Shown: positions 1 to 64,000 of the stretch, one piece after another
How the letters are laid out: every line of letters starts with the position of its first letter
How positions within the stretch are numbered: the first letter of the stretch is position 1
Sequence record: NC_019406.1
Length of the DNA stretch: 64,000 nucleotides
Direction: 5' to 3' (one strand)
Notes under the pieces: generated by a model
Databases searched by the model: none
Seen by the model: the letters and a program-made list of their open reading frames with translations, nothing else
What the model was told of the DNA's origin: nothing
Translations under genes and position numbers: made by a program

Positions 1-45
1 CCCAGAGGCCGGTGGTTTCGGTGTCGAAGAACAGGATCGCCATGA

Positions 46-477
46 TTAACGACCACCCTTCGGCGGATCGGTGCGATTCATGCGATCGCGCAGGTAGGTG
101 ACAGCGGAGAGGTCAGCCACATCGATCTTGATGTTCGAGGTGACGCCGATGACCGGCTCCTCTTCGCTCTTGGCCTCTGCGCGGAACGGCGCGAGCGCAT
201 AGGCGAAGAATTCCGCCCAGGCGCGGATCGTGGCGTAGACCGCGTAGTCGATCAGGATGGCGACGCCATAGAAGATCAGCCAGAAGAGGCCGAGAACGAT
301 CGCGCTCTTGCGCAGGAAGGCGACGGTGTCGGCTGCGAACCAGTGCAGCCAAACATGACTGGTGTGGGCGCCGAAGTAGGCCAGAATGACGACGATCGCG
401 GTAATCGTCAGCATGTTGGCATACCCGTCAGCCTCGCGCTTGAGGCTCGTGATGAAGGGGGTCGGGTCGGGGGTCAT
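46..477 (-). CDS. hypothetical membrane protein
   Basis: 143-aa ORF with two hydrophobic segments; GGAG-rich SD and a TTGACA-N17-TTAACA promoter upstream. Confidence 0.7.
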   Translation of the reverse strand: MTPDPTPFITSLKREADGYANMLTITAIVVILAYFGAHTSHVWLHWFAADTVAFLRKSAIVLGLFWLIFYGVAILIDYAVYATIRAWAEFFAYALAPFRAEAKSEEEPVIGVTSNIKIDVADLSAVTYLRDRMNRTDPPKGGR

Positions 478-521
478 GTCGTTCTCGGAGGAGGCCCTTG
501 TTAACCATACTGGCGCCGGGG

Positions 522-538
522 TGTCAATAATCCTGGCC
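522..538. promoter_or_regulatory. 17-bp pseudo-palindromic operator overlapping a -35 box (one of about 11 copies)
   Basis: TGTCAATAATCCTGGCC; other copies at 3984, 7396, 7975, 8321, 13650, 21799, 23718, 27929, 51392, 56934. Confidence 0.55.
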
Positions 539-554
539 GCGAAATGTGACTCGT

Positions 555-2921
555 TTAGTGCGTGTCAGACCACCGATTACCGAACTGCACATCCACGTCG
601 ACGGGGCAGCGGAAACCGAACTGCATACCGGCGTCGTAGGCAGCCGTGGTGATGTTGCGCTTGCAGATTTCCATGATTTCTGGATCATCGCGGACCGCGA
701 CCTGGAGTTCGTCGTGAATCCACGCCAGGATGGCGAAGTGCCCATCCCATCCGTGGATCAGCCCGTCCTCCAAGCAGTAGTCGTAGAAGTTCACGCACCA
801 CTGCTTGGCGATGGTCGCGCCGGCGCCTTGCAGCAGCGTGTTCAATGCGGCGTGCTGGGCGCGGACGAACAACTTGCGACCGTCCAAGGCATCCAGCATG
901 CCAGACTTGGCCTCGCGCTGGATGTTCTTGACGACCTGACCCAGAGCGGGAATGCGCGTCATCAGGCGGCGGCGCATTTCGGCCCCGACGCGCTTGGCTT
1001 CCTGCGGCTTCATCGCCAGCGCCGGGTCGATGACGGTGCCCAGCTTGAAGTCCTGGGCGCCGTAGATCAGCGCGTAGATGAAGGTCTTGGCGGTGTCGCG
1101 GCTCTGGAGTTCCAGCGCGGCCGTGTGCAGGTCGTGGGGGTCGGAGTCAACAACCAGCTTGGCATAGACGCCGTTATCGAACTCGGCCATGAAGTGGCCG
1201 AGCGCACGCAGTTCAATGCCCTTTTGGTCGGCGCCCATGAGCTTCCAGCCCTTGGGGACATAGAAGAGCTTCCGGCAGTCGTAACCATGATCGCCGATGC
1301 GTCCGGTCAGCTTCTGCTTCTTGGTCTCGACCTTACCCTCGGCGTCCAGCACGAACTCGCCATGCTCGTCACGCTTGGGCGTGCCGAACAGTTGCTTGCC
1401 GTCAGGACCGCACAGCGGCGTCAGGTTCTCATCGTAGCCGATTTCCTCGCCGGCCTCGTTGAGGATCGGGATGCCGTAGATGATCTTGCCCAAGCGGAAG
1501 CGCGGCACGACGCCTTCTTCCACCCACTGCGCCAGCTTCTTGAAGACGACGCGCGGGACCTGCGCGATATTGGGATCGCTATGCGATGCACGATTCGTGA
1601 CTGTTCCGCCCACGTTGAAACGCGGGTGGATGCAGCCGTCATTACGCTCCATCGCCTTGCCGATCCAGCCGTTCTTGCCATCAACAAGCTGCCCAAGGCG
1701 CTTGTTCAGGTAGAACAGTTCGGCCAGTTCGTCGCAGATCGGGATCGTATGCGCCAGATCGCGCAGGACTTCGTCGTTAACCGCCGGCTGGCCGGTTTCC
1801 GTGAAGTCCTGAGGTTCCCACTGGTAGTTGAACTTCAAGCGGTCGATGATCTGCGGACGGCTGCCGGGGTTGAAGTCGGTGAGTTCCACCGGGCAGTACG
1901 GGCAACCTTCGGTGCGGTCGCCGCCCTTAGACCAGTCCTTGAACTTGACCGACTTCTTAGGGACCGTGATGTCGGCCCAGGCTTCACGCGAGTTGTCTTC
2001 GCCGTATTCGGTCTGCGGACGATAGGCAACCTTGGTCTTGAGCGGCTTGCCGTCGTCACCCAGGACAGGCTGGCCCGCCTCGTTGAGGACGGGCGTCGTG
2101 TACTCCTTGCCGATGACCTTTCGCTTGGACGGAATCCACCACTTGCCGAAGTGGGCGACAGCCTTGGCTTCCTTGACCTCGACTTCGGCGCGCAGTTCGG
2201 CTTCCAGTTCGCGGGCGGCATCGATGTCGAACGGGAAGCCGTTGTCGGTGACCTCGGCCATCAGCGCGTGGATGCGGTGCTCCAGCGTGATCGCGTCGTC
2301 CGAGTGGCGGCGCGGGTTGGCGACCATCAGGTGCCAGAGGGCTTCGTTGACGTTCAAGTCCTGAACGCAGTAGTCCTCCATCTCCTGGTTCCATTCGGAC
2401 CAGACGAGGCGGGTGACTTCGTCCTTGGCGAGGCCGGGATAGTTGGCCTTGATCTCCTCAGCCTTGGCCTTGGAGTAGTCGCCCTTGTGCAGGCCCAGAC
2501 GCTGACCCCAGGCTTCCAGGCCGTGACGACCGATCTGACCGCCGTCCAGTTCGCCACGCTTCCAGCGGCGGAAGTCCCGCTCCTTCTCGTCGGCGAAGAA
2601 GACGCGACTCAACACCATCGTGTCGCGGATCAGGGCGTTGACCTGGAACTCCGGATAGAAGAGTTCCAGCGCCGGGATATCGAACTCGACGATGTTGTGG
2701 CCGACGAGAACCTCGGCCTCGTTCAGCATCTGGATGCCGCGCGGGATGGTGTTCGTGCGCTTGTTCTGGCGGAAGACGTAGGTCTGCCGCGTGTCCAGGT
2801 CGCGGATCGCGAGGATATGGACACGCGACTTGACGGGATCGTCGCGATTGGCGCGCAGGTAGTCAAGAAGGCCCGTCGTTTCGATATCGAACAGGTAGCG
2901 CTTGCCGGCAGGGATGTACAT
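555..2921 (-). CDS. polA: family A (T7-like) DNA polymerase with 3'-5' exonuclease
   Basis: ExoI FDIETTGL, motif A GADQKGIELR, motif B RDTAKTFIYALIYGA, motif C HDELQV. Confidence 0.97.
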   Translation of the reverse strand: MYIPAGKRYLFDIETTGLLDYLRANRDDPVKSRVHILAIRDLDTRQTYVFRQNKRTNTIPRGIQMLNEAEVLVGHNIVEFDIPALELFYPEFQVNALIRDTMVLSRVFFADEKERDFRRWKRGELDGGQIGRHGLEAWGQRLGLHKGDYSKAKAEEIKANYPGLAKDEVTRLVWSEWNQEMEDYCVQDLNVNEALWHLMVANPRRHSDDAITLEHRIHALMAEVTDNGFPFDIDAARELEAELRAEVEVKEAKAVAHFGKWWIPSKRKVIGKEYTTPVLNEAGQPVLGDDGKPLKTKVAYRPQTEYGEDNSREAWADITVPKKSVKFKDWSKGGDRTEGCPYCPVELTDFNPGSRPQIIDRLKFNYQWEPQDFTETGQPAVNDEVLRDLAHTIPICDELAELFYLNKRLGQLVDGKNGWIGKAMERNDGCIHPRFNVGGTVTNRASHSDPNIAQVPRVVFKKLAQWVEEGVVPRFRLGKIIYGIPILNEAGEEIGYDENLTPLCGPDGKQLFGTPKRDEHGEFVLDAEGKVETKKQKLTGRIGDHGYDCRKLFYVPKGWKLMGADQKGIELRALGHFMAEFDNGVYAKLVVDSDPHDLHTAALELQSRDTAKTFIYALIYGAQDFKLGTVIDPALAMKPQEAKRVGAEMRRRLMTRIPALGQVVKNIQREAKSGMLDALDGRKLFVRAQHAALNTLLQGAGATIAKQWCVNFYDYCLEDGLIHGWDGHFAILAWIHDELQVAVRDDPEIMEICKRNITTAAYDAGMQFGFRCPVDVDVQFGNRWSDTH

Positions 2922-3961
2922 TAGGCGCGAGCCTCATGAAGGGCGCGGGCCACGCGTTCGCCGATGAAGCGCACGACGGGAACCGCCAGCGAGTTGCCAA
3001 TGGCGTAAAGGCGTTGGTCGCGGGTGGCGCCGGGGATGTCGGTGTAGCCGGGCGGCATGCCCATCAACACCTCGCACTCCTCCGGCATGATCACGCGGAT
3101 GTCGTAGCGGTCGGCGCCGCGATCCTTGCAGAGCACGTAGGCCTTGGACGATCCGCCTCCGGTGGTGCGCAGGCAGTTCGAGAGGGTGTCGCCTTGTTCG
3201 ATCTGCTGGCCGCTGAAGCCCTTGATCAGTCGACCACGGATGGCGATACGGTAAGCCGGGGCTTCAGTCCCTCCGTCAGTTCCGGGGAGAGATTCCGACC
3301 AGCGCTCCGCGCGTTCGCCAGCAGCGTCGCCTTCCGCTCGTTGCTCAAATAGGATGTCTCGGGGATCGATTCCGCCACGAGGGCACGCTGCAACGAAGAG
3401 GCGCGGCCGAGATTGGGCGAGGCCGAAATGTTGAGCGTCCAGGAGTCGCCATGCAACGGACCGCTTCGGCCCAAGCACGTAACCAGCGTTCGACCACCGA
3501 GACCCTGGCGGTCCTGGCGGGACGAGGGCGTCACCAAATTCTCCGCAGAGTTGAGCGAGGAATTGTCCGAAGGCGTTGTCGTCATCAGAGAGGAGGCCCT
3601 TGACGTTTTCGAAGATGAAGACCGGCGGGTCGATCTCATCGACGATGCGCAGGCCGGCGAGGGTGAGGATGCCGCGCGAACCGTTCAGGCCCTTCTTCTT
3701 GCCGGCGTCACTGAAGTCCTGGCAGGGAAACGAAGCCCAGAGCGCGTCGATTTTTCCGCGATAGGGGTAGCCGTCGATTTGCAGGATATCGCCCAGGTTC
3801 GGAACCGTGGGGTGACGCTCCTTGAGGAAGCGCGTAGGGAACGCGGCATTATCGGCTACGAAGCGCGGTTCATCCTCGAACCCAAGGCCCTTGAAGGCTA
3901 GGGAGGGGATTTCCACGCCCGAGCAGAGCGTACCGAGTGTGAGGAGAGGGAAGGTGGTCAT
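2921..3961 (-). CDS. dcm: DNA (cytosine-5)-methyltransferase
   Basis: motif IV SFPCQDFS, motif VI FENVKG, motif VIII QSRPRLF, motif X IGNSLAVPV. Confidence 0.95.
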   Translation of the reverse strand: MTTFPLLTLGTLCSGVEIPSLAFKGLGFEDEPRFVADNAAFPTRFLKERHPTVPNLGDILQIDGYPYRGKIDALWASFPCQDFSDAGKKKGLNGSRGILTLAGLRIVDEIDPPVFIFENVKGLLSDDDNAFGQFLAQLCGEFGDALVPPGPPGSRWSNAGYVLGPKRSVAWRLLDAQHFGLAQSRPRLFVAACPRGGIDPRDILFEQRAEGDAAGERAERWSESLPGTDGGTEAPAYRIAIRGRLIKGFSGQQIEQGDTLSNCLRTTGGGSSKAYVLCKDRGADRYDIRVIMPEECEVLMGMPPGYTDIPGATRDQRLYAIGNSLAVPVVRFIGERVARALHEARA

Positions 3962-3971
3962 CGGGGCCGGT

Positions 3972-4001
3972 ATGGTTAACGGGTGCCAGGATTCCTGTCA
4001 A
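3972..4001 (-). promoter_or_regulatory. promoter for the dcm-polA operon with operator and CtrA-type half-site
   Basis: minus strand TTGACA-N16-TTAACCAT; TGCCAGGATTCCTGTCA at 3984-4000. Confidence 0.65.
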
Positions 4002-4020
4002 GTCGGTGACAGGCAGGCCG

Positions 4021-4800
4021 TCACTGAATCTTGCCGGGCCACACCTTGTCCGCGTAGTGAAGCAACTTCTCGACGAACGACTGCTTGGCCGATCCGGAGA
4101 CGAAGAACGTCATCCCCGTCGGCCAGCCCGAGGGCAGCCCCAGGAACTGGAGCGGTGCATCCATCATCGTGAAGTGGTGGGCGACGAAGGAAGCGATCTC
4201 GTTCCACGCCAGCGCATAGGTATGCTCACCGAACCGGCGCTGGTTGTTCTCGTCGTAGAAGCCGAGGCCCAGGCGAATCTTGTTCAGGCCCGCATCGAAG
4301 GCCATCCAAACGAAGCGGCCGTCGGTGAGGTTCGCGTCTTCGACTTCCCAATCCAGAGGATGCGGAAAGACCGCGAGCTTGACGTCGCGGAGCGCGGCGG
4401 CGAACTTCCGACGGAAGCCTTCCTGATCCAGGCGCGTGGTATCTTGAGCGACGAGGTACTGACCCACGTACAGCGGGATGTACTGATGAGTCAGCAATTG
4501 CTCGTGGAAGTTGACGTCCATCGTCGAGGAGAACGGATGGATGCGCGGACGCTTCTCGTCCACGAGTTCGAACCCGCCTCCGTTTTCGAGCCATTCGGCC
4601 AGCGGCTCGATATGGAACTCGTGGACGTTAGGGCCGGCGATGTGGGCGCGCTGAAGGCCGGTCTTGGTTTCGTTGCCGAAGCCGATCTGGATGTGATTGG
4701 CCTCGGTGAAGTGGAGAGCGTAGATGAAGGAGATGGAGACGCGAGCCGATTGGATCAGCACGCGCTCGTAGCCGTCGAGGATATCGCTCACAGGCGCCAC
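4021..4800 (-). CDS. hypothetical protein
   Basis: 259-aa ORF packed in the operon, overlapping the upstream stop; phage-like codon usage. Confidence 0.7.
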   Translation of the reverse strand: MAPVSDILDGYERVLIQSARVSISFIYALHFTEANHIQIGFGNETKTGLQRAHIAGPNVHEFHIEPLAEWLENGGGFELVDEKRPRIHPFSSTMDVNFHEQLLTHQYIPLYVGQYLVAQDTTRLDQEGFRRKFAAALRDVKLAVFPHPLDWEVEDANLTDGRFVWMAFDAGLNKIRLGLGFYDENNQRRFGEHTYALAWNEIASFVAHHFTMMDAPLQFLGLPSGWPTGMTFFVSGSAKQSFVEKLLHYADKVWPGKIQ

Positions 4801-6620
4801 TTTCCGTTGTTCATGGTGAGGATCGCACGCTTCCCGTTCTGATAGGTAATGACATGCGATTGCGACCAGGACGACAGGCCCTTGTTGTAGCCCATGTCCA
4901 GCTTAGACGAGGTGCCCGAGGTATAGATGCCGTCGTGGATTTCGCACGAGTGGGTATGTCCAGTCGTCGCCTTCGGCCCCATCTTGGTGAAGGCTCGCGG
5001 ATTGCCACGGGCGCCGTTAGCGCCCAGGTGTCCGTGCATGCCCTTCTCGATGTCCAGGACCCGGAACGACTGATCTTCGCGAAGGAACTCGACGCCGGCG
5101 CAAGGCGTCTTTTCGAAGAACGTCGTCAGGACGTGGTTGAAGATCGAGAACTTCTTGGCCTTCTCGGCGATCTCGGGATCGCTGCTCTTCTTGTCGCGGA
5201 TCGCCTTGTAGGAGGCCAGTTGGCATTCCAGGAAAAAGATCGCGTTGGGAGGGTCTTGACGGTAGTCGGCTTCCTTGAGCCAGCGCTTCAGCGCCAGATC
5301 GTGGTTCGACTCGACGATCACCGTCTGGCAGAAGTCACGCTTCGTGTTGTCGATGAAGTAGGCGACCTCACGCAGTTCTTCTTCCACCAAGTCCACACCT
5401 TCGATGAACAACTCGAACATGTGGTGGGCGTCGCGGATGTTGTGGTGGTTGCGCGACTGGAAGTCGGCGACGTCGTGGAAGAACTGGTACTTAGGGCGCA
5501 GCACGTCAATCAGAGGCGTCTCCGCCAAACGTGACTCTCGCATGTCGATCCAGACGCGCGAGCCGTTCAGACCGACTTGCTCGGTCGGCGCGATACCGAA
5601 GCAGGTCTCGCTGACAACCGGGTCGATCTGTGCGACGTGCAGGTCGCCCCAATTCACCGCTTCGATGCGGTGACCGTGAGTGACCTCCGCGACGTTCTTG
5701 TACTCCAGGTAGTCGTCCGGGAACGACATACGCTCGTAGCTGCCGTCCGCGAAGGCTTCCCAATACCGGCTAGTCGCTTCGCGCTTCTCGGCGCGGCGCT
5801 CTTCGCGCTCTTCCTCGGTCAGCGGCGCCTTGTGCATCTCAACACGGGTGTCGAGGTCGTAGAAGGAGCCGTCGGCTTCGCCCAGGAGGTGACGACAGAA
5901 GAACGTACCGTCTGCCGCGATCTCGACCAGCACCGCGCCCAGGGCGTGGTGGAACGAAGCTTCGATGCCGGCGCGCATCGGAATGTAGTTAGGCTTGGTG
6001 ACCGCGCCGGTGGTCATGATGATCTTCGCCGGCTCGTGCTTCATGGTCGGCACGGACTTCAACTGCACCTTGGCGTGGGGAATGATGCCCCAGCGGTGGC
6101 GCGTGTAGGTCTCGAAGCCTTGAAGCGGCGACTTCGCGGTCGGACGCGTGTTCATCTCGCCGCAGAAGTCGATGCCGTCGCCCAGGCGGATGCGCTCCTG
6201 GACACGGTACTGGTTGATCCAGGGATGCCAGTACGGCACCTTCTTGGGATCGTTGTTACCGAAGAGGCGCTTGCTGTAGGTGAAGCCGGCGACGATCAGT
6301 TCGCAGGGGCCGAGCGCCTGAAGGCTGTCGCGGTAGGCTTCCAGCGCCGCCAGGAACTCGTAGTGGAGTTCGGTGCTCTCCTGGGCCGACGTCAGGATGA
6401 AGCGCGCCACCGGTTCGCTGATTTGGCGGACCGTGGTCGACGGCGCTGGGCGATGGGTGAAGCCGCCCTCGGCCGCCTTCGCCAGACGCAGTTGAAGGGT
6501 AGAGCGCGGCACGCCATACTTGCGAGAGAAGGCGCGCTGCCCGCCGATCTTGTTGACCAGTTCGGCCAGCTTGTCGGGGGTGACCGAATCAAGGTCGAAG
6601 GTCGGGGACTTAGCCGGCAT
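4788..6620 (-). CDS. N-terminal HTH plus calcineurin-like metallophosphoesterase protein
   Basis: HTH-like FSRKYGVPRSTLQLRL; phosphoesterase motifs WGDLH, ESNHD, HGH, GHTHS. Confidence 0.8.
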   Translation of the reverse strand: MPAKSPTFDLDSVTPDKLAELVNKIGGQRAFSRKYGVPRSTLQLRLAKAAEGGFTHRPAPSTTVRQISEPVARFILTSAQESTELHYEFLAALEAYRDSLQALGPCELIVAGFTYSKRLFGNNDPKKVPYWHPWINQYRVQERIRLGDGIDFCGEMNTRPTAKSPLQGFETYTRHRWGIIPHAKVQLKSVPTMKHEPAKIIMTTGAVTKPNYIPMRAGIEASFHHALGAVLVEIAADGTFFCRHLLGEADGSFYDLDTRVEMHKAPLTEEEREERRAEKREATSRYWEAFADGSYERMSFPDDYLEYKNVAEVTHGHRIEAVNWGDLHVAQIDPVVSETCFGIAPTEQVGLNGSRVWIDMRESRLAETPLIDVLRPKYQFFHDVADFQSRNHHNIRDAHHMFELFIEGVDLVEEELREVAYFIDNTKRDFCQTVIVESNHDLALKRWLKEADYRQDPPNAIFFLECQLASYKAIRDKKSSDPEIAEKAKKFSIFNHVLTTFFEKTPCAGVEFLREDQSFRVLDIEKGMHGHLGANGARGNPRAFTKMGPKATTGHTHSCEIHDGIYTSGTSSKLDMGYNKGLSSWSQSHVITYQNGKRAILTMNNGKWRL

Positions 6621-7365
6621 AGAACATCTCAGCCTTGGCGTGGGGAAGCGTCTGAGCCTTCTGCCAGTCCCACACGTAGAACGCGTAGGAGAAGCGCGGG
6701 CTCGCGGACTTTTCGCCTTCCTTCTTCTCGACCCAGACCGGGCGGAAGCGCAGGGTGATCTTGGCGGCGAAGGCGGGGTGGTCGATCAGGTCGGCGCGCC
6801 CCTTGGCGGCGTCCCATTCGTGGCGCATCAGGAAGGCGACGTAGCCGTGCTGCGCTTCCATCAGTTCGAGGGCCTTGCGGACCGCGCGATCGGTATCCTT
6901 GCCGTAGGGCGGGTTGGAGATGATGCAGTCAGGCGTGAAGCCTAGCATCTCGGTGATCTCCGAGAACGGGCGCGGGCGGACCGGTGCAGGCTCGGCACCC
7001 AGCCAGACGCCGTCGTCGCCAGTGTTCTTGTCGATCAGACGCTCCCACGCAGCCAAGGCGCTGTCGAACGCCTCGCCATCCGGGTAGATGCTGAAAAAGT
7101 CGACCAGCCCATGGAGGTCCAGACCATCGTATTGGACGATGTCCGTGGCGCCGGCGGAACGGCAGTAATTCTTGATGATGTGGTAGATGGCACCGTTACC
7201 TGCGAACGGTTCCCAGAATTGCATCGCCTCCAGATCGTCCTCGACGACCGAGACGTACGCATTCGTCGCTCGGGCCGGGGTGGGATAATGATCAAGGGGA
7301 GCACGCGCGTAGTTCGTGCCGCCCAGCATGGAAGGGTCCTTACGACCCGTGTCGGTGATAGCCAT
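6610..7365 (-). CDS. DNA N6-adenine (or N4-cytosine) methyltransferase
   Basis: WEPFAGNG SAM-binding motif and IISNPPYG catalytic motif; start placed at ATG 7365. Confidence 0.85.
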   Translation of the reverse strand: MAITDTGRKDPSMLGGTNYARAPLDHYPTPARATNAYVSVVEDDLEAMQFWEPFAGNGAIYHIIKNYCRSAGATDIVQYDGLDLHGLVDFFSIYPDGEAFDSALAAWERLIDKNTGDDGVWLGAEPAPVRPRPFSEITEMLGFTPDCIISNPPYGKDTDRAVRKALELMEAQHGYVAFLMRHEWDAAKGRADLIDHPAFAAKITLRFRPVWVEKKEGEKSASPRFSYAFYVWDWQKAQTLPHAKAEMFYAG

Positions 7366-7460
7366 GCCGGGATAACTGGCATGGTTAACCGAAAGCGTCA
7401 AGAATCCTGGCATTTCTCTCCAGGCTTGACCGTTACGGCCCTTACGGATAGGGAATAATC

Positions 7461-7735
7461 AACCGAGGCGGGTCCACCACACCAACCGCGCGCCTCACGC
7501 TCTGCGCGCGAATTTGACCGTAACTCGAAGTGGCCGGACGCCTCAGGTGGAGGAGGCTAAGGCAATGGGCGAAGGACGGGTGCGGCGAGCGTATAATTGA
7601 GGCCGGCTGAAGTTAGCTGGGAATGTAGGTGTCCTGCCACCGTTCCCACGATGCGCGGAATCGACAGGTCCGTGTGACGCGAACGCCGGCCGAGAATAGA
7701 CGACAAGGCGTGACGCCCGGAGAGAGTGCCGGACT
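7461..7735 (+). ncRNA. putative structured ncRNA unit 1, ending in the conserved module at 7675-7732
   Basis: no credible ORF; TTGACC at 7426 with a -10-like TAGGGA 17 nt later; multiple hairpins; 3' module shared with units 2 and 3. Confidence 0.5.
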
Positions 7736-8209
7736 TCTTGACACGAAGAACTAGATCGTAGACACCTTGGGCCGACTAGGGGACCTGGGGTGGTGCGAAT
7801 GGGCTTCCACCTACAGTCATCTGGCAGCCTCTGGGACCCCAGGCTGTCAGGCTCAACGGTGATGAGATGCCAACGGCTGGCTGGAATGCCGATATCACCT
7901 GACGCGAACGCCGGCCGAGACGATACGACCAGGGCGTGACGGGGGCCAGAGGCCTCAATCCATTACTTGACCGGCGCCGGGAGTTCTGGCATCCAGGCTG
8001 TGATGTCTCAGGAGCCTCCGTTCCTGAGGGACCTATTCAGGCGATCGTGACCGTCTCAAGGGTGCTGTCCTGCGAGAAGATCGTGAGCCCGCGTATGAGA
8101 CGTCATTTACGCGCGGGACACCCATGGTGGAAGGGAGCCGCTATGTGGCCCACCTGACGCGAACGCCGGCCGAAAAGTACGATCAGGCGTGACGGGGGCC
8201 AGAGGCCCT
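7675..8209 (+). repeat. three near-identical copies of TGACGCGAACGCCGGCCGA(G/A)A...GGCGTGACG
   Basis: copies start at 7675, 7900 and 8155; the intervening sequences are unrelated and about 170-200 nt long. Confidence 0.95.
7768..7960 (+). ncRNA. putative structured ncRNA unit 2, module at 7900-7956
   Basis: TTGACA at 7738 upstream; hairpins GGCAGCCT/AGGCTGTC and GGTGAT/ATCACC; conserved 3' module. Confidence 0.5.
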
Positions 8210-8210
8210 A
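7997..8210 (+). ncRNA. putative structured ncRNA unit 3, module at 8155-8209
   Basis: TTGACC at 7967 upstream; hairpins CTCAGGAG/TTCCTGAG and GGTGG/CCACC; conserved 3' module immediately before tRNA-Cys. Confidence 0.5.
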
Positions 8211-8215
8211 CACCT

Positions 8216-8302
8216 GCTACGGTGGACTGAGTGGTAAGGCGTGGGACTGCAAATCCCGCTGGCGAAAGCCTATCGTGGGTTCGATTCCCACTCGTAGCTC
8301 CA
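8216..8302 (+). tRNA. tRNA-Cys(GCA) with a long variable arm
   Basis: acceptor GCTACGG/TCGTAGC, anticodon loop CTGCAAA, T-arm GTGGG-TTCGATT-CCCAC, U73, encoded CCA; extra arm GGC-GAAA-GCC; 87 nt. Confidence 0.9.
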
Positions 8303-8320
8303 AAATTCCTGACATTTTTC

Positions 8321-8360
8321 TGCCAGCCTGCTTGACAAGCCGAAAAGCGTCCGGTACACA
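8321..8360 (+). promoter_or_regulatory. sigma70-type promoter for tmRNA
   Basis: TTGACA 8332-8337, 17-nt spacer, TACACA 8355-8360. Confidence 0.65.
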
Positions 8361-8366
8361 CCTCTC

Positions 8367-8712
8367 ATCGTCGTAATACGGCATACACGATTGGCGGCAA
8401 GACAGGGGTGCGATTCCCCTCGCCTCCACCAAGACCCCACCGGCCGGTGCTTCGGCGCCGCGATCTGCCCCAGCGACAGATCGAAATCTGAACGGTGCGG
8501 TGGGGTCCTGATGGGGGCGATCAGTTTCGATTGGCGCTGTGACTGGAAGACGCGACGTAGGGTGACCTCCTGGCTTAGGCTTCGGCCGAGGTAATTGGGT
8601 CAACGCTGACAAATGTCAACGACAACGACGCTCCCGTGATGGAGCAACTGCTGGCGGCCTAACGGCCTAAAGCGGCGCCCGGCGGGGGCGTGTCAACAGA
8701 ACCCCGCCACCC
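8367..8712 (+). ncRNA. ssrA: circularly permuted (two-piece) tmRNA
   Basis: acceptor piece ends GAC-AGGGG-TGCGATT-CCCCT-CGCCTCC-A-CCA (8431); hairpin intervening segment 8432-8512; coding piece starts GGGGGCG at 8513 and gives a G3:U70 Ala acceptor stem; tag ORF 8615-8662 VNDNDAPVMEQLLAA*; CAACAGAA near the 3' end. Confidence 0.92.
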
Positions 8713-8891
8713 TGCTTCCGCAGCCGGAGGCGACGACAACTAACGGCATGATCTGTCGGCAACCGATCAACCAGTTTTCGTCTCCGGCTTCGCAAGTAGG
8801 TTTGGGGAGTAGTCCTCCGAGGGATCGGAGTATAACGCTCTCCGGGGAGGCGCCTGGGACCATCCAGCCCAGACCGTCTCCCGAATTTTAT

Positions 8892-8954
8892 GCCGGGGAT
8901 AGGGTGGTCGCTCGCCCTAAACAGTTCGGGTAAGCTCCGACTGCCCCGGCTCCA
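8892..8954 (+). ncRNA. 63-nt tRNA-like RNA with a CCA end and only two internal arms
   Basis: perfect 7-bp GCCGGGG/CCCCGGC stem, then T and CCA; internal hairpins TAGGG/CCCTA and CAG-T-TCGG/CCGA-CTG. Confidence 0.55.
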
Positions 8955-8961
8955 AGTTTGA

Positions 8962-9038
8962 TGCGGGGTGGAGCAGTCCGGTAGCTCGTTTGGCTCATAA
9001 CCAAAAGGTCGAGGGTTCAAATCCCTCCCCCGCATCCA
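8962..9038 (+). tRNA. tRNA-Met(CAT) with an fMet-like D-arm
   Basis: TGCGGGG/CCCCGCA acceptor, D-arm GAGC/GCTC, anticodon loop CTCATAA, T-arm GAGGG-TTCAAAT-CCCTC, U73, CCA; lacks the three consecutive anticodon-stem G:C pairs and the C1:A72 mismatch of initiators. Confidence 0.9.
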
Positions 9039-9039
9039 C

Positions 9040-9530
9040 AAGCTGAAGCTCCGATGGCGGTCCTAGGCCGCAGCTTTACCCGGTCCCACGTCGGACAAGG
9101 CCGGGGTCTAGGTGGTGAGATATGATCGACGCCGGCGGAGCGCCAAGCCACCTTCCGCCACCAACGCCGTGTGCGTGACAAGCCTGGAGAGAACGGGCAC
9201 TCCAATCCGGGGTATGAGGCCGGATGTAGCGAACGCCAGCGAGATCGGCGTGACTGGTGGGGGAGAGGACCCACGCTGATTTCGATGAACGCATTCGGCG
9301 ATGTCGGCTTTCTCCATGGAGCCGCCGCCTGAGGCAGGAGCTACTGCCTCCGTCATGCGTTCTGCCAAATCAGCTTCGTCGCGGGGGTTCGATTCCCCAA
9401 GTTCGCGCCTCCTAGGGCGTAGGGCTGCATGGGACACCGACGGATAAACGGGAGTTGCCGGTTCGAGTCCGGCCTGGGCGGGGACTAGGAAACCCGGCCG
9501 GTGGAGGTAACTGGAGAACCTCGTCCGACC
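9040..9530 (+). ncRNA. highly structured non-coding region with two further module copies and two orphan T-arms
   Basis: modules at 9164-9198 and 9227-9274; T-arm hairpins at 9384-9398 and 9457-9473; GAACGCAT/ATGCGTTC multi-branch stem. Confidence 0.5.
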
Positions 9531-9536
9531 TATTTT

Positions 9537-9623
9537 GGTGTGGTGGCTCGACAGGTAAGGCGCCGGCCTCATAAGCCGGAGGGCGAAAGTCCTATGTAGG
9601 TTCGAATCCTACTCACACCTCCA
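9537..9623 (+). tRNA. tRNA with CAT anticodon (Met or Ile2) and a long variable arm
   Basis: GGTGTGG/TCACACC acceptor, CCGGC-CTCATAA-GCCGG anticodon arm, AGGGC-GAAA-GTCCT extra arm, GTAGG-TTCGAAT-CCTAC T-arm, U73, CCA; 87 nt. Confidence 0.88.
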
Positions 9624-9629
9624 ACTATG

Positions 9630-9815
9630 CGACGCCCCAGCGTCCGGACGACTCCCTGGCCGGTAACCACTCCGTCACAGGGACTCCCAGCCGGGGATAG
9701 CATGCCGAGGACGGAAGGCGCACGCCGTGACTGCCGGGAGAGTACGGTATCGAGTGAAAGCCGTGAGGCAGACCCTAGTGGCTCGACGGGGGACGTGAGG
9801 TGGAAGCCCTCACAC
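9630..9815 (+). ncRNA. putative structured ncRNA with the sixth module copy
   Basis: ACGG/CCGT-GAC-TGCCG-GGAGAGTA-CGGTA at 9711-9749; terminal GTGAGG-TGGAAGC-CCTCAC hairpin. Confidence 0.45.
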
Positions 9816-9820
9816 CTTCC

Positions 9821-10069
9821 TCAATTGAACAGAAGCTGCTTGCTGTCGGGCCGGAACTGTACGCCGAGTTCGACCAGGATGCGCTTGATCGTGGCGTAGA
9901 AGTTCAACACCGCGCGGTGATCCGAGATGGATGCGCCTGTCACCAATGTGCGGGTCTTCCCCTCGTGCTGAACACGAATCTTGCAGTGCTTGTTGCGCTC
10001 GACCTCGAACGCCACATCGTGGTGCTTGAGGATGCGTTTCGCCATTTCTACGGTGTCTCGGCCAGCCAT
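9821..10069 (-). CDS. small hypothetical protein, possibly HicA-like fold
   Basis: 82 aa from ATG 10069; KHCKIRVQHEGKTRTLV resembles HicA-type alpha-beta-beta-beta-alpha proteins. Confidence 0.6.
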   Translation of the reverse strand: MAGRDTVEMAKRILKHHDVAFEVERNKHCKIRVQHEGKTRTLVTGASISDHRAVLNFYATIKRILVELGVQFRPDSKQLLFN

Positions 10070-10070
10070 G

Positions 10071-12008
10071 TCAGGCTCCCATCGCTTGGTTGATATTGTC
10101 TTCCTTTTCCTTTGCTGCCTGCGCGATTCGCGCATCGAGCGAACCGTTGGCGACCAGGAAATAGGACATGATCTTCTCGGCCGTCTGCCCAATCCGGCAG
10201 GCCCGATCTTCACACTGCTCGATCATGCTCGGGACCCAATCGCCTTCGGCAAAGGCGACGTCGGCCGCGCGCGTCAGCGTAAAGCCCACGCCGGCGGCGG
10301 CGATGTTCCCGATGAAGAGTCGGCAGGATTCGTCGGTCTGGAAGCGGTCGACCTGGGCCTGCCGCTTGTGCATGGGCGTGCCGCCCCAGATCACCGCCGG
10401 ACACCAGTTATCCATCCGCTCTGCGATTGCCTTGACGACGTCGGAGTGATAGGCGAACAGCAGCAGCTTCTCGCCCCCTTCCAGGAAGTCGGAGACCCAC
10501 GGCGTGACGCAGGAGAGCTTGGCGATGCCGAGTTCACGGCGCACGGCCGCCATCTCCTCGAACAGGATCGCAACTGCCGGCGGCTCCAGGCCCGCGACGG
10601 CGGCGGCATAGTCGAGGTCCAGGGTACGCCAGTTCGGATGATCTGGGTCCATGTCGGCCGAGAAGCCGATGCGGGCGGCGTTGTCGATGATCTGGGCGCC
10701 GTGGACGATCTCATCAACGACCTCGCCCTGGCCGAGATGGACCTTCTCGTAGAGCTTCAGCATCTGCGCCAGTTCGTCCTCGCGGGCGACCAGGGCGCGG
10801 ATTTCCGGGCTGTCCATAGGGACGACGACGCGGCGCTTGGGCGGCAGTTCAGGAAGCACCTCGCGCTTGAGGCGTCGGACCATGAAGCTGCTGCGCATCT
10901 TCTCACCGAGTTCAGCGAGGTTGGTCGCGCCGTTCACAACCAGTGCGCCGTTCTTGCCACGCATGGGATCGTGATAGGCGCCGCAGTATTTGTAGACGTA
11001 GTCGAGATACTTGGAGCCCAGACCGTTTGGATCGAATGCCTTGACGATCGGCCACAACTCCACCGGCCGCGACATCATGGGTGTGCCTGACAGGAAGACA
11101 CGACGATTGGCGTCGATCGCGGTATGCCAGACCGATTCCGTCGACAGGCCCTTCGCGGCCCGCTCCTTCTTCTGCTGTTTGGTGTAGGTCTTCTGCCCGC
11201 CCAGCACGAACAACGTCCGGCCGCTCTGATCAGTCTTCAGGGCGTGACATTCGTCACACACGACGTAGTCCCAGGTCCGGCTCTTGATCTGATTGGTGAA
11301 CCGGTCCAGGATATCGTAGTTGATGATGACGATGTCGGTGTTAGGCCAATAGTCCTTCTGGACCTCGGCGACCCGATACTTCGGCTTGCCTTGGACTTCG
11401 ATCTTCTTGTACTTTGTTTGACCTGCCTTGGGGCCGGACTTGTAGACGCCGTCCTCGACCTTTTCGTAGGCCTTGGTGAAGCCGTCCTGCACGCGCTCCA
11501 CACGCGATGCCTCAGCGATCCCGAACGTCAAGTTCGGCACCATCCACTTGTCGATTTCACGCTTCCAGTTGACCTTCAGCGACGCCGGCACGATAAAGAT
11601 CGCGGACGTAATGGAGGTGTCGGCATTGAGGACGCCAATCGCTTGGATCGTCTTACCGAGGCCCGGCTGATCTGCGATCAGCGTATCCTTCCGCATCAGA
11701 GCGTACTCGATACCGGCGCGCTGATAGGGTAGATATTCGAGCCCAGGGGGCGACGGGGGCACGTAGTCCGTCGTCGCCTTCCACGACATCTCCTCGCTGA
11801 TCTTGGCGACTTCGAGCGTGTGCTGGACATGTTCCAGCGCTCGCTCGCGCCAGTAGACGCCAGTCACCTTTTGGGCGACGTCCAGGCGATCGGTGACCCA
11901 GGCGCGGCGCAGCTTCGAGAACGTGAAGCCCGCCTCCTTCCAGAGGTGACGTTCTTCGTACGTCCCCATCCCGTAGAAGAGGTTGTCGCGGAAGTCGATG
12001 TGAGCCAT
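10071..12008 (-). CDS. SNF2/HARP-family helicase
   Basis: Walker A DQPGLGKT, DECH box, SGTP, motif VI QCEDRACRIGQ. Confidence 0.93.
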   Translation of the reverse strand: MAHIDFRDNLFYGMGTYEERHLWKEAGFTFSKLRRAWVTDRLDVAQKVTGVYWRERALEHVQHTLEVAKISEEMSWKATTDYVPPSPPGLEYLPYQRAGIEYALMRKDTLIADQPGLGKTIQAIGVLNADTSITSAIFIVPASLKVNWKREIDKWMVPNLTFGIAEASRVERVQDGFTKAYEKVEDGVYKSGPKAGQTKYKKIEVQGKPKYRVAEVQKDYWPNTDIVIINYDILDRFTNQIKSRTWDYVVCDECHALKTDQSGRTLFVLGGQKTYTKQQKKERAAKGLSTESVWHTAIDANRRVFLSGTPMMSRPVELWPIVKAFDPNGLGSKYLDYVYKYCGAYHDPMRGKNGALVVNGATNLAELGEKMRSSFMVRRLKREVLPELPPKRRVVVPMDSPEIRALVAREDELAQMLKLYEKVHLGQGEVVDEIVHGAQIIDNAARIGFSADMDPDHPNWRTLDLDYAAAVAGLEPPAVAILFEEMAAVRRELGIAKLSCVTPWVSDFLEGGEKLLLFAYHSDVVKAIAERMDNWCPAVIWGGTPMHKRQAQVDRFQTDESCRLFIGNIAAAGVGFTLTRAADVAFAEGDWVPSMIEQCEDRACRIGQTAEKIMSYFLVANGSLDARIAQAAKEKEDNINQAMGA

Positions 12009-12011
12009 GCG

Positions 12012-12380
12012 TCAGGCTTGGACCTTCGAGCGGTTCTTCTCGCGGATGAGGTCCATCTTGTTCTCGACGCGGCGCCATTCTTCCACGCCGAGCGTCAGCC
12101 CATCGTAACCATAGGCTTCGGCCGTAAGGAGCGCGGCGTTCAGTACGCCGGCGATCTCCTGGTACGGACGCCCCTTAGGGCGCCCGTAGGTGTGATTGAG
12201 TTGCTCCAGAGCCTTCTCACGTGAGATGCCGGCGGCCTGGGCGAGTTCGATCGCTTCTTCCAGGACCCGGATGGCGCGGTCCTTTCGGCTATTCAAGGTC
12301 TTCTTGCCCAGGCAGCGCTCCAGCCAATCAGCCAAGTTGGTCTGGAGCAGCACCTTGATCTCGCTGGCGTGATCAAACAC
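12012..12380 (-). CDS. MazG-like nucleotide pyrophosphohydrolase
   Basis: all-alpha RVLEEAIELAQA...QEIAGV EExxE-type pattern. Confidence 0.6.
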   Translation of the reverse strand: MFDHASEIKVLLQTNLADWLERCLGKKTLNSRKDRAIRVLEEAIELAQAAGISREKALEQLNHTYGRPKGRPYQEIAGVLNAALLTAEAYGYDGLTLGVEEWRRVENKMDLIREKNRSKVQA

Positions 12381-12392
12381 GAAACGTGACTC

Positions 12393-13601
12393 CTACTGGA
12401 ACTCGGTGCCGCCCTTGCGGGTCAGGTACGCTTCCGAGACGTGCTTGAGGATCGGGCGCAGGCGCTTGCCCGAGTCGAGCGTACGCTTGCGCTGATCGCC
12501 GGCGGCCGTGACCACCACACCTTCGCGGATGTTGGGGCCTTCCTGCTGATCCATCTTGCGGCCGAGCGTAGTCGTGCCCGACGCCAGCTTGTCGATCACC
12601 GCGCGATCGAACGGCCCCTTGTAGAGGACGGGGACGCGGTCGACGCCCATGGCGGCAAAGAAGGCCATCTTGTCGGCGTCATCCAGGTAGGACGTGCCGT
12701 GATTGTCGGAGACCCCAACGTCGAACGCCGCGAACGCCTTGGTCGTGAGGCCGTAATGCAGGTCTTGCACGCCGGCGCCGTAGACTTCGCCCAGCAGGTG
12801 AACACGGCAGCCGGGGAAGCGGGTCTGAGCCACTTCCTGAAGCTTGTCCGCCAGAGGCGCCAGCACCTTGACGTACAGCGTCTTGTCCAGGTTCTTCTGG
12901 ACGTTGATGAAGGTCAGGCCATCGGCGCCCATGCCCTTCGTCGAGATCGCGACGCGGCCGTCGCCGAACAGTTCGGGATCGGGCGCGGCGTCATCGACGT
13001 GGCTGATACGGGCCAGAGTACCGTGCAGCTTTTCGGTTACCACGACTTCTTCGCCGTCCTCAAACAAGTCCGGGAACGCCTTGATGTTCTCGATGTCGTA
13101 GTCCAGGCGCGACTCAAAGACGCCCTTCATCAAGCCGTCCATGCTGGTCGGCACTTCGGGAACGTACTTGGTGATGCCGAAGAACGGGGCGACATCTTCG
13201 TACAGGCTGACCTTCTTTCGACTCGCAGGGAAGATGCCCGCGCCAGCGTCGCCGAAGCCGACGATGATGCGGCCATTGACGTCACTGGTCTTCCAGACAA
13301 GGCCCTGGCTCAGCACGCCACGCAGCGTGATCGCCTTGACGCGGTTTCCGCGCGCGCCGGCCAGGATACCGACGCCCTTATCGGCGTTCCAGTATCCGCG
13401 CTCTTTAAGGTGCTGATCTGGTACGACCGCGCCCTCAGGCACGTAGATGACGTACTCGCCCTTGACGTAGCGGTGAGAGCCGTCCGGGTTCTTATTGGCG
13501 ATCGCCTCGTAACCGCGAATGCGCAGGATCGAAAGGCGGTCGGCATTGGGGTGGTCGTAAACGTCGTCGACCAGCAGGATCGGGACTTCGAAAGTGCTCA
13601 T
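12393..13601 (-). CDS. RNA ligase (Rnl2/DRB0094-type) with N-terminal OB-like domain
   Basis: HPNADRL N-terminus, motif I TEKLHGT, GEVYG, FAAFDV, REGVVV, C-terminal LKHVSEAYL. Confidence 0.92.
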   Translation of the reverse strand: MSTFEVPILLVDDVYDHPNADRLSILRIRGYEAIANKNPDGSHRYVKGEYVIYVPEGAVVPDQHLKERGYWNADKGVGILAGARGNRVKAITLRGVLSQGLVWKTSDVNGRIIVGFGDAGAGIFPASRKKVSLYEDVAPFFGITKYVPEVPTSMDGLMKGVFESRLDYDIENIKAFPDLFEDGEEVVVTEKLHGTLARISHVDDAAPDPELFGDGRVAISTKGMGADGLTFINVQKNLDKTLYVKVLAPLADKLQEVAQTRFPGCRVHLLGEVYGAGVQDLHYGLTTKAFAAFDVGVSDNHGTSYLDDADKMAFFAAMGVDRVPVLYKGPFDRAVIDKLASGTTTLGRKMDQQEGPNIREGVVVTAAGDQRKRTLDSGKRLRPILKHVSEAYLTRKGGTEFQ

Positions 13602-13674
13602 AGGGTCCTCGGGGTTTTCCCATGGACCCTATGGTTAACGGCTAGGACGTGTCAAGAATTCTGGCGCCTGGGCG

Positions 13675-13887
13675 TCAGTAGGGCTGTCGCTTCAGCGCCT
13701 GGGCGTCGTCCCAGAAAAGGTAGGTGACCAGGACGATCAGCGCGGGGACAATCCACCATCCGATCAGATTGGCGAGCGCGGCCACGAGAGCCCACGACAG
13801 AAAGCCGGCGATCACGCCACCAAAGCGGTTCCAGTTGAGCCGCACTTCGCCGGCGACTTGAGACATCGAACGCATCGTTTCCTCCAT
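13675..13887 (-). CDS. small membrane protein
   Basis: 70 aa, two hydrophobic helices, coupled to the upstream gene. Confidence 0.6.
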   Translation of the reverse strand: MEETMRSMSQVAGEVRLNWNRFGGVIAGFLSWALVAALANLIGWWIVPALIVLVTYLFWDDAQALKRQPY

Positions 13888-14348
13888 TATTGTTCTTCCT
13901 TCCGCATGGCCGAGCGAAGGGCGGTAAGCCGGCGACAGAACTCCGCCTGGGTCAGGACCGTATCGCGCGGATCGCGCTTACCGATCGAGTGCGTCAGCAC
14001 CGCATCGCCGGTGGCGAGCAGGGCCTTGCGGAAACCCTCGTTGGTGGCGAGCGCCATGTAGGCGCGATCCAGCAGAGTCTGATACTCGGGACCGTGCCGA
14101 TCGTATTCGACGCCGTTCCACCACAGCTTCTGCACACGCTGCCAGTGCTTGGACCGGCCGGCGCCGCGTTTCTTCGCCACGAGGCCGACGTTCTTGACGA
14201 CCTCACGCTGCATGTGAACCTTGTCGAACTTGAACGCCTGGAGCAGACCTTCCATCGACGCGACCAAGAGCCCGTCAAACCAGAAAGGGTGCGGGGCGAA
14301 GTTCGAGAGCGCGGATGACGGGTAGCCGCGACCGGAGCCGATGTCCAT
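13887..14348 (-). CDS. NADAR-family protein (T4 gp30.3-like)
   Basis: LSNFAPHPF, SMEGLLQAFK and FRKALLAT...LTHSIG match the gp30.3/NADAR pattern. Confidence 0.85.
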   Translation of the reverse strand: MDIGSGRGYPSSALSNFAPHPFWFDGLLVASMEGLLQAFKFDKVHMQREVVKNVGLVAKKRGAGRSKHWQRVQKLWWNGVEYDRHGPEYQTLLDRAYMALATNEGFRKALLATGDAVLTHSIGKRDPRDTVLTQAEFCRRLTALRSAMRKEEQ

Positions 14349-14617
14349 CAGCGGGTGATCTCCACCGCCGGCGGACGCGGGAACGCACGCAGCGTGTCGT
14401 AAAGGACCGTGGGATGATAGAGCAGGTAGATGAAGCTGAAGATGCTCGCGATGCAGATCGCGTAAGCGCAGCGCGTCGCCACGGCATCTGAGCCGGTATT
14501 GCCACCGAAGGCCTTACCCAACAGCGACATGATGACGCTCGCCACGAGCGAGAAGAACGCCAGGATTCCGAGGACGACAAACACAGCGCCGTTCAGATTT
14601 GCGGCCCAGAACGGCAT
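14348..14617 (-). CDS. membrane protein
   Basis: 89 aa, two TM helices, TGATG-type overlap. Confidence 0.65.
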   Translation of the reverse strand: MPFWAANLNGAVFVVLGILAFFSLVASVIMSLLGKAFGGNTGSDAVATRCAYAICIASIFSFIYLLYHPTVLYDTLRAFPRPPAVEITR

Positions 14618-14958
14618 CAGAAGTCGAGTCCCAGGTCTTTACGCTGCTCAGGCGTCAGCGCCGCCATAGCCGCGCTCTTGGCTTCAGCCTTTTGCCGACC
14701 ACGCTGCGCGATGAGGTCGATATTGAGGTCCGAAGCGGGGAACCCATCCTGGGCGCCCTCGGCAAGCAGATAGTATCGGTCACCGACCTTGATTGCGTAG
14801 CGTTCGCGGACTGTGCCCATACCGCCGAAGTAGCCTTTTCCGGTCGCGGCATAGTCGGCTTCGCCTGACGAAGCGAAGTAGCCGACAATGCCGCCGACAA
14901 CGCCACGATCATCGGTGGTCGTATAGGTGACGTACAGGCGGACGATCTTCGCTTCCAT
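14617..14958 (-). CDS. hypothetical protein
   Basis: 113-aa ORF in the operon. Confidence 0.65.
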   Translation of the reverse strand: MEAKIVRLYVTYTTTDDRGVVGGIVGYFASSGEADYAATGKGYFGGMGTVRERYAIKVGDRYYLLAEGAQDGFPASDLNIDLIAQRGRQKAEAKSAAMAALTPEQRKDLGLDF

Positions 14959-15815
14959 TAGCCGACTCCTAGGGCATCGAGCAGAAGCTGATTAGCCTCG
15001 CGCTCGAAGGCGGCATTCGGCGGCAGCCTGTCGAAGCCCTTCTCCTTCACCCAGCCGATCGACGACTCCACGAAGCTGTCGAGCGCCGGGATACGCGTGC
15101 CGTGACCGACTTCGCCCATGGTCGCCTTGCGGCCCAGGAGCTTCGCCACTTCGTCGCGAGCGGCATCGGGAATGATGTCATGCGACATAAGCTGCGGCAG
15201 CGTCATCGGCGGGACTTCGCCGTAGCGCTGAATCCAAGCGATCGCGCAGGCGCCCCGGATGGCGTAGAGGTACTTCTTGAGGTTGACCGTGGTGATGCCT
15301 TTGATCATCACGCCGTCGCGCTCATGCTGGGCGAGCACCTCAGCCGTCGGACGGTTGTTGATCTCGCCCTCGTAGCACTGCCGAGTCAGCCCGAAGTAGT
15401 GGCGGGCGCTGGCTTCCGGGCTGGAGTTACGCTTGATCAGGTCGCGAAGCTTGTAGGGCAGCGGACCATGCTCGCGATAGATCAGCGGACTGGACAGCCA
15501 TTCGGCGACCGTGGCGTTGCCCTTGACGAGCAGCCCCAGGGCCTTACGCAGGTCCCAGCCATTCAGGTCCCAGACACCTTCAATCGGACGCTCGATCACG
15601 TCGCGCGGCGTCGTCAGCCCCAGATATTGCGAGAGCGGGCGAACGTAGAAGAACCGGACGTCGTTGTCGCTATCCGGCGACGGGAAGCCCCAGGCGCGCG
15701 AGCCGCTCTCCACCGCGAACACGATGGTGACGTTGTCCTCGGCTTCGACCCGCCCGAGACGGTTGTTGGCCTCGCCATAGACATCCAGCGGCAGGGTAGG
15801 GGCAGTGAACGACAT
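14958..15815 (-). CDS. Pol-beta superfamily nucleotidyltransferase (RlaP/YcgL-like)
   Basis: ESGSRAWGFPSPDSDNDVRF, GWDLRKAL, EWLSSPLIY, KKYLY; SD GAGGAG before ATG 15815. Confidence 0.88.
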   Translation of the reverse strand: MSFTAPTLPLDVYGEANNRLGRVEAEDNVTIVFAVESGSRAWGFPSPDSDNDVRFFYVRPLSQYLGLTTPRDVIERPIEGVWDLNGWDLRKALGLLVKGNATVAEWLSSPLIYREHGPLPYKLRDLIKRNSSPEASARHYFGLTRQCYEGEINNRPTAEVLAQHERDGVMIKGITTVNLKKYLYAIRGACAIAWIQRYGEVPPMTLPQLMSHDIIPDAARDEVAKLLGRKATMGEVGHGTRIPALDSFVESSIGWVKEKGFDRLPPNAAFEREANQLLLDALGVG

Positions 15816-15867
15816 AGGGCTCCTCTCGTCAGTCTGGACGGCAGTTACCCGCACTACCTGCCGGCTG

Positions 15868-16122
15868 TCAACTCTTGTTGTCTATGCTCGTGGCTGGGAA
15901 GTTGCGACCTTCAGGCCAGACCGCCGGCACCGCGACCGGCGTCAGGTCGTACTCTCGAAGGAGCGCGCCGGCCGCCTGGAGCGCAAGGCTCTTGTCGCCT
16001 GCGGTCGCGCGCTTCCAGCGCTCCTGGCGCAGTTCGTCCAGGGTCCAAGGCGTCCCCGGCGGCAGCGGCAGGTACGGGCCAAGTACCGCCCGAGCCACCT
16101 GCATCTTCAGGTCTTCACTCAT
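15868..16122 (-). CDS. hypothetical protein
   Basis: 84-aa ORF with ATGA overlap. Confidence 0.5.
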   Translation of the reverse strand: MSEDLKMQVARAVLGPYLPLPPGTPWTLDELRQERWKRATAGDKSLALQAAGALLREYDLTPVAVPAVWPEGRNFPATSIDNKS

Positions 16123-16496
16123 TTGCGCCGCTTCCGTGGCTTGACCGGCGCTTGGGTGACCGTCTTGTTGGTGAAGACCTGCTTCACGCAGGGTTCCCCG
16201 TTTTCGTCCGGTAGCACGATCGTGAACTTCGTGTAGGTGCTGTGCTGGCCGGTCTTGAAGTCCTCGGCCTCGCGCATCGTCATGGACGGCATCGGTTGGC
16301 CTTTGACGAGATAGCCATCCAGGGCGCTGGGCGGCCGATCCCAGGACATCGGGATGCCCTCTAGATAGGGTCCCGTCGCCAGCGCTTTGAGCTTGCTGGC
16401 GATCTCGTGAATCTTCGGACTGTCGGGCGAGATAAGATAGGCGTGCTGGACCGTCTCCTCGACGATCATGAGGACGCTGCCATTGGGATAGGTCAT
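16119..16496 (-). CDS. hypothetical protein
   Basis: 125 aa from ATG 16496, which overlaps the upstream TGA. Confidence 0.6.
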   Translation of the reverse strand: MTYPNGSVLMIVEETVQHAYLISPDSPKIHEIASKLKALATGPYLEGIPMSWDRPPSALDGYLVKGQPMPSMTMREAEDFKTGQHSTYTKFTIVLPDENGEPCVKQVFTNKTVTQAPVKPRKRRK

Positions 16497-17137
16497 GAGG
16501 CCTTCTTCTCCGCGTGCTTGTCCCACAACCCGCCGTGATACCGAATGTCCGCCTCGTAGTGCCACACCATCCTGCGAGCGTCCTTGGCGGCCTTGCGCCC
16601 GCGCACCGTATCCTTTTGGCGCTCGGCCTCGGCGGTGTACTGCGCGATTTTGGCCTCGTCGTAGGCGCGCTCAGCGGCTTTATGTCCGTACGTTACCGCT
16701 CGGAACTTCTGATAGAACCAGACGGCGCCGGGACCATCATCGTACATCCAACTCGGCGCGCCGAAGATGTTGATGAACAGCGGCGCCTTTTCGTTCTTCC
16801 GGATGATCACGCGGCCCCAGCCGCTAGGGGCGGTGTGCTGTGGACGCGAATCGTCCTTGGGATTGAAGTATTCGACTTCCCAGGTGTGATTGTCGTCCAG
16901 CACGTTGATCTCGCGCTCGGGCCGGAACGGATGCCACAACTCGCGCACTAGCCGATAGACCGTCTGGGCCGGGTCCTCGCCCGGCACCAGATCATGGGTC
17001 GTGATGCCGTAGTGATGGTCGCACTCGATCCCGATCACTTCGGTGGCATTCTCCGGACCTAGGCCGCCGGCCGAGGCCGGTGTCAGGTAGCTGGCGTAGT
17101 CCACGCCAAACCGAAGCGGGATGTACGAATGCGCCAT
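16493..17137 (-). CDS. hypothetical protein
   Basis: 214-aa ORF with SD. Confidence 0.7.
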   Translation of the reverse strand: MAHSYIPLRFGVDYASYLTPASAGGLGPENATEVIGIECDHHYGITTHDLVPGEDPAQTVYRLVRELWHPFRPEREINVLDDNHTWEVEYFNPKDDSRPQHTAPSGWGRVIIRKNEKAPLFINIFGAPSWMYDDGPGAVWFYQKFRAVTYGHKAAERAYDEAKIAQYTAEAERQKDTVRGRKAAKDARRMVWHYEADIRYHGGLWDKHAEKKAS

Positions 17138-17146
17138 CTCGGGCTC

Positions 17147-17845
17147 CTACAGCGTGCGGGACGGCAGCACGCGGCCCGGACCACCCGGTGGGCGGCGATA
17201 GGGCGTAGGCGCAGGAGGCGGCGCGACTGACGGCGTGCGCGCGGTCACAGCGGCGGTCGTGATCGGCTTGATCTTGCGCGGCTTCGGCGCCGTCAGGCTC
17301 TTGAACCACTTCAAGACGCCGGCGTACCACGGCGTATAGAGGCGCAGGCGGCCGTGCGGAAAACGCGAAGCGCTGGGCAGTTCGCCGAAAAAGTTGCCCC
17401 GCGTTCCGCGCTTCGGCTGGACTGCGAAGTAGACGCAGCCATTGGCGAACGTCCACTTCTCAACAGCGACGCCGCGATACCCCGACACATGATCGTAGAC
17501 ATAGTCGCCGATCTTGATCGTGACGGTATCGTCTTCGGCCGGCAGCTTGTCGGAGTAGCCGACGCCGATCTGCTCCAGCAGATGGTAGTCGACGAAGTGG
17601 GCGTCCATCACCTTCTCGGCATCGCCCTTGGCAGGGCGCGGCTGGATGGCGTACTGGATGTTGCCGCTCATGAATTCGAGCCGCGCCGATGCGAAGCCCT
17701 TGAGCGCCGACATCGGGTCGCGAATTTCGATGCCCAGACGCGTCTTTTCCGTGACCGGGATAGGCGTAAACGCAGGCTTCGCGGTGGTCTTACGCGTCGC
17801 CGTCGAGCGACGCGGCGTAGGCTTCTTCAGGTTGATGTCCGTCAT
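17147..17845 (-). CDS. hypothetical protein with a duplicated small beta domain
   Basis: two similar segments, IRDPMSALKGFASARLEFMSGNIQYAIQP and VYDHVSGYRGVAVEKWTFANGCVYFAVQP. Confidence 0.7.
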   Translation of the reverse strand: MTDINLKKPTPRRSTATRKTTAKPAFTPIPVTEKTRLGIEIRDPMSALKGFASARLEFMSGNIQYAIQPRPAKGDAEKVMDAHFVDYHLLEQIGVGYSDKLPAEDDTVTIKIGDYVYDHVSGYRGVAVEKWTFANGCVYFAVQPKRGTRGNFFGELPSASRFPHGRLRLYTPWYAGVLKWFKSLTAPKPRKIKPITTAAVTARTPSVAPPPAPTPYRRPPGGPGRVLPSRTL

Positions 17846-18261
17846 TGCTTCGTTTCCTTGTCGAACATGTTGGCGGTCCGAATGAGTGCCGAAATCTTGT
17901 CCTGGAGGTAGTTCCAGGTCTCGGGCGAGCGTAGGCGCAGTTCAGCGCGCTCGGTCCCGAGCCCGGCGGCAGGGATGATGACGATGCCACCCTGCTTGAC
18001 CTTGTCGAACAGCGGCTTCATGTCCTGGTCGATGATGCGGTTTTGCGCCTCGACCGCCGCAGGATCGTTCGTGAAGAACGCGTCCTCGGACATCGACGGC
18101 AGGTACTTGGTGGCGACGCCGATCCCGTTGGGCTCGTTGCGCATCTCGGCCGCCTGCCCGCCGTCGCCATATCGGGCGACGTTGTCGCCAAAGACGTAGA
18201 GGACGTCGATGTTGCGGCGCAGATCGCGCCGCGCGATGTGATGCTGGAACAGGACCGGCAT
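17842..18261 (-). CDS. macro-domain-like protein
   Basis: YVFGDN..RYGDGGQAAEMR, IGVATK, GLGTERAEL...PET pattern of phage macro-like proteins. Confidence 0.65.
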   Translation of the reverse strand: MPVLFQHHIARRDLRRNIDVLYVFGDNVARYGDGGQAAEMRNEPNGIGVATKYLPSMSEDAFFTNDPAAVEAQNRIIDQDMKPLFDKVKQGGIVIIPAAGLGTERAELRLRSPETWNYLQDKISALIRTANMFDKETKQ

Positions 18262-19556
18262 CACTTATCCTCGTCGGCCTTGGCGTTGAAGTGCGTGTGG
18301 TAGGCGTCGCGCAGCGCACGGTCATAGGCCGTAACAAACGGATGCTCCGCCCCGCCTTCACCTTCGCCGGCCGTACGCTCGCAGTAGTTCACAAGGCTGT
18401 CGCGTTGGGTGTCTTCCAAAGTGTCGGTGTTGTCGTAGTTGGGGTAGTCGGCCTTGGCTCGGCTGATGCCGGTTTCCTTACCGACCGCGATCGCACGCTC
18501 CAGCGTCCAGACGATGCTGTTGTAGCCCTCGCGGTAACCGTCCTCGTACCCTTCCTGATACCACTCGCGCTCGTGCAGTTCGATCGCATCGTTCGGGAAC
18601 TTGAAGTCGTTCTGCCAGTCCGCGTCGTAGCCCAGATTGGCATCCTTGGCGCCGTCGGTCTTGCCGTCCTCCAAGCCACGGGCGCCCCACCATTCGGCAT
18701 CGTGGGTTTCACGCTCTTCGGCCAGAGCCTCTTCGACGCGATCGACGATCTCGTCAGCCGGCTCGGTCACCGGGCGATACCGATTGTCGACGATGTCCTT
18801 GAAGTGGTTCTTGGCGTCCTCTTCCGGAATCTCGCCGGCGACGAAGAGTTCGCAGCAGCGCAGCTTCTGGTCGTCGTGGTCCGCCGGGATCGCCGTGACG
18901 TGCTCGGGATCGACGCGGATGATCATCACCCGACCACGCTGCGGGTACCAGAACTTCAGGTACTCGAAAGAACAGACGTGAAGACCGCGCGAACAGGTCT
19001 GATGTCGATTCGGGTCGCAGTCCTCGCGACGCATATTGGGGGTCGTACCCGGAAGATATTGGACCTTGCCGTTCTCGCCCGAGGCGTAGGACCAGTATTC
19101 GTCGTCGACCTTCTTGAAGCCGTAGAGGTAACCGTCCTCGTCGAGAGGCAGGTTGCCCTTCTCCATGAAGCGGTAGAGGTCTTCGGCCACGGTCGGGTCA
19201 GGATTGCGCGACAGCCGTTCGATGAAATTGGCGAGCGACACGAAGCTCATGCCTTGCTCGATCAGCTTGCTGATGCGCCCGGTGAGCCCGTAGTCGATGA
19301 GCTTGCCATCCAGGCGCAGACGATCGGTCTCGTCGACCGTGACGCGACCGTGACTGAGCTTGGCGACCCATTGGACAGCGTCGGCGATGTCACTGATCGC
19401 TTCGACGTCGTGAACCGGCGCGCGCAGCAACTCCTCCAACTGCCGACCACGCTCGGACGAGAGAAGGAAAGAACGCCAGCGCTGATTCACCAGGACGCCG
19501 ACACGGGCGTTGGGTCGGCCTCGGCCGCTGATCATGTAGGGCAGCTTGTCAGTCAT
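18261..19556 (-). CDS. rIIB: rIIB-like protein
   Basis: NPDPTVAEDLYRF, DGYLYGFKKV, CSRGLHVCSFEYL, KLRCCE; follows rIIA. Confidence 0.9.
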   Translation of the reverse strand: MTDKLPYMISGRGRPNARVGVLVNQRWRSFLLSSERGRQLEELLRAPVHDVEAISDIADAVQWVAKLSHGRVTVDETDRLRLDGKLIDYGLTGRISKLIEQGMSFVSLANFIERLSRNPDPTVAEDLYRFMEKGNLPLDEDGYLYGFKKVDDEYWSYASGENGKVQYLPGTTPNMRREDCDPNRHQTCSRGLHVCSFEYLKFWYPQRGRVMIIRVDPEHVTAIPADHDDQKLRCCELFVAGEIPEEDAKNHFKDIVDNRYRPVTEPADEIVDRVEEALAEERETHDAEWWGARGLEDGKTDGAKDANLGYDADWQNDFKFPNDAIELHEREWYQEGYEDGYREGYNSIVWTLERAIAVGKETGISRAKADYPNYDNTDTLEDTQRDSLVNYCERTAGEGEGGAEHPFVTAYDRALRDAYHTHFNAKADEDK

Positions 19557-19561
19557 GGTCG

Positions 19562-21724
19562 TTAGGCCTTGGACTTGGGCGGGAAAACGTTCTGGAGGTG
19601 GATCAGCAGGCCGACGTACTTGTGCGCCTGGGCCGGATCGTCCTTACAGTAGTGGAGGTTGGAGATCACGCCCGAGGCCGGATTGGAATGGAAGTTCCAG
19701 TCCGAAATGATGGCGAGCGCCTTCTTCAGCGAGGCGGCGGCCTTCGGACAGGCAGGCGTGACGACGCGGTCGTTGTTGTCGACCACCAGGGCGTCCAGTA
19801 CCTTCTTCTCGTCATCCTTGATCGCCGTAAGATCGATACCGAGGTAGCCCTTGGCGTATTTGGCGATCTTGGAATAGATGCCCGTACCCTTTTCGAGACG
19901 CGCATAGTCTTCCGGCGCGAGAAGCTGGAGGAACTTCACGAACGCCTTCGCAGTGCTGGATTGGAAGATTTCGTGGGTGTGGTACCACAGGTCGAATCCA
20001 CTACCCTTCTCCTTCAGGCGCAGATCGACAGCCTCCCGGAGATGCGGGATGCTGTGGTCATCCATCTGATGCTGGGCCTGAGGCGCGGCGATGTACAGGG
20101 CATCGAGCCCGAACGATTTCGCCAACTTGAACAGCGGCCCGGCCTGACGGCGATGCTGTGCGCTGCTGATCCAGGCGTACTTGCCCTCATCCGCCTTGAT
20201 CTCGAAGACCGGTTTCTGCTCACCGGCCGCCTTGGCGAACGCGAGGCCTCGAATGGGCGGCTTGGACTTGTCGGTGACCGGCGACACGCGACGTGGCATC
20301 GCATCGCGCAGTTCTTCGAAAGTGATGAACTGCCAGCGGTCCCCAAAGCAGGCCGTCCAGAACTCCTCTCGCGGTTCCGCGAAATTCATGAGCAGCGTGA
20401 CAAGCGACAGCGAATTGCGTTCCATGTAAGAACGCACGAAACGGGCGATGCGGCGTTGTTCGCTGAACGACAGGGTGCTCGAAGTCGGATCACGCGATGC
20501 GTCCAAGAAGGCCGAACCATCGTTCAAGATCAGGTACTTCTCGGCCTGACGACCGTTGGGTCCAGTTTCCAGGTTGAAGCTCTGGGGGACGCTGAAGTCC
20601 CAGCGGCCGTCCTTTTGGCGGAAGCACTCGACAAAATAGCGATCGCCGGTCGCCGTCATCACCGTCGATTTCATGCCGGTGATGGGATGTTCATAATTTC
20701 CGGTCACGAACGTCGGGGTCAATTCCTTGGCCTTGGCGAAGAACGACTTGACCGACTTGATGTCCTTGATGGCTTCCCAGACGGCCGACGCCACCTCTTC
20801 ACGCAGGCGCTCAACGCGGTTGTTGAGGTAGCCTACGACTTCCTCGCTGTATTCGATCGATTCACGCGAGGGCGTGACCTTCACGGTGCCGATCGGACAG
20901 TCGAGGATGAAGCGGCTCTTGGAGTCGTAGTTCACCTTCGGCAGCGTGATCTTGTCTCGGGCGATCGGATAAATCACGCACCCCTGCCGAGCATACCACC
21001 CAGGCGGCAGGGCGCACTCGTCCACGACGAACCAATCGTCACCGGCGAACTTGGGCTTCGGGTTTTCGCCGAGTTTGACATTGGTCTCGAAGGCGCCGTT
21101 GTGCGCCAAGGCCACTTCGCGGATCGCCTTTTCGAAGGCATCGAAGTCCCGCGCCTCCACGGCGAAAGCGACTCGAACACCGCGCGGTTCGTCGCACGGC
21201 TCTTCGCTCATGAGGTAGAGTGTGGGGATATCATCTTCAGCCAGACCATAACCGTAGTGGCGGACGGTCTCGCCGTCGTAACAGGAGATCGTGTACTGAT
21301 CAGTGTAGGCATACGGCGCCTGGGCGCCGTGGCCCCACATGCCGACCTCGTCGTTCGACTTGTCCTTATCAGACTCGCCCAGGACGATGTAGACCTCCTC
21401 CATGACTTGGTCCGTCATGCCGACGCCGTAGTCGCGCACTGCGAATTCCGGCTGGAGGGCGGTTGGGGCCTGAACGTAGAAAGGCTTGTCGTTGCCTGCG
21501 CGCAGATGGGAGTCCCAGGCGTTCGAGGCGAGTTCGCGAACCGGCGCCTCGATCTTCTTCGAGTATTGCGCGTCGATGTGCATCTTGAAGGTCTTCGCCG
21601 ACAACTTGATCGACGATTTACGTGCCTTCATGATGCCGTGCGCTTGGAAATCGTTCGGCTGGGTCTCAATGAGCATGGGCGGTTCGAACTCGAAGGGCTG
21701 GGTCTGATAGTTGCCGACTGGCAT
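19562..21724 (-). CDS. rIIA: rIIA-like protein (N-terminal GHKL ATPase)
   Basis: YSKKIEAPVRELASNAWDSH, VRDYGVGM, GMWGHGAQAPYAYT; true start may be the downstream ATG (MLIETQ). Confidence 0.9.
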   Translation of the reverse strand: MPVGNYQTQPFEFEPPMLIETQPNDFQAHGIMKARKSSIKLSAKTFKMHIDAQYSKKIEAPVRELASNAWDSHLRAGNDKPFYVQAPTALQPEFAVRDYGVGMTDQVMEEVYIVLGESDKDKSNDEVGMWGHGAQAPYAYTDQYTISCYDGETVRHYGYGLAEDDIPTLYLMSEEPCDEPRGVRVAFAVEARDFDAFEKAIREVALAHNGAFETNVKLGENPKPKFAGDDWFVVDECALPPGWYARQGCVIYPIARDKITLPKVNYDSKSRFILDCPIGTVKVTPSRESIEYSEEVVGYLNNRVERLREEVASAVWEAIKDIKSVKSFFAKAKELTPTFVTGNYEHPITGMKSTVMTATGDRYFVECFRQKDGRWDFSVPQSFNLETGPNGRQAEKYLILNDGSAFLDASRDPTSSTLSFSEQRRIARFVRSYMERNSLSLVTLLMNFAEPREEFWTACFGDRWQFITFEELRDAMPRRVSPVTDKSKPPIRGLAFAKAAGEQKPVFEIKADEGKYAWISSAQHRRQAGPLFKLAKSFGLDALYIAAPQAQHQMDDHSIPHLREAVDLRLKEKGSGFDLWYHTHEIFQSSTAKAFVKFLQLLAPEDYARLEKGTGIYSKIAKYAKGYLGIDLTAIKDDEKKVLDALVVDNNDRVVTPACPKAAASLKKALAIISDWNFHSNPASGVISNLHYCKDDPAQAHKYVGLLIHLQNVFPPKSKA

Positions 21725-21993
21725 ACGCCCCGCCCGGTTAGCTTGTCAACTCACGCTGTCACCGCCCTGCCGGCTTTCTTGACGCTGGACCCTTTCGGTG
21801 TCAGGATTCCTGGCATGTTGGTGATGCGCGATATCACGGGCGAGGCGACGGCCACCGTGGCCAGCTTCTATGGGTATGAGCCGATCCCGCCGCGTGGAGT
21901 GGAAGGCTGTCCATGTCTGGAGCCCATTCCGACGAATGAACTGATCACCATCCACGACCGTAACAATCAAATTGTCTGGTATGCGAGGAAGAA

Positions 21994-22431
21994 TTGTCCG
22001 ATCCACGGAATCCTGATCACGGACCTGCCCGAATCCCCTCCTACGGACACAAGTACGGACTCCTCCACGATCGAATCGTAGGCGATAAGGACCCGGACTC
22101 GACCTTCCATAGCAAGATCAGCAACCACGCCAAGACCGAGTACATCTGTCAGGCGCTTCGGCTGGACCCGCGTGCGTTCAACCTCGATCTCCCATTCCCG
22201 CTGGAGGACTGGAATTCGAGCAGCGACATGTCGCTGATCAACGCCGGCCTCTACTTCACCGACATGCGCCGTCAGTTCTTCGAAGCGCTCGTCGCCGAAC
22301 ACGCCGAGCACCGCCACGGCGACGCCTGGGTGAAGCAGGGTGAAGCCGAGTTCTGGTGCGTCGAGTTCAACCGCACGCTGCACAAGCGCCTCAGCGGTAT
22401 CGTAATCGGCGACTCGCGGGTGCTGAATTGA
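21994..22431 (+). CDS. hypothetical protein
   Basis: TTG start after GAGGA; phage-like codon usage; start uncertain. Confidence 0.6.
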   Translation: MSDPRNPDHGPARIPSYGHKYGLLHDRIVGDKDPDSTFHSKISNHAKTEYICQALRLDPRAFNLDLPFPLEDWNSSSDMSLINAGLYFTDMRRQFFEALVAEHAEHRHGDAWVKQGEAEFWCVEFNRTLHKRLSGIVIGDSRVLN

Positions 22432-22802
22432 GCAAGACCATCACCATCTATGACGGCGCGATCGAGGCCAATCACGTCGGGTCGTTCGTCAAGATGGGCG
22501 AGGCCTTCCAGGTGATCCGCCCTGGCTACGACGCGCAGGGCAACCCGCGCGCAGCGTGGACGCAGATCGTCCACGACGGCATCCCCATCTTCGAGGAGAA
22601 GGTGAAGGGGCCGCTATCGGCCGCGACGCGGTCCTTCGACCGTCAGTGGGCGCAAGTCATCGGCGACGATCGTGACCTGATGCTCCGTGCGCTTGAGGCC
22701 TGCAAGAAGGAGCACCGGGCCAAGTTCCGGGATGGCCGTTCCGGTGTGGAGCCGGCGCCTACCATCCACGACACCCGCATCGGCACGAACTATGTCGCCT
22801 AG
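22428..22802 (+). CDS. hypothetical protein
   Basis: TTGA overlap with the previous gene; 124 aa. Confidence 0.65.
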   Translation: MSKTITIYDGAIEANHVGSFVKMGEAFQVIRPGYDAQGNPRAAWTQIVHDGIPIFEEKVKGPLSAATRSFDRQWAQVIGDDRDLMLRALEACKKEHRAKFRDGRSGVEPAPTIHDTRIGTNYVA

Positions 22803-22858
22803 GCGACAAGTTGACGCAGAGAGTTGACAGCCGGCACAAGCTGAGCCATAACCCTGCT

Positions 22859-22940
22859 CGTAAACCAGCAGCCGTCCCCTCCGAACCGATAGCTGCTGGA
22901 CTGTAGGAAGCCGGGGATCACTGCGATCTCCGGCTTTTTA
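22859..22940 (+). ncRNA. putative ~80-nt sRNA with an anti-SD loop
   Basis: TTGACA 22824-22829, N17, CATAAC; CCAGCAGC/GCTGCTGG hairpin with CCCCTCC in the loop; intrinsic terminator. Confidence 0.5.
22908..22940 (+). terminator. intrinsic terminator
   Basis: AAGCCGGGGATC/GATCTCCGGCTT stem followed by a T run. Confidence 0.75.
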
Positions 22941-23017
22941 GTTTTCTGGGCATCAGGAGTTGACAGACGTGACTCCTCGGAATATGTGACTCCTCGACGA
23001 TAACGAAGGAGGCCCCG

Positions 23018-23680
23018 ATGGCTCAACGTTCCACTTCTCGCAAGCGCGCCAAGGTTCTCGACCGCGCGCAGTTCGACGCCCTTCTACCGATCGTGCGTGC
23101 GTCCAAGACGCCGCTGCGCGATGAAGTCGCCCTGCGTCTCTCGTTCAGCGCGGGGCTGCGCGCCTGCGAGATCGCCAACCTGCGCTGGTACAACAACCTT
23201 CTGGGTCCGACCGGCAAGCTGCTGGAGAACATCCACATTACCGGCGACGTCGCCAAACGCTCTATTGAGCGCGTGATCCCGATCGAGCCCGAACTGGCGA
23301 AGCTGCTGCGCCGCCTTCGCCGGCAGCGGCCGGAAGACGAATACGTTTTCTTCGCGGTCCACAACTACCAGACCCCTATGGTGCAGGACCCCAAGAACCC
23401 CAAGAAGAAGATCATCAACCCGACCTTCACCTTGGGCAAGGTCCAGCCGACAGCAGTGATCCAGTTCTTCCGCCGCCTGTATCGTCAGGCGGGCTACGTG
23501 GGCTGCTCCAGCCACAGCGGCCGGCGTACGTTCACCACGGTCAAGGCCCGTCAGGTCGGCAAACACGGCTGCTCGATCGAGGACGTCCGTGATCTGGTCG
23601 GCCATAAGCGCCTGGACACCACGGCCTCCTATATCGAGCCGTCGGACAACCGCCGCGCGCTGATCTCGGCGGACTGGTAA
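23018..23680 (+). CDS. tyrosine recombinase (catalytic domain only)
   Basis: GLRACEI, HSGRRTF, GHKRLDTTASY with the R-K-H-R-H-Y set intact; SD AAGGAGG. Confidence 0.92.
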   Translation: MAQRSTSRKRAKVLDRAQFDALLPIVRASKTPLRDEVALRLSFSAGLRACEIANLRWYNNLLGPTGKLLENIHITGDVAKRSIERVIPIEPELAKLLRRLRRQRPEDEYVFFAVHNYQTPMVQDPKNPKKKIINPTFTLGKVQPTAVIQFFRRLYRQAGYVGCSSHSGRRTFTTVKARQVGKHGCSIEDVRDLVGHKRLDTTASYIEPSDNRRALISADW

Positions 23681-23794
23681 GCGGCGCCGGCGCCCTTAAC
23701 AGGGGGCCGGTTTAAGCTGCCAGTATTCTTGACATTCGTGAACGGATGGACGAGGGTGACGCCTCGTCCATCACCCCCGTCCAAACGTCCCCGT

Positions 23795-26700
23795 ATGACC
23801 GCTTTGCAAGATTTCCTCTCGGCGCTCTTCGCCGCGTGCCCTGAGTCTCCGGTACCGCTGACGGTGGGGGAGGATGCCTACGAAGCCTACACCGCCGACG
23901 AAATCGCCAGTGTCGTCAGCGCGGCGGAAGAAGCCGGAGAGGCCCTTTATACCGCGCCCGTGACGCAGGGACTCGTCGCCTTCATGCCGGCGGTGACCGA
24001 AAACGTGGCCGACCCCGACGAGTGGCGCGACGCCACGATCCAACCGACAGCGGTGTTGTTCCGGGACGGGATCATGCTGTCGCTTTACGCGCTGGACGCG
24101 GCCGTCGATTTGGAAGCTTCGCCCGAGGTCCAGAGCCTGTTCGGCTGGATGGGCAGTGATCCCTCCGACCTCATCCCTACCCCTGATTCGAACGGCTGGA
24201 CCCTGGCCCATTGCGACCCCAACGTCTACCAGACGCTGGCGACGCTCATGGATGCGTATGCCCCTGAGACGCCGGTCACAGGCGCTGTCGGCGCACCAGC
24301 CGAAGGCGCTCCGTGGGACGAGGACTTCGGGACCCTGCATGATGCGCATATCCTGACGTATTACGATCCGACCGATGCCTACTATGCCCAAGAGATGACG
24401 ATCTCGATCGGCGGTAACCGCGAATCGAAGAAGTGGGTTCCCAAGACGATGCCGATCGCGGCGTTCGTGGAACTGCTGTCGATGCACCGCGAGGACCCCA
24501 AGAAGGACGGCTTGGCGTTCGTCCTGGCCGAGATCGTCGGCGACCAGCGCCGGAAGCAGGCTGTGAAGACCTGCTACGGCGTGGGCCTCGATATCGACGT
24601 TGGCGTCTCGGGCGCCCAGATCGACGCAGCCCTGAAGGAAATGGGCTGCCTCGCCGTCCGCTACACCACCCACAGCCACAACAAGACGTCGACGTTCCTG
24701 AACAAGGACCGTGTGACGAAGTGGGCGGCGAAGAATGGCCAGGAGGAACTGGACGAGGCCGTCATCAAGCGCTTCCTCCGCGAGGAAGAAGATTGGGTTC
24801 CGGAACTGATTGAATCCGTCGCCTACCTCGGGGATGATCACCGCCCTGAAGGCCTGATGATCCAGCTTGAGCACGATCCGATGCCCAAGCACCGCGTCGT
24901 CGTGCCGCTGGCTACGCCTTACGAGGTCGCCAAGATCGCCAAGACCCACGAAGAGGGCATGCGCAAGTGGAACGAGATTCCCAAGGCGCTGGCCCGCGCT
25001 TTGGGCGACCTGCCGCTCGACAAGGCGGCTCTGGACCCCTCGCGCCTCTTCTATTTCCCGCGTCACGCTCCCGGTCGCGCCTTCGAAACGACCATCTTCG
25101 GCGGACCGATGCTGGACTGGTCGACCCTGGACCTGGACGGTCCGCCGAAGGACGCCTTCGAAGCGGCCCTGGAGGCTGAGATCGGCGGCTCCAACAAGAG
25201 TGGCGGTGGTTCGCGGTCTACGACCAAGGAAGGCCGCGACCTCGGTCGCTGGTCTATCAAGCGCGCGCACGGTTTCCAGATCGTCGACGTCATTCGTGAC
25301 TTCGACCCCGATCGCATCCGCACCAATGGCGCGCACAAGATCGACATCGAGTGCCCCTTCGACGATCATCACTCCAATCCCGGCGATCCCGAAGACAAGG
25401 GATGCTTCGCGGTCAATGCCGGCGACGGGCCGTCGGGTATCTTCACGATCAAGTGCCAGCACGATTCGTGTCAAGAGCGTACGAACCTGGACTTCCTCGG
25501 CAAGATGCTGAAGGACGGCTGGTTCGAGGACGATGTCCTGGAAAGCGACATGTACAACGCTGTCCTCGACGAGGAGGACACCAGCATTCCGGAGGCCGCG
25601 AAGAAGATCGCGGCCCAGGATGAAGCGCGCGACGAATATCAAGTTAAGATCAGCGCCTTGTCTCCCGAATCGAGCGAGAGCGATATCGAGGACGCGTTGC
25701 GTGCTCTGATGGAAGCTGACCTCGGGCCGCTGGCCCAACAGCGAGCAGAATCCGAGATCAAGCAGAACCTGAAGATCAACCAGTCGACCCTGACCCGCAT
25801 GTTGAAGACGATGCGCCGCGTGGTTGAACGCGATCGCAACCAGTCCGGCGACTACCGCGACCCGAAGGGCCGTCTGGTGTTCTCGTTCCAGGGCGACTTC
25901 AACTTCGACGAAGCCGTCGACATGTGCTTCAAGGCGCTGCGCAACACCAACACCAAGGATGCCGAGCCCACCTTCTCGTGCGTCCAGGACAAGCCTTACC
26001 GCCTCAAGCGCCACCCGAAGACCGGCCGGATTGTCTTCGAAGAACTGCCCAATCAGGCTCTGTGGTCGGAATTGAATACGCGTCTGACCTTCGTGCGTCG
26101 CGGCGACAACGGCGACGGCGCCCGTCAGGCCGTACCGAAGGAAGTGGCGACTCACGTCTACGAGCAGGTCTACAACGAACTGCCGCAGTCGCCGGAAGTC
26201 ATCTACACGCCGCTCTACACCAATGACGGCGCCCTGGTTCTGCACCCCGGCTACTACGCTGACCTGAACATCCTGATGGCGAACACGCGCTTCGAAATCG
26301 ACGTCCCGGTCAACCCGTCGGCGGAAGATGCTCTGGCGGCCGTGGACTTCCTCAAGCATGAACTGCTGGTCGACTTCCCGTTCCTGGACTACGACACCCA
26401 GGGGAACGAACGTCGGGAGCCGTCGGAAGCCAACGCTCTGGCGATGCTGCTCACCCCCTTCATGCGCCGCATGATCAATGGCTGCACGCCGGTGTTCTTC
26501 GTCGCCAAGCCTACGCCGGGTACTGGCGGCACTCTGCTGGGCAAGCTGCCTATGCTCATCTTCGACGGCGTCGAGAGCGCGCCCATGAGCTACACGCAAA
26601 ACGAAGAAGAAATGCGTAAGGCGCTGCTGGCGGCGATCATCGAGACCCGCTCGCACCTCTTCTTCGACGACGTGCGCGAATTCAACAACCGCGTCCTGCT

Positions 26701-27397
26701 GCAATCCATCACGGCGCAGGAGATCGGCGGCCGGCTGCTGGGCTCGACGCGCAACGTTACCCGTCCGAACACCTTCAATTGGGTGGGCACCGGCAATAAC
26801 CCGCTGATCGGCTCCGAAATGGAACGCCGCATCTGCTGGATTCGTTTGAACCGCAAGACCTCCAACATTCAGGAGATCACCTACACCCACGACGACCTGC
26901 CGGGCTGGATCGCGGACAACCGTGCGAAGATCATTCGCGCCATCCTGACGATGGTCCAGTATTGGATCGACATTGGCCAACCGACTTTCACCGAGCGTAA
27001 GCGTGTCTCGTTCGAGGACTGGTCGCGTAAGGTTGGTGGCGTCCTCCAGGCCTGTGGCGTGGAAGGCTTCCTCGACAACCGTCGCTCGGCCGGCGCCGAT
27101 ATGGACGAGACGGCGATCCGCACCTTCGTCAAGGAGTGGTTGAAGAAGTTCGGGTTCGAGAAGACCGCCCCGGCGAAGCTCTTCGAGTACGCGACGTCGA
27201 TGGAACTGGACATCATCGAAGGCAACAACGACGACCAGAAGAAGCAGCGCTTCCCGAAGCGCCTGCACACCATGGATGGCCGTGTCTTCTCGATCGACAG
27301 CGTCGACTACATCGTCCTCACGAACTTCGACGACGACAACAACTTGGTCTACTCGCTCACTCCGCTGGAGACGGCGAAGGAAGCCGAAGCGGCATAA
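23795..27397 (+). CDS. large primase/helicase-like replication protein
   Basis: 1200 aa; primase-like region (GLDID, YTTHSH, DPSRLFYFP), CPFDDHH/KCQHDSC Zn-like motif, C-terminal P-loop-like PTPGTGGTLL and FFDDV, TGNN. Confidence 0.75.
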   Translation: MTALQDFLSALFAACPESPVPLTVGEDAYEAYTADEIASVVSAAEEAGEALYTAPVTQGLVAFMPAVTENVADPDEWRDATIQPTAVLFRDGIMLSLYALDAAVDLEASPEVQSLFGWMGSDPSDLIPTPDSNGWTLAHCDPNVYQTLATLMDAYAPETPVTGAVGAPAEGAPWDEDFGTLHDAHILTYYDPTDAYYAQEMTISIGGNRESKKWVPKTMPIAAFVELLSMHREDPKKDGLAFVLAEIVGDQRRKQAVKTCYGVGLDIDVGVSGAQIDAALKEMGCLAVRYTTHSHNKTSTFLNKDRVTKWAAKNGQEELDEAVIKRFLREEEDWVPELIESVAYLGDDHRPEGLMIQLEHDPMPKHRVVVPLATPYEVAKIAKTHEEGMRKWNEIPKALARALGDLPLDKAALDPSRLFYFPRHAPGRAFETTIFGGPMLDWSTLDLDGPPKDAFEAALEAEIGGSNKSGGGSRSTTKEGRDLGRWSIKRAHGFQIVDVIRDFDPDRIRTNGAHKIDIECPFDDHHSNPGDPEDKGCFAVNAGDGPSGIFTIKCQHDSCQERTNLDFLGKMLKDGWFEDDVLESDMYNAVLDEEDTSIPEAAKKIAAQDEARDEYQVKISALSPESSESDIEDALRALMEADLGPLAQQRAESEIKQNLKINQSTLTRMLKTMRRVVERDRNQSGDYRDPKGRLVFSFQGDFNFDEAVDMCFKALRNTNTKDAEPTFSCVQDKPYRLKRHPKTGRIVFEELPNQALWSELNTRLTFVRRGDNGDGARQAVPKEVATHVYEQVYNELPQSPEVIYTPLYTNDGALVLHPGYYADLNILMANTRFEIDVPVNPSAEDALAAVDFLKHELLVDFPFLDYDTQGNERREPSEANALAMLLTPFMRRMINGCTPVFFVAKPTPGTGGTLLGKLPMLIFDGVESAPMSYTQNEEEMRKALLAAIIETRSHLFFDDVREFNNRVLLQSITAQEIGGRLLGSTRNVTRPNTFNWVGTGNNPLIGSEMERRICWIRLNRKTSNIQEITYTHDDLPGWIADNRAKIIRAILTMVQYWIDIGQPTFTERKRVSFEDWSRKVGGVLQACGVEGFLDNRRSAGADMDETAIRTFVKEWLKKFGFEKTAPAKLFEYATSMELDIIEGNNDDQKKQRFPKRLHTMDGRVFSIDSVDYIVLTNFDDDNNLVYSLTPLETAKEAEAA

Positions 27398-27399
27398 AA

Positions 27400-27434
27400 G
27401 GAAACCCCGGTGGAGCGATCCACCGGGGTTTTTG
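27400..27434. terminator. bidirectional intrinsic terminator
   Basis: AAACCCCGGTGGA/TCCACCGGGGTTT between convergent genes. Confidence 0.85.
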
Positions 27435-27435
27435 C

Positions 27436-27669
27436 TTAGAGGAAGACGATTTCAGGAGGCTTGCCGCGCCGGCGGACGATCTTGATAAGACCCGCCTTGA
27501 TTTCGGCGGCGAACTGCTCCTCCAGGGTCTTCTGTTTACCGCGCCGGTGCTTCGATTGGCCCCAGGGTGTCTTGGTCTTGCCGCCCCGCCGTCTCGGCTC
27601 CGAGGGTTGCTCAGGATCGGGCAGAAGGGTCGAGGACCCCTCCATGCCATTGTAGCTCGCCATGCCCAT
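27436..27669 (-). CDS. small basic hypothetical protein
   Basis: 77 aa, TGATG coupling to the upstream gene. Confidence 0.5.
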   Translation of the reverse strand: MGMASYNGMEGSSTLLPDPEQPSEPRRRGGKTKTPWGQSKHRRGKQKTLEEQFAAEIKAGLIKIVRRRGKPPEIVFL

Positions 27670-27896
27670 CAGGGACGGCCCGCCTTGCGGTAGCGACGCT
27701 CCGTAGCCCACTCATGGTGAGCGCAGCCGAGCGCGACCAACAAGCCCGCGACGATCGTGAAGCCCCCGAGCACCCAGGGAAACGCCAGCGGCGCGGCCAG
27801 GAGGATGAACGCGGCCCACACGACGGGCCAGGACCAAACGAGCGCGCCGGCGAGCTTGAACACCATGATGAACACGGCGGTGATGAAAGCAAGCAT
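27669..27896 (-). CDS. small membrane protein
   Basis: strongly hydrophobic, two TM helices. Confidence 0.65.
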   Translation of the reverse strand: MLAFITAVFIMVFKLAGALVWSWPVVWAAFILLAAPLAFPWVLGGFTIVAGLLVALGCAHHEWATERRYRKAGRP

Positions 27897-28017
27897 ACGC
27901 ATTTCCAATTTGCCTCAAAAGGTATAGGCGCCAGGATTTACGGCGCCTCGATGTCCTGTGTCAACGCCATACCGCTAAAAGCGTTGACAGCCGACACCGC
28001 GAGGGCTACTTCCTGAA

Positions 28018-28632
28018 ATGAGTATTACAGGAGTTTCCATGGCTTACGAGGCGGAGGATCACGAGGACGATTTTGTTGCGCATCCCTCTCGTCGCGGCGT
28101 CCCTTTGGCGGATGCGGACTTGATCGCCGCGCAGCCGGCTCGCCGTCGTCTCACCGGACCGACGCAGGCCGCGCTCGACTCCAATCGCGAATCCGTCCTG
28201 ATCCGCAAGGAAGGGTCGCCCGCGATGCGTTTTTCCCTGAAGCACGCCGACGTCTATCAGGCGCTCTGGAAGCTGTGGGCCGAAAAGCGCGTTGAGGGAC
28301 TCGACGATCCCGGCGTAACGCTGAGCGATCTCTACGCGCGTCTGGATGACCTCGGTCACGCTTATCCCAAGACGACTGTGGCCGCCATGGTGCAGGGCTT
28401 TGTGCGCAGCGGGCTCGCGAGCGTCGTCAGCCAATTCGTGGGTTTTGGAGCCGCGCGTGCTCGCTACTACCCTTCGGCTGAAGGCGTCCAGGCCTTCGCC
28501 CTGGCGGCCCATCTAGGCTACGGCGCCATGGTCCAGGTTGGACACACGGCGTCCGCGTGGGCTAATCGCAAGGAATCCGAACCCAGCAATTTGTTTCAAC
28601 ATGCCGCGCTGCTCGCGCGCGTCATGCCGTAA
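28018..28632 (+). CDS. hypothetical protein, possible winged-helix
   Basis: helix-turn-helix-like VTLSDLYARLDDLGHAYPKTTVAAMVQGFVRSGL; start may be ATG 28039. Confidence 0.65.
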   Translation: MSITGVSMAYEAEDHEDDFVAHPSRRGVPLADADLIAAQPARRRLTGPTQAALDSNRESVLIRKEGSPAMRFSLKHADVYQALWKLWAEKRVEGLDDPGVTLSDLYARLDDLGHAYPKTTVAAMVQGFVRSGLASVVSQFVGFGAARARYYPSAEGVQAFALAAHLGYGAMVQVGHTASAWANRKESEPSNLFQHAALLARVMP

Positions 28633-28649
28633 TGCGGAGAGTGCATGAA

Positions 28650-29084
28650 ATGGCAGAAAACTCGCAGGCCCAAACCAAAACCATCACAGCCCCAGGGCGA
28701 GCGCGAGAAGCGCGCGCTGGAAGTGCTGGCCAAGATGCCGGCGCCGGTAAGGAGGTTCTGACGAAGGAGAGCCTGCGGAAGATCGGCGAAGGGCTGAACG
28801 GCCGACACTGGCAGACCGACATCGCCAGCCGCCTAGGCGATTCCAAATCGCAGATGTCGCGTTACCTGAAGGGCGATCGCCAACTCAGCCCCCTTCTCCC
28901 GCGTCACCTCCAGTTCATCCTGAACCAGCGCATCGAAGAGATCGCGGCTCTCCTGAACACACCGGGCATGCCCTATGCGGGCACTCAGGAGGCTCAGGAA
29001 GTAGAGGAGATCATTCGGACGGCGCTCGGTAAGGTCCCAGGCTCTCGACCGCCCCGTAAGCGCGCTGGAGCGACGCTCGCGTGA
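28650..29084 (+). CDS. HTH DNA-binding protein (Xre-like)
   Basis: WQTDIASRLGDSKSQMSRYLKGDR. Confidence 0.7.
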   Translation: MAENSQAQTKTITAPGRAREARAGSAGQDAGAGKEVLTKESLRKIGEGLNGRHWQTDIASRLGDSKSQMSRYLKGDRQLSPLLPRHLQFILNQRIEEIAALLNTPGMPYAGTQEAQEVEEIIRTALGKVPGSRPPRKRAGATLA

Positions 29085-29560
29085 CGCAGATCATCAAGCC
29101 AACCCTACGCCGTTACAAGACGACAAACCAGCCGTCGGTGTTCCTCGCGGGGAGTATCGAGATGGGGACAGCGTCACCCTGGCATGACGAAGTGGCCGAG
29201 CATCTCAACGGCTATGCGTCGCTGGTTTACAATCCGCGACGTGACGATTGGGATTCGACCTGGGTCCAGGAAATCGGTGCGGAGCAATTCAACGCCCAAG
29301 TCAATTGGGAGTTGGACATGATCGAAGCCGCCGATGCGGTTTTCTTCTACTTCGAGCCCAACACCAAGTCGCCGATTACCCTACTGGAGCTTGGCATTGT
29401 AGCTGCATCCAAGCCGGCGAGGGCAGTTGTGGTCTGTCCTGCCGGGTTCTGGCGTAAGGGGAATGTCGACATCGTCTGTGAACGAGCCGGGCTACCGGTC
29501 CGAGAGACGATCGACGAAGGGCTCAAGCGTTTCCAGGCACTTCTCGGGACGCTCATTTAG
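29081..29560 (+). CDS. nucleoside 2-deoxyribosyltransferase-like protein
   Basis: VFLAGSIEMG, NPRRDDW, QVNWELDMIEAAD, SPITLLELG. Confidence 0.88.
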   Translation: MTQIIKPTLRRYKTTNQPSVFLAGSIEMGTASPWHDEVAEHLNGYASLVYNPRRDDWDSTWVQEIGAEQFNAQVNWELDMIEAADAVFFYFEPNTKSPITLLELGIVAASKPARAVVVCPAGFWRKGNVDIVCERAGLPVRETIDEGLKRFQALLGTLI

Positions 29561-29567
29561 ATCAATG

Positions 29568-29598
29568 AAAAAGGCCCCGGATCGCTCCGGGGCCTTTC
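29568..29598. terminator. bidirectional intrinsic terminator
   Basis: AAAGGCCCCGGA/TCCGGGGCCTTT between convergent genes. Confidence 0.85.
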
Positions 29599-29618
29599 CT
29601 TTAGGATAGCGAGTCGAC

Positions 29619-30080
29619 CTAGACGCCGGCAGCGATCATCTGCTTCACGTCGTTGCCGTCGATCAGCGCCCGGCCGTGCTTCTCGATCAGGTACTTCATG
29701 ATCGGTCCGATCGCCTTGGGGGAGATCGTGACATCGGCGGCCACGGCGGCTTCCTGGATCGCACGGCGCAGGTCGTCGCCCTTGACCATCTTCGGCACGA
29801 GGCCTTGCAGCAGGGCCACCTTGGCGGTCAGGTCGAGCGCGATCGCCGAATCCCCCGGCAGTGGCGCGGTACCCGACTCAGGATCGCCGGCCAGCACCTT
29901 CTCGTAGGCCTTGATCTCGGCATAGATCGCCGTGAGGGCGTCATCGTCCGACGGCTCACGCAGCTTCGTCTTTGCGGCCGACTGAGCGTTCGACAGCACC
30001 ATCGACAGGAACGCCGCGTAGATGCCCTTTTCCTTGCGCTGTTCGAGCGAGGCGTCTTGCAGGTTTTTCAGGGTGCCCAT
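29619..30080 (-). CDS. yqeY: GatB/YqeY domain protein
   Basis: helical YqeY pattern with C-terminal IGPIMKYL...DGNDVKQMI. Confidence 0.7.
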   Translation of the reverse strand: MGTLKNLQDASLEQRKEKGIYAAFLSMVLSNAQSAAKTKLREPSDDDALTAIYAEIKAYEKVLAGDPESGTAPLPGDSAIALDLTAKVALLQGLVPKMVKGDDLRRAIQEAAVAADVTISPKAIGPIMKYLIEKHGRALIDGNDVKQMIAAGV

Positions 30081-30091
30081 GATATCCTCTT

Positions 30092-30661
30092 CTAGGCAGC
30101 CGCCGGCAGACGCTGATAGCTCTTCCAGACGGCGAGATCGTAGTCCGACGGAGTTTGACCCGCAGCGTCTGCCAGGGTCAGGAACTCCAATTCGAGGCGA
30201 CGGTACTCACGGGCTGATCCTGGTGTGACGAGAGGCGCTTCCACGCCGTTCGCTCGCAGGTGCTTCAGCACGTGAGTGTCGATCGCCGCGAGACGCTGGT
30301 CGGGACGGCTGTGCATGAGGAACATGCGCGCCGTCTTCGGCCCGACGCCGTGGATAGCCTCAAAGGCTTCCAGCGGGTCATTCCGCAGGTCTAGCTTAAG
30401 GCTCTCGACAAAGCAACGGTGAAGACGGGAATACTGGCCGAGGCGCGACTCCTGGAGACGCTCCATCAGTTCGCCATCGGTCCAAGATCGCGCCATGGCG
30501 TCGAAGGGGCGCTCATAAGGAGGAAGAGACCGGATGAAGTTTTCCAGCAGCCGGGCCTGCGTCGCGGCGGTCTTCCCCGCTACGACAGTGCAAAACAGCC
30601 AGAACTCTTCAAGTTCCGCGTCGGTGCGATCGTATTTGATGACGTCAGCGGGGTCGATCAC
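30092..30661 (-). CDS. HhH-GPD DNA glycosylase-like protein (OGG-like)
   Basis: IHGVGPKTARMFL HhH motif and AIDTHVLK; GTGA overlap with the ligase stop. Confidence 0.8.
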   Translation of the reverse strand: MIDPADVIKYDRTDAELEEFWLFCTVVAGKTAATQARLLENFIRSLPPYERPFDAMARSWTDGELMERLQESRLGQYSRLHRCFVESLKLDLRNDPLEAFEAIHGVGPKTARMFLMHSRPDQRLAAIDTHVLKHLRANGVEAPLVTPGSAREYRRLELEFLTLADAAGQTPSDYDLAVWKSYQRLPAAA

Positions 30662-31845
30662 AGTACGCGCTCTTCCCCGTGCCACTTGGTAGCGACGCCC
30701 ATGCGCGGCACGCCGGCGCCGCCCTGAGTCAGGCCGAAATACTTGATCGTGACGATCTTGTGGTCCGCGTGCAGCAGATCGCGCAGCCACTGATCCTTCT
30801 TGCCCTTGATGCCGGCCTCGAACTCGCGACCGTCATCCATGGCGCAGACGACCCGCTTAGCGTAGCCGGCGTAGTTGCCCTTGCCTTCCTCGATACGCAG
30901 CACGGCGAACTCGGCGTCGTCGAACGTCTTGATCTTGATCACCGACCAGGAGCGCTTGGCCTTCTCGTACGGCAGGTGCAGGCGCCCGATGCCGCCCTCA
31001 TAGCCGTCCTCGACGGCCTGGGCGGTCAGTTCCAGCAGGTGCTCCTCACTTTCGACCTTCGTGGTCTTGACGCATTCGATCGGGTGCGCCCACAGGCCCA
31101 TATCGGCGAAAGTGGTGTAGAGTTCGTAGCTGCGGTAGCCGAAGCCCTCATGCTCGCCGGCGCCCGGATAATCGTAGATGTGGTACTGGACCTTGGCGAC
31201 GACCTCGGCGATATGTTCGTCGGTGATGCCCTTCTGCTTCTTCAGCAGCGAGCCGAGCTTCTCGAACTCGTCCTTGAGGTCGTGATTGTAGAGTTCGCCA
31301 TGCAGTACCGCGTCCGGGTAGCGTTCGAAGAACGGGACCAGGGCCTGGATGATGTGAGGCGCCGTCAGGATCGGCAGACCCTCGCGAGACTGAAGGCCCT
31401 TGGCGGTCGCGATGCAGCAGTAGCCGTCCAGCTTCGGCTGGAAGTAGACGCCGGTCTCCGTCGGGCCGAGCGCAGCGCCAGCCTTGGCGAGACGCGCGGT
31501 CCACTTCTCCCAGGTCGTGTCCTTCCAGCCCTCGGCGAGCATTGGCAGGTAGTTGCGCGGCGGGCCGTTGGCTTCCTCCGGCGTCTCGTAGTAGTCGCGA
31601 TCGAGCGCCTTCTTGTAGAGGGCGGCGACCTCCTTAATGGCCTGTTCTTCGGGCGTGGTTTGGGCCTTGCCCTTGCCCTTTGAGACGCATTCGGTCCAGG
31701 CGTTTTCGACCAGCGAGCCGCCGTCGAAGCCCGCGACCACGCGATGCTTGTGACCCTGGCGTTCCATGTACCAGACGCGCATCTTGCCGCTGGCGTCCTT
31801 CTTGTAGATTGGGCGTCCGCGCTCGATCGGCAGTTCTTCAGTCAT
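30658..31845 (-). CDS. lig: ATP-dependent DNA ligase
   Basis: QPKLDGYC, LHGELY, YHIYD, YEGGIGR, KIKTFDDAEF. Confidence 0.93.
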   Translation of the reverse strand: MTEELPIERGRPIYKKDASGKMRVWYMERQGHKHRVVAGFDGGSLVENAWTECVSKGKGKAQTTPEEQAIKEVAALYKKALDRDYYETPEEANGPPRNYLPMLAEGWKDTTWEKWTARLAKAGAALGPTETGVYFQPKLDGYCCIATAKGLQSREGLPILTAPHIIQALVPFFERYPDAVLHGELYNHDLKDEFEKLGSLLKKQKGITDEHIAEVVAKVQYHIYDYPGAGEHEGFGYRSYELYTTFADMGLWAHPIECVKTTKVESEEHLLELTAQAVEDGYEGGIGRLHLPYEKAKRSWSVIKIKTFDDAEFAVLRIEEGKGNYAGYAKRVVCAMDDGREFEAGIKGKKDQWLRDLLHADHKIVTIKYFGLTQGGAGVPRMGVATKWHGEERVL

Positions 31846-31855
31846 GTCGTTTCCC

Positions 31856-32263
31856 CTATTGCGGCCACCACTTGATGGTGTACTCACCATCGGCCTCGAT
31901 CTCGATGTCACCCACCGGCACGCCGGCCTTGTGACAGATGTCCATCATGTTGAGCGTGCCGTTCCCTCCAGGGAACCCAAGGCATTCATCCACGACTGCC
32001 TGCTCGTCAAACATGCGCTGGTTACGATTGAACGGCGCCTTCTCGCGATAGCCGTCCAGGTCTCCACGGATCGGGACGCGCTTTTCACGATGCCCTCGGA
32101 ACACCGCCCATTGTCCGGCCCACTGATCCGTGTACACGGCGTCGCCGTGAACGATCGTGATCGGCTTGACCCAATCCTTGGATCGCTCATCCAGGATTCG
32201 CCACACGCGCCCCTTGGTCAGGTTCCGGCCGACACGTCCGCCGGCGACGATGACGACCGTCAT
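31856..32263 (-). CDS. SLOG/YspA-related (DUF2493-like) protein
   Basis: VIVAGGR, IVHGDA, RNQRM, FPGGNGTLNM. Confidence 0.8.
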   Translation of the reverse strand: MTVVIVAGGRVGRNLTKGRVWRILDERSKDWVKPITIVHGDAVYTDQWAGQWAVFRGHREKRVPIRGDLDGYREKAPFNRNQRMFDEQAVVDECLGFPGGNGTLNMMDICHKAGVPVGDIEIEADGEYTIKWWPQ

Positions 32264-32781
32264 CGGCGGCCTCCACCGTAGAAGTGGGAATCGTCGATGA
32301 ACTCGTTGGAGATCATGCGGGGTTCCGGGTACACACCGCCACCATAGGTGCGCATGCGCGCCGACGAGAAGCGTTGATGCTCGCGCTCCGCCAGCACCTT
32401 GCCCTCCAGCAGCGCCGTTGCCAGCCCTGCCAAAGTGGCGCCGTTGTCAGCTTCTCGCTGGAGTAGTGCTTGAAGTTCGACCAAGCGTTCGTCTAGGCAG
32501 GAGCCCTGCGCGCCCAGCCATTCTTTGATCCGAGCGGCGGACAGTGTGTAGACCTCACCTTCGAAGGCCCACGCCTCATCTCGTTCATCCCAGGTCCAGT
32601 CGACATCGTTGACGGCCGCCAGGACGCCCATCGGGTCGTAGGTGTTGTCGGCGCTGCGCAGAACACCGGCGCCGTCGAGGTAAGCGCCACTAGACAAGGC
32701 GCCGGCCCACATGACCCATGCGCTTTCGCACGGCTTGATCAAGTTGTAGAGCGAAGACAGTTCGATAGTGAGGGCCGACAT
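32260..32781 (-). CDS. hypothetical protein
   Basis: 173 aa in the operon. Confidence 0.65.
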   Translation of the reverse strand: MSALTIELSSLYNLIKPCESAWVMWAGALSSGAYLDGAGVLRSADNTYDPMGVLAAVNDVDWTWDERDEAWAFEGEVYTLSAARIKEWLGAQGSCLDERLVELQALLQREADNGATLAGLATALLEGKVLAEREHQRFSSARMRTYGGGVYPEPRMISNEFIDDSHFYGGGRR

Positions 32782-33518
32782 CAAAAACGCTCCAGAGGGG
32801 TTTGAACGCGCGTGTGATCGCGAGACGCCATGTCAGCCCACGCCGCCATATCCTTGTAGGTCTTGAACCGGATATGGAATTCGTAGCTGCTATGCGGCGC
32901 CGGCCATCGGTAGGGGTCCGCCAGCAGTCTCGCTTCGAATTCAACCCCACGAAGCGAGAAGTCCAAGGTAACATTCAGGCCGTGCTGGACCGCCTGTCGG
33001 GCACTATAGAGAAGTTCACCGTTCTCGTAGTCTTTAATGGCCTTAACCTTGGCGAAGGATACAGTCTCGCAGCGTGGGCCGAAAATCCAATGAGCGGCAA
33101 GGTCTGCGTCGCGGAAATGGGGTCGAACGATTTCACCCGCGCAATAATGGGGCGTGCTCTGCATCGCTTCCATGAAGGCCTGAACGAAGTTGTAGTCTCC
33201 GTGACCGCCACGATACGAGGCTACATCTGCGATCATCCCCTTACCCATGCGATCAAGCTCTTTCTTAATATCAATCATCTGAAGCATGCACTGATCTAGA
33301 GTGGCGGGATCGAGGTATTTGATCTTAGGCACCACAGTCCAATCACACGCCGATTTACGATCGACGCGTGACTTGGCCTGATCTACTGCGTTAGGCGACC
33401 ACGCCGGCGGGATCAGATAGACGGGCTCCGGCTTGTCGTCGACCACGGCGAACTGCTTGATCCAATCGGCCCAATGAGGTCCCGTGGGGAATAATGCTGC
33501 TAGAGCCGAGGACGCCAT
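32781..33518 (-). CDS. hypothetical protein with low GC content
   Basis: 245 aa, TGATG-coupled on both sides; visibly AT-richer than the flanks. Confidence 0.6.
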   Translation of the reverse strand: MASSALAALFPTGPHWADWIKQFAVVDDKPEPVYLIPPAWSPNAVDQAKSRVDRKSACDWTVVPKIKYLDPATLDQCMLQMIDIKKELDRMGKGMIADVASYRGGHGDYNFVQAFMEAMQSTPHYCAGEIVRPHFRDADLAAHWIFGPRCETVSFAKVKAIKDYENGELLYSARQAVQHGLNVTLDFSLRGVEFEARLLADPYRWPAPHSSYEFHIRFKTYKDMAAWADMASRDHTRVQTPLERF

Positions 33519-34042
33519 CACGCCTCCGGGCGCCAGACGAACGGCTTGGTGTCTCGGGGAATGCGGTGGTGGCCTCGCGCGAGCGGATGCTTGGGATAGC
33601 CATCCTTGGTGACGCCGAAGCACATCACGTCTAGCCCGGTGCGCTCGATCATCTCGGCGACCTGCTCAGCGCGACCCAGATAGTCGCCGTTCGCGCCCCA
33701 GGCGGCGACCACCATGCCTCCGTACTCCGAGATCGATTCGAACAGTTCGTCCAGTGTGCGATCGTTGTCGGGTCCGATCGGATCAGCCGCCTGCTTCAAC
33801 ACCTTCGGATGCGGCGAGCGGAACGCGAATAGGTTGACGACACGGATCGACCCGAAGCCGTTGCGGCGCGCGAAGTCGATGCAGGCGAGGATCGTAGGGT
33901 CGTCCTTCTCGTGGTCAGCGGTGCTCGGATTGAGCATCACCCAGACCATCTCCGGGAGGCTATGATCCCAGCCTCGCACCAGATCGTAGCGGTAGGTCCC
34001 ACACAGGGACAGCGTAGCGGAGGTGTAGCGGGGCGCCGTCAT
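33518..34042 (-). CDS. DUF1643 family protein
   Basis: CGTYRYDLVR, VMLNPSTAD, VNLFAFRS, AAWG, PKHPL. Confidence 0.88.
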   Translation of the reverse strand: MTAPRYTSATLSLCGTYRYDLVRGWDHSLPEMVWVMLNPSTADHEKDDPTILACIDFARRNGFGSIRVVNLFAFRSPHPKVLKQAADPIGPDNDRTLDELFESISEYGGMVVAAWGANGDYLGRAEQVAEMIERTGLDVMCFGVTKDGYPKHPLARGHHRIPRDTKPFVWRPEA

Positions 34043-34280
34043 GGCTGGCAATTAACGATGCGCCGTGTCGGCTGTCAACTCTTAAAGCGGAGGCCGGCAG
34101 CCCTAAGCTACTGCCGGCCTCGCTCCCAGGTCTTGCACCCCTTCGCCGGTTCGTCTTTCGACCCCGGAGCGCCCCGGAGGGATGCCAGTGTCCGCCCGTT
34201 GACCTGGGACGGATATCGGGTCCATCGGGCCATGATGAAGCCCTAGGGACTAGGAGTCCGGCGCTCCGAAACTCAATCTC

Positions 34281-34616
34281 TCATGCCAAGCCTGCGAAAC
34301 GCAAGACCGTCTTGAACAGTCGCGTGTGCAACGGCTTGGTGAGCTTTTCCCCAAACTGGTAGTTGCGCGTCGCTTCCCACCCCTCGGGATCGGCCGCCAG
34401 CAGGAATTCGGCATAGGCCCTGGGATCGACTTCCCAATAAGGTCCCTCAGGCGTACGCGGTGGGCGAATGTGGAAGCCCGTTGGGATATGGATAACCTGC
34501 CCGTCATCCGTCCATCCCAGAAGGTCATTCAGCACGGTGCCGCGTTTGCGGGCCTCGCCGAAATGGGTACGGATGAGCTTGCGCTGTTCCTGTACTGGCT
34601 TACTCGGTCGCGCCAT
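34281..34616 (-). CDS. hypothetical protein
   Basis: 111-aa ORF. Confidence 0.6.
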   Translation of the reverse strand: MARPSKPVQEQRKLIRTHFGEARKRGTVLNDLLGWTDDGQVIHIPTGFHIRPPRTPEGPYWEVDPRAYAEFLLAADPEGWEATRNYQFGEKLTKPLHTRLFKTVLRFAGLA

Positions 34617-34851
34617 TCATCTTCGCCTGCTGGACCAGCCGTTCGTTCGCTTCCAGGAATTTGCGGGCGTCCGCCACACCTTCCTGAAGGCGATCCTCCG
34701 AGAAGTTGGACGGGGCGTCATTGATGCCCGCCATTGTCAGGGCGTTGATGACGTCCATCGTGTCGTACTCGCGAAACAGGGCACGGATCGCCGGCGGCGC
34801 GTCGTCGATGCGCTCATCGCTCAGCGCGGGATTTGCGCGGCCGTCAGTCAA
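34600..34851 (-). CDS. hypothetical protein
   Basis: 83-aa ORF in the operon. Confidence 0.6.
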   Translation of the reverse strand: MTDGRANPALSDERIDDAPPAIRALFREYDTMDVINALTMAGINDAPSNFSEDRLQEGVADARKFLEANERLVQQAKMNGATE

Positions 34852-35287
34852 CGTCCAGGCCCTTCTCCTTGTCGATGCGGACGGCTTCGGCCACCGTTCC
34901 GCGCCGATAGTTGTTCCAGTGTTGGTTGTCGACGAAGCGATTGTTCGGACCGGTACGCATGATGTGCAGATTCTCGGGAATCTTCAGGCCGTGATCCTGC
35001 TGCGCCTCTTCGACCAGAGCGAAGAACTTCGCCTGCCAATCCGGCGGCATCTCCTGGAGGGAGAGGCGTGGGATCGCGAGCCAGGACGCGCGGGTCAAGC
35101 CGAAGAAGTAGTCGGCCGGCGGATCAAGCATGATCGCGCCGTCGAAGTTGTAATGCACGGGGAAACCATGCTCGTTGACGATGGAATGCGAGTGACGCAT
35201 CCAATCGTTCCAGCGATGATCGACGTAGTCTTTCGGTTGCTGGACGGTGCCGGCGTCTACGGTGACGGTTACGGGTGCGATGCCCAT
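34844..35287 (-). CDS. conserved phage hypothetical protein
   Basis: FGLTRASWLAIPRLSLQEMPPDWQ motif typical of a phage family. Confidence 0.7.
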   Translation of the reverse strand: MGIAPVTVTVDAGTVQQPKDYVDHRWNDWMRHSHSIVNEHGFPVHYNFDGAIMLDPPADYFFGLTRASWLAIPRLSLQEMPPDWQAKFFALVEEAQQDHGLKIPENLHIMRTGPNNRFVDNQHWNNYRRGTVAEAVRIDKEKGLDVD

Positions 35288-35298
35288 CTGCGATCTCT

Positions 35299-35523
35299 CT
35301 AGTCCCAGCCGACAGCTTTACTGAGTTCAGGTGTCCAGCCTCCGGCCTCCCGGAAGCGCACCATAATACGGTCCATGATCGCGGCCTCACGCACTAGAGC
35401 CACCTCAAAATCGTGTTCGTCGCGGGCTACCGCCGACATGCCGGGAGACGGCAAGTGGCGCGCCCATTTCGCAAGCTGGAAGTGCGAGGCGGTTTCAACG
35501 GCGGTGAGTTCGGGATAGGTCAC
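35299..35523 (-). CDS. hypothetical protein
   Basis: 74 aa, GTGA overlap. Confidence 0.65.
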   Translation of the reverse strand: MTYPELTAVETASHFQLAKWARHLPSPGMSAVARDEHDFEVALVREAAIMDRIMVRFREAGGWTPELSKAVGWD

Positions 35524-35705
35524 GGCTTCACCGGCGTGTAGTGGTAGCTGGTGTACTGGCTATCGCCGCCGGTCGTGCGGGTCAGCAAGCCGCGTTCAAC
35601 CAGATCGTCCGCCTCGCCGAGGTAGTCGGCGTTGTGATGCGAGTCGATGTAGAATGCGCCCGTCAGCATTTGCTTCTGGACGGTCGTGAGGTCTTCAGTG
35701 GTCAT
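35520..35705 (-). CDS. hypothetical protein
   Basis: 61 aa from an ATG overlapping the upstream TGA. Confidence 0.55.
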   Translation of the reverse strand: MTTEDLTTVQKQMLTGAFYIDSHHNADYLGEADDLVERGLLTRTTGGDSQYTSYHYTPVKP

Positions 35706-35896
35706 CGCAGTAGCGCCCACAGCAGCCAGCTTAACGAGGAGACCAGCGCCGCCAGTGTCCAGATGATGAACTTGATTCCGCCTCCGAAGGCGGTGAACCA
35801 AGGGTCATCATCCAGAAACGTCAGCCAGATAGCCACTCCGGCGGCGACCACGGTAATGATCAGCGGGAAGACCCACGTCTCGATATGAATGTCCAT
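35702..35896 (-). CDS. small membrane protein
   Basis: 64 aa, two TM helices, SD GGAGG. Confidence 0.7.
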   Translation of the reverse strand: MDIHIETWVFPLIITVVAAGVAIWLTFLDDDPWFTAFGGGIKFIIWTLAALVSSLSWLLWALLR

Positions 35897-35913
35897 GATC
35901 GCCGCCTCCAGGC

Positions 35914-36354
35914 TTAGAACGGGTCTTCGCCGGCAGCCTCGACGCGGGCGCTGGTCACCTTGGCGTCCTCGATCTCCAGCACGGCGCCATACGAGCGGCT
36001 CAGGTTGTCGCGGACGACCTGTTCGGCGCGATCCTGGGCTTCGACCAGCGTCAGGTTGTGCAGCGTGAACTGCATGCTGATCTCGCCTTCCTTGGCGGCG
36101 CCTTCTTCCTCGGTGAACGCGCGGAGATAGCTGCCGACCAGGGCGCCGGCGTCGTTGCGGGTGATGGTCAGCACGCCGCCCAGATAGTCAGCGGTCGCGG
36201 ACTTGGCCTTGGTATCGACAGTCCAGGCCGACTGCGAGATGTGCGGCTTCTTGCTGTCGGTAGTCACAGTGGCCTTGCCGTGGATCGGCGCCGGCTTGGC
36301 GATCGGCGCGGTTTCGACGGCGACCTCGGCCGCCTTGGTGTCATTGGTGCTCAT
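35914..36354 (-). CDS. hypothetical protein
   Basis: 146 aa with SD GAGGA. Confidence 0.7.
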   Translation of the reverse strand: MSTNDTKAAEVAVETAPIAKPAPIHGKATVTTDSKKPHISQSAWTVDTKAKSATADYLGGVLTITRNDAGALVGSYLRAFTEEEGAAKEGEISMQFTLHNLTLVEAQDRAEQVVRDNLSRSYGAVLEIEDAKVTSARVEAAGEDPF

Positions 36355-36365
36355 GGAGTCCTCGC

Positions 36366-37790
36366 TTACAGTTGAGCCGCGACGCGTTCGCGGATTTGGT
36401 TGAGAGTGTGGGCGTTGATGACCTCGGCGCCGTTATAGCGCGGCTCCAGAAGGTCAGCGATATCTTCGGCGTCATTGACGCGGTTGATGGTGTGGAACTC
36501 ACCTTCCTCGTCACGCAGCAGGGCGAATCGGCCGCGCTTCGATTGCTTGCCGGGATCGGTGATCGGGTCCTTGTAGATGTCGACGCGCTCGCCGTTGATC
36601 ACCATCTCCGAAGCCTTCATAGCCCAACGATTGGTATCGCGGTCCAGATCGGCGGTCATCAGCCCGCCGCCGGCGGCCGTGATGATGCTGTCCGGGGCGA
36701 TGCCCAGCGAGTCGGCGATCTCGAACGGCAGCATGTGCGTGTGTTCGTTCATGCCGTCGCCTTGCAGCACCTTGGCGCCGTACCGAATGACCTCGCGGCC
36801 CTTGCTGTTGCGGTCGGTGCCCAAGCCGTCGGCCAGGATTTGGATCACGCGCGGCAGGACGTCGCGCAGTTCGCCAGAGTCCGGACGAGCGACGAACGAG
36901 ATGCCCTTGTTGATGATCTCGTTTTGGTGATTGTTGACGGCCTTCTTGACGAACTCGAAGATGTTCCAGGTATCGCCGACGAGGCTCAGGATCGCGCCGG
37001 GATCGGTCGCGGCGATCGAGTTGGCGATGTAGTCGTCATCATTGTCGCGGCCGAACGAGCACGAGATCGAGTGCTCCGACGCCATGACCGAGAAGGCCGA
37101 CATCGGGTGGAAGTAGTAGTAGTTGGCTTCGCGCACCGCCGGGACGTTGTCCGAACCCTGGAAGTGGAACAGGTGAGCAATGCCGCCGATGACCGAATGG
37201 TCGTAGCCCATCGTGCCGCGCGACGAGAAATCAAGCAGAGCGAACGGCGACATCGGATTGTCGCTGTACTTGATCCAGTTGGCGTTGATGCGGCCGGTCA
37301 TCTCGAAGATGCGCGTGGCGATCGTGCAGGCCGTCCACAGGTCACGCAGGATCATCGTTTCGAGATAGCTGGTCAGCCAGGGCAGGCGCGGGTCCAGGTT
37401 CTCGATCGAGAACAGGGCGTTCTTGACCGGCACCACGAGGCCTTCCGGAACCGCCTTGATCAGGACCGGCAACTTGCCGCCGTATTCGTTCAGGATGATC
37501 TCCCAACCATCGCGGTTGAACGGCAGGCCGTGCGCCGGGCAGAACTGCGCGATCTCTTCGATGTTGTCGCGGGTGATCGGCTGGCCCAGCTTGGAATAGA
37601 GCAGACGCTGGAGGCCCGCGAACATGACGCGGCCGTAGCGCCCTCCTCGACTCTCGATGTAGCTGTAGACGGTCGTGGTGCCTTCGCGATAAAGGCGCCA
37701 GTGGCCGAACTTGTAGCTGTCGGTGTCGGCGATCAGGTTATAGGCGAGCGGCGGCAGATAGCCGGGCAGATTATCGTGGTCGATGATCAT
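36366..37790 (-). CDS. nadV: nicotinamide phosphoribosyltransferase
   Basis: TDSYKFGH, ASEHS, RPDSG, QGDG, KDPITDPGKQSKRGR. Confidence 0.95.
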   Translation of the reverse strand: MIIDHDNLPGYLPPLAYNLIADTDSYKFGHWRLYREGTTTVYSYIESRGGRYGRVMFAGLQRLLYSKLGQPITRDNIEEIAQFCPAHGLPFNRDGWEIILNEYGGKLPVLIKAVPEGLVVPVKNALFSIENLDPRLPWLTSYLETMILRDLWTACTIATRIFEMTGRINANWIKYSDNPMSPFALLDFSSRGTMGYDHSVIGGIAHLFHFQGSDNVPAVREANYYYFHPMSAFSVMASEHSISCSFGRDNDDDYIANSIAATDPGAILSLVGDTWNIFEFVKKAVNNHQNEIINKGISFVARPDSGELRDVLPRVIQILADGLGTDRNSKGREVIRYGAKVLQGDGMNEHTHMLPFEIADSLGIAPDSIITAAGGGLMTADLDRDTNRWAMKASEMVINGERVDIYKDPITDPGKQSKRGRFALLRDEEGEFHTINRVNDAEDIADLLEPRYNGAEVINAHTLNQIRERVAAQL

Positions 37791-37799
37791 GGGAGACCC

Positions 37800-38942
37800 C
37801 TAGAAGCTGGCGTGATGGGTGAGCATGTAGTCGATGATGTGGGCGTGGTCCTCGAAGGTCTCCTGCGGACGGATTTCCGAAGTGGCCTTCCAGTATGCGT
37901 CCTTGGCGTCATCCATGCCCTGGACCGGCGGGAAGCCCAGGCCGACCGGCAGGTCGAACAAGTAGGCTTCAGTGATCAGGTGACCGCGACGCGAACGGTT
38001 CGGATCGTCGAAGCGCTCGCCTCGGCCCACGAGGTAGCCGATCAGCTTGCGGATCGCTTCGATCACGAAGTCAGGCATCTGAGGTTGCGGTAGGTTGTGC
38101 TGCTCCGCCTTCTTGCAAGCGGCGAGCCACGTGCGCAGGAAGCCCAGGTTCTCCGGCGTGATGAAGAGCCCGGTTTCCTCGATCACTTCGCGGGCCGCGC
38201 CCCACAGCGTCTTCTCGCCGGCGTTGAGGAAGCCGCCCGGCAGGCCGCACATCCCGGTGCCCTCGGGGCCGCCGCGTTCGATCATCAGGATATGGTCGCC
38301 GTAGCGCACGACGCCGTCGACGGTCTGGAACGGTCCCTCGCCCCACTTCTTGCGGTAGGCGATCTCGGCCGCCAACTGCTTCATCAGGTAGGCGTAGACC
38401 GGCTTGTCGCGGAACTTGCGCAGGAAGTCGACCGTGGGTCGCGGCACATCGCGCCAATCGACCTCGTCGCTCCACGAGTCGAAGTCGACGTGGCCCGAGA
38501 AGAAGGCGCGGCGAATAGCGGTCGCATTGGTGCCGCTGTCGGAGACCGGGATATAGTCGTACGCGGGAAACCACGTCAGGTACTCGCTGGTCGCATCGCG
38601 GATGTTGCCGACCAACGAGTAGCGAGGCCGCAGGGCGCTCGACGCCGAACGCATGACCATCTGGACTTGCTCGATCCAGGCCTTCTTGTTGTAAGGCGTG
38701 TCATCGAGCGGAGCGATGCGGATGCGGTGAGCCTCGTCCGGGAAGCGCTCAGCGATACATTGGCGCAGCACTTCCTCACGCTCTTCGAAGGTGAAGGGAT
38801 TGCGGGTGTCACGCGCCACGTTACGCGACCCGATCATCACCTGGACGATCTGCGCCTTCTCCAGACCCTTCTGGATGTTGCGCAAGTGTCCATCCTGGAC
38901 GCCCTGAAGGCGGCCGATGAACCCGGCGACGTCATATTTCAT
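37800..38942 (-). CDS. nadM: bifunctional NMN adenylyltransferase / Nudix hydrolase (NadM-Nudix)
   Basis: FIGRLQ, RNPFTFEER, NATAIR; Nudix box GGFLNAGEKTLWGAAREVIEETGL; FEDHAHII. Confidence 0.93.
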   Translation of the reverse strand: MKYDVAGFIGRLQGVQDGHLRNIQKGLEKAQIVQVMIGSRNVARDTRNPFTFEEREEVLRQCIAERFPDEAHRIRIAPLDDTPYNKKAWIEQVQMVMRSASSALRPRYSLVGNIRDATSEYLTWFPAYDYIPVSDSGTNATAIRRAFFSGHVDFDSWSDEVDWRDVPRPTVDFLRKFRDKPVYAYLMKQLAAEIAYRKKWGEGPFQTVDGVVRYGDHILMIERGGPEGTGMCGLPGGFLNAGEKTLWGAAREVIEETGLFITPENLGFLRTWLAACKKAEQHNLPQPQMPDFVIEAIRKLIGYLVGRGERFDDPNRSRRGHLITEAYLFDLPVGLGFPPVQGMDDAKDAYWKATSEIRPQETFEDHAHIIDYMLTHHASF

Positions 38943-38968
38943 GTCGGTGGAACGGGGTTGAGCGGGCA

Positions 38969-39358
38969 TCATTCGTCCGTGATTCGGCATTTGCGGCGAG
39001 GTGGTGAGCAGTGGTAGCCGTCGCGGCGACCTGTATAGCTGTAGCCGGTATCCCACTTGCAAAACCCGGCCAGAGTGATCTCAATCAGGCAATCCGCTTC
39101 TTCTTCGATCAGCGGCGAGCCTTCGCGCTTACTGCGGAGCACGGTGGTCAACTCGATCCCTTCACCCAGGACTGCACCATGGAACAGTTGCCGGCGCGCC
39201 CAGGCGATCGCTGCTCCGAAATGGGCGAAGCGCCGCGTACGTTCGTAATCTTCAATGCGTGCGACTTCCGAGGCATCTGCCATCTGGGGGTCCAGCCACT
39301 TCAAATCGAAGACAGGCCCAAGGGCCTCTTGCTTCGATTGTGCTTTCGACTTCGCCAA
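38969..39358 (-). CDS. hypothetical protein
   Basis: ORF below a TTGACA-N17-TAGGTT promoter; start uncertain. Confidence 0.5.
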   Translation of the reverse strand: MAKSKAQSKQEALGPVFDLKWLDPQMADASEVARIEDYERTRRFAHFGAAIAWARRQLFHGAVLGEGIELTTVLRSKREGSPLIEEEADCLIEITLAGFCKWDTGYSYTGRRDGYHCSPPRRKCRITDE

Positions 39359-39533
39359 CGCGGCGTCCCCACTGACTAGGCTGGATAACTTGGAGCGGAA
39401 CCTAGATGGCTCGGCGCCGGCTGTCAACTCTCGGCCTCGCCATTTTGGCCGGCATGTCAAAGTTGGTTGCATGATCGACCGGAGGTGGGCCGGCGGCAGC
39501 CGGTCACGAGCGCCGCCGAAGGCCAGCGAGTGA

Positions 39534-40301
39534 TCACGCGTGATCGAAAACGCGTGCCTCGAAGTTGCTCTCGATCTTCAGCCCCGCCGCCATGGCAAGG
39601 TCGATGATCTCCTCGCTCATGTGACGAGGGAAGTCACGCGAAGCCTGCCTGATTTCCGCAACGGTTCCTGGTCCCACGATCTGGCGGATTTGCCGCTCCA
39701 TCCGATCGAGGTTCTCGAATGTCTCGCACAGGCGGACCATGGTGCGCTCCAGGACACGCTCGGGAGAGACCCAAGAAACACCGTTAGGCAATCGGGGCGA
39801 GTTCTGACCACTGCGCCCATAGACGATGCGTACGTGCCGTCGCGCTTCATTGACCTCGGCGCCGAGGTCTTCGAGCGAGTGGTCCAAGGCCGAGCCGAGA
39901 TGCCAATCGAAGATCATGTCTTCGAGGCGACAGCCGAACTGCCAGAGCATCGCCATCGAGACCAGAAGCGACTTCACATCGGCCTCAGGGAGAGGGCAGT
40001 CTGCTAGACTGAGCAGCGCTTCGGCGCGCTCGAAGGCCGCCGACGCCACTGAAAGCATCCGATTGATCGGGCGCTTCATAGGGTGCAGATCGTCCCAAGC
40101 GTCGTAATTGAAGGGCTTATTCTCCTCGGAACGCAGGTAGGTATCGAACATCTGTTCCTGGTCACGCTTCACTGCGGCGCCGATGATGGATTTGAACATG
40201 GCCGAGTTACCCCAGGCGGACATGGCCTGTGCCGAAATGGCGGCTGCGGTAGACATCGACCCTAAGGCCGCTATCATCTGAGCGTTCTTGGACGTTTTCA
40301 T
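39534..40301 (-). CDS. hypothetical protein
   Basis: 255-aa ORF, GTGA overlap. Confidence 0.65.
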   Translation of the reverse strand: MKTSKNAQMIAALGSMSTAAAISAQAMSAWGNSAMFKSIIGAAVKRDQEQMFDTYLRSEENKPFNYDAWDDLHPMKRPINRMLSVASAAFERAEALLSLADCPLPEADVKSLLVSMAMLWQFGCRLEDMIFDWHLGSALDHSLEDLGAEVNEARRHVRIVYGRSGQNSPRLPNGVSWVSPERVLERTMVRLCETFENLDRMERQIRQIVGPGTVAEIRQASRDFPRHMSEEIIDLAMAAGLKIESNFEARVFDHA

Positions 40302-40558
40302 CGCACGGCGTGAAGCGGAAGGTTGTTGCTCAGTGGTAGGAAGAAGTCGACCTTGGGCGAAGCTCCACCGGCAATCGCCTTCGTCTCAGCGTCGAAGACC
40401 GAGGTCAGCGCCTCTTCCCGCGTCACGAAGACGCCGGCTGCATGCCCCTTGGCGCGGATCATCTCGGCGAGCAGTTCGCGCGCCATCACCAGCTTCTGAT
40501 CTTCCGTCATCCCCAACAACGTGCGGATATGGTGATCGCGGGCCGACAACTCAGACAT
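40298..40558 (-). CDS. hypothetical protein
   Basis: 86 aa with SD. Confidence 0.6.
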   Translation of the reverse strand: MSELSARDHHIRTLLGMTEDQKLVMARELLAEMIRAKGHAAGVFVTREEALTSVFDAETKAIAGGASPKVDFFLPLSNNLPLHAVR

Positions 40559-40895
40559 GGTGCTCTTTATCCTTGTAGATGATCAGGGCGCTGAGCGTGC
40601 TGTAGAGGCTCAGGAACTGGTCAAGGCTCTCCGTTTCGGCAACCCTGCACATGCCGCCGAAGAACTCGTCGGGTCGGCGTAACTCGGGCCACGTCTCCCA
40701 ATTGATCAGATCACTTTCGGTCACCCGAGAAGCGTCCAAGAAAATCTGGAAGATAGGATCGGTGAACCAGCAGTACGCGACCTGATCACCCTGCTGGATC
40801 GCCAGGATATTTCCGACACGCAAGATGCGGCCGTCCGCGCGCGTCATGTCGCAGCGGTATTCGGCTTCGTAGGAGGTGATCCTGAGGTGGCGCAC
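40551..40895 (-). CDS. hypothetical protein
   Basis: 114 aa in the operon. Confidence 0.6.
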   Translation of the reverse strand: MRHLRITSYEAEYRCDMTRADGRILRVGNILAIQQGDQVAYCWFTDPIFQIFLDASRVTESDLINWETWPELRRPDEFFGGMCRVAETESLDQFLSLYSTLSALIIYKDKEHHV

Positions 40896-40900
40896 CCGAA

Positions 40901-41392
40901 CTAGGCCTTCTTCCAGTTTAGCAGGCGGTAGACGCTGTTGCGCGTGCGGATGATGCCCTTATCGTCGGGGCCAGCGAGGATGTAGCTGGTCGTGATGATC
41001 TCGCCGCGCCGGAAGCGCCCCTTGCGATCCTCGCTGACCAGGACGCCGCGCGCGATGTTGTACTTGTCGACCTTGAAGATCGTCGCGCGATCCAGTTCAC
41101 CGTCGACTTCCAGGGTGAGATCGACGACATGCGGACCCCAAAGGTCGCGCGACGTATAGATCGTCGCCTTGCGGTTCAGGTTGAGACGTTCGATGAACGT
41201 GGGCCACCAGGGTTGCAGGCTGTAGATGAAGTAGAGGTTGTTCACCTCCGTATCGGTCAGCGCGTCGCCCGGTGTGAAATCGATGGACACGTGGTGCCAC
41301 GCGATCGTGTTGTCCTCGTCCGAGAGGAAGGCGCGATATAGGGGCCGTTGGCGGTCGAACGCGGGCGCTTCGGGGCTGGTGTCGTAAGGCAT
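40901..41392 (-). CDS. hypothetical protein
   Basis: 163 aa; C-terminal DRKGRFRRGEIITTSYI...IIRTRNSVYRL phage motif. Confidence 0.7.
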   Translation of the reverse strand: MPYDTSPEAPAFDRQRPLYRAFLSDEDNTIAWHHVSIDFTPGDALTDTEVNNLYFIYSLQPWWPTFIERLNLNRKATIYTSRDLWGPHVVDLTLEVDGELDRATIFKVDKYNIARGVLVSEDRKGRFRRGEIITTSYILAGPDDKGIIRTRNSVYRLLNWKKA

Positions 41393-41404
41393 CTTGGTCT
41401 CGAT

Positions 41405-41647
41405 TTAAGGCTTGGGTTTGTACTCGTCCCAGAACTGCGAGGTGTCCATGAACAGGAATCCATGAAGCACCCGCAGCCAGTCATGGACTTCCGACGGCGG
41501 ACCACCTGGAGCCACACCGCCGTAATAGGCGCAGTAGCAAGGTCCGGGGCCTGCTCCGATACAATCCTCACAATCGTAGGATGGCCAGCCCAGCCGATCC
41601 AACCAAAGGAAGATTGCCCAGAAGAGGCGCGAGCGTCGGAAGCCCAT
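41405..41647 (-). CDS. small Cys-rich hypothetical protein
   Basis: CEDCIG...CYCAYYG. Confidence 0.6.
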   Translation of the reverse strand: MGFRRSRLFWAIFLWLDRLGWPSYDCEDCIGAGPGPCYCAYYGGVAPGGPPSEVHDWLRVLHGFLFMDTSQFWDEYKPKP

Positions 41648-41653
41648 CTGCGG

Positions 41654-42076
41654 TTACTCAGGGGAGGCTTCGGCGGCCGGGGCTTCCGGAGCAGCTTCAG
41701 CCGCCTGGGCGCCGCGCCCACGCGGAGCCTTCGCAGCCGGGGCGGCTTCCGCAGCCGGCTTCACATCTTCGGCGACGCCGGCCTGGACTTGATCGACGGC
41801 TTCGATCGCCTCGAAGGCGACTTCGAACGCATCCGGCTTGACGACCGACAGGATGGCCGGCGAGAAGGTCTCGTCCAGCACCAGCCATTCGCCGGCTTCG
41901 GCGTTCTGGGTGACGCCCGACTTGGTCGGCACCAGGAGCACGCCTAGGCTGTCGACGACCGGCGTCTCCCCCGTCGGCGTGAAGACGCGGAACTCTTGCA
42001 GCCATTGGGGCTTCTGGGCGCCGGGCTGGTATTGCCACGCCTTCACGGGCGTGGACTTGCGGCGGTATTCGGTCAT
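41654..42076 (-). CDS. conserved phage hypothetical protein
   Basis: YRRKSTPVKAWQY N-terminus and Ala/Pro/Glu-rich tail. Confidence 0.7.
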   Translation of the reverse strand: MTEYRRKSTPVKAWQYQPGAQKPQWLQEFRVFTPTGETPVVDSLGVLLVPTKSGVTQNAEAGEWLVLDETFSPAILSVVKPDAFEVAFEAIEAVDQVQAGVAEDVKPAAEAAPAAKAPRGRGAQAAEAAPEAPAAEASPE

Positions 42077-42102
42077 GGGAACTCCGTTGTGACCTGAGTG
42101 GA

Positions 42103-43026
42103 TTAGGTAGCCAGAAGCGAAGGCGACTGGATCGTCTGGGCATAGCGTTCGATCGCGCCGGAGATGCGGTCACGAAGCTCCTGCGGTTCGAAACGCCGGG
42201 AGGGTCCGTGCATCTCCAGCAGGCGCATGGCGCCAGTGAGGAGACGCACCCGCATCGCCGCCGAGACGTAGATACCGACGTTGTCGTCGAAGTCGATGAT
42301 CTCGTCGAGGTACATCGGTCCCTGCGGCGAGTTGAATTCGATGCAAGCCTCGATGTTGGCGATGCGATCGGCGACCTTGACCGGCGCCGCCTTGGGCAGG
42401 TCTGCGATTTTCGCGTACTGCTGCTTATTGCGGGCCTTGCGGTTCTGCTTGACGCCGTCGATGTACATCTCGCCAGTGACGGCCCAGACCAAGTCTTCGA
42501 TCTCGTCACCATAGCGGGCGCGAACACGGACGCGGCGCGATACCATCGCTTCGTCTTCCCAGCAGTCCTCTTCCACGTCATGGAGCCAGCCCACGACGAG
42601 GTAGCGCCAGCCGGCATCGAAGTCGCGCAGCACTTGGACGACCTTGCCCAGGTGATAGCCGTGCCGCAACTTACGCGCCTCGTCGTACCATTGCTCACCG
42701 TGGTGCATGACGGCGAAACGGCGCGCGTCTTCGATGATGTGCGTACCGTCGGTGTGATACGTCTCCTGTTCGCCCGTATCCGGATCGATGAAGTACATCA
42801 TCGGCAGGCCGCTGAGACGAATCGGGTGATGCGTCTTGCCCGAGGCGATCGAGAACCAAACCTCGCCGGTACGTGCGACTTCAGCCGCCTCCTCGGGGGT
42901 CAGCTTCCAGCACGAGATGTTCTCGATACCGTTGCCGTGGACGTAGAGAGGCCGCACATGGTCCTCGGTGCCCGGCGCCGGATTGAGCACCTTGTTCCAG
43001 CCGCAGAAGTCGATGGGGTCCGCCAT
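42103..43026 (-). CDS. HD-domain (SpoT/Mesh1-like) hydrolase with an extra N-terminal domain
   Basis: FAVMHHGEQ, YHLGKV, WLHDVEED, VKVADRIAN. Confidence 0.85.
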   Translation of the reverse strand: MADPIDFCGWNKVLNPAPGTEDHVRPLYVHGNGIENISCWKLTPEEAAEVARTGEVWFSIASGKTHHPIRLSGLPMMYFIDPDTGEQETYHTDGTHIIEDARRFAVMHHGEQWYDEARKLRHGYHLGKVVQVLRDFDAGWRYLVVGWLHDVEEDCWEDEAMVSRRVRVRARYGDEIEDLVWAVTGEMYIDGVKQNRKARNKQQYAKIADLPKAAPVKVADRIANIEACIEFNSPQGPMYLDEIIDFDDNVGIYVSAAMRVRLLTGAMRLLEMHGPSRRFEPQELRDRISGAIERYAQTIQSPSLLAT

Positions 43027-43577
43027 CAGAGCGCCTTTCGCATCGCCAGCACCTCGTCCAGGTGCAAAGGCGTGAAGTTAGTCTGCTCGACACAGACGTT
43101 GATGTAGCGTGGGTCCGTCTTGTTCATCAGACGGGGCCAGCGCGGGTGGGGCACCTTCTTGGCGTGGAGATGCCCGTGAACATTCCACCCGAAGCGGTCG
43201 ACTTCCGACGTGTGGATCGGCACGTGCGTCAGAGCCAGTCGGTGTTCTGGCATCACTCGGATGCCGTAGACCTCCTTAAAATACTCCAGGTATTCCGTGG
43301 TCTTGAAGACGTCGTGGTTGCCCCGGATCAGGCGCTTACTGCCGTTGAGGCGGCCGACCAGATGCAGGTTGCGTTTCGTGATGACGATGTCGCCCAGCAG
43401 GTACGCCTTGTCCTGTGGCTTCACCAGGGCGTTCCAGCGGGAGATGATCGCTTCGTTCATCTCATCGGCGTTCGCAAACGGCCGCAGCGGCGTAACGCCG
43501 TCGGGCATCTTGAACTCGGTACAGGTCTTCTCGTGACCCAGATGCAGGTCGGACAGGAACCAGATGTCAGCCGGCAT
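43026..43577 (-). CDS. calcineurin-like phosphoesterase
   Basis: SDLHLGH, LGD, GNHD, THVP, HGHLH. Confidence 0.9.
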   Translation of the reverse strand: MPADIWFLSDLHLGHEKTCTEFKMPDGVTPLRPFANADEMNEAIISRWNALVKPQDKAYLLGDIVITKRNLHLVGRLNGSKRLIRGNHDVFKTTEYLEYFKEVYGIRVMPEHRLALTHVPIHTSEVDRFGWNVHGHLHAKKVPHPRWPRLMNKTDPRYINVCVEQTNFTPLHLDEVLAMRKAL

Positions 43578-43840
43578 CAGTCACCTCCACCGCCGCCATC
43601 GCAGGCTCCGGCATCACCACCACCCGAGCAGGAACTGCCCGAATGACTACCGCCGGACCAGCCGCCATCGGCGAACATGTAGGCCCAGCCACCATCTCCG
43701 CCCGACGATGAGCCGCTTCCGCCACCACGGCGCGCGCCGCGCCGATCATGCTGGTCGTCGAGAGCCTGAAGCTTCGAGACGCCCCAGATGAGGAAAGCAG
43801 CGATCAACAAAACGCCGACAATGATCAAAGGCGTGGGCAT
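43577..43840 (-). CDS. small membrane protein with a Gly/Ser/Asp-rich tail
   Basis: N-terminal TM helix, C-terminal GGGDAGACDGGGGGD. Confidence 0.65.
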   Translation of the reverse strand: MPTPLIIVGVLLIAAFLIWGVSKLQALDDQHDRRGARRGGGSGSSSGGDGGWAYMFADGGWSGGSHSGSSCSGGGDAGACDGGGGGD

Positions 43841-43854
43841 TGGTTCTCCTTGGG

Positions 43855-44244
43855 CTAGATCAGCCCGAACTTGATCTTTTCGTCGTCCTTGCGCCGGCAG
43901 GCGTCGGGGTCGAGTGCATGGATACGGTTGAGGGTGTCGGTCAGACAGGAGTCGACCGACAAGCCCAGGTTCTCCGCCAGGATCAGCAGACTGATCGCCA
44001 GATCACCCACTTCACCCCTGGTCTCACCGGCCTTCTTGGCGGAGACGTATGCGGCGACGAGGACGAAATCGGCTTCGGTCAAACCTTGGGTCTGGCCCAA
44101 CTCCATCGCCTCCTCTACGAGGCGAAGCGCCTGATAGCGGGAACCGAGGGCACGGTTCCCGTAAGTGTCCAGAGCCCACTGGTAGGCGGTCTCCTGACGC
44201 TTACGAAGCCGATCGTGAACGATCTGCGCTACACCCTCAGACAT
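43855..44244 (-). CDS. MazG-like nucleotide pyrophosphohydrolase
   Basis: RLVEEAMELGQ...GEVGDL; similar to 12012..12380. Confidence 0.65.
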   Translation of the reverse strand: MSEGVAQIVHDRLRKRQETAYQWALDTYGNRALGSRYQALRLVEEAMELGQTQGLTEADFVLVAAYVSAKKAGETRGEVGDLAISLLILAENLGLSVDSCLTDTLNRIHALDPDACRRKDDEKIKFGLI

Positions 44245-44268
44245 TACTTCGTCCCCCACAAACGGAGC

Positions 44269-45498
44269 CTAACCCTTGACGCACAACACCTGCTTGAGGG
44301 TGGCGACGATCTCCACCATTTCTTCCTGGGCCGCCATGACGAGTTCGATCGGCTTGTAAGCCTTCGGCGTCTCGTCGATCACGCCTTCGTCCTTGCGGCA
44401 CTCGACGCCCTTCGTGGCTTCGACGTGCTCGTCCAGGGAGACGAGCTTCTTCGCCGCCGAACGCGACATGACGCGGCCGGCGCCGTGGCTGCACGAGCAG
44501 AAGGCGTCAGCGTGGCCCTTGCCGCGCACGATGAACGACTTGGCGCCCATCGAACCCGGAATGATGCCGAGTTCGTCCTTCTGCGCCGACACCGCGCCCT
44601 TGCGGGTCACGAAGATGTCCTCGCCGAAGTGGCGTTCCTTGTTGACGTAGTTGTGGTGACAGTTCACCGCTTCCTTGTCGGTCTTGAACGCCGGCACGAA
44701 CTCCCGGATCGCCTTGAGCACGCGGACCATCATCATGTCGCGGTTCAGGCGCGCGAAGTCTTGCGCCCAGCCCACGGCTTCGATGTAGTCGTCGAAATCC
44801 TGCTCGCCCACTTCGAGCCACGCGAGGTTCTCGTCCTGCGGGCGCACATGGCGCTTTGCCAGGGCGTTCTTCGCCTTCTCGATGAAGTAGTTGCCGATCA
44901 CGTTGCCGACGCCGCGCGATCCCGAGTGCAGCATCACCCACACGTTCGGGTCCGTCGTCCCCTGATCGGTCTGGATGCAGATTTCGATGAAGTGGTTGCC
45001 GCCACCCAGCGACCCGAGTTGGGTCACGTTGTTCGACGTCTCCAAGATCGGATGCTTTTCGCACAGCTTCTTGAACCGCGCCTCCAGCCCAGAATCGATC
45101 CAGGCACGCATGATAGAGTTCGGGATGCCATGACGACCCGGTTCCTGCCACGAACCCTTCGCGCCCGGCCCGCCGTGCGGAACCGCACGTTCGATCGCCG
45201 AACGCATCGCCGCCAAGTTGTCCGGCAGTTGCGAAGCAGTCAGCGTGGTGCGCACAGCCATCATGCCGCAGCCGATGTCGACGCCGACCGCGTACGGGAT
45301 CACCGCATCCTTGGTCGGGATCACCGAACCAACGGCTGCGCCGTACCCGGCGTGGACGTCGGGCATCACCGCGACGTGCTTGAACACGAACGGCAGCCCG
45401 GCGACGTTGTGGGCCTGATCTTCGGCGCCGCGCTCGAAAGGCACACCGTCGACCCAAGCCTTGATTTGCCCGCCGTAGCGGCCGTCGATTTCGAGCAC
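44269..45498 (-). CDS. rtcB: RtcB RNA ligase
   Basis: MPDVHAG, GVDIGCGM, GGGNHFIE, HSGSRG, HHNY, RKGA, SHGAGR, YKPI. Confidence 0.97.
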   Translation of the reverse strand: MLEIDGRYGGQIKAWVDGVPFERGAEDQAHNVAGLPFVFKHVAVMPDVHAGYGAAVGSVIPTKDAVIPYAVGVDIGCGMMAVRTTLTASQLPDNLAAMRSAIERAVPHGGPGAKGSWQEPGRHGIPNSIMRAWIDSGLEARFKKLCEKHPILETSNNVTQLGSLGGGNHFIEICIQTDQGTTDPNVWVMLHSGSRGVGNVIGNYFIEKAKNALAKRHVRPQDENLAWLEVGEQDFDDYIEAVGWAQDFARLNRDMMMVRVLKAIREFVPAFKTDKEAVNCHHNYVNKERHFGEDIFVTRKGAVSAQKDELGIIPGSMGAKSFIVRGKGHADAFCSCSHGAGRVMSRSAAKKLVSLDEHVEATKGVECRKDEGVIDETPKAYKPIELVMAAQEEMVEIVATLKQVLCVKG

Positions 45499-45529
45499 CG
45501 TTCTCTCCTATGCCAGTCAGACTGGCACT

Positions 45530-45754
45530 TCAACCATGTCCGGGCTCATCCGTCAACACTTGGCCGTCATTCGCCAGCAGTTTGCGTATCGCTTCCGCCT
45601 GGAACTGAGCGTTCCGTTCCTCGATCGGGTTGACGCCGACGAGGTGCTCTAGAAACTCGGCGCTGTCGTCGAGCATCGCACGAAGTGTGGCGATCCGCTT
45701 GGTCAGTCGCTCCTCGACAGTCATGGCGCCTGGAAAGGCTTGAACGTTCGACAT
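45530..45754 (-). CDS. hypothetical protein
   Basis: 74 aa. Confidence 0.55.
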   Translation of the reverse strand: MSNVQAFPGAMTVEERLTKRIATLRAMLDDSAEFLEHLVGVNPIEERNAQFQAEAIRKLLANDGQVLTDEPGHG

Positions 45755-45756
45755 CT

Positions 45757-46839
45757 TCAAGCCTTAGACATGGCAAGCAGCCACTGAGGGATGGTGACGT
45801 TCAGGCGATCGTTGACCGCCGCCGCCTGGGTGGAGATCGTGTTCGCCAAGTCTCGGGCCGACTGCATGATCATCATGATCGTCTGCTGGCCCTGGACGAG
45901 ACTGCCCAGGCGCTGGCCCGCGATGATCTGCTGGTTCGGCACGGTCAGCGCGGTGGTCGCCACCTCCAGCACCAAGGTATCCAGCCGCAGCGTTTCCAGG
46001 CGAGGCTGCATCTCTTCGATCTGCCGATTGACCTCGGCATCCAGCTTCTGGAGGATATCGCGGGCCTGCTCCAGGCGCACACGATAGAACTCGGGCTTCG
46101 ATCGGGCGAAGCGATCCAGGAACGACGGCGGTCGCGAATAGGAGTGCTCGCACTCCTGCGCCCATTGCACGGCGTTTGCGGTCGACAGCTTCGAGGTGTG
46201 GTCCTTGTGACGCTGAGCTTGATCGGTCAGCGCACGCATTTCCTTCTCGCCCCAGGTGATCCACTCGGAGGGCGACTGCTTCAGAAACATCTCCAGACGG
46301 CCACGGAAACGTGGATCGTTCGCCAGCTTTGCGTCCTTTGCAACAGCCGCTTCCATCATGGCGGGCGCTCGGGGATCGCCGCCGATCACCTTGTTGCTGG
46401 GACCTTCGAATCGGCGCGGAGCACCGCCGCCCCCCGCACCCGACACAGGTCGAGCCTGAAGCGGGAGGGCAGCCGGGATGTGAACTTGTCGAGTCGGTTG
46501 ACCAATCTGGTGCAGGTCCAGTGTGGTGCCGCTGTCCCCGCGCGTACCGGGCGTGCCATTGCTCATGCTGGGTACATGACGTTCCCGACCGGCGTTGGCG
46601 ATAATATCGGCGGCTGGAAGACTCAAGGCGCGCGGCGGCGACGCATTTTCTGGACGCGAAGTCGTCTTGGACGGCGCGGCGGGGAGATTGCCGAAGTTCA
46701 AGGCCTTTGGGATCGCATCCTTTTCCATCGGCATGGTACGCGCTCGCTGTAGCTTAGAAAGGTCCAGCGGACGGGGTTCATCCCCGTCCGCCGGCTTGGC
46801 CGGGAACACGAGCGGCTTAGGCTCGTAGTCCCCCGCCAT
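45757..46839 (-). CDS. TelA-like coiled-coil protein with a Pro/Ala-rich N-terminus
   Basis: C-terminal helical region ending LNVTIPQW resembles TelA; located in the ter cluster. Confidence 0.55.
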   Translation of the reverse strand: MAGDYEPKPLVFPAKPADGDEPRPLDLSKLQRARTMPMEKDAIPKALNFGNLPAAPSKTTSRPENASPPRALSLPAADIIANAGRERHVPSMSNGTPGTRGDSGTTLDLHQIGQPTRQVHIPAALPLQARPVSGAGGGGAPRRFEGPSNKVIGGDPRAPAMMEAAVAKDAKLANDPRFRGRLEMFLKQSPSEWITWGEKEMRALTDQAQRHKDHTSKLSTANAVQWAQECEHSYSRPPSFLDRFARSKPEFYRVRLEQARDILQKLDAEVNRQIEEMQPRLETLRLDTLVLEVATTALTVPNQQIIAGQRLGSLVQGQQTIMMIMQSARDLANTISTQAAAVNDRLNVTIPQWLLAMSKA

Positions 46840-47496
46840 TTACGAGACGGTGGTGCCGGCCGGGGCCAGCAGCTTCACGAAGTCCGCCAGCGACGCAGCG
46901 GCGGGCACGCCCAGCGCCTTGAAGCGGAATTCGCCGTCCTTCTTGTAGAACGTGCCGAACTGGAGAGCGGTGGCGCCGCCGGCGTCTTCTTCCAGGTCGT
47001 AGTTGGCGATGGCCAGGGCCTTGTAGTCGGCTTCGGTCATGCCCGGATTGGCGGCTTCGGCGGCGAGCAGAGCGGCTTCTTCGTAGACGCGCACGTAGGC
47101 GTTGCGGACCAGACCGAAGTTCTGGTTGCGGGCAGCGGCTTCGTGGATCGTCACGGCGACGATGATCTCGTCGACGGCCGGGTTCAGCAGGCTGGTGTCG
47201 ATGGTGATGCGCTCATCATCGCCAGCGCCGTCGCCGGTCAGGTTGTCGCCCGAGTGGACGATCGCGCCGTCGGCGGACTTCAGGTTGCCGTAGAACACGA
47301 AGCTTTGCGAGGCCGGCGACAGCAGCTTGGGATCACCGTTGGCGTCCTTGACGCACGGGAACGCCGAGGCGTCCAGGTCCGGCGGGTTCTGCGGGTTCGG
47401 GTTCCAGCCCAGGCCCACCACGAAGCGCGAGACGCCCGGCGCGGTCTTCGACAGGTTCACGTTCGAACCCTTGGTCAGATTGATGGTGTCGGTCAC
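46840..47496 (-). CDS. terD: TerD-family stress protein
   Basis: VGLGW, DLDASA, VFYGN, HSGDNLTGDGAGDDE, NFGLVRNAY, FRFKALG. Confidence 0.95.
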   Translation of the reverse strand: MTDTINLTKGSNVNLSKTAPGVSRFVVGLGWNPNPQNPPDLDASAFPCVKDANGDPKLLSPASQSFVFYGNLKSADGAIVHSGDNLTGDGAGDDERITIDTSLLNPAVDEIIVAVTIHEAAARNQNFGLVRNAYVRVYEEAALLAAEAANPGMTEADYKALAIANYDLEEDAGGATALQFGTFYKKDGEFRFKALGVPAAASLADFVKLLAPAGTTVS

Positions 47497-47572
47497 GACA
47501 TCCTCTCCTTTTCGTCAGATCAGGGCGAAGGTTGACCCGACGGCGTTCGCCCTTTCGCCGTCAGGTATAGTT

Positions 47573-48604
47573 TTACTCGCCCGCGACGGCTTGCTTCAAG
47601 GCGGCGCGGTTGGCGAGCAGCGAGGTGATGAAAGCCGCGCCGATGAAACCAGCGCCAGCGAGACCCTTGACGATCTCGGGCAGTTCGTAGATCGGACCGA
47701 TCAGCATCATGCCGGCGAGCGCCAGGATTGCCCAGAAGGCTCCCATCTCCAGGTGCGGGAACTCGGTCAGCGTGCCGCGATCAACCGCCAGCAGCGTCAG
47801 TTCCCGAACGGCCAGGGCGCCCACGCCGAGACCCACCATGATCCAGACGATGTTGCTCGTCAGTGCGAAGGCGCCGATGACGCCGTCAAACGAGAAGCTG
47901 GCGTCCAGGACTTCCAGGTAGATGAAGCCGCCGATGCCGGCGCGGATGACCTTGTCGGCGCCGCCGCCTGCGATCGTGCCGAGCGTCTTGGTGATCGAGA
48001 AGAGGACGATGCCGACGAGACCCGCCGTCAGGTAGCTGTAGCGGAGGGCTTCGGGAACGAACGGAGCGATCACGAGCAGGGCGATCACGGCGATGACGGC
48101 TTCAGCCATGGTCGCGAGGCCCAGCTTGTTGAACAGGGCTTCGATCGGGCCGAGCCAATGGCTTTCCTTTTCCTGGTTCAGGAAGTATTCCAGGCCGACC
48201 AGCAACAGGAACGTGCCGCCGAACGCCGCGACGATGTGATGCACGCCTTCCAGCGTGTGGCCGTATCGGTTCGGGTCTTGGAACGCCATCTCCAGCACGG
48301 CCGCCGGCGACATGTGCGCCGCGAAGGCGACGATCAGGATCGGGAAGATGAAGCGCATGCCGAACACGGCGATGATGATGCCGACGCCCAGGAAGAGCTT
48401 CTTCCACTTCTCGTCCCAATTCTGAAGAACGTGGGCGTTGACGACGGCGTTGTCGAACGACAGCGAGATTTCCAGGATCGCCAGAAAGCCGACCGTGTAG
48501 GCCAGCGTCAGGCCGCCCATGAAGCCGGCGACGCCGACCGCGAGAACGAAAGCGATCAGCGGGACCGCGAAGTAGCTCCAGATGGAGCGGTGTTGGGTGG
48601 GCAC
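47573..48604 (-). CDS. TerC-like integral membrane protein (DUF475)
   Basis: LEISLSFDNAVVNA, YLEVLDASFSFDGVIGAFA. Confidence 0.92.
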   Translation of the reverse strand: MPTQHRSIWSYFAVPLIAFVLAVGVAGFMGGLTLAYTVGFLAILEISLSFDNAVVNAHVLQNWDEKWKKLFLGVGIIIAVFGMRFIFPILIVAFAAHMSPAAVLEMAFQDPNRYGHTLEGVHHIVAAFGGTFLLLVGLEYFLNQEKESHWLGPIEALFNKLGLATMAEAVIAVIALLVIAPFVPEALRYSYLTAGLVGIVLFSITKTLGTIAGGGADKVIRAGIGGFIYLEVLDASFSFDGVIGAFALTSNIVWIMVGLGVGALAVRELTLLAVDRGTLTEFPHLEMGAFWAILALAGMMLIGPIYELPEIVKGLAGAGFIGAAFITSLLANRAALKQAVAGE

Positions 48605-48666
48605 GAAGGTGAACTCCTATGCTTGAGGGCTGGAAGGGCGTCGGCTCGACCGACGCCCCAGCGGGA

Positions 48667-49371
48667 TCAGGCGGCGCCGTGCTTCTTCAGGAAGGCCAGG
48701 AACTCTTCCGTGGCGAGCGCGTCGTACATCTGCTCGTCGGTCATCTCGATCGAGCGCATGTGGATGAAGCCGCAGTTGTCGTAGTCGTCGGCCAGCTTCT
48801 TCAGGCCCTGGAAGGTCGCGCCGGTGCCGATACCGATCAGGTGGAAGTAGACGGGCTTGCCCGTCTTCTCGGCCTCGCCCAGCAGCTTGCCGGTCTCGTT
48901 CACGTCACGGTCGCTGGTGTCGCCGTCCGTGAAGAACAGCACCAGGGCGGGGTCCTTGGCCGAGGTGGCAGCCTTGGAGAAGATGTTGGCGAACGCGCCG
49001 GCCTTCGGGAAAAGCTTGGCGAGGTTCGCGGCCACAGTCGGAGCGTATTGGGTGCCACCGCCGACGAGACGCCGAACGTGGTTGCCGATGTAGGAGCCGA
49101 AATCCGAGGCGGTGGCGCCCGGCAGTTCATGCGGACGTTCGTCGAACGCGACCACTTCGATCTCGCCGTTGTCGTCGAAGGTCAGCGCGTAGCCGATCAG
49201 GCGCTTGAACACTTCTTCGACGACGCCGCGCGAATAGAGGCCGTTCATGGAGCCGGAGACGTCGAGGTCCGCGAGGACGCGCATCGTCGGCAGCTTAGTG
49301 AGGCCCTTCTTGGCGAGCGAGATGGTAACCTTCTCGGCCTTCTCTTTGGCCAGATTGATAACGTCGGACAT
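48667..49371 (-). CDS. vWA-domain protein (TerF/TerY-associated type)
   Basis: MIDAS DVSGSM, GGGT, FFTDG. Confidence 0.88.
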   Translation of the reverse strand: MSDVINLAKEKAEKVTISLAKKGLTKLPTMRVLADLDVSGSMNGLYSRGVVEEVFKRLIGYALTFDDNGEIEVVAFDERPHELPGATASDFGSYIGNHVRRLVGGGTQYAPTVAANLAKLFPKAGAFANIFSKAATSAKDPALVLFFTDGDTSDRDVNETGKLLGEAEKTGKPVYFHLIGIGTGATFQGLKKLADDYDNCGFIHMRSIEMTDEQMYDALATEEFLAFLKKHGAA

Positions 49372-49407
49372 GGGTTCTCCCCTGGAAATGTTGATGTGAG
49401 GGTACGC

Positions 49408-50496
49408 TTACGCGGTCGCCGCCAGCTTGGCCGCGAGATCGCGGCTCATCTGTTCGACCAGAGGACGCTGCGTGGTGACGCGAGTGACCATGTCCTCTTG
49501 AATCTTCTTGGAGGCGTCCAGGGTGCGGAACAGTTCGTCGCGGACGATCTGGAGCGTCTGGATGTCGACCGAACCACGCGCCATCTGCTCCCGGATCAGG
49601 ACGGTGCCGGTGCCGAGTTGCTTGGCGTTCGCCTGGATGATCGCGTTGTTCATGTCCTTGACCTTCTTCGCGAACTCGGCGGTCTGGACCTGCTCCATAT
49701 TGATGATGTACTTCGCGAAGGCCATCTGGAGTTGCGGCAGCGTGGTCTCGCGGACCTCGCCCAGCGTCATCACGAGCATGGCGCCGTTCTGCTTGGCCGT
49801 GTCGAGTTCGACAGCCGACATCTCGCCCAGCAGAAGGCCGTCACGCAGGTCGCCGACGCGCTTCTTGGCGAAGGCGATCGTGGTGGTCCACGCATTGAGG
49901 CGCTGGGCCGCCAGGGCGTCGCCATCCGCCACCGTCGGCATGTTGGCCTCCATCCAGGCGATCCGGCGCTCGCCCTCGGCGATCTTGGCCTTGGTGGCTT
50001 CGTAGCGCTGGTTGTTCTCGACCGCCAGCGCGTCGATGTCCTTCTGGCGTTGCGTCATGCGCACCGCGTGCTTGTCGACGTCGGCGGCCAGGGTGTTGAC
50101 CTGCTTGTCGACCGAGGAGAAGTGCGATTCGAGTTGACGCTTCGATCGCTTCAGGAACCCGAAGATGCCGCCCTTGAACTTGCCGGGATCGTACTGCTGG
50201 GCGCCGATCACCAGAGCGTTCAGGGATTTCCCCATCTCACCCAGGTCGTTGGCGAGCATTGACTGGTTGATCTTCGAGACGATGTTGGTCTGAGCCATGG
50301 CTTCGGTGCGGCCGAAATCCATGACGCTGGTCATGTCGAAGGCTTGTTCGGGAGCCAGCGATGGCGTCAGCGCGGGCGCTCCGTAGTTAGCGCCCATCGC
50401 CATCGGTTGGACCTGCGGCGCGGCCGGGGCTGGGGAAATGGGAGCGGTCGGCGTCGCGACCGGCTTGCCCAGGTTGAGACCACGCGGTTCGGTCAT
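49408..50496 (-). CDS. telA: TelA/KlaA toxic anion resistance protein
   Basis: long coiled coil; LESHFSSVDKQV, ETTLPQL; located in the ter cluster. Confidence 0.75.
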   Translation of the reverse strand: MTEPRGLNLGKPVATPTAPISPAPAAPQVQPMAMGANYGAPALTPSLAPEQAFDMTSVMDFGRTEAMAQTNIVSKINQSMLANDLGEMGKSLNALVIGAQQYDPGKFKGGIFGFLKRSKRQLESHFSSVDKQVNTLAADVDKHAVRMTQRQKDIDALAVENNQRYEATKAKIAEGERRIAWMEANMPTVADGDALAAQRLNAWTTTIAFAKKRVGDLRDGLLLGEMSAVELDTAKQNGAMLVMTLGEVRETTLPQLQMAFAKYIINMEQVQTAEFAKKVKDMNNAIIQANAKQLGTGTVLIREQMARGSVDIQTLQIVRDELFRTLDASKKIQEDMVTRVTTQRPLVEQMSRDLAAKLAATA

Positions 50497-50508
50497 CGAT
50501 GAGGCTCC

Positions 50509-50790
50509 TTAAGCCTTGGGAAGGTAAGAGGTGACGATGCGCGCCGACGATTCGGCGGCGGCGGCGAACTGCGACAGCGCTTGGCGCAGTTCCTTGGGGT
50601 AGACATCGAGTTGCCCCAAGTCGGACGCTTCCTGCGTCAGGCCGGCGAGGCGGCGAAGCAGGCTGTCGACTTCAGCATAGGCTTCCGCCTTGATGCTGGC
50701 TTGGCGCTCGCGCAGCGTTTGGGCGGGCGACTTGTACGTTTCGGCGGGGGTCAGGGCAGGTGCGGCGCTCAATTGGGTCTCCTGTGTCAA
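50509..50790 (-). CDS. hypothetical protein
   Basis: 93-aa helical ORF at the head of the ter operon; promoter TTGACA-N17-TAAGAC upstream. Confidence 0.6.
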   Translation of the reverse strand: MTQETQLSAAPALTPAETYKSPAQTLRERQASIKAEAYAEVDSLLRRLAGLTQEASDLGQLDVYPKELRQALSQFAAAAESSARIVTSYLPKA

Positions 50791-50826
50791 TCGTCTCGGC
50801 GGTCTTAGAGGGTGTTTTGCTGTCTG

Positions 50827-51348
50827 TCAACTCTCGGCTTCAAGACTGCGTCCGACCCAGATGCGCGCGCTTTCATCGTAGAACAAATTCTCGATCAAAA
50901 CCTTTGCGCGCATGCCCTTGAGGGACACGAGCACACCGGTCAACGAGTTCATCAGCGCCTGCCCCGAAAACACCGCGCGCGGCTGGCCGAGAAGGTGAGA
51001 GATGAAGCCCATCTGCCCGTCGATGAGCGCCGGTTCGCCGAAACGCGGAGAAAGTCCGCTGATCGGAAGAGTCGCCTTGTCGACCTGAGAGGCCGATTGG
51101 ATCACCTTCTGAGGCCAGTACACCCAGACACGTGACTTGGGCTTCCAGGTCATACGCTTGAAGTCGAGCGTGACCTTGGTGTGGCCGTTCTTATCCTTCG
51201 GCACCAACACCGTAACTCGCCCGCCCAGATAATGCTGAACCGTGCCGTTGACGTTCTCGTCCAAGAAGAGTGCCGCCTGGACCTTGTCACCGCGCCGAGG
51301 TAGGCGCAGCGGATGGGCATCACGCCCAGAAGCTTCTACTGCATTCAT
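50827..51348 (-). CDS. hypothetical protein
   Basis: 173-aa ORF. Confidence 0.55.
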   Translation of the reverse strand: MNAVEASGRDAHPLRLPRRGDKVQAALFLDENVNGTVQHYLGGRVTVLVPKDKNGHTKVTLDFKRMTWKPKSRVWVYWPQKVIQSASQVDKATLPISGLSPRFGEPALIDGQMGFISHLLGQPRAVFSGQALMNSLTGVLVSLKGMRAKVLIENLFYDESARIWVGRSLEAES

Positions 51349-51518
51349 GTGGGAACAGGCCGCCTCCGAACGGCACTGGAAGGCGGCAAAATGCCGGTCT
51401 TATTGACAAGGCCACAGCCCCGGCGCCAGCGCAAGCGGAATCCTCTGTGCGTCAAGAGTTGACAAACGACAGCTTCACCAGCTAGGTGCTCGCTTCCGCA
51501 ACAGCGCCTGGAGGTTCG

Positions 51519-51632
51519 ATGTCCTTGCCTGAATGTCTCACTCGACCTTGGACGTTTCAGCGTTTCCTCATCATCCTCGGAAGCGGCGCCGGCGGCCTGT
51601 TCGCGGCACTCTATCTCCATGGCCGCTTCTGA
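51519..51632 (+). CDS. 37-aa membrane peptide (not in ORF track)
   Basis: GGAGG SD; MSLPECLTRPWTFQRFLIILGSGAGGLFAALYLHGRF; downstream of TTGACA-N17-CTAGGT. Confidence 0.55.
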   Translation: MSLPECLTRPWTFQRFLIILGSGAGGLFAALYLHGRF

Positions 51633-51804
51633 TCTGACCCCTGAAGAGCGACGACTTGCCGCAGCGATCGATGCGATGGAGAAGCGGCGCGCTCTCGCCA
51701 AGACCGAAGGTGACATCGTGACCGACGCCGAGATCACGAACTGGTTTCGAGAGCATGCGGCGGTCATTCGCCCGCTGCGTGACAAGCTCGAAGGTGACTG
51801 GTGA
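51619..51804 (+). CDS. hypothetical protein
   Basis: 61 aa. Confidence 0.6.
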   Translation: MAASDLTPEERRLAAAIDAMEKRRALAKTEGDIVTDAEITNWFREHAAVIRPLRDKLEGDW

Positions 51805-51871
51805 AAAAGGTGCTTGACGCCTGCTGAGTGTTTCTTTACAAACCACTCCGACGACAACGCCAGGAGGCACC

Positions 51872-52900
51872 ATGCAACCGACCGACTTCCCGCTTATCCG
51901 CGCCGCCATCTCGCCCCGTCGGGCCGCTCAATTCGACGCCGCGCTGGCGAACGTCAAGGCGTTCACCGAAGAGGGCGTCCTGATCAAAGCCGAGTGGAAC
52001 GACATCAAGGATACGTTCAGCCGCGCGATCGACGAAACCTGGAGCGCCTTCAAGGATGCGGAATACTATCCCCGCGCGCGCGCCGGCGAAACCGAAGAAG
52101 TTGGGAAGCTCTATTGGGGTCTCCTGAGCCCCTATCCGCATGTTCTGGCGAGCTACCTGAAAAAGGTCCAGGCCGCCAAGAACATCGAACCGGCCGTCCT
52201 GCGCGACTTCCCGATCGCTTTCTTCACCGAGGCGCTGCCGCTGAACGACATGCTCGTCGCGCTGAAGCCGCTGATCGGTAAGCGCGCTCCGAAGAAGACC
52301 AAAGTCCAGATCGAGCGCGAAGGCAAGGAGCGGACCTGTCAGGTCTGCGGGCGCGGCATCCTGGCCGAAAACGGCCGAATCGCCCACCATGGCTATCAGC
52401 GCCCCGGCATGGGCTATCAGACCGCCTCATGCTCGGGCGCCCTTCATGTCCCCTTCGAGATCAGCCGCGACGCCCTTGGCGACGACATCAAGAATCTGGA
52501 GCGCTACCGCGCCCGCCGTCAGGCTTATCGCGTCGAGGTCGAGACCGAGACGGTCAGCCTGCCGATCAACTACGAAGTCTCCGAGCAGGACCCGCGCCGA
52601 GCGCTGGGCTTCAAGCACGTCGTCAAGAAGATGATCCACGTCACCCGCGACGACTTCGACGCCCAGAAGGTCACGACGCCCGAGGCGTTCGCCGGCAAGT
52701 ACGGGCCGCGCAAGCCTGAAGGCTACGGCTGGATGCCGTTCGATTTCGACGCGCTCAAGACCCAAATCCTGGGTAGCATCGACAACGAGATCGACATCAT
52801 CACCAGCACGATCAATCGGCAACAGGCGCGCTACGACGGCTGGAAGCAGACGCTCGTGTTCGTCGACGGCGCCTATCAGGCTTTCACCGGGGAGAACTAA
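51872..52900 (+). CDS. hypothetical protein with a Zn-ribbon
   Basis: TCQVCGR...HHGYQRPG...SCSG; SD AGGAGG; own promoter. Confidence 0.8.
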   Translation: MQPTDFPLIRAAISPRRAAQFDAALANVKAFTEEGVLIKAEWNDIKDTFSRAIDETWSAFKDAEYYPRARAGETEEVGKLYWGLLSPYPHVLASYLKKVQAAKNIEPAVLRDFPIAFFTEALPLNDMLVALKPLIGKRAPKKTKVQIEREGKERTCQVCGRGILAENGRIAHHGYQRPGMGYQTASCSGALHVPFEISRDALGDDIKNLERYRARRQAYRVEVETETVSLPINYEVSEQDPRRALGFKHVVKKMIHVTRDDFDAQKVTTPEAFAGKYGPRKPEGYGWMPFDFDALKTQILGSIDNEIDIITSTINRQQARYDGWKQTLVFVDGAYQAFTGEN

Positions 52901-52903
52901 ATC

Positions 52904-53140
52904 ATGAACCAGCGCGCCAACTTCTACTGCCCGATCGGCGGCCAGCCTCTCGTGGCGATCCACAACGACGTCCTGAATGCGCTGACGATTAGAACCCTCC
53001 AGCATGAGCATTCGACCGAGGACACTCAACTCTGGCTCGCCAGCATCGGCTGGGGACTGGAACGCAATATCAGCCTCAAGGGGGCCAAGACGCTCCTGGC
53101 CATGGGCGGCGTGCGCGACATCGAGTTCGAGGGCATCTGA
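52904..53140 (+). CDS. hypothetical protein
   Basis: 78 aa. Confidence 0.6.
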   Translation: MNQRANFYCPIGGQPLVAIHNDVLNALTIRTLQHEHSTEDTQLWLASIGWGLERNISLKGAKTLLAMGGVRDIEFEGI

Positions 53141-53493
53141 TGGCCTTCGTCAGCGACATCCAGCCCCTGTGCCGCTACTGCGGCTGCGGCATAGGCAAGC
53201 ATACGACGACGGTCTGGTTCGATTCGACCAACGGTCGCCTGAATTCAGGGTGGTTTTCCTACCGGCCCGAGAAGCCCACTTCGAAGGCCGAGGCGCAGGC
53301 GCTGCTGAACCAGCAGATCGTTTCGGTCCGCTGGGCCACGAAGTCGGCTTACCAATACGGTGACGATGAGGCCGGCGAACGCCTGTTCATCAATCAAGTC
53401 ACCATCTGGGACGGCGTATCCTATCGTGACGAGTTCTTCTGCAAGGATGAACACGCCAAGCTATTCGGCTACGCGGCGGCGCGGGGCGGGTAA
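53140..53493 (+). CDS. hypothetical protein with Cys motifs
   Basis: CRYCGC...FFCKDEHA. Confidence 0.65.
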   Translation: MAFVSDIQPLCRYCGCGIGKHTTTVWFDSTNGRLNSGWFSYRPEKPTSKAEAQALLNQQIVSVRWATKSAYQYGDDEAGERLFINQVTIWDGVSYRDEFFCKDEHAKLFGYAAARGG

Positions 53494-53598
53494 GCCATGA
53501 GGGAATACAATGACGCGCTCGCGCGTCGTGGTTCCAAGAGTTGACAGACAACTCTTACTCGCCTATCAGGCTAACTTCATAGCAGAAGGACCCACTCC

Positions 53599-54201
53599 GT
53601 GACCGCACCGGTTACCTACATCGCCGATTTTATCCCGCCGGGCATCGTGAGCGCGCTGTTCGACAGCCTGCGCTCCGAACTGGCGTGGCAGCGGCGCGTG
53701 ATGCGTAATGTGCGTATCGTGGATGGCGTCGAGCACGTTACGGAACAACCGGTCCCTCGCGCCGAATATTGGACCAACACGTTCAATCGCCCGTACACCT
53801 ACGGACGCGGCGCCGGCATTCGGACGTATCAGCCCCAGCCTGATCACGAGATCATTGGGAACCTGCGCTCCGCGCTGGAAGCCCAACACAACTCGTATCT
53901 AGAGGGATGCTTCCTGAACATGTACGAGAACGGTCGCGATGCTTTGGGCTGGCACGCCGATGACGATCCAGGCATCGACCACTCCAAGCCGATCGCTGTG
54001 ATCACGCTCGGACAAGGTCGCGAACTCCGCTACAAGGCACAGGAGCCCGGCTCCCATCCTATCAGCATCTTCCTGGAGCCCGGCTCCCTGCTGCTGATGC
54101 ACGCGGGAATGCAGCAGACCCACTATCACATGATCCCGGCCGTGAAGGACCGCGAGATCGGCACCCGCATCTCTCTAACCTACAGGGGACTCATTCAATG
54201 A
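53599..54201 (+). CDS. alkB: AlkB-family 2OG-Fe(II) dioxygenase
   Basis: YENGRDALGWHADD (HxD), HMIP, RISLTYR. Confidence 0.92.
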   Translation: MTAPVTYIADFIPPGIVSALFDSLRSELAWQRRVMRNVRIVDGVEHVTEQPVPRAEYWTNTFNRPYTYGRGAGIRTYQPQPDHEIIGNLRSALEAQHNSYLEGCFLNMYENGRDALGWHADDDPGIDHSKPIAVITLGQGRELRYKAQEPGSHPISIFLEPGSLLLMHAGMQQTHYHMIPAVKDREIGTRISLTYRGLIQ

Positions 54202-54320
54202 CCGAGCCGCACGTCATCGAGCACAAGCATACGGTGAAGTTGGAGATCAGCTTCGATCTGTTCGGAATGTTCTCCAGTCTCGTCGGCATCGGCGTCATCT
54301 GCTGGCTTTTCCTGAAGTAG
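54198..54320 (+). CDS. 40-aa membrane peptide (not in ORF track)
   Basis: ATGA overlap; C-terminal hydrophobic helix. Confidence 0.5.
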   Translation: MTEPHVIEHKHTVKLEISFDLFGMFSSLVGIGVICWLFLK

Positions 54321-54321
54321 G

Positions 54322-54555
54322 ATGCCGGCCGACCGGTACGTCGTGGTGCATGCGCTCGAAGGGGAAGATGAACAAGAAGTCCCCTTCGAGCGCAAAGGCC
54401 TAGCCTTCGCTTACGCAAAGCGAAAGCTGAAGCTCATCGACACAATGGAACGTTGTGTCGCAGTTCAGTTCCAGGTGGAAGAGAAAGGCCGATGGGTTGC
54501 GCTCGACACCTGGAAGTTCTTCTACAACGGAGACATCGACCACATCGCCCACTAG
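54322..54555 (+). CDS. hypothetical protein
   Basis: 77 aa. Confidence 0.55.
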   Translation: MPADRYVVVHALEGEDEQEVPFERKGLAFAYAKRKLKLIDTMERCVAVQFQVEEKGRWVALDTWKFFYNGDIDHIAH

Positions 54556-54569
54556 CTGAAGGAGTCCTC

Positions 54570-55049
54570 ATGAAACTCGCCATCCTGCTCGCCGCTACCT
54601 TGATCGCAACGCCCGCGCTGGCGCAGTGCCCCATCGGAGGCAACTGCATGAGCGATCCTCAAGCCTGGAAAAACATGTTCGGTGCGTCGCCGGCGCAGCG
54701 AGCCGAGCAATCCAGCGCACGCCGCGCAGCCGAATCGGTGATCCAGGACCGGCAGACGCAAGCCAATGCCGATCTGCTGGGCGACATGGGGCAGGTCGAG
54801 CGCTATCGCCTGACCTACTCGGTCGAGGATACCCTGACCAGACTCAGTGGAGCGCCTACCACTGTTCTGCGCGCTACCGTGCTGGCGCGGGGTGGTGGGT
54901 ATCTCTTCTGCGGTTCGGCGCTCTACGGCCAGAGCGACAACGGCATCTTCGTGCTGGACACTCGGCCCGGCGGGATCGCGACGCTCCACGCATCTAAGGA
55001 TGCGTTCATCGCCGCCGGCTGCGGACAACCTGCGACAATCTTGCGCTGA
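54570..55049 (+). CDS. secreted hypothetical protein
   Basis: signal peptide MKLAILLAATLIATPALA; SD AAGGAG. Confidence 0.75.
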   Translation: MKLAILLAATLIATPALAQCPIGGNCMSDPQAWKNMFGASPAQRAEQSSARRAAESVIQDRQTQANADLLGDMGQVERYRLTYSVEDTLTRLSGAPTTVLRATVLARGGGYLFCGSALYGQSDNGIFVLDTRPGGIATLHASKDAFIAAGCGQPATILR

Positions 55050-55111
55050 GACTGTTGACAGGGTGTTCTAGTTTCTTTACATCGTCTCCTGACGATCAGA
55101 GGAGACTAGAC

Positions 55112-56587
55112 ATGTTCGCCGAAGCCATGACCGACGACAGCTACCTTGCCGCCCTGGAAGCCGATGCGCAAGACCAGGGCGCGCGCGTCGATGAAGCCGA
55201 ATGGGCCGCCGGCCTGATCGAAGACGTCGACCGTGAGGAGTGGGTCTGGAAGAATCCGCGCATCGGCGAGCGTCTCGACCTCGAAAGCGGTCGGCAGGTC
55301 TACACGATCCTGTGTGATGATGGTCAGGAGGAGGAGATCAAGGCCCTCATCCTGAAGCTCAACAAAAAGCTGAAGAAGTGGGACCAGACGATCAATATCC
55401 TCGCCGAGGATGAGGTCATCAAGGAACACTGGCTGCGGGGCCACCACGTGGGGGCCGAGGTCACGGACGCTGAACGCTCTTCTGACCAGAAGATGAAGTT
55501 CGATTACAACATCAACAGCATCGCCTATCGCGGCAAGGTCCGTCAGGTGCTGTTGACGATCGACAGCCCCGCCGTGGCGGGCAAGAAGACCAAGGTGATC
55601 GGGTCGTTCGAACTGGCTGAGGATGGCGTCGAGGTCTATCGCCACGCCCTGAACGGCGCGTCCCAGGCCGATATCGAGCCCTTCATCAGCCGGTGGCGCG
55701 ATTGCGATCACTGTGGCTATGTGCGTAATCGACGCGCTTCGTTCGTCTGCGAAGACGCCGAGGGCAATCGCTCGATCATCGGCCGACAGTGCTCGCGTGA
55801 CTTCCTGGGCCTGGATGCGGCCGAACTCCTGGCCCGTGAAGCGATCCGGAAAGTCCTGTCGAACGGTGGTGAAGAGGATGAGGACCGCGTCGGTGGAGGC
55901 GGCCCGGTCTACATTCACGTCGAGACCCTGGTGCAGCGCGCCTATCTGGTGGCGAAGCGCATGGGCGGTTACTCCAAGGACCAGCGCGACACTTTCCTGG
56001 ACCACCTCGCGGCGCTGGAAGGCGCGCGGGACTACGGCCGCAGCGACCACTACGCGACCCTGCGGGCCGAGTACAAGGAATGGGTGGCGAAGGCCAAGCC
56101 GGAACCGCTGAATTTCATGAAGTTCGCCGACTACGTATTTTCAGCGTCGGGCGACTTCGGCCATAACCTGCAAATCGCGTTCTCGTTGGAGTGGGCCAAG
56201 CAGAAACGCCGGACCCTTCTGGCCGCCGGCGTCGGCCTCTATATCGGCCGACTGCTGAAGCTGGAGAAGGAAAAGGCGGCGCAGGATCGTTTGCCGGCGA
56301 AGCATCTCGACGCGGTCGAAGGCAAGCGCGTCGACTTCAACGGCACGGTGGAGCGCACCATTCCCTTGTCCTCGGACTACGGCCTCAAGACCCTGGTGTC
56401 GATCGTCTGTCCGGATGGCTCGCGCTGCGTTCATTTCTGCACCAGCCATGTCGTTCCCGAGGCCGGCAAGACCTACGCGATCCGTGCGACCGTGAAGGAA
56501 CACAAGACCAACAAGCGCTTCGGTACGCCGGAAACGGTGATCTCCCGCGCTATCTACGAAATCGCAAATCAACCCGCACTACTGTAA
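55112..56587 (+). CDS. hypothetical protein with CxxC motif and C-terminal OB-like domain
   Basis: CDHCGYVRNR...GRQC; C-terminal KRVDFNGTV...RATVKEH; SD GAGGAG. Confidence 0.8.
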   Translation: MFAEAMTDDSYLAALEADAQDQGARVDEAEWAAGLIEDVDREEWVWKNPRIGERLDLESGRQVYTILCDDGQEEEIKALILKLNKKLKKWDQTINILAEDEVIKEHWLRGHHVGAEVTDAERSSDQKMKFDYNINSIAYRGKVRQVLLTIDSPAVAGKKTKVIGSFELAEDGVEVYRHALNGASQADIEPFISRWRDCDHCGYVRNRRASFVCEDAEGNRSIIGRQCSRDFLGLDAAELLAREAIRKVLSNGGEEDEDRVGGGGPVYIHVETLVQRAYLVAKRMGGYSKDQRDTFLDHLAALEGARDYGRSDHYATLRAEYKEWVAKAKPEPLNFMKFADYVFSASGDFGHNLQIAFSLEWAKQKRRTLLAAGVGLYIGRLLKLEKEKAAQDRLPAKHLDAVEGKRVDFNGTVERTIPLSSDYGLKTLVSIVCPDGSRCVHFCTSHVVPEAGKTYAIRATVKEHKTNKRFGTPETVISRAIYEIANQPALL

Positions 56588-56600
56588 GGAGAACGCGTAC

Positions 56601-56948
56601 ATGCCCCGACCCAGGACCATCGATCCGCAGGAGGTCGTCACCAAGATGCGTGACGGCACGTTCGCCTATGCGGCCGAGGCGGCGCGCTACTTCAAGTGCT
56701 CGCGGGTGCGTATCCAGCAAATTCTGGACGAACACGCGCCCGACCTCCGCGCCGGCAAGGTATCCAGCACGCTGGCTACGCCGAAGGAGCGCAAGGCGCG
56801 CGAAGCCGCTCTCCGCAAGGAGACCCAGGCGGCGCTGAAGTCGACCAAGTCGATCAACGAGGCCGCCGCCGCCCTGAAGCTGACTCGCTCGGGCCTCTAC
56901 AGCCGTATGCGACGTCTCGGCATCGAATACGGTCGCCAGCCTGCTTGA
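56601..56948 (+). CDS. double-HTH DNA-binding protein (Fis-like C-terminal HTH)
   Basis: AEAARYFKCSRVRIQQIL and INEAAAALKLTRSGLYSRMRRLGI. Confidence 0.75.
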   Translation: MPRPRTIDPQEVVTKMRDGTFAYAAEAARYFKCSRVRIQQILDEHAPDLRAGKVSSTLATPKERKAREAALRKETQAALKSTKSINEAAAALKLTRSGLYSRMRRLGIEYGRQPA

Positions 56949-57001
56949 CACCATTGTGCCAGTTTGGTTAACACTCGGGGCCTCACAGCCCCGAGTGATT
57001 C

Positions 57002-58228
57002 ATGTACGATCAGCTTCTCCGCCTCTTCCAAGGCAACCCGATTCTAGCCGGCGGCGCCGGCATGGCAATCATCGGCTGGCTCCTCGTGCAGGCGCGGACC
57101 GTACCCGTCAAAGTCTTCCGACTGATCCGCGATCAGTTCGTGACGACCATGACGGTCTACACCGAAGACGTGATCTTCCGCCGCTTGGATTACTGGCTGA
57201 GCCGTCACCCCAGCACGGAGCACTCGCGTCGTTTTGGGGTTACGCATTGGCACAATCGTCGTACCGATGCGGATGACTTCCTCCTGACCCCCGGTTCGGG
57301 CTCGCACTTGATCAAAGAAGTCGGCCGCTACTTCCTGGTCCACCGCCACGTCGAGGATAAGACGACCCAGGAAGACTTCGCCAAGATTCGTCGCCAGACG
57401 ATCACGATCGCGACCTACGGCCGATCCACCGCACCTCTGAAGAACTTGATTTCCAAGGTGCAGCACATCGACGAAGACCGCACGGCCATTCCGATTTTGA
57501 ACTGGCAGGGCCACGGCTTTGCCCGAGTTGAGCGCCGCACCAAGCGTCCGCTAGACACGGTCTACATCAACGCTGCGATCAAGCAGCATATCATCGACGA
57601 CCTGACGAAGTTCTTTGCGCAGCGCGCCGACTATCATGCACGAGGCATCCCCTACCGCCGGGGGTACATGTTGGAAGGTCCGCCCGGAACCGGTAAGTCG
57701 ACGCTGATCTTCGTTCTCGCCTGCCTGTTCGATCGTCCGGTCTACATCATCAATTTGGCGAGCATCAGCAACGATTCTGAACTGCTGCGCGCCATCAACG
57801 AAGCTGGCCGCAACTTCGTCGTCATCGAAGATATCGACGCGATCAAGGTCGCCGAAGAGCGCGAGGGCAAGGACTCCAGCTTGGAAGTGCGCGTCGGTGA
57901 TGCGTCTCGACAAGGCATCACGACTTCGGGCTTGCTGAACGCCATCGACGGGATCGCCTCGGCCGAGGGCCGAGTGCTCTTCATCACCTCGAACCGGCCG
58001 GATGTGCTGGATTCTGCCCTCATCCGTCCTGGCCGCATCGACGTGCGCTATCGCATCGACTATGCCAAGATGCCCGAGGCCCTGGCGATGTACCGCAAGT
58101 TCTTTCCGGAGGCCTCTGCCGAGGCGCAGGCGGCGTTCGCGAAGGAAATCGCGCCGCTGCTTCCGATTTCGCCGGCCGCGCTTCAAAATCGCCTGTTGGG
58201 CGAGTCCATGGAAGTGGTGATGTCGTGA
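57002..58228 (+). CDS. BCS1-like AAA+ ATPase
   Basis: N-terminal TM; YRRGYMLEGPPGTGKST, IEDID, GLLNAIDG, RPGRID. Confidence 0.92.
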   Translation: MYDQLLRLFQGNPILAGGAGMAIIGWLLVQARTVPVKVFRLIRDQFVTTMTVYTEDVIFRRLDYWLSRHPSTEHSRRFGVTHWHNRRTDADDFLLTPGSGSHLIKEVGRYFLVHRHVEDKTTQEDFAKIRRQTITIATYGRSTAPLKNLISKVQHIDEDRTAIPILNWQGHGFARVERRTKRPLDTVYINAAIKQHIIDDLTKFFAQRADYHARGIPYRRGYMLEGPPGTGKSTLIFVLACLFDRPVYIINLASISNDSELLRAINEAGRNFVVIEDIDAIKVAEEREGKDSSLEVRVGDASRQGITTSGLLNAIDGIASAEGRVLFITSNRPDVLDSALIRPGRIDVRYRIDYAKMPEALAMYRKFFPEASAEAQAAFAKEIAPLLPISPAALQNRLLGESMEVVMS

Positions 58229-58286
58229 GTTGACAGCCGACATTCGGGCTGCTTAGTGTCAACCTAACTGGCAAGCGGAACCATTC

Positions 58287-58694
58287 ATGCCACTCTCCGA
58301 AGACGAAGCCCTCCTCCTCCGCGACGGTGATATCGTGCTCGTGCCTATCAAGGTGGTGCGCTCGAACAATCACTTTGATCGCGATGGCGTCTCGCTTCGA
58401 GTTCAGTCCCCGCAGATTCTTCACGGCCGGGATGAGATCGAGAAGGGGCAGCCGGAATTCAGCATCAAATCCTCGCAGGTCCACAGCATTGCTGTGATGC
58501 CCCTGCGCCTGAAGGATCACGTGAAGTGGGATGCGTCCGGTCCGGGCGCCGATTACATGCCGGAGACCGGCGTGGTCGTCCACATCGATGGCGACGACAT
58601 CACCGTGAAGCAGGACAAGGAACGCACGCCGCGAAACCGAGTGATCCTCCGCAGTGCCCTCACCCGTTACAACCCTAAGCCCAAAGAGGCCTGA
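58287..58694 (+). CDS. hypothetical protein
   Basis: 135 aa below a TTGACA promoter. Confidence 0.65.
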   Translation: MPLSEDEALLLRDGDIVLVPIKVVRSNNHFDRDGVSLRVQSPQILHGRDEIEKGQPEFSIKSSQVHSIAVMPLRLKDHVKWDASGPGADYMPETGVVVHIDGDDITVKQDKERTPRNRVILRSALTRYNPKPKEA

Positions 58695-59278
58695 TGACCT
58701 CCCCGCAATCCTCGACGCACCGCGTCATTCGTATCCTCAGCCGCGTGATCTTTGAGACTCGGTGGCTGCTGGTCCCGATCTATCTGGCGATGATCATCGC
58801 CATCGCGGCCTATGTGATCCTGTTCACGAAGCAGGCCATCGATATGGGCCTGGGCGTATGGCATTGGGATGCGGAGCACTTGCTGCTCGCCTCCCTCGCG
58901 CTCGTCGACATGTCGATGGTCGCCAACCTGATCGTCATGATCCTGGCCGGCGGTTTCTCAACCTTCGTCGCCGAGTTCGATCAGAGTCTGTTCCCGAATC
59001 GCCCGCGCTGGATGAACGGACTCGACAGCACCACGCTGAAGATTCAGATGGGTAAGTCGCTCATCGGCGTCACGTCGGTTCACCTTCTCCAGACGTTCAT
59101 GCGCCTGCATGACATTCTGAAGGAAGAGAACGGCAAGTTCCTCGTCGCTACCGAGATCATCATCCACATGGTCTTCATCATCACGACGGTCGCCTACTGC
59201 TACATCTCCAAGCTCACCCACGGCCACAAGGTCGCGCCGGCAGCCCTGCCGACGCCGGCCTCTGCGGAAGGACACTAA
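58694..59278 (+). CDS. UPF0114/YqhA-family membrane protein
   Basis: SRVIFETRWLLVPIYL, LVDMSMVANL, SLIGVTSVHLLQTF. Confidence 0.9.
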   Translation: MTSPQSSTHRVIRILSRVIFETRWLLVPIYLAMIIAIAAYVILFTKQAIDMGLGVWHWDAEHLLLASLALVDMSMVANLIVMILAGGFSTFVAEFDQSLFPNRPRWMNGLDSTTLKIQMGKSLIGVTSVHLLQTFMRLHDILKEENGKFLVATEIIIHMVFIITTVAYCYISKLTHGHKVAPAALPTPASAEGH

Positions 59279-59280
59279 AC

Positions 59281-59793
59281 ATGAAGCTCCTGCGAGCTAT
59301 CCTCCTCGGCGCGACCGCCGGCCTGCTGGTCGCCGGCCCGCTCGCCCTCTCGGGCTGTACGGACCCCGTCGCCCGTCACCACGTCGTGCGTGGCAAGCAC
59401 AAGGTCCACAAGCTCTCAGACGGCCGCTATGCCTTCCAAGGCGACAACGGCGTCTGGTACTGGTACATCTACAGCGCCAACAACTCGGCGCGGCTGGAAG
59501 ACGGCACGCTCGCCATGCCGGGCGCCTGGACCGCCGGCGGCGAGCCTGACGCCAGCGACCTCGCGGCTGGGTTCGACTTCGACTTCGACATCCCGACCCT
59601 GGACGGCGGAGCCCCGATCTCCGAATCGCAAGCGGCTTCGATCGAGAGCGGCGCCGCTGAAGCGACGTCGGAAGCTGGCGGCGGTATGTCGGACACTTCG
59701 TCGGGTCCCTCGGACTCGTCCCCGTCGGTCGACTCCAGCGTCGATTCGGGCGGCGGCGGCGACTCCGGTGGTGGCGGGGGCGACGGAGGCTGA
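59281..59793 (+). CDS. putative lipoprotein with a Ser/Gly/Asp-rich tail
   Basis: signal with LSGC lipobox. Confidence 0.7.
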   Translation: MKLLRAILLGATAGLLVAGPLALSGCTDPVARHHVVRGKHKVHKLSDGRYAFQGDNGVWYWYIYSANNSARLEDGTLAMPGAWTAGGEPDASDLAAGFDFDFDIPTLDGGAPISESQAASIESGAAEATSEAGGGMSDTSSGPSDSSPSVDSSVDSGGGGDSGGGGGDGG

Positions 59794-59795
59794 TC

Positions 59796-60356
59796 ATGGG
59801 TCAGTACATCTGGCATGATCTGCCGCTCGACGAGCGGCTTAGCAAGCCCAAGATCGATGATCGCCCTGGAGCCCGGTTGAAGGCGGAGGATGCCCGAGGG
59901 CTCCTTCATTTCCCGGACCGTCTTGGCGATCTCCTGACCCTCAAGAGCTGCCTCGCCGGCGCCAAGATCGTTTTCAGTGGAAACGGTTATGCGCCGTCGG
60001 TGACGGCCTGGGGCTGGACACCGCGCGACCAAGAGGTCATCGAAGACTACGTCAAGCGTCGCGTCGAGAAGCACATGAGCAGTCTGACCGAACGTCAGGG
60101 CCTCGTACTCCTCGCTGTACGTAATGACGGCAGCGTCGATGTTGCGACCTGGGGCAAGTCGTCCCAGGACTGCAAGGTGCTCGGTGACCTTGGCAGCAAG
60201 GAATTGGGCGCACTGCCGTCGTGTCCTTTCCAGACTTGGTGGGGCTGGGGCAATGGAGGCGTGCCCAAGCGTTTCCCTGCGCAGACCCTCAAGACGCTGT
60301 CGGAGAACGCCCAGGCCTACGTCAAGAAGAACACGCATCCTGGCGCGGTAGGCTGA
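59796..60356 (+). CDS. hypothetical protein
   Basis: 186 aa in the operon. Confidence 0.7.
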   Translation: MGQYIWHDLPLDERLSKPKIDDRPGARLKAEDARGLLHFPDRLGDLLTLKSCLAGAKIVFSGNGYAPSVTAWGWTPRDQEVIEDYVKRRVEKHMSSLTERQGLVLLAVRNDGSVDVATWGKSSQDCKVLGDLGSKELGALPSCPFQTWWGWGNGGVPKRFPAQTLKTLSENAQAYVKKNTHPGAVG

Positions 60357-60718
60357 TGGAGGGTACCTCCTACTGTTGCCCAGACTGTGGTGAGGGTTTT
60401 CCCAGCCGCTACAGTCTGGGCCAGCATATGAAGGCAGCGCATCCGGTCGTGCCTCAGGTCTTGAACATCCGCGACTACCCTGATGGCCTGCCGCCTAACT
60501 CGACTTATGTCGGGCGGGGCACGTTCGCTGGAAATCCCTATCGCATTGGAATCGATGGGACGCGAGATGAGGTCATCAACCATTATGAGGACACGCGCGA
60601 ACTGGATGAAGCCTTCGTAGCCAGGGTGCGCAAAGAACTGCGCGGCCGGCATCTCGTATGTCACTGCGCGCCAGAGCGATGTCATGCCGACTGGCTGCTC
60701 AGGATCGCCAACAGCTAA
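60356..60718 (+). CDS. C2H2 zinc finger fused to a DUF4326-like domain
   Basis: CPDCGEGFPSRYSLGQHMKAAH; YVGRGTFAGNPY, LVCHCAPERCHADWL. Confidence 0.8.
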   Translation: MEGTSYCCPDCGEGFPSRYSLGQHMKAAHPVVPQVLNIRDYPDGLPPNSTYVGRGTFAGNPYRIGIDGTRDEVINHYEDTRELDEAFVARVRKELRGRHLVCHCAPERCHADWLLRIANS

Positions 60719-60901
60719 GCCCTTGCTTTCGCGAGAAATCATCGTTATCCATGTGGCGAGTTTGGGGCCAGATTAGGGCTTCATTAACCATGTGGCTGAA
60801 AAATAACGATAAATCTTGAACCCGAAAGTTGACAAACGCCGTAATCTCGAAGATGAAGGCGTCAAGTTCAACTTCAAACGCGAAAGGGGAGTCCTCACCA
60901 C

Positions 60902-61393
60902 ATGAAGCTCAAGATCATCGCCATGGCCGGCATGCTCGCTGGCGTCGCTATCGCCGGCGCGGCCTGTGCCCAAGCGGTCGGGGAGGACTCCACCTGGAAA
61001 TTCCGCACCCCGTCCGAGAACGTCATCCTCCAGCAGAACCTGGACAAGATCGACCTCCAGAAGGCCGGCTACTACGACAAGCTGAAGAACGGCGCCTATG
61101 GCCTGGGCGGCAGCGCCGGCGCGGCCGGCGGGCTGCTCGGAGGCGGAGCCTCGACCATCAGCAACTACTACTCGATCACGAACCAGACCACGAACAACTG
61201 CTCGTCGTCTGGTTCGGTCGGTTCGCCGATCTCCTGCGGCTCGGGCTCGATCACGAGCAGCGGCGTCTCGCAGTCGACGGTCGGCTCGTCCCTGGACTCC
61301 AACACCGCGCTGACGGGCAACACCGTCACCAGTACGGGGAACAAGACCCAGGTCGGCGGCACCATCAACAACAATCAGCAGCCGCAGCAGTAG
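60902..61393 (+). CDS. secreted Ser/Asn/Thr/Gly-rich protein (possible HfaA/curlin-like subunit)
   Basis: signal peptide ending ACA-QA; low-complexity beta-prone C-terminus; first gene of the operon. Confidence 0.75.
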   Translation: MKLKIIAMAGMLAGVAIAGAACAQAVGEDSTWKFRTPSENVILQQNLDKIDLQKAGYYDKLKNGAYGLGGSAGAAGGLLGGGASTISNYYSITNQTTNNCSSSGSVGSPISCGSGSITSSGVSQSTVGSSLDSNTALTGNTVTSTGNKTQVGGTINNNQQPQQ

Positions 61394-61402
61394 GGGGCGA
61401 AC

Positions 61403-62248
61403 TTGAACCGCAAGGTCTACATCCGCGCCGCCCTCGCGGTGGCGCTGCTGGCTTCGGCCGCCGCTATGCCGGCCCAAGCCGCTTCCAAGAAGAAGCCGAT
61501 CGCCACGAACCTCGGCAGCACGCCGACGGTCAACGCCGATCCGCTGGCCGCAGGCTTTGCCTGCACGAGCCAACTCACGGCCCAGGCTGCGCATCCGCTG
61601 CGTATCGCCGTCGGCAAGGTCGGTGACTTCACCGGCAAATTCTCGAACGAAGCCTCCGAAGGCGGCTTCCGCGTGACGCAGGGCGGCGCCCTGATGATCT
61701 CCAGCGCCCTGGGCAAGCTGGCCAACGTCGACCAAGTCGAGCGTCTGGACACGCAGGTCGCCGACATCGACACGCTGCTGGCGAAGTCTCAACTGCTTCG
61801 CGACGGTGACGCCCTGCGCGGCCTGACCGCCGGCCAGTATGACGGCTCCGACTACTACATCATCGGCGGCATCACCGAGGTGAACTACAACATCCGCTCG
61901 GGCGGCGGCAAGGTCGGCGTCTCGAACATCTACGGCGGCAAGCGTACGTACACGATGAACGTCGCGGCCGATCTGAAGATCGTCGAAACCAAGTCGCTGA
62001 AGGTCGTCAAGACCATCAGCGTCCAGAAGCAAATCACGGGCTACGAGAACACGTTCGGCCTGTTCACCTTCAAGGGCGACTACCTCTTCGACCTGGACTT
62101 CGGGTCGAAGGGGCAGGAGCCGCTCCAACTCGGGGTTCGCTCCGTCCTGGAGTACGGTACCCTGGAACTCGTCTCGGCGGTGGCTCCGAATCGTGACTAC
62201 TATGTCGCGACGTGCCGCCCCTACGCCGAGGCGATGTTCGGGAAGTAA
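61403..62248 (+). CDS. hfaB: CsgG/HfaB-family secretion channel
   Basis: IAVGKVGDFTGK, VTQGGALM, VERLD, GSDYYIIGGITEVNYNIRSGG, QEPLQLGVR. Confidence 0.88.
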   Translation: MNRKVYIRAALAVALLASAAAMPAQAASKKKPIATNLGSTPTVNADPLAAGFACTSQLTAQAAHPLRIAVGKVGDFTGKFSNEASEGGFRVTQGGALMISSALGKLANVDQVERLDTQVADIDTLLAKSQLLRDGDALRGLTAGQYDGSDYYIIGGITEVNYNIRSGGGKVGVSNIYGGKRTYTMNVAADLKIVETKSLKVVKTISVQKQITGYENTFGLFTFKGDYLFDLDFGSKGQEPLQLGVRSVLEYGTLELVSAVAPNRDYYVATCRPYAEAMFGK

Positions 62249-62336
62249 AGGGGAGGGGCAACCCAACCTGACAGCGTTTGGTGCGGACGCTGGTTTCTCC
62301 CCGCACTTTTCCCTGAAACAAACGACGAAGGACCCT

Positions 62337-63266
62337 ATGCGCAAGCTCATCCTCGCTTCCGCCGCCCTGGCGGCCCTCTTCGCGGCGCCCGCCGCGTTTG
62401 CCGGCAACATCACGACCGGCGTGAATGGCTTCAACCAGAACAACACCACCCCGCAACTGTCGGGGACCCTGCTGACCAACATCAAGGTCGGCGACAAGAT
62501 CGACGCCTCGGCCGCCGCTGTCGGCAACAACCTGAGCCTCGAAGCCAACGGCAACATCACGATCTCGGCCGGCAACCTGGACCAGCAGAACAGCGGCCTG
62601 CAAGTCGGCGCCCTGATCGTGAACGACTCGAAGCTGAACAAGGGCTCGCTGGAAGCCAAGGCCATCGGCAACTCGATCTCCCTGAAGGCCGGCGGCACCG
62701 TCGACGGCGGCAACAACGGCATCGAGCAGATCAACAGCGGCCCGCAGATCGGCGCCCTGGTCGTGAACGACGTGAAGGCCTCGGGCAACATCGACGCTTC
62801 GGCCGTGGCCGTCGGCAACGCTGTCTCGGTCAATGCCGGCACCGACTTCTCGGTCTACGGTGGTGGCTTCGATCGTCAGACCAACTCGGCCCTGCAAGTC
62901 GGCGTCGCGCTGGTGAACGACTCGAAGTTCGGCGGCAAGCTGGACGTCCTGGCCCAAGCCGTCGGCAACAGCCTGTCGACCGACACCTCGTCCACGACCC
63001 TGCAATGGTCGCAGCGCAACACCGCGCCGCAGTTCGCCCTGGCCGCCATCACCGACGTCAAGGCCTCGGGCAACACCTCGATCTCGTCCGTCGCCGCCGG
63101 CAACCTGATCAACGTCTCGACCAACAACATCGGCCAGACCGCGATCTTCCAGACCAACTTCGCGCCGCAAGTCGCCGCCACGTACATCGCCGGCAGCAAC
63201 TTCTCGGCCGACCTGACCGCCGGCTCGACCGCGATCGGCAACTCGGTCAGCGTCAAGGCCCACTAA
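62337..63266 (+). CDS. secreted repeat protein, HfaD/amyloid-like
   Basis: signal peptide; six ~48-aa repeats QxNxxxQ...AxGN. Confidence 0.75.
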   Translation: MRKLILASAALAALFAAPAAFAGNITTGVNGFNQNNTTPQLSGTLLTNIKVGDKIDASAAAVGNNLSLEANGNITISAGNLDQQNSGLQVGALIVNDSKLNKGSLEAKAIGNSISLKAGGTVDGGNNGIEQINSGPQIGALVVNDVKASGNIDASAVAVGNAVSVNAGTDFSVYGGGFDRQTNSALQVGVALVNDSKFGGKLDVLAQAVGNSLSTDTSSTTLQWSQRNTAPQFALAAITDVKASGNTSISSVAAGNLINVSTNNIGQTAIFQTNFAPQVAATYIAGSNFSADLTAGSTAIGNSVSVKAH

Positions 63267-63298
63267 GCCTTCGATCTGAACTGAGATACTGGACTACG

Positions 63299-63331
63299 GA
63301 AAGCCCGGCGCGAGCGCCGGGCTTTTCTTTC
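63299..63331 (+). terminator. intrinsic terminator
   Basis: AAAGCCCGGCG/CGCCGGGCTTT followed by a T run. Confidence 0.85.
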
Positions 63332-63402
63332 GGCTGACACCGAGTGTTGACAGCCGGCGCCGGGGCAGTCTAAAACCGACATCTGATCTGACAGGAGACC
63401 TC

Positions 63403-64000
63403 GTGACCAAGAAGAGCCGATACATCGCTCCGACGCTTGCCAAGGACGTGCTCGAAAACAGCCGTTTCTTCGGCTCGGACTCGGTCTTCAATGGTAAGCT
63501 CTTCGAAGGCGACGAGCGCCTCGTGGTCATCGTTGGCGAGAATGCGTCGGGCAAGAGCCTGCTCTTCCGTTCAATGGCGGCCTGGGTCAAGAAGGACTAT
63601 AAAGTCACCGGTATCACGATCTCGATTCGAGAGCGCACGGACAGTACGGTCCCGTTCCGCCGCTCGTTCATGTTCGGCGAAGAGTCCGAGAAGTCGACCG
63701 GCGCCAATTCCTTCCAAGTGATCGAGGCTGGACTCAGAAATGCCGAGGGCGGCGGCCACGGTCAGACCCTACTGATGCTGGATGAGCCGGAGATCGGCCT
63801 GTCCGACGGCTACGCGCGAGCGCTCGGTGAGTACCTGGGCCAACGCGCCTTGACCCTAACCGACGCCTGTCAAGGCCTAGTGGTTGTGACCCATAGCCAC
63901 AGTCTCGTACGAGGTGCTGTGGAAGGCCTCAAGACGGCCCCGACCTTCGTTCACGTGGGCAGCCAGCCGAAGCCTTTGGACGAATGGCTCGGGACCACTG
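63403..64000 (+). CDS. ABC/AAA-type P-loop ATPase (truncated by the window end)
   Basis: GTG after AGGAGA; VGENASGKS Walker A, LMLDEPEIGL Walker B; not in ORF track because it runs off the window. Confidence 0.8.
   Translation, partial: MTKKSRYIAPTLAKDVLENSRFFGSDSVFNGKLFEGDERLVVIVGENASGKSLLFRSMAAWVKKDYKVTGITISIRERTDSTVPFRRSFMFGEESEKSTGANSFQVIEAGLRNAEGGGHGQTLLMLDEPEIGLSDGYARALGEYLGQRALTLTDACQGLVVVTHSHSLVRGAVEGLKTAPTFVHVGSQPKPLDEWLGTT

Follow-up and report, generated by a model that had tools for sequence, protein, structure and literature searches.

What kind of product is encoded at 7426-8210 of the 64,000-nt window analysed here, which was taken from Caulobacter phage CcrColossus (NC_019406.1; record position = window position + 124000)? 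The region holds three cassettes on the + strand, each running from a TTGAC promoter-like box through a body of its own to a module of ~57 nt. In a first-pass annotation they had been read as a tandem array of guide, decoy or sponge RNAs, with the constant module as the handle for a protein partner.

Three non-coding cassettes in an RNA-gene island

The surroundings are phage RNA-gene territory. Directly 3' of the cassettes lies a tRNA-Cys (GCA) gene (8216..8302, + strand), which starts 4 nt past the end of module 3. It is followed by a permuted tmRNA gene of the two-piece, alphaproteobacterial type (8328..8711, + strand; Rfam RF04321, 83.8 bits, and RF01849, 53.5 bits) and by two tRNA-Met genes, a tRNA-fMet (8962-9038) and a tRNA-Met (9537-9623). 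The tmRNA gene, which carries a TTGACA box of its own at 8332, is absent from the annotation of the CcrColossus record. Other neighbours of the locus are genes for a methylase, a DNA transfer protein, a helicase and an RNA ligase; Pfam recognises the helicase and the RNA ligase among the flanking genes and leaves two proteins without a match, while the record supplies the methylases and the DNA transfer protein.

The region contains no credible protein-coding ORF, in agreement with the earlier reading. ORFs of 31-84 aa have no PHROG match, unit 1 differs from its CcrPW orthologue by three 1-nt indels, and the stop codon of an 11-codon ORF in unit 1, which has a strong SD, is not retained in CcrPW; on these grounds a coding explanation was ruled out.

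The TTGAC(C/A) boxes described at 7426, 7738 and 7967 are confirmed as CTTGACM on the + strand (7425-7431, 7737-7743 and 7966-7972), and the tmRNA gene has a fourth copy in front of it, at 8331. The promoter-like site of unit 1 (7426..7454, + strand) combines TTGACC, a 17-nt spacer and TAGGGA, and is a consensus match only. In unit 2 (7738..7764, + strand), where the site lies 4 nt past module 1, TTGACA is separated by 15 nt from TAGACA, and in unit 3 (7967..7995, + strand), 11 nt past module 2, TTGACC is separated by 17 nt from CATCCA. The -35 element is perfect in these boxes and the -10 element weak; the corresponding -10 sites in relatives are better (AATATG, CATACA), with a spacing of 17 nt. 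Sigma-70-type promoters have -35 and -10 hexamers with a spacer of 16-18 nt, and a strict scan returns zero promoters in 6500-10000. CTTGACM with a -10-like YANNNA 15-17 nt downstream occurs at six sites in the window against 0.53 expected, four of them within 7425-8360, an enrichment that is partly circular because the pattern was derived post hoc from these same sites. Among Dolichocephalovirinae, 6 of 35 module copies are followed by a TTGAC box within 25 nt, compared with a background of 3.8%; outside this group the count is 0 of 62.

The bodies occupy 7455..7675 in unit 1, 7765..7900 in unit 2 and 7996..8155 in unit 3 (all + strand; ~135-220 nt), and all three are non-coding and lineage-specific. 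They are indeed unrelated: comparison of the three with one another reveals no similarity, and an all-against-all blastn of 30 bodies gives no homology between genera. The description of the bodies as hairpin-rich is not supported statistically, since their MFE z-scores against dinucleotide shuffles (+0.67, -0.32 and -0.75 for units 1 to 3) are not significant. Only the hairpin immediately ahead of the module recurs in relatives, with differing sequences; it spans 7647-7674 in unit 1 (7647-7650 x 7671-7674), 7858-7899 in unit 2 (7858-7863 x 7894-7899) and 8126-8154 in unit 3 (8126-8130 x 8150-8154). The view of the locus as a tandem array is correct in that the anatomy of box, body and module is seen three times, but the units are not tandem repeats; only the module and the TTGAC box recur.

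If the cassettes were members of a guide, decoy or sponge family, the bodies would specify targets and the module would be the handle for an unknown protein. A variable body joined to a constant 3' module, with a promoter-like box for each unit, is compatible with such an arrangement. The bodies are also 94-96% conserved between CcrColossus and CcrPW, which argues that they are not junk over that distance, and in contigs L363-L379 the module is preceded by a larger conserved 5' domain with covarying helices. However, the bodies are unconserved between genera and no more stably folded than their shuffled versions, a 197-aa ORF replaces the RNA body in one CcrPW cassette, no candidate effector gene is linked across loci, and most phages have the module alone. 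The spacing of 225 and 255 nt, the unequal and unrelated bodies and the missing effector also distinguish the locus from a CRISPR-like or guide-RNA array. We consider a guide, decoy or sponge family very unlikely, and the handle interpretation finds no support in the other occurrences of the module: it is found bodyless elsewhere, in three extra copies in the window, and inside a longer RNA in phiCbK.

Copies of the module in CcrColossus

The 19-mer TGACGCGAACGCCGGCCGA has three exact occurrences in the 64 kb (7675, 7900 and 8155) against 0.15 expected, and the repeat around it reaches ~57 nt. The near-identity that had been attributed to the whole module is limited to the first 19 nt and GGCGTGAC. 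The internal loop varies, and so does the last hairpin, which is CCGG/AGAGAGTG/CCGG in unit 1 but GGGGCC/AGA/GGCCYY in the other two units.

All three modules are recognised by R1, a covariance model of 26 copies from IMG/VR contigs and MAGs that were fetched by sequence pattern and include no Dolichocephalovirinae. Copy 1 (7676..7734, + strand; 35.4 bits, E = 6e-10) consists of GCGAA (7679-7683), a first stem, Pb (7683-7687 x 7707-7711), UGAC (7711-7714), a second stem, Pc (7717-7720 x 7729-7732), with the loop AGAGAGUG, and AC (7733-7734). In copy 2 (7901..7958, + strand; 26.1 bits, E = 8e-7), Pb is formed by 7908-7912 x 7933-7937, UGAC lies at 7937-7940, and Pc (7942-7947 x 7951-7956) encloses the loop AGA. 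The same loop is present in copy 3 (8156..8211, + strand; 33.4 bits, E = 3e-9), with Pb at 8163-8167 x 8186-8190, UGAC at 8190-8193, Pc at 8195-8200 x 8204-8209 and AC at 8210-8211.

Three of the six copies that R1 finds in the window fall outside the cassettes. One with a shortened Pb (9157..9200, + strand; 16.9 bits, E = 8e-4) is located downstream of tRNA-fMet, and its orthologues sit directly after tRNA-fMet in phiCbK, Rogue and BL10. Another has a short Pb loop and the Pc loop GGAGAGGA (9226..9276, + strand; 27.1 bits, E = 3e-7), and a weak copy (9715..9750, + strand; 17.1 bits, E = 7e-4) lies downstream of tRNA-Met. All six are on the + strand within the tRNA/tmRNA island (7.6-9.8 kb), and the next-best score anywhere in the window is 10 bits.

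A structured RNA motif shared by unrelated phages

From 5' to 3', the motif is composed of a variable hairpin, (K)GAC-GCGAA, Pb, UGAC plus one purine, Pc, AC, and a U-rich tail. Pb is a 5-bp stem (A-CGYC x GRCG-U) with a variable loop that usually starts with GG and ends with YA, while Pc is a stem of 4-6 bp that is free to vary in sequence and carries a GAGAGA, GAAAGA or CC-AGA-GG loop. GCGAA may form an extra pairing with the Pb loop, and GA/GA flanks surround the stems. The tail after AC is ~7 nt long, U-rich and G-poor. Positions +1 and +4 to +6 past AC are 36-45% U against a background of 19%, G is depleted at +1 and +3 to +5, and a UUU run is present within 12 nt downstream in 32% of the copies compared with 5%.

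Among the fetched loci, R1 matches 97 copies at 70 loci. Pairing in Pb and Pc is strongly supported: in an alignment that was itself fitted to the structure and model, 99.0% of the cells are paired against 80.0% in shuffles (0 of 500 as high), and changes on both sides of a pair number 133 cells against 29. Slid controls give 25-48% pairing. Double changes occur at all five Pc pairs and at two Pb pairs, and G-U pairs are confined to the + strand. Phages of alpha-, beta- and gammaproteobacteria, of cyanobacteria and of Bacteroides have ~20 nt of the motif sequence in common, an apparent conservation that is partly the result of selection because most loci were fetched with patterns fixing GCGAAC, GTGAC and the AGAG or GGAGAGA loop. 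The hosts of these phages include Caulobacter, Brevundimonas, Rhizobium, Sinorhizobium, Rhodobacter, Ralstonia, Pseudomonas, Stenotrophomonas, Erwinia, Mannheimia, Planktothrix and Bacteroides.

A search of 7426-8210 with Rfam 15 (4227 models, E <= 1) gave no match, nor was the motif matched at 15 other motif loci at the same threshold; over the window region and 15 related loci, the search returned only tRNAs, tmRNA and noise. Literature searches on phiCbK non-coding RNAs, the sequence words of the motif, put and theta ribozymes turned up no account of it. The module is a widespread phage RNA motif that is missing from Rfam 15. A search of 5,426 E. coli genomes yielded a single weak 38-nt match, which sets it apart from the classic lambdoid elements of that species.

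Several assignments were tried and rejected. A DNA-level promoter of the ECF type (GAAC...CGT) is incompatible with a spacing of 6 to >30 nt between the halves and with covarying stems. The genes downstream of the motif (DNA polymerase, scaffold, replication initiator, connector-like, HNH and small unknown proteins) are unrelated, which excludes a gene-specific cis-regulator or riboswitch. For the GA/GA flanks, readings as a K-turn, hammerhead, HDV-like or sarcin-ricin-loop element fail on strand order, as judged by a hand check only.

Placement of the motif and a possible role at transcript ends

In many unrelated phages the module stands alone, bodyless, between protein genes and beside tRNAs. 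It is found 3-40 nt past the stop codon of genes whose products are needed in bulk, including major head (L183, L375, L334, L349), tail tube (L257), SSB (L340, L355, L376) and RecT/Erf genes, and 16-33 nt ahead of the next start codon, irrespective of what the next gene is. Ahead of tRNAs the distance is 2-11 nt (module 3 of the window, L203, L095, L134, L366, L372, L341 and L400), with ~95 nt to the nearest tRNA in L337; in phiCbK the motif lies 2 nt past the CCA end of tRNA-fMet. The occurrence of the module alone elsewhere, its three extra copies in the window and its position inside a longer phiCbK RNA argue for a portable cis-acting or self-sufficient module.

A signal for transcript ends or processing is the most likely reading when set against a guide-RNA handle. 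We tentatively suggest, with somewhat less than even confidence, that the module acts in cis as a transcript-end or processing module and is recognised by a conserved host factor. It would be a portable punctuation element on abundant phage transcripts, with a compact fold recognised by a conserved host RNA-handling machine. The simplest candidates would be processing of the RNase E or RNase P type, or 3' exonucleases that are blocked by the module. The upstream RNA would end in the module and gain protection from it, and a cut or release within the U-rich tract would let the next unit, whether a ribosome-binding site, a tRNA or a promoter, start cleanly. In CcrColossus, the module would then close three promoter-led non-coding RNAs and flank the tRNA genes. 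The module itself is no intrinsic terminator. It does not combine a GC-rich hairpin with an immediate U run, and the U-rich tract is weak, begins after AC, and is missing from low-GC examples such as phiEt88; a terminator scan found no terminator-like site in 7426-8210.

If a single portable RNA signal sets the ends, stability or read-through of abundant transcripts in many unrelated phages, it would improve the annotation of phage genomes, account in part for why capsid, tail and SSB genes are differentially expressed, and provide a compact host-independent part for synthetic operons. The question of the partner is directly testable in phiCbK, which has one cassette-type copy and a tractable host.

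Some observations are difficult to reconcile with punctuation. The ~20 conserved nt exceed what a plain stabilising hairpin needs, so that a specific partner or a catalytic fold would be required, and because the stems are short (5 + 4-6 bp), protection from exonucleases would have to rest on tertiary structure. In the tRNA arrays of L366 and L134, an upstream mRNA that could be protected is missing. Two phages, Rhodobacter phage RcCWillis and Pseudomonas phage Itty13, have the motif in antisense orientation relative to the annotated genes on either side, a placement that better fits an independent small RNA gene, and in phiCbK the RNA apparently continues past the module for ~190 nt to a canonical terminator.

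The level of conservation suggests a specific host partner or a catalytic activity. It is possible, though on the whole doubtful, that the ~50-nt module is itself the functional element and founds a new class of phage RNA, either a ligand of a universal bacterial machine or a new small ribozyme. RNA polymerase, the ribosome, an RNase or a defence nuclease would be candidate machines, phages of many lineages would place the module behind the genes that they transcribe most and amplify it in RNA islands, and the CcrColossus cassettes would serve as units of dosage or delivery for it.

The antisense copies in RcCWillis and Itty13 would also suit a module that acts in trans, as a small abundant product that binds a conserved bacterial factor and titrates it or modulates its activity; this factor could be a defence nuclease, an RNA-binding protein or, via the Shine-Dalgarno-like GGAGAG loop, the ribosome. 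It would be placed where transcription is highest and multiplied in jumbo phages for dosage, with the bodies as mere expression context. The strong conservation of unpaired purines (GCGAA, UGAC, GAGAGA and AC) across very different phages is in line with this, as are sites after the most highly expressed genes and, like tRNA genes themselves, inside tRNA arrays. Several genomes are multicopy (six copies in the window, eight in L062 and three model matches in BUCT708), and the Pc loop equals a real ribosome-binding site: over 15 nt (9179-9193), a Pc hairpin matches the gp162 leader on the other strand exactly. Nevertheless, we judge a trans-acting role unlikely. The partner is hypothetical only, no processing signals are known that could release the module, and its distance to the following start codon or tRNA is short and constant, which suggests a link with the neighbouring units. 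A CsrA-type sponge in particular is a poor fit, since the GAGAGA and CC-AGA-GG loop types share no GGA motif; Caulobacter, moreover, is not known to have CsrA.

Comparison with known RNA elements

Intercistronic hairpins that process or stabilise polycistronic phage mRNAs are exemplified by the RNase III sites R0.3-R18.5 of T7, and STAB-SD and the SP82 polypurine element are 5'/3' stabilisers; where such elements are cleaved, one of the products retains them, and they determine how stable it is. The module resembles them in lying between cistrons, where it follows genes of high expression and comes just 5' of the next ribosome-binding site, and the purine run in its Pc loop is Shine-Dalgarno-like, as in STAB-SD. 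However, the known elements are a long duplex or a simple purine run, without a multi-part sequence common to unrelated phages, whereas the module has ~20 conserved nt and short stems and flanks tRNAs as well, and its cleavage is hypothetical. Mu-gpT-DE, a "downstream element" motif in Rfam, is a structured RNA without an assigned function that lies downstream of major head genes in phages, and is similar to the module in being both conserved and so placed. The loci at head genes or head modules (L183, L368, L371, L372, L377 and L378) gave no match in Rfam 15, which shows that the module differs from Mu-gpT-DE.

Hammerhead and HDV-like theta ribozymes are found in phage intergenic regions and at tRNA-adjacent sites, and the contexts of the module are of this kind. 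A length of ~50 nt, variable stems, invariant unpaired purines and a possible pseudoknot pairing would likewise be expected of a new small self-cleaving ribozyme, which would cut the polycistronic RNA beside itself and free the neighbouring unit. We nevertheless regard this as highly improbable. No Rfam 15 ribozyme matches even at E <= 1, the core does not fit the hammerhead, HDV-like, twister, pistol or hatchet topologies by inspection, and tRNA 5' ends are already made by RNase P of the host.

In some temperate phages the positions are those of nut, put or qut elements: in Stenotrophomonas phage BUCT708 the motif follows a cro-like or HTH gene, and in Erwinia phage phiEt88 it is downstream of the Q-like gene. 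A single promoter-led non-coding gap of 700 nt in BUCT708 contains about seven GGAAAGAC sites, several of which fall within hairpins, and the three model matches are among these sites. The put RNA of HK022 is ~60-70 nt long and forms two stem-loops with non-canonical G-A pairs at the fork, and its 5' strand makes additional contacts with the first stem (PMC9378689). Both are phage RNAs of similar size with two stem-loops, put acting in cis and the module perhaps so, and the GA/GA flanks and the possible pairing of GCGAA with the Pb loop add to the resemblance, which is architectural only; put binds the beta' zinc-binding domain of RNA polymerase and suppresses downstream terminators. A put-like RNA that binds the transcribing polymerase, for processive antitermination or for attenuation after highly expressed genes, would have a universal partner and could account for conservation across hosts, but it appears improbable to us. 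Sequence similarity to put is absent, and no canonical terminator follows the modules in 6500-10000. While put elements lie downstream of early promoters, once per operon, the module is multicopy (up to eight copies in 6 kb, unlike known antiterminator RNAs) and in CcrColossus ends cassettes, ahead of new promoters or tRNAs. In L379-type contigs, a strong GC hairpin precedes the module and would be beyond its action.

Bacterial Y RNAs (YrlA, RF02553) are modular as well, with one conserved protein-binding part and one variable part (PMC4201824). The cassettes share with them a non-coding nature, a location in phage RNA islands and, in the Brevundimonas relatives, proximity to TROVE/Ro60 genes: the arrays of phages Kikimora and Kabachok begin right after a TROVE-vWA gene. 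The multi-cassette phages CcrColossus and CcrPW also encode Ro60/TROVE, and the island contains tRNA-like T-arms and a weak YrlA-like match (23 bits) at 9380-9545. That the cassettes are Y RNAs, or some other RNA partner, of a phage-encoded Ro60/TROVE protein is still extremely unlikely. YrlA has no match in 7426-8210 and reaches only a sub-threshold 23.1 bits (gathering score 69) at 9433-9545. The units lack the closing 5'/3' stem with the Ro-binding helix as well as the T-arm of a tRNA-like domain, and most phages with the module, among them phiCbK, Karma, Magneto and Rogue, have no TROVE gene. The CcrColossus TROVE gene (record 107047-108456) is ~24 kb away, adjacency being seen only in the Brevundimonas phages; no module is found near the TROVE genes of CcrColossus, Xanthomonas phage Sopo, Rhizobium phage TM30 or Ralstonia phage RsoM2USA.

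Turnover of cassettes among relatives

Comparison of the units across related phages reveals a variable copy number, with bodies that are unrelated between genera and only the pre-module hairpin recurring structurally. CcrPW has 4+1 modules, Brevundimonas phages 2-3, and contig L062 eight; the 1+2 copies of phiCbK are one of the cassette type and two short ones beside tRNA-Met genes. Module 3 of CcrColossus is chimeric, its 5' part corresponding to CcrPW module 3 and its 3' part to CcrPW module 4. Recombination between modules apparently adds and removes cassettes, and the repeated module may serve as the substrate for this homologous recombination.

The PeSL (promoter-early stem-loop) cassettes of T4-type phages similarly combine a repeated stem-loop and a promoter with lineage-specific inserts that are shuffled by recombination, and the chimeric module represents a footprint of the PeSL type in a plastic region. 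PeSLs are, however, specific to a phage lineage and carry ORFs, whereas the module is common to unrelated phage groups, has a structure supported by covariation and conserved unpaired bases, and in most cases has no promoter behind it (outside Dolichocephalovirinae, 0 of 62 copies do). The turnover between CcrColossus and CcrPW cleanly illustrates the remodelling of jumbo-phage RNA islands by repeated regulatory modules. In the phage records examined the motif carries no annotation, and in phiCbK-type records a hypothetical ORF on the opposite strand is annotated over the module.

Cassettes in an island of RNA genes

The window comes from Caulobacter phage CcrColossus (NC_019406/JX100810), a member of the Dolichocephalovirinae; adding 124000 converts window coordinates to those of the record. 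Between 7.4 and 9.8 kb its + strand is an island of RNA genes, so called because it holds tRNA-Cys (8216–8302), a permuted two-piece tmRNA gene (8328–8711; Rfam RF04321, 83.8 bits; RF01849, 53.5 bits) and, 3' of the latter, tRNA-fMet (8962–9038) followed by tRNA-Met (9537–9623), all on the + strand. The cassettes (7426–8210) are bordered by the start of the DNA methyltransferase gene gp162 (6610–7413, − strand) and by tRNA-Cys. The first-pass annotation had described three units, each with a TTGAC box, a hairpin-rich body unrelated to the other two and a constant 3' module, with no ORF to explain the region; apart from the hairpin-rich bodies, this description is correct. The repeat runs over ~57 nt in all three units (7676–7734, 7901–7958 and 8156–8211), and the 19-mer at its start is present exactly three times in the 64 kb, where 0.15 would be expected. 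Alignment shows no similarity among the three bodies, no relationship was found between bodies of different genera, and the folding energies of the bodies lie within shuffled-sequence noise (z = +0.67, −0.32 and −0.75). ORFs are short (31–84 aa) and lack a PHROG match; in the orthologous region of phage CcrPW, which is 96% identical, unit 1 carries three 1-nt indels and the sole mini-ORF led by a Shine-Dalgarno sequence has lost its stop codon. The model proposed with that annotation, in which the cassettes act as guide, decoy or sponge RNAs and the module as a protein handle, is one that we regard as very unlikely.

The three TTGAC boxes are confirmed, with their first bases at 7426, 7738 and 7967, and another one is located at 8332, upstream of the tmRNA gene. 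TTGAC with a weak −10-like hexamer 15–17 nt downstream occurs at six sites in the window against 0.53 expected, four of them within 7425–8360, an enrichment that is partly circular because the pattern was picked after viewing these sites. Promoter assignments are consensus matches, and a strict sigma-70 promoter scan of 6500–10000 gave no match. Brevundimonas phages have better −10 hexamers (AATATG, CATACA), placed 17 nt after the TTGAC box. A box within 25 nt 3' of the module accompanies 6 of 35 Dolichocephalovirinae copies (background 3.8%) and none of the 62 copies in other phages, which makes the promoter-body-module cassette a speciality of the Dolichocephalovirinae. The tmRNA gene, which has its own TTGACA-N17-TACACA site, is without annotation in the GenBank/RefSeq record and was not detected by ARAGORN run on the window.

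Structure of the module

The module belongs to a wider phage RNA motif, whose relatives were drawn from GenBank phages, IMG/VR, bacterial genomes and MAGs. Related loci were mostly fetched by exact-word patterns (GCGAAC..., ...GTGAC..., AGAG or GGAGAGA), and the search with R1, our covariance model for the motif, was confined to the fetched loci; the sample is therefore biased to high-GC phages, and apparent sequence conservation is inflated. From 5' to 3', the motif starts with a hairpin of free sequence, followed by (K)GAC-GCGAA. The stem Pb comprises 5 bp, A-CGYC pairing with GRCG-U, and closes a loop of 6 to >30 nt, usually with GG at its start and YA at its end. UGAC and one purine separate Pb from Pc, a stem of 4–6 bp with free sequence and with AC after it. 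The Pc loop is GAGAGA, GAAAGA in lower-GC phages, and CC-AGA-GG in most Dolichocephalovirinae copies.

R1 was trained on 26 copies, none of them from Dolichocephalovirinae. In the window it scores modules 1, 2 and 3 at 35.4, 26.1 and 33.4 bits, and finds further copies at 9226–9276 (27.1 bits), 9715–9750 (17.1 bits) and 9157–9200 (16.9 bits); all six are on the + strand within the RNA island, and the next-best match in the whole window reaches 10 bits. Over 70 loci, R1 identifies 97 copies. Standard pairs fill 99.0% of the pair cells in this alignment, a level that none of 500 column shuffles reaches (80.0%), and 133 cells are changed on both sides against 29 in shuffles, figures that lean towards structure because the alignment was fitted to R1. 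With slid partners, pairing drops to 25–48%. Compensatory changes are found in every Pc pair and in two Pb pairs, and the occurrence of G-U pairs on the + strand marks this as the functional strand. The C of GCGAA may also pair with the second loop base (C:G in 60 copies, G:C in 5, G:U in 1), all six copies with G at this position having C or U opposite. Since four of these six come from related phages, the pair is only a lead; if true, Pb would be part of a pseudoknot. Searches of Rfam 15 returned no family for the module, either in the window or at 15 other loci.

Distribution across phages

The motif is present in every member of the Dolichocephalovirinae that was examined. There is a single cassette-type copy in each of phiCbK, Karma and Magneto, phiCbK having two additional short copies after tRNA-fMet, and CcrPW has four cassettes and one further copy. 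Two or three copies are present in Brevundimonas phages, and eight within 6 kb of one IMG/VR contig. R1 also matches the cultured phages Ralstonia GP4 and Planktothrix Pag-Yong1 (two copies each), Stenotrophomonas BUCT708 (three or more), and Pseudomonas Itty13, Rhodobacter RcCWillis, Rhizobium RHph_N2, Sinorhizobium phiM9, Mannheimia 587AP2 and Erwinia phiEt88 (one each); in Bacteroides BS-TP2 only the Pc part is matched. A single weak match was the sole return from 5,426 E. coli genomes.

Opposite the module, a hypothetical protein forming its own PHROG family is annotated in phiCbK (gp290, 2592–3164 of the fetched locus), with homologues in Karma, Magneto and Rogue. This ORF is probably spurious, because the RNA covariation is on the other strand and loop lengths vary. 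In seven loci of one IMG/VR contig family, a conserved RNA of ~180 nt, larger than the motif and with no Rfam match, has the motif as its 3' end. The blocks GCGAAAG...GAUCC of this RNA and GGGAG...GAGUAGGCC lie ~150 nt upstream of the motif, and a long-range helix covaries (GCCCGGY/GCCGGGC in some members versus GAACC/GGUUC). The phiEt88 locus (1140–1910), 3' of a Q-like antiterminator gene, contains a terminator-like hairpin, a 49-aa ORF, a degenerate motif (1487–1525) and tRNA-Phe, a layout similar to the late-leader region of lambdoid phages.

Genomic context and proposed role

A conserved and structured RNA module, specific to one strand, the motif occupies a fixed place at the boundaries of transcription or translation units. 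Outside Caulobacter phages it is intergenic and oriented as its neighbours, save in RcCWillis and Itty13, where it is antisense to them. Among 31 upstream ORFs, those that can be identified mostly encode products required in large amounts: major head protein (four loci), tail tube (one), SSB (three) and RecT/Erf. The upstream stop codon lies 3–40 nt 5' of the motif and the next start codon 16–33 nt 3' of Pc, with no restriction on the next gene (DNA polymerase, scaffold, replication initiator, connector-like, HNH endonuclease or small unknown proteins). Phages rich in tRNAs have the motif 2–11 nt 5' of a tRNA (for example in six loci and BS-TP2, as well as module 3 in the window), and a copy begins 2 nt past the CCA of tRNA-fMet in phiCbK, Rogue and BL10. 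The tract after AC is U-rich and G-poor, with 36–45% U at +1 and +4 to +6 (background 19%); UUU falls within 12 nt in 32% of copies versus 5%. A canonical terminator is ruled out by the short stems, the weak, offset U run and the lack of a U run in low-GC examples.

We tentatively favour, at somewhat below even probability, a role for the module as a cis-acting punctuation element. A conserved RNA-handling activity of the host would recognise its fold, and the module would form the end of the upstream RNA and protect that RNA; cutting or release inside the U-rich tract would let the next unit begin free of upstream structure. RNase E prefers single-stranded U-rich sites, to which this tract is similar. 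Such a role accounts for the position after bulk-expressed genes, for the short, constant spacing before the next ribosome-binding site or tRNA, and for modules closing promoter-led RNAs. Alone, it does not explain the ~20 unpaired or flanking nucleotides conserved across distant hosts, the module between two tRNAs, or the antisense copies in RcCWillis and Itty13, and for these reasons four rivals stay alive, the guide or handle model among them.

A trans-acting, high-dosage small RNA or decoy is unlikely, and is the rival with which the BUCT708 locus is consistent. There, an HTH gene is followed by a non-coding gap of 700 nt (1421–2180 of the locus) that looks like a multi-hairpin ncRNA: behind one promoter-like site (TTGACG-N17-TAAATT) are about seven GGAAAGAC sites, several in loops of UGAC-led hairpins, with three R1 matches among them and one canonical terminator (1854–1880). 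An RNA that acts on RNA polymerase in the manner of HK022 put is distinctly unlikely. In shape the module is loosely similar to put, with which it shares no sequence similarity. Less probable even than the guide model is a new self-cleaving ribozyme. A link to Ro60 and Y RNA is attractive because the Brevundimonas arrays begin directly after a TROVE-vWA gene, but it fails, and is extremely improbable, because a TROVE gene is missing from most module-bearing phages and the module from four TROVE loci. This Ro60-like gene occurs in Brevundimonas phages (L009, 635–2005; L010, 586–1971), CcrColossus (NC_019406, 107047–108456) and CcrPW, and small Xanthomonas siphophages encode relatives of the protein at 60% identity. 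Upstream of the gene, CcrColossus, Sopo and Rhizobium TM30 have 675–1190 nt of non-coding DNA that may hold its RNA partner.

Comparison with known systems and probable cassette turnover

In function, a punctuation element would come closest to the intercistronic processing/stabiliser elements of phage mRNAs, from which the module differs in lacking a long duplex for RNase III. Its genome dynamics are like those of the PeSL regulatory cassettes in T4-type phages, but the module is not lineage-specific. It has no similarity to YrlA or any Rfam family. Because it belongs to none of the processing/stabiliser elements, PeSL or put, we rate it as a new variant among structured cis-acting phage RNA elements; that it forms a functional RNA class of its own, with a specific partner in the host, is a real possibility, though less likely than not.

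Module 3 of CcrColossus (8155–8215) equals CcrPW module 3 (L002, 3852–3911) up to GGCGUGACG, and CcrPW module 4 (4720–4781) thereafter, including the tRNA-Cys junction. An additional cassette, containing a 197-aa ORF, separates modules 3 and 4 in CcrPW. Such a chimera is what homologous recombination between two modules would be expected to leave, with one cassette removed, or one added in CcrPW.

Around gp162, 7414–7428 is a perfect 15-nt inverted match to 9179–9193. The gp162 leader and Shine-Dalgarno sequence (− strand; CAAGCCUGGAGAGAA then AUG) equal the Pc 5' half and loop of the module at 9157–9200, and a similar hairpin in gp162, CCUGG/CCAGG, carries the start codon in its loop. The 3' part of gp162 (6695–6716) and the unit 3 body (8072–8093) share an inverted repeat of 22 nt with 82% complementarity; unit 3 RNA would have the same sense as the gp162 mRNA here, so no antisense pairing would arise, and the repeat is probably due to chance. 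Outside every predicted tRNA, the + strand carries two tRNA-like T-arms at 9380–9400 (GGGGGTTCGATTCCCC) and 9458–9474 (GCCGGTTCGAGTCCGGC), the second spanned by a sub-threshold match to YrlA, a Y RNA-like family (23 bits, 9433–9545, + strand), and these sequences may represent degenerate tRNAs or tRNA-like RNAs.

Follow-up and report, generated by a model that had tools for sequence, protein, structure and literature searches.

Six repeats in the RNA island of Caulobacter phage CcrColossus are copies of a small folded RNA element that joins a pseudoknot to a downstream hairpin with a GAGAGA-type loop. They are local copies of a widespread phage RNA motif for which we found no earlier description. 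The window analyzed was a 64-kb stretch of the CcrColossus genome (124001–188000), and coordinates below refer to positions within this window.

Architecture and covariation of the module

From 5' to 3', the element comprises S1 (2–3 bp), the loop L1 (GA), S2 (5 bp, AC...GU), a single nucleotide, S1', a variable loop ending in A, and S2'. Because the dinucleotide preceding GA-ACGCC pairs inside the first loop, the first stem is one half of an H-type pseudoknot, and by covariation the S1-S2-S1'-S2' order is of this type. An invariant GAC and one purine follow, and then a G-C-closed hairpin (P3) of 4–6 bp with a GAGAGA loop and an A-C tail. In the long forms of CbK-like phages, the hairpin tip reads CC-AGA-GG in place of the GAGAGA loop. 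The hairpin unit, UGAC-A-stem-GAGAGA-stem-AC, is the most conserved part and is also found alone; it is the conserved core, able to stand by itself, and the pseudoknot is an abutting add-on.

All three helices (S1, S2, and P3) covary, which bears out the proposal of the first-pass annotation that selection maintains base pairing in a structured RNA. The S1 pairs form in 87%, 81%, and 60% of cases versus 45%, 49%, and 38% in shuffles (0/2,000), and pairing in slid registers is 34–58%. Many compensatory pairs occur in the terminal hairpin, both in 35 and in 122 distinct sequences, and 0 of 500 shuffles reached the observed score. P3 and S1 pairs rank top by mutual information, which also flags a non-Watson-Crick G.A between loops 2 and 3 and an A.A between linker and tail; RNAalifold independently recovers S2 and P3. 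The apparent invariance of S2 is an artefact of anchoring the search on that helix, as unanchored samples contain ACGUC/GACGU, ACACC/GGUGU, ACCGC/GCGGU, AAGCC/GGCUU, and other variants. Folding-energy z-scores of the CcrColossus copies (−0.15 to −0.63; +0.71 for copy 6) are not distinctive by themselves, and the evidence for the module is comparative, not thermodynamic.

Copies in CcrColossus and occurrence elsewhere

The six proposed sites are all present where the annotation had placed them. A simple pattern, GCGTGAC-N4-9-AGAG, matches six times in the window against 0.40 expected, a count reached in 0 of 100 shuffles. Five of these matches are proposed copies, and the other, at 10502, falls within the helicase gene and does not represent a module. 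Copy 6 reads CCGTGAC and is therefore missed. We trained a covariance model (R1) on 35 compact instances from unrelated IMG/VR contigs, none of them a CbK-like phage, and ran it on the whole 64 kb with filters off. Its best five matches (7678–7737, 9228–9278, 8158–8213, 7903–7960, and 9159–9202; E 6e-5 to 0.015) are five of the six copies, and copy 6 (9706–9752) ranks seventh and is marginal. R1 gave no other significant match in the 64 kb, and no module was found in the adjacent 50 kb of the genome.

Copies 1, 2, 3, and 5 are full modules, all on the plus strand, as are the other two. Module 1 (7679–7734, long form; 26.6 bits, E 6e-5) pairs GC 7679–7680 with GC 7689–7690 in S1, across L1 GA at 7681–7682, and ACGCC 7683–7687 with GGCGU 7707–7711 in S2. 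Its GAC (7712–7714) leads to P3, where CCGG 7717–7720 pairs with CCGG 7729–7732 around the loop AGAGAGUG. A minimum-free-energy (MFE) fold recovers S2 and P3, and the module is kept in phage CcrPW, where a U-to-C change converts G.U to G-C in a putative extension of S1. Module 2 (7904–7956, long form; 21.6 bits, E 9.6e-4; repeat family D1/D9) has S1 at 7904–7905/7914–7915, S2 at 7908–7912/7933–7937, GAC at 7938–7940, and a P3 in which GGGGCC 7942–7947 pairs with GGCCUC 7951–7956 around an AGA loop. Module 3 (8159–8209, long form; 22.3 bits, E 6.3e-4) has S1 at 8159–8160/8169–8170, S2 at 8163–8167/8186–8190, GAC at 8191–8193, and P3 at 8195–8200/8204–8209; tRNA-Cys (8216) begins 6 nt beyond its end. 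Module 5 (9229–9276, compact form; 23.3 bits, E 3.7e-4) combines S1 (GC 9229–9230 with GC 9239–9240, L1 GA), S2 (9233–9237/9247–9251), GAC (9252–9254), and a P3 that pairs GUGGG 9257–9261 with CCCAC 9270–9274 around GGAGAGGA; it is kept in CcrPW, Karma, and Rogue.

Copy 4 (9160–9200; 16.6 bits, E 0.015) is a reduced form. Its S2 has four pairs (ACGC 9164–9167 with GCGU 9173–9176) and a 5-nt loop, followed by GAC 9177–9179 and a P3 of GCCUG 9182–9186 and CGGGC 9194–9198 with the loop GAGAGAA. In Karma, Rogue, and BL10, the orthologous copy is a full module beginning 2–4 nt 3' of tRNA-fMet. Copy 6 (9706–9749; 10.5 bits, E 0.45) is degenerate or decayed, with a possible S2 (ACGG 9711–9714 with CCGU 9725–9728), GAC 9729–9731, and a P3 pairing GCCG 9733–9736 with CGGU 9745–9748 around GGAGAGUA. 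S1 is not apparent, the module is absent from the MFE fold, and the copy is backed only by its context and its conservation in CcrPW. The first-pass annotation had read the stem of copy 6 as a compensatory change; this is weak at copy 6, although genuine compensatory changes in that stem occur in other phages.

Conservation in related phages was confirmed for CcrPW, Karma, phiCbK, Rogue, BL10, and Brevundimonas phage Domovoi (six phages from four groups), with seven copies in CcrPW, six in CcrColossus, and three in Karma. The element reaches beyond Caulobacter phages and is carried by hundreds of unrelated phage sequences. Two IMG/VR pattern scans each returned at least 120 matches, as did one metagenome scan, and ten metagenome-assembled genome contigs from diverse phyla carry the module, the loci checked having phage genes, Erf, and DNA polymerase. 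Using blastn with the consensus, 33 of 50,697 cultured phage records match at E ≤ 1; cultured carriers include phages of Stenotrophomonas, Pseudomonas, Cronobacter, E. coli, Klebsiella, Acinetobacter, and cyanobacteria. Enterobacterial phages keep a lone hairpin unit, which in Cronobacter phage CS01 matches exactly over 23 nt. No family in Rfam 15 matches even at E ≤ 10, and the module is, as initially judged, not a tRNA, CRISPR repeat, or canonical terminator; a search of the RNA island for terminator-like sites found none.

The module sits between the stop codon of one phage gene and the start codon of the next, and every gene family common to several loci lies on the module's strand. At some loci, it is directly 3' of major capsid or tail-tube genes. 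In mEp390, P7641, Medea1, and Pag-Yong1, it adjoins a divergent or repressor-like gene within a long untranslated region ahead of a gene block, which we read as an early leader. In 13 cases a tRNA begins no more than 11 nt beyond the module, in eight the module begins no more than 19 nt beyond a tRNA, and in four it fills a tRNA–tRNA spacer; 106 of 135 loci lack any tRNA. No protein family was common to more than 14 of 131 loci within 4 kb. In an ORF-based classification, which is crude and noisy in GC-rich DNA, 30% of classified cases follow a divergent gene and 14% precede a convergent one. A −35-like hexamer read from the sequence, TTGACA (7738–7743, plus strand), lies 4 nt past module 1, with TTGACC (7967–7972) past module 2 and another TTGACA (8332–8337) ahead of the transfer-messenger RNA (tmRNA); TTGAC also trails long-form modules in CcrPW and Domovoi. 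As an E. coli-type promoter scan found no promoter, we only infer a promoter role for these boxes.

Alternative functions and known RNAs

A new class of small self-cleaving ribozyme would build its active site from the pseudoknot, the GAGAGA loop, and the invariant GA and GAC; cleavage in or near the GAC-A linker would part one transcript unit from the next, leaving an upstream product with a 3' pseudoknot and a downstream product with a 5' hairpin. The size (~48–55 nt), the pseudoknot, and ~20 near-invariant unpaired or junction nucleotides are compatible with this, and the cross-phylum spread without a partner protein, the tandem copies, and the intergenic and tRNA-adjacent sites recall twister, pistol, hatchet, and theta ribozymes (PMC10879173). 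The minimal HDV-like theta ribozymes of gut phages are likewise small, pseudoknotted, scattered among Caudoviricetes, and found in non-coding, gene-codirectional, often tRNA-adjacent spacers, and carriers of either element have RNA ligase and nucleotidyltransferase genes (PMC10879173). CcrColossus itself encodes RtcB, an RNA ligase (RNA_ligase and PHA02142 OB-fold domains) taken to be of DraRnl type, RlaP, and a phosphoesterase, a set that handles 2',3'-cyclic-phosphate and 5'-OH ends; RNA ligase annotated as the DRB0094 family is enriched in theta-ribozyme-bearing phages (PMC10879173). These repair genes are, however, equally explained by anticodon-nuclease defence or by the phage's Ro/Y-RNA module. 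Theta ribozymes start within ±1–5 nt of a tRNA 3' end and nest P1/P1.1/P2/P3/P4 with the catalytic C in J4/2 (PMC10879173), whereas only 17% of modules are near tRNAs, more often upstream than downstream, and the S1-S2-S1'-S2' order with its separate hairpin cannot be threaded on the theta fold. Pseudoknot-free hairpin units are kept in mEp390, P7641, and CS01, in about one-third of the metagenome instances anchored on the hairpin no 5-bp helix abuts GAC, and no known catalytic core is present (no CUGANGA/GAAA, HDV topology, or Rfam ribozyme match), so that self-cleavage appears unlikely. We are similarly doubtful that the module acts as a nascent-RNA signal to RNA polymerase, a nut/put-like processive antitermination or pause element in which the hairpin would serve as boxB and the pseudoknot as an accessory, allowing read-through of long untranslated or structured stretches. 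The hairpin does resemble lambda boxB, and lambda nut and HK022 put also have a hairpin with five GC-rich pairs and a purine-rich loop (GARAGA in the module). E. coli phage mEp390 and Klebsiella phage P7641 each have two hairpin units in tandem within a ~700-nt untranslated stretch just 3' of a CI-like repressor gene. Lambdoid phages have nutL or putL in this place, which in these two lambdoid-type phages is the presumed leftward early leader. The mEp390 units follow a promoter-like TTGACA-N17-TACATT, and E. coli prophage homologues have no NCBI-annotated gene in that stretch. Like put, the module needs no nearby phage protein gene; it is found ahead of tRNA arrays and inside the non-coding island, where Rho and terminators would be a problem, and the conservation of RNA polymerase across phyla would explain that of the module sequence. 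Against this, the module has no boxA-like sequence, no counterpart on the mEp390 rightward side, and no similarity to put RNA, which is two stem-loops without a pseudoknot (the put paper aligns only ten sequences). It differs from nut in its many and tandem copies per genome and its upstream pseudoknot, and its 6-nt loop is conserved across phyla whereas boxB loops vary between phages. Terminator-like sites are not enriched (14/253 downstream, 17/242 upstream, and 37/783 random), the TTGAC boxes trail rather than precede long-form modules in CcrColossus, CcrPW, and Domovoi, and four modules exactly occupy tRNA–tRNA spacers.

Such slots, with tRNA-like spacers of 2–7 nt, suggest that RNase P and 3' processing of the neighbors would free the module, as expected of a trans-acting decoy or sponge that is released from tRNA arrays and mRNAs, accumulates during infection, and titrates a widely shared target (host factor, defence nuclease, or signal molecule). 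Contexts in which strong transcription is expected (3' of capsid genes and presumed early leaders), multiple and tandem copies whose number differs between close relatives, a sporadic presence among unrelated phage types reminiscent of accessory anti-defence genes, and exact conservation of the stem sequence itself (23-mer scan, at least 120 matches) all accord with this role. It is nonetheless improbable, as there is no known target and no linked toxin or defence gene, the loop mimics no anticodon loop, T-loop, or CRISPR repeat, and most copies lie in stretches between ORFs, from which they would not necessarily be released. The exact 23-mer in very different contexts and the abutting TTGAC boxes could also point to a DNA-level element (a mobile intergenic repeat, ssDNA hairpin replication signal, hairpin promoter, or promoter-adjacent operator), and GTGACA-N5-GAGAGA loosely recalls an SP6-type promoter layout. 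This is very unlikely given the shared strand of all common gene families, covariation that keeps pairing, G.U included, in three helices of which one is a pseudoknot, a distance to TTGAC that varies from 17 to 26 nt, and carriers that mostly belong to phage types not known to encode a single-subunit polymerase. Least probable is the suggestion of the first-pass annotation that the module mimics the tmRNA tRNA-like domain (CGA-P2a-GAC-T-arm) and that SmpB, RNase P, or anticodon nucleases would bind it as a handle or decoy. Both RNAs have a purine-rich junction, a helix, GAC, and a 5-bp G-C-closed hairpin in order, and the CGA/stem/GAC/hairpin succession recurs in the adjacent permuted tmRNA (8369–8662) as ...UUCGAUUGG... 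and ...GGCAAGACAGGGGUGCGAUUCCCC... The parallel is disfavored by the "GCGA linker," which is the 5' strand of pseudoknot stem S1 plus the 2-nt GA loop with no D-loop analogue; by a GAGAGA or AGA loop that is not the T-loop GUUCRANYC; and by the absence of an acceptor stem, CCA, or aminoacylatable end. ARAGORN and the Rfam tRNA/tmRNA models do not respond, and most carriers have neither tmRNA nor tRNA nearby. The guanidine-III (ykkC-III) riboswitch shares the H-type topology, a similar size, and a third loop whose terminal GGAC-N-A-like purines precede the second stem; the module, however, has a loop 1 of 2 nt, not 7, and the Rfam searches gave no match to RF01763 or any riboswitch. As the downstream genes are mutually unrelated and modules occur in tRNA arrays, a gene-specific ligand switch is unlikely.

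The module as a candidate boundary element

We tentatively propose, at less than even confidence, that the module is an autonomous boundary element on phage transcripts that is read by a conserved host factor. The candidate roles of protein-binding handle, 3' stabilizer, and processing signal considered in the first-pass annotation are close to this proposal. Intercistronic processing or stabilizing elements, such as T7 RNase III sites and Mu-gpT-DE 3' of capsid genes, occupy a similar position and presumably share a role in setting transcript ends or differential stability. The module helices are much too short for RNase III, and the module sequence is conserved across phyla whereas these elements are lineage-specific; Mu-gpT-DE is itself an Rfam family, and the module matched none. 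We know of no RNase that reads such a loop across phyla, and rarity in cultured phages also counts against a boundary role, since a signal of general use in expression should recur many times in each genome. A structure 2–7 nt from a tRNA 5' end is expected to hinder, not help, RNase P, and the sporadic distribution and copy-number changes fit an accessory trans-acting RNA equally well.

As a boundary element, the module would fold by itself within phage transcripts and serve as punctuation. The reader would be a factor conserved among bacterial phyla, which could be an RNase or the machinery of transcription or translation; by recognizing the invariant loop and flanks of the module, it would set the start or end of neighboring RNA units and leave them with structured, protected ends. 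In CcrColossus, the modules would then delimit the units of the non-coding RNA island: a leader RNA closed by module 1, RNA A by module 2, and RNA B by module 3 ahead of tRNA-Cys, followed by tRNA-fMet with modules 4 and 5 before the tRNA-like RNAs, and by tRNA-Met with module 6.

Structure of the RNA module

All six RNA modules (M1–M6) that the first-pass annotation placed between positions 7675 and 9749 of the CcrColossus window are present there. The window covers positions 124001–188000 in the genome of this Caulobacter phage (NC_019406). The simple pattern GCGTGAC-N4-9-AGAG matches the window six times, in five modules and at one non-module site (10502), against 0.4 matches expected. A covariance model of 35 compact instances, drawn only from unrelated IMG/VR contigs, was run with filters off on all 64 kb. 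Its best five matches in the window are M1, M5, M3, M2, and M4 (E 6e-5 to 0.015), and M6 is the seventh, at E 0.45; no further significant match was returned in the 64-kb window, nor any in the neighboring 50 kb of the genome. M1–M3 and M5 are complete, M4 is cut down, and M6 is decayed. Module folding energies are no better than those of shuffles and are uninformative for such short GC-rich RNAs, so the case for the modules rests on comparison.

The anatomy of the module was derived from 174 distinct instances. The dinucleotide 5′ of GA-ACGCC covaries with the nucleotides at +2 and +3 after ACGCC, with pair variants that include GC/GC, GG/CC, UC/GA, CG/CG, UG/CA, CC/GG, and AU/AU. Successive pairs of this helix, S1, form in 87%, 81%, and 60% of instances versus 45%, 49%, and 38% in shuffles (0/2000), and neighboring (slid) registers pair in only 34–58%. 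Pair counting with a pseudoknot bracket and a mutual-information scan both reproduced the S1 pairing. Judged by covariation in both helices, their order (S1-S2-S1′-S2′), and the low slid-register controls, the module is an H-type pseudoknot with the layout S1-GA-S2-N-S1′-loop-S2′. Given the covarying S1 pairs, what the first-pass annotation described as the first stem is S2 of this pseudoknot.

S2 (ACGCC/GGCGU) seemed invariant only because the first search patterns fixed it. Among model matches and hairpin-anchored samples, its variants include ACGUC/GACGU (more than 20 cases), ACACC/GGUGU, ACCGC/GCGGU, AAGCC/GGCUU, and ACGAC/GUCGU. The single junction nucleotide covaries with the last loop nucleotide as G·A (84/140), and the linker nucleotide with the first tail nucleotide as A·A. 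An invariant GAC lies 3′ of S2, followed by one purine (A in 58%) and the 4–6-bp terminal hairpin P3, whose stem covaries freely and whose closing pair is G-C. The P3 loop reads GAGAGA in 98/140 instances and AGA in 12/140; an A-C tail and approximately 8 G-poor nucleotides complete the module. RNAalifold recovers S2 and P3 unaided.

The CbK-like long forms (M1–M3) carry CC-AGA-GG at the P3 tip and, beyond S1, one more internal loop (GAC / CGAGA). In such forms, Karma gives a convincing 7-bp "P1" extension of S1, which is also plausible in Rogue, Domovoi, and L030, a further locus. The extension is not supported for M2, where it is broken in CcrPW and the MFE fold gives that strand another partner, and no long P1 is claimed here. 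A variant module class follows the scheme S1-G-ACACC-U-S1′-...-GGUGU-GAC-hairpin and is recognizable by the string GCGACACCUGC.

Distribution and genomic context

Conserved modules occur in CcrPW, which has seven copies, and in Karma, phiCbK, Rogue, BL10, and the Brevundimonas phage Domovoi. In CcrPW (L002 2763–3685), a 594-nt ORF (HOU00_gp415) is inserted 3′ of module 3, whose hairpin differs (GAUGGG-GAGAGAA-CCCAUU), and an extra long-form module ahead of tRNA-Cys brings the count to seven. The insertion and the extra copy are evidence that modules were gained or lost recently.

Beyond these relatives, IMG/VR returned at least 120 matches for each of two different patterns, and the exact 23-mer GTGACAGCCGGGAGAGACCGGCA gave at least 120 metagenome matches from soil, groundwater, lakes, and sludge. 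The strict pattern occurs on metagenome-assembled genome contigs labeled Gammaproteobacteria, Myxococcales, Planctomycetota, Chloroflexota, Spirochaetaceae, and Clostridia. Where flanking ORFs were scanned, two loci had recognizable phage genes, encoding an Erf-like protein (metagenome-assembled contig) and a DNA polymerase (IMG/VR contig). Metagenome contigs showed no preference for ending at the motif. Cultured carriers span phages of Stenotrophomonas (Bhz63, BUCT708/709, phiSHP3, and the N4-like Pokken), Pseudomonas (Medea1, Cruim01, Itty13), and Cronobacter (the T1-like Drexlerviridae member CS01, SG01, ESP2949-1), as well as the E. coli lambdoid phage mEp390, Klebsiella phage P7641, Acinetobacter phage Alexa, Phaeobacter and Rhodobacter phages, and cyanophages. 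In enterobacterial phages, the hairpin unit (U)GAC-A-GCCGG-GARAGA-CCGGC-AC stands alone, without the pseudoknot, indicating that the pseudoknot is an addition to a core formed by the hairpin unit. Two false positives aside, no chromosome of Caulobacter or another cultured host matched the strict pattern, and the hairpin is seldom seen in 5,426 E. coli genomes. By these searches, the module is not a host element.

Modules share their strand with every neighboring gene family conserved between loci, and they usually occupy the gap from one gene's stop codon to the start codon that follows. They sit directly 3′ of the major capsid gene at 14 SU10-type loci and in Bhz63, 3′ of a gene taken as the capsid gene in two further groups, and in some cases 3′ of the tail-tube gene. 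In mEp390, P7641, Medea1, and Pag-Yong1, the module occupies a long untranslated region ahead of a gene block, which we read as an early-operon leader. A same-strand tRNA lies within 300 nt of 26/153 modules; 13 modules end no more than 11 nt from a tRNA 5′ end, 8 begin no more than 19 nt from a tRNA 3′ end, and 4 exactly fill a tRNA–tRNA spacer. The M4 orthologue in Karma, Rogue, and BL10 begins 2–4 nt 3′ of tRNA-fMet. Near modules in phage tRNA arrays, weak sub-threshold Rfam matches were seen to skipping-rope RNA (L075 511–601; 26.2 bits, E 0.065) and to YrlA (L065 1430–1547; 31.1 bits, E 0.007).

Tandem pairs and triplets are common, and a canonical module is often followed by a "GCGACACCUGC...GGUGUGAC" variant. 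On SU10-type capsid-gene contigs from IMG/VR (L092, L113, L122, L143, L149, L158, and others), the GCGACACCUGC variant follows the canonical module within a few nucleotides, and L113 and L077 each hold three modules within 190–290 nt. When ORFs within 4 kb were clustered all against all, no protein family was common to more than 14/131 loci, and no linked protein partner emerged. Terminator-like sites were not enriched downstream of modules.

The RNA island of CcrColossus

The island spans 2.4 kb (7414–9820; window position 7400 is genome position 131400) and lacks a credible ORF. It is flanked by the start of the DNA methyltransferase gene gp162 (6610–7413, minus) and the end of gp164 (9821–10045, minus). 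Its plus-strand order begins leader, M1, TTGACA, RNA A, M2, TTGACC, RNA B, M3, tRNA-Cys; continues with TTGACA and tmRNA; and concludes with tRNA-fMet, M4, a small hairpin, M5, tRNA-like RNAs, tRNA-Met, M6, and the island end, with intervening stretches after tRNA-fMet and tRNA-Met. ARAGORN and Rfam identify tRNA-Cys(GCA) (8216–8302), tRNA-Met (8962–9038; the fMet of the island order), and a second tRNA-Met(CAU) (9537–9623), possibly a tRNA of the elongator Met or Ile2 type; they call nothing on M1–M6, even at E ≤ 10. For their identities, tRNA-Cys(GCA) and the second tRNA-Met(CAU) are unusual in that both measure 87 nt and have a long extra arm. The tmRNA (8328–8711; Rfam 83.8 bits) is circularly permuted, of the two-piece alphaproteobacterial type. 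It is absent from the GenBank annotation, which gives only three tRNAs; ARAGORN missed this copy and found orthologues in CcrPW, Karma, RB23, and L030.

Two RNAs of unknown type occupy the intervals between long-form modules: A (7765–7903, ~140 nt, folding z-score −0.66) between M1 and M2, and B (7998–8158, ~160 nt, z-score −1.20) between M2 and M3. Neither matches Rfam, and both are ~90% conserved in CcrPW. TTGACA/TTGACC boxes lie just 3′ of M1 (7738–7743), just 3′ of M2 (7967–7972), and ahead of the tmRNA (8332–8337), each followed 13–14 nt on by a GTAnACA-like or GCATCCA sequence; TTGAC also occurs 3′ of long-form modules in CcrPW and Domovoi. As these boxes may be phage or host sigma-73-type promoters, the island possibly comprises several transcription units.

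Two tRNA-like elements lie 3′ of M5 (9275–9536, plus). This region has a 20-bp stem (9275–9294 with 9355–9374), then a T-arm-like GGGGGUUCGAUUCCCC (9382–9397) and a second one, GCCGGUUCGAGUCCGGC. Rfam gives a weak YrlA (Y-RNA-like) match at 9433–9545 (23.1 bits, E 0.076), and the phage encodes a Ro60 orthologue, gp139, with TROVE and vWA domains (genome 107047–108456; L291, a section of the CcrColossus genome, 33047–34456, minus). Given the YrlA-like match, the tRNA-like elements, and the phage-encoded Ro60 orthologue, the island may contain phage Y RNAs. A set of RNA-repair genes near the island, all on the minus strand, encodes RtcB (gp216, 44269–45498, E 3e-124), an RNA ligase with RNA_ligase and PHA02142 OB-fold domains (gp167, 12393–13601), an RlaP nucleotidyltransferase (gp172, 14958–15815), and a metallophosphoesterase (gp213, 43026–43577). 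With Ro added, the set is reminiscent of the rsr-yrlA-rtcB module of bacteria.

The annotated ORF gp163 (hypothetical protein, 69 aa; 9108–9317, minus) lies opposite M4 and M5; it probably overlies RNA genes and is probably not a gene itself. In mEp390, gp36 likewise lies over a hairpin unit, where NCBI annotation of E. coli prophage homologues calls no gene. The M4 hairpin (9179–9193, plus) shares a perfect 15-nt identity, CAAGCCUGGAGAGAA, with the ribosome-binding site of gp162 (7414–7428, minus), for which we estimate a chance expectation of ~0.003 matches. The gp162 site forms a P3-like hairpin, CCUGG-AGAGAAAUG-CCAGG, whose loop holds the Shine-Dalgarno sequence and whose 3′ edge holds the AUG; it is conserved in CcrPW. 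In this one case, a P3-like hairpin does serve as a real ribosome-binding site.

Relation to known RNAs and candidate functions

No Rfam 15 family matches the module. Rfam 15 (4227 models, including tRNA, tmRNA, hammerhead, twister, pistol, hatchet, HDV, riboswitches, RAGATH, and GOLLD/ROOL) gave no module match at the gathering threshold in the window and none at E ≤ 10 on 7300–9900. Across 17 module-bearing loci, there was no module match at E ≤ 1, and at three loci searched at E ≤ 10, the sole neighbor was a chance-level ctRNA_p42d match (E 1.3). Literature searches with sequence strings and phage tRNA-array motifs gave nothing relevant. As far as we could check, the module is undescribed; it could be an unnamed entry in a catalogue of 10,006 viral candidate RNAs.

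The earlier parallel to the SmpB-binding, tRNA-like domain of tmRNA proved superficial: the module has no T-loop, no acceptor or CCA, and no linkage to tmRNA. Its GAGAGA and AGA loops are not of the GUUCRANYC type, a mutual-information scan found no covariation between flanks and tail that would form a tRNA-like acceptor stem, and the tail is A-C-N, with ACC in only 16/140 (11%). That scarcity of ACC 3′ of the hairpin also speaks against a tRNA microhelix or RNase P substrate (hairpin plus ACCA). With its defining features failing, a tmRNA/SmpB mimic is highly improbable.

The module is likewise not a canonical terminator, as the first-pass annotation also judged: 7300–9950 contains no terminator-like site. 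An intrinsic terminator couples a GC-rich hairpin to an immediate U-tract, and here the tail is A-C and then G-poor, with TTTT within 16 nt in 23/140. ToxI-like RNAs of type III toxin-antitoxin systems are tandem, near-identical repeats of ~36–45 nt that adjoin or match the locus of an endoribonuclease toxin. Unlike such an antitoxin or a phage mimic of it, tandem modules vary in both sequence and spacing, and they share no neighboring protein family. A Shine-Dalgarno or standby role for the loop GGAG fails because GAGG is base-paired in CbK-like forms, the next AUG is at least 17 nt away, and tRNA contexts lack an ORF. A recoding stimulator 3′ of capsid genes is inconsistent with stop-to-module distances that vary from ~13 to 65 nt.

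Classic and permuted hammerheads arrange CUGANGA, GAAA, and cleavage-site blocks around three stems (PMC10085705). Compact modules have neither block, GAC stands in place of GAA, and CUGA appears only in CbK-like long forms. HDV-like and theta ribozymes adopt a nested double pseudoknot (P1-P2-P3-P1′-P1.1-P4-P2′), with cleavage at the tRNA 3′ end (PMC10879173). The single nucleotide between S2 and S1′ leaves no room for their P3 helix, and the module hairpin lies outside both pseudoknot strands. The HK022 put RNA, defined by homology to putL/putR, consists of two adjacent stem-loops (~70 nt) that act on RNA polymerase; the put paper aligns ten put sequences and mentions no pseudoknot, and the module has no sequence or architectural likeness to put. 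The ncRNA arrays of UG27 reverse transcriptases have ~135–167-nt units beside the reverse transcriptase and two accessory genes (bioRxiv 10.64898/2026.09.22.753630). Module units are ~50 nt, with strong primary-sequence conservation and no common gene family within 4 kb, and no reverse transcriptase is annotated in 99 kb of the CcrColossus genome. None of these four classes fits the module's topology or conserved nucleotides.

The analysis shows a strongly constrained RNA that folds on its own and sits where RNA units meet, with no linked phage protein gene and with conservation across host phyla. Our tentative preference, held at less than even confidence, is a cis-acting boundary element read by a conserved host factor. 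Such a factor would recognize the invariant loop and flanks, and its reading would fix or protect the ends of neighboring RNAs. A new self-cleaving ribozyme would suit the habit of the module and a phage that encodes RtcB, an RNA ligase taken to be of the DraRnl type (Rnl5), and RlaP, but hairpin-only units are conserved without the pseudoknot, and we consider this reading unlikely. The chances are similarly low for a trans-acting decoy RNA freed when its neighbors are processed; tRNA-array slots, sporadic spread, and variable copy number agree with a decoy, which has no known target.

A signal acting on RNA polymerase in the manner of nut or put is also improbable. In lambda nut, a boxA (CGCUCUUUA-like) precedes the boxB hairpin, with one site per early operon and an N-type arginine-rich protein. 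The module hairpin resembles boxB, and in mEp390 and P7641, two lambdoid-type phages, a boxB-like hairpin lies in what we read as the leftward leader, at the nutL/putL position. However, no boxA is seen, mEp390 has no rightward counterpart, the first downstream protein lacks an arginine-rich N terminus, and there is no terminator association. Further, CbK-like phages have promoter-like boxes 3′ of the module, not 5′, and other phages carry many copies rather than one site per early operon. It is conceivable, if doubtful, that the module represents a new self-sufficient functional RNA class exchanged among phages of many phyla, with the invariant UGAC-A-hairpin(GAGAGA)-AC as its core: an insulating small self-cleaving ribozyme, an RNA-only reprogrammer of RNA polymerase, or a decoy against a widely shared host defense or factor.

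The finding is real, and the module belongs to a pseudoknot-bearing RNA family of phages that crosses phyla. If structure and distribution hold, the family is abundant and strongly conserved, with at least 120 matches in each of three exact-pattern scans, and lies outside Rfam and, as far as searchable, the literature. Small RNAs that combine a pseudoknot with ~20 invariant nucleotides and lack a partner gene have time and again proved to act as ribozymes, as riboswitch-like sensors, or directly on the polymerase or ribosome. A 50-nt element working from Caulobacter to enterobacteria and cyanobacteria would serve synthetic biology as an insulator or handle. For CcrColossus, the modules give a grammar to an otherwise unannotated 2.4-kb RNA island of tRNAs, a two-piece tmRNA, Y-RNA-like elements, and unknown RNAs.

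Follow-up and report, generated by a model that had tools for sequence, protein, structure and literature searches.

Class II-like tRNA-Cys and tRNA(CAU) genes in Caulobacter phage CcrColossus and their counterparts in other viruses

According to textbooks, a long variable arm distinguishes Leu, Ser, Tyr, and Sec tRNAs in bacteria, and SerRS recognizes its tRNA mainly through this arm. Caulobacter phage CcrColossus has two tRNA genes that encode such an arm together with the anticodons GCA and CAU, which raises the question of which amino acids these tRNAs carry, where their bodies came from, and why the arm is kept. Here, we address these points using a window of 64,000 nt from NC_019406.1. 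The reading we prefer, with a probability of about 0.55, is that both are working phage tRNAs, one for Cys and one for elongator Met, which are built on class II bodies and charged with the amino acid of their anticodon, and whose arm is selected, perhaps against host factors that grip the tRNA body.

Structure and surroundings of the two tRNA genes

The tRNA-Cys(GCA) gene spans 87 nt on the + strand (8216..8302; anticodon 8249-8251), and an elongator-type tRNA(CAU) gene of the same length and strand is located at 9537..9623 (anticodon 9570-9572). Both are annotated in JX100810, as tRNA-Cys and tRNA-Met, and both are detected by ARAGORN and by the Rfam tRNA model RF00005, where their scores of 43.0 (tRNA-Cys) and 51.4 bits (tRNA(CAU)) exceed the gathering score of 29. 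According to ARAGORN, each folds with 7/5 acceptor and T stems and a D stem of 3 bp, and each has a long variable arm, G7:U66, U73, and an encoded CCA.

The variable regions were delimited by reading the sequence along with the ARAGORN structures (8259..8274 in tRNA-Cys and 9580..9595 in tRNA(CAU), both + strand). Each is 16 nt long and contains a 13-nt insertion relative to the Rfam model. In tRNA-Cys, the region consists of CU, a GGC stem strand (8261-8263), a GAAA loop (8264-8267), the GCC strand (8268-8270), and a 4-nt linker, UAUC. Its counterpart in tRNA(CAU) has an AGGGC/GUCCU stem of 4–5 bp with one G-U pair, a GAAA loop (9585-9588), and the linker (U)AU. Both genes thus have class II architecture—i.e. 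a variable region of at least 10 nt with a stem-loop, plus a 3-bp D stem—but their anticodons, GCA and CAU, are outside the Leu, Ser, Tyr, and Sec set of bacterial class II tRNAs.

The original prediction described the two genes as sharing G7:U66, the D-region motif GGUAAGGCG, a GAAA-capped arm, UAU 5' of the T stem, and U73, and we recover all of these features in both cloverleaves. The G7:U66 pair is kept in 6 of 7 CAU homologues, compared with 1 of 7 Cys homologues, and its occurrence in both CcrColossus genes is therefore partly coincidence. As for the core tertiary elements read by E. coli CysRS (the 15:48 pair and 13:22), the D loop of tRNA-Cys has one extra nucleotide before A14, which makes its numbering ambiguous, and the last nucleotide of its arm, a C, could pair with G15.

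Other RNA genes lie between these two. A two-piece (permuted) tmRNA gene is located at 8369..8662 on the + strand (Rfam RF04321, 83.8 bits; RF01849, 53.5 bits over 8328-8711), and ARAGORN finds homologues of it in CcrPW and phiCbK. This tmRNA gene is absent from the GenBank annotation. Further downstream, a 77-nt initiator-like tRNA(CAU) (8962..9038, + strand) is identified by ARAGORN, Rfam (68.3 bits), and comparison with the host initiator tRNA; it has an ordinary short variable loop, U1:A72, and U73. The order tRNA-Cys, tmRNA, initiator-like tRNA, and extra-arm tRNA(CAU) is conserved among relatives, with the tRNA-Cys strand being flipped in phiCbK, Rogue, and BL10. Genes for an RNA ligase, gp30.3, and the RlaP RNA-repair nucleotidyltransferase are found 3–6 kb from the tRNAs.

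Two further candidates in this neighborhood were rejected. Short leader reading frames located 5' of tRNA arrays contain Asn/Lys codons that match the downstream extra-arm Asn/Lys tRNAs, but the region upstream of the island with tRNA-Cys and tRNA(CAU) has no Cys- or Met-rich short frame, and a leader-peptide attenuator was discarded for this island. A Y-RNA at the T-arm-like pieces of 9380-9470 was also discarded, based on a YrlA score of 23 bits vs. a gathering score of 69, a fold z-score of 0.06, and the location of the Ro60 gene elsewhere.

Conservation, spread among viruses, and origin of the bodies

All 7 Dolichocephalovirinae genomes compared retain both genes, each with its arm; the genes are found in Colossusvirus, Shapirovirus, Poindextervirus, and two Brevundimonas jumbo phage groups. 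Among 7 homologues of each gene, standard pairs account for 98.2% (Cys) and 95.8% (CAU) of pair cells, and changes on both sides of a pair are seen at 14 pairs in Cys and 10 in CAU. None of 500 shuffles matches the observed pairing and covariation values, and slid controls are only 27–50% paired. As such, the structures of tRNA-Cys and tRNA(CAU) are not due to chance. Compensatory changes are found in every helix, including the variable arm, where 2 of 3 pairs in Cys and 3 of 4 pairs in CAU have changed on both sides. For example, pairs in the Cys variable-arm stem switch from GC to CG and from CG to UA in relatives. The variable arm is under selection.

The extra-arm trait is systematic in the CcrColossus group. 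CcrColossus likewise has extra-arm Trp(CCA), Lys(CUU), and Asn(GUU) tRNAs, and extra-arm Lys, Cys, and CAU tRNAs are present in all 5 relatives examined. It also extends to other viruses. Among the matches listed for tRNA-Cys in IMG/VR, 89 of 119 loci have an extra arm (at least 73 distinct sequences), and an extra arm with A73 is found in 102 of 118 IMG/VR loci for CAU tRNAs (at least 88 distinct sequences). The variable regions of the 73 distinct extra-arm tRNA-Cys have a mean fold of −3.0 kcal/mol, vs. −0.7 kcal/mol for shuffles, and 41 of these sequences have GNRA loops. The suspicion that these tRNAs are charged with the wrong amino acid was to be given up if long-arm Cys and Met tRNAs proved both common in such phages and charged strictly by anticodon; the IMG/VR counts establish the first of these, i.e. 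that they are common.

By contrast with this viral abundance, a true extra-arm tRNA-Cys is found in 0 of 401 alphaproteobacterial genomes sampled. Pattern matches in 3 of the 401 turned out to be ordinary class I tRNA-Cys in which the motif TGCAAA is present upstream too. Overall, the extra-arm class includes Cys, Met/Ile-CAU, Ile-UAU, Asn, Lys, Thr-UGU, and Trp, and is seen here in viral sequence only. Relative to other class I isotypes, the arm is overrepresented in Asn, Lys, Thr, Ile, and Met tRNAs (odds ratio = 8.7, P = 7e-7). A literature search, which was not exhaustive, returned no description of 7/5 extra-arm Cys, Met, Lys, or Asn phage tRNAs. In a search for expression data, no public sequencing run contains RNA of CcrColossus, with the best share of the window (0.21) coming from a wastewater metagenome.

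By sequence, tRNA-Cys and tRNA(CAU) are mutual nearest neighbors among CcrColossus and host tRNAs, with an identity of 73% that ranks within the highest 5% for class II pairs but barely ahead of host Ser/Leu tRNAs (71–72%). The acceptor stem of tRNA(CAU) matches that of host tRNA-Ser(GGA) at 12 of 14 positions, and C11:G24 is also common to both, while the anticodon arm and variable arm of tRNA-Cys are closest to host tRNA-Tyr in the segment comparison. By segment and full length, the neighbors of the other CcrColossus extra-arm tRNAs are host Tyr (for Trp and Lys) and host Leu (for Asn), with CAU again closest to host Ser. Since it is host Ser, Tyr, and Leu tRNAs that these segments resemble, and not those for Cys or Met, re-purposing of a class II scaffold is plausible. 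The most likely source of the tRNA bodies is a class II tRNA of the Ser, Tyr, or Leu type, whose anticodon and discriminator were then reset to the new amino acid. The proposal that a single scaffold was re-purposed for both genes is only partly sustained: the mutual nearest neighbors and class II-like segments agree with it, but the margin over host Ser/Leu tRNAs is tiny.

The tRNA-Tyr of the host, C. vibrioides, also has a 3-bp D stem and a GNRA-capped hairpin. Its arm (3 bp + 3 nt) has the closest geometry to the Cys and CAU arms (3–5 bp + 2–4 nt), and the arm of CcrColossus tRNA-Trp matches it at 12/14. Descent of tRNA-Cys from tRNA-Tyr is suggested by this arm geometry and by the host comparison, but in 15 of 18 cases from viral contigs the Ser tRNAs of the contig, not its Tyr tRNA, are the closer match to the extra-arm Cys. 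We therefore limit our claim to a class II origin of tRNA-Cys and reject the more specific descent. Canonical class II tRNAs differ from the two phage genes in having A73 (Tyr and Leu) or G73 (Ser), as opposed to U73 with the anticodons GCA and CAU. Nematode nev-tRNAs provide a precedent for scaffold re-use, as they are class II bodies with other anticodons (Gly, Ile). However, they are eukaryotic and Leu-type, and are described as decoding as Leu (Hamashima et al. 2012; PMC3333845), while the marks in the phage tRNAs indicate the amino acid of the anticodon.

A class II origin could also account for the arm without any benefit of its own—i.e. duplicated class II genes underwent a change of anticodon and discriminator, and the arm then stayed because its loss would break the tRNA core. 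The class II neighbors of Trp, Lys, Asn, and CAU are what such neutral inheritance predicts, and compensatory change proves only the need for a folded hairpin. However, the architecture recurs in many unrelated viral lineages with the nonrandom set of isotypes reported above, and it is found in 0 of the 401 cellular genomes sampled. Furthermore, the corresponding tRNA-Trp in the other three genera compared belongs to ordinary class I and is unrelated in sequence, so the CcrColossus lineage had access to class I versions. We thus consider neutral inheritance unlikely, and favor an arm that is itself selected on working phage tRNAs.

Amino acid identity

CysRS reads U73 and the GCA anticodon, and MetRS reads CAU. 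The U73 + GCA set is present in all 7 Cys homologues, and among the matches listed for viral extra-arm GCA tRNAs, U73 is found in 89 loci and another base in 2 (~98% U73). The anticodon loop of tRNA(CAU), CUCAUAA, is invariant in 7 homologues, and thus retains the CAU read by MetRS. Position 73 of this tRNA is noncanonical for tRNA-Met and counts against this assignment: elongator tRNA-Met is expected to have A73, as do the host Met and Ile2 tRNAs, but the CAU homologues have U73 (6) or C73 (1). In a purine-73 scan of viral extra-arm CAU tRNAs, A73 is present in 86 of 88 and G73 in none, with the other two ending before position 73; a pyrimidine is found at this position in 21 viral extra-arm CAU tRNAs. 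The extra-arm tRNA(CAU) also differs from initiators by its G1:C72 pair and its anticodon stem (CCGGC/GCCGG), which lacks GGG/CCC. For other isotypes, G73 is present in 8 of 8 viral extra-arm Asn tRNAs and A73 in 10 of 10 extra-arm Ile tRNAs. Within CcrColossus, Trp has A1:U72 and G73, and Asn has G73.

Searches of the CcrColossus genes for the CysRS, MetRS, class IIa synthetase core, and TilS families gave no match, so charging must be carried out by host enzymes. The original prediction suggested that SerRS or LeuRS, by reading the arm far more than the anticodon, might load the wrong amino acid. In its current form, this idea is that host SerRS (with LeuRS and TyrRS being less likely) loads Ser on one or both tRNAs, so that UGY or AUG is partly or wholly read as Ser. 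Several findings are compatible with it: the class II bodies, the Ser-like acceptor stem and C11:G24 of tRNA(CAU), the proximity of extra-arm Cys to same-contig Ser tRNAs, and the existence of phage tRNA-Ser with U73. Also, allo-tRNAs with a long arm and G73/U73 insert Ser regardless of their anticodon (PMC5389517).

However, phage tRNA-Ser mostly carry G73, and U73 in roughly a quarter of them is far from its near-universal presence in extra-arm GCA tRNAs; nor do any of the 88 extra-arm CAU tRNAs have G73. The arms differ as well. Specifically, SerRS identity involves an arm of 5–7 bp, 1 unpaired 3' nt, and G73, and in 9 of 9 host and phage cases the tRNA-Ser arm has 5–6 bp and a 1-nt linker. 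By contrast, extra-arm tRNAs have 3–5 bp followed by 2–4 unpaired nt, and tRNA-Cys and tRNA(CAU) depart from the Ser set in both arm geometry and U73. The discriminator fits the anticodon in Asn, Ile, Trp, and Gln too, and the genes persist across the whole phage subfamily with normal Cys/Met codon use in proteins. Because the discriminator tracks the anticodon and the arm geometry is not that of Ser, anticodon-matched charging is favored over mischarging with Ser, which we regard as improbable. More doubtful still is a programmed, virus-wide missense recoding of some UGY/AUG codons to Ser during infection, with host SerRS charging both tRNAs alongside or instead of CysRS/MetRS. Judged from these sequence marks, extra-arm phage tRNAs seem to keep their own amino acid identity.

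The closest described system is that of the allo-tRNAs (Mukai et al. 2017; Nucleic Acids Res 45:2776; PMC5389517). In that study, a long arm with G73/U73 was taken as Ser identity and allo-tRNAs inserted Ser in Escherichia coli, and 8/4 tRNA-Ser and tRNA-His were reported in tRNA clusters of alphaproteobacterial phages. Allo-tRNAs are similarly bacterial or phage-associated, have long arms and non-Ser/Leu/Tyr anticodons, and commonly G73/U73. However, they have an 8/4 or 9/3 fold, a tRNA-Sec-like D arm, and Ser identity, while the CcrColossus Cys and CAU tRNAs have a plain 7/5 fold, class II D arms of the Ser/Tyr type, and discriminators that track the anticodon. An 8/4 or 9/3 fold was rejected for the latter, as an eighth acceptor pair needs U8 and C65, which are unable to pair, and ARAGORN returns 7/5. 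Another relevant case is selC* tRNA-Cys, which has a long arm, U73, and a GCA (or UCA) anticodon and is charged by CysRS (PMC5389517); CysRS is thus able to accept a long-arm tRNA. This tRNA differs in its modified 8/4, tRNA-Sec-like fold, its presence in anaerobic bacteria beside selenocysteine genes, and its SelB-type recoding, none of which applies here.

For tRNA(CAU), an additional reading is that of a tRNA-Ile2, in which host TilS would convert C34 to lysidine, and the codon read would be AUA, for Ile, rather than AUG, for Met. No other tRNA of CcrColossus decodes AUA, an Ile2-like acceptor stem (GGGCCNG) is seen in many of the viral extra-arm CAU tRNAs, and extra-arm Ile(UAU) is common. 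Nonetheless, we consider this very unlikely, given that tRNA(CAU) has G4:C69 and U5:A68 vs. C4:G69 and C5:G68 in the host Ile2 type, that both pairs covary freely among its homologues, and that position 73 is U or C rather than A. It would also leave the phage with an initiator-like CAU tRNA and no elongator Met, and no TilS gene is found in the phage.

Possible role of the arm

Our preferred reading is that both genes are expressed as functional phage tRNAs, a Cys isoacceptor and an elongator Met isoacceptor, which host CysRS and MetRS, respectively, would charge, with UGY and AUG then being read normally. The arm would be tolerated by these class I enzymes if, as we expect, it points away from them. 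LysRS and AsnRS belong to class II and approach the tRNA from its variable-loop side, so this explanation for tolerance is not valid for every isotype. The arm may in turn hinder host factors that grip the tRNA body from acting on the phage copy, with tRNA-cleaving defense nucleases foremost among them, and phage translation could then continue while the host Cys and Met tRNAs are under attack. Shielding from nucleases is our leading, yet tentative, guess for the benefit of the arm, and it is plausible in this genomic context.

One nuclease of this kind is AriB of the PARIS system, which targets Lys(UUU), Thr(UGU), and Asn(GUU) tRNAs and contacts the anticodon stem (40/41) and D loop (PMC12409363). 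The isotypes it targets (Lys, Thr-UGU, and Asn) overlap those that most often carry an extra arm. Phage T5 tRNA variants that escape AriB are a parallel, with phage isoacceptors replacing host tRNAs destroyed by a defense nuclease (PMC11464382, PMC12409363). However, the T5 tRNAs are of ordinary class I and escape by point substitutions (positions 16, 39, and 41; PMC11464382, PMC12409363), while the change in CcrColossus is architectural and its link with a nuclease is one we infer. The anticodon loops and 36–41 segment of the Lys/Asn phage tRNAs have not diverged from those of the host, and no nuclease acting on Cys or Met tRNAs was identified in Caulobacter.

It is least probable that both RNAs have little or no use on the ribosome and act as regulators, or counter host tRNA-binding nucleases or toxins as decoys or competitors: the AriB study raises competition by overexpressed viral tRNAs as a possible inhibition (PMC12409363), some allo-tRNAs are charged yet unused in translation (PMC5389517), and the genes are in a noncoding RNA island adjoining the tmRNA gene, but their translation elements (7/5 fold, T loop, U33, purine-37, encoded CCA, and anticodon-matched discriminator) are all intact and conserved.

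Extra arms on Cys, Met/Ile, Asn, Lys, Thr, and Trp tRNAs are present in hundreds of viral contigs and in no sampled cellular genome. If charging is cognate, as we favor, several synthetases tolerate a class II body, and phages must then gain from the arm; if mischarging were true, these viruses would carry out natural missense recoding. Given the overlap with the targets of tRNA-cleaving defense, structural immune escape is directly testable in phiCbK and Caulobacter, a tractable pair. The plain "tRNA-Cys" and "tRNA-Met" labels given by annotation pipelines conceal the extra arm.

Structure and conservation of the 2 tRNAs

The window spans bases 124001–188000 of Caulobacter phage CcrColossus (JX100810, 279,967 bp; Dolichocephalovirinae, Colossusvirus), in which GenBank labels the 2 genes plainly as tRNA-Cys and tRNA-Met. 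ARAGORN and Rfam both call a tRNA-Cys(GCA) at 8216–8302 and a tRNA(CAU) at 9537–9623, each 87 nt long with an encoded CCA. They share acceptor, T, and D stems of 7, 5, and 3 bp, respectively, a UAU 5′ of the T stem, discriminator U73, a G7:U66 pair, the D-region motif GGUAAGGCG, and a 16-nt variable region folding into a GAAA-capped hairpin. As such, all features listed for this pair in the original prediction are real.

The order of tRNA-Cys, two-piece tmRNA, initiator-like tRNA, and extra-arm tRNA(CAU)—i.e. with a long variable-arm hairpin on an anticodon other than Leu, Ser, Tyr, or Sec—is also found in CcrPW, phiCbK, CcrRogue, and CcrBL10 and in 2 jumbo phages of Brevundimonas, Bambus and Kikimora. 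In phiCbK, Rogue, and BL10, tRNA-Cys is encoded on the other strand; among these relatives, ARAGORN itself called the tmRNA only in CcrPW and phiCbK. Across 7 homologues each, standard pairs fill 98.2% of pair cells in Cys and 95.8% in CAU (slid controls, 27–50%), and both sides have changed in 14 and 10 pairs, respectively, values that none of 500 shuffles reach. Specifically, the Cys arm stem shows GC to CG and CG to UA changes, the CAU arm stem occurs as GGGC/GUCC, GGGA/UCCC, and AGGC/GCCU, and G7:U66 is retained in the CAU lineage only. Because pairing and both-side stem changes exceed the shuffles and slid controls, we regard the variable arm as a selected structure.

Distribution of extra-arm tRNAs

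Whole-genome ARAGORN analysis of CcrColossus reveals the usual class II tRNAs for Leu and Ser and also, outside the window within the main tRNA arrays, an extra-arm tRNA-Trp(CCA) (86 nt; genome 59240–59325), tRNA-Lys(CUU) (90 nt, U73; genome 62019–62108), and tRNA-Asn(GUU) (89 nt; genome 69054–69142). Extra-arm Lys, Cys, and CAU tRNAs are present in 5 of 5 relatives examined, among which the Trp and Asn versions are confined to Colossusvirus. The counterparts in the host C. vibrioides are all ordinary class I tRNAs of 74–77 nt. A 97-nt "tRNA-Arg(ACG)" at genome 69159–69255 folds poorly and looks degenerate.

In IMG/VR, a pattern that combines the GCA anticodon, a long gap, and U73-CCA matches at least 119 loci; at least 89 of the 119 listed are extra-arm tRNA-Cys, representing at least 73 distinct and highly diverse sequences. 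Among the 73 listed, 41 have GNRA loops, and the variable regions average −3.0 kcal/mol vs −0.7 kcal/mol for shuffles. The CAU pattern, with a purine at 73, matches at least 118 loci, and those listed include at least 102 true extra-arm tRNAs (at least 88 distinct sequences). The viral extra-arm CAU tRNAs listed (loci L369–L487 and L222–L245) fall into several types, many having an Ile2-like acceptor stem (GGGCCNG) with A73 and others being initiator-like (UGCGGGG...). Extra-arm tRNA-Ile(UAU) is also frequent, and AUA decoders therefore seem especially arm-prone. Where contigs were chosen without regard to Cys, the arm is present in about 4 of 27 tRNA-Cys genes. When only isotypes not selected by the search patterns are counted, the arm occurs in 23/185 Asn, Lys, Thr, Ile, and Met tRNAs vs 5/312 tRNAs of the remaining class I isotypes (odds ratio 8.7, P = 7e-7). 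The Cys pattern finds no extra-arm tRNA-Cys in 401 sampled alphaproteobacterial genomes, its 3 matches being ordinary class I tRNA-Cys.

Among tRNAs described to date, those most similar are allo-tRNAs and selC* tRNA-Cys, with 8/4 or 9/3 folds and Ser identity or tRNA-Sec mimicry, and nematode nev-tRNAs, which are Leu-type. By contrast, the phage extra-arm tRNAs have cognate discriminators, occur in viral sequence only among the sequences examined, and have a 7/5 fold, which therefore places them outside the fold that defines allo-tRNAs. Our literature search found no description of such 7/5 extra-arm phage tRNAs; Gill et al. (2012) tabulated the tRNAs without comment and reported that Rfam gave no other RNAs. 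In CcrPW, ARAGORN folds tRNA-Ser(CGA) (locus L006, 5672–5760) with 8 bp in the acceptor stem and 4 bp in the T stem, in agreement with the 8/4 tRNA-Ser described for alphaproteobacterial phages by Mukai et al.

Amino-acid identity and origin of the scaffold

Matches to the families of CysRS, MetRS, the class IIa synthetase core, and TilS are absent among CcrColossus-encoded proteins, and the enzymes acting on these tRNAs must therefore come from the host. We find that the discriminator tracks the anticodon in extra-arm tRNAs. Viral extra-arm GCA tRNAs have U73 in at least 89 loci and another base in at least 2, and Asn and Ile have G73 (8/8) and A73 (10/10), respectively. CAU tRNAs listed from the purine-73 scan have A73 in 86/88 and G73 in 0/88, and a complete scan adds 21 with a pyrimidine at 73, CcrColossus lineage included. 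The CcrColossus Trp tRNA combines A1:U72 with G73. CysRS and MetRS are class I enzymes that bind tRNA with its variable region towards the solvent; recognition rests chiefly on U73 and GCA for CysRS and on CAU for MetRS.

The original prediction held that the charged amino acid may not match the anticodon. Charging by SerRS would fit the Ser-like bodies of the 2 tRNAs and their U73, which Mukai et al. count as SerRS-compatible, but the discriminators follow the anticodon, phage tRNA-Ser in the same contigs mostly have G73, and the arms have 3–5 bp followed by 2–4 unpaired nt, unlike the 5–6 bp and single unpaired nt of tRNA-Ser (9/9). As such, serylation is quite unlikely, and the mischarging claim is probably wrong. 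Cysteinylation of a long-arm tRNA is possible, as seen with selC* tRNA-Cys (PMC5389517). Comparison with host tRNAs rules out tRNA(CAU) as an initiator, and neither C4:G69 nor C5:G68, both present in the host Ile2-type tRNA, occurs in it. Given these features, the discriminators, the arm geometry, and the mode of enzyme recognition, we read the 2 genes, on sequence grounds, as a putative Cys isoacceptor and a putative elongator Met isoacceptor.

Segment by segment, the CcrColossus extra-arm tRNAs look like class II tRNAs of the host rather than its tRNA with the same anticodon. For example, tRNA(CAU) has an acceptor stem equal to that of host tRNA-Ser(GGA) at 12/14 positions and a Ser-like D region. 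In tRNA-Cys, host tRNA-Tyr is nearest for the anticodon and variable arms, and Ser for the D region; the Trp arm equals the host Tyr arm at 12/14 positions, and the Asn D arm is Leu-like. In viral contigs, extra-arm Cys is nearer to the same-contig Ser than Tyr tRNA in 15/18 cases. Because these comparisons and those at full length point to class II tRNAs, we accept a probable class II scaffold with anticodon and discriminator reset, claiming no one specific donor. The predicted re-use is partly right, and the kinship of the pair itself has a small margin: at full length, Cys and CAU are mutual nearest neighbours at 73%, with host Ser and Leu barely behind at 71–72%.

Possible conflict context and other RNA features

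A set of RNA-repair genes, all on the minus strand, lies 3–6 kb downstream of the tRNA island: an RNA ligase (PF09414; 12393–13601), a gp30.3 homologue (PF08010; 13887–14348), and the RNA repair pathway nucleotidyltransferase RlaP (PF10127; 14958–15854). A phage tmRNA gene sits between tRNA-Cys and tRNA(CAU), and the PARIS nuclease AriB targets Lys(UUU), Thr(UGU), and Asn(GUU), all among the arm-enriched isotypes (PMC12409363). Together, these suggest that tRNAs are an object of conflict here. Modelling has AriB gripping the D loop and positions 40/41 of the anticodon stem (PMC12409363). Phage T5 escapes AriB through point substitutions. The Lys and Asn tRNAs of the Caulobacter phage retain a host-like 36–41 segment. 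Since their D loop is of class II type and their arm projects beside the cleaved strand, a steric or shape-based escape is conceivable, in line with the nuclease shielding first proposed. For Caulobacter, the analysis identified no nuclease that acts on Cys or Met tRNAs.

The tmRNA is two-piece (permuted), of alphaproteobacterial type, and unannotated in JX100810 (plus strand, 8369–8662; RF01849 match 8328–8711); Gill et al. (2012) reported no RNA besides tRNAs. Its homologues in CcrPW and phiCbK encode tag peptides ending in LAA or IAA (VNDNDAPVMEQRLAA in CcrPW). The initiator-like tRNA(CAU) (plus strand, 8962–9038) has a paired U1:A72, U73, and a weakened anticodon-stem G:C run, compared with a C1xA72 mismatch and C73 in the host and C1xU72 and C73 in phiCbK-type homologues.

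Three tandem plus-strand copies of an element starting TGACGCGAACGCCGGCCGA (7675–7708, 7900–7954, and 8155–8207) are spaced by 225 and 255 nt; the last 2 run on into an identical 22-mer, and the third stops 9 nt 5′ of tRNA-Cys. Candidate roles for the element are promoter, processing signal, and small-RNA module. Between the 2 CAU tRNAs, plus-strand 9380–9470 holds 2 T-arm-like hairpins (GGGGGUUCGAUUCCCC and GCCGGUUCGAGUCCGGC) that may be tRNA remnants; the region matches YrlA weakly (23 bits vs a gathering score of 69; fold z-score 0.06). Just upstream, inside the RNA island, the annotated minus-strand ORF gp163 (9108–9317) may be spurious.

Outside the window, short reading frames precede tRNA arrays (genome 68112–68243 and 61174–61383) and are mostly built from amino acids of the downstream tRNAs (...YRNNVRQIRVRQFN...; ...HKPSTLKP...SLAHASLL...), with codons for Asn and Lys, which extra-arm tRNAs read, among them. 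A Ro60 (TROVE) homologue, also outside the window (minus strand, genome 107.4–108.9 kb) and probably marking a Y-RNA-like locus, is adjoined by sub-threshold tRNA-like matches at 108895–108949 and 109217–109284.
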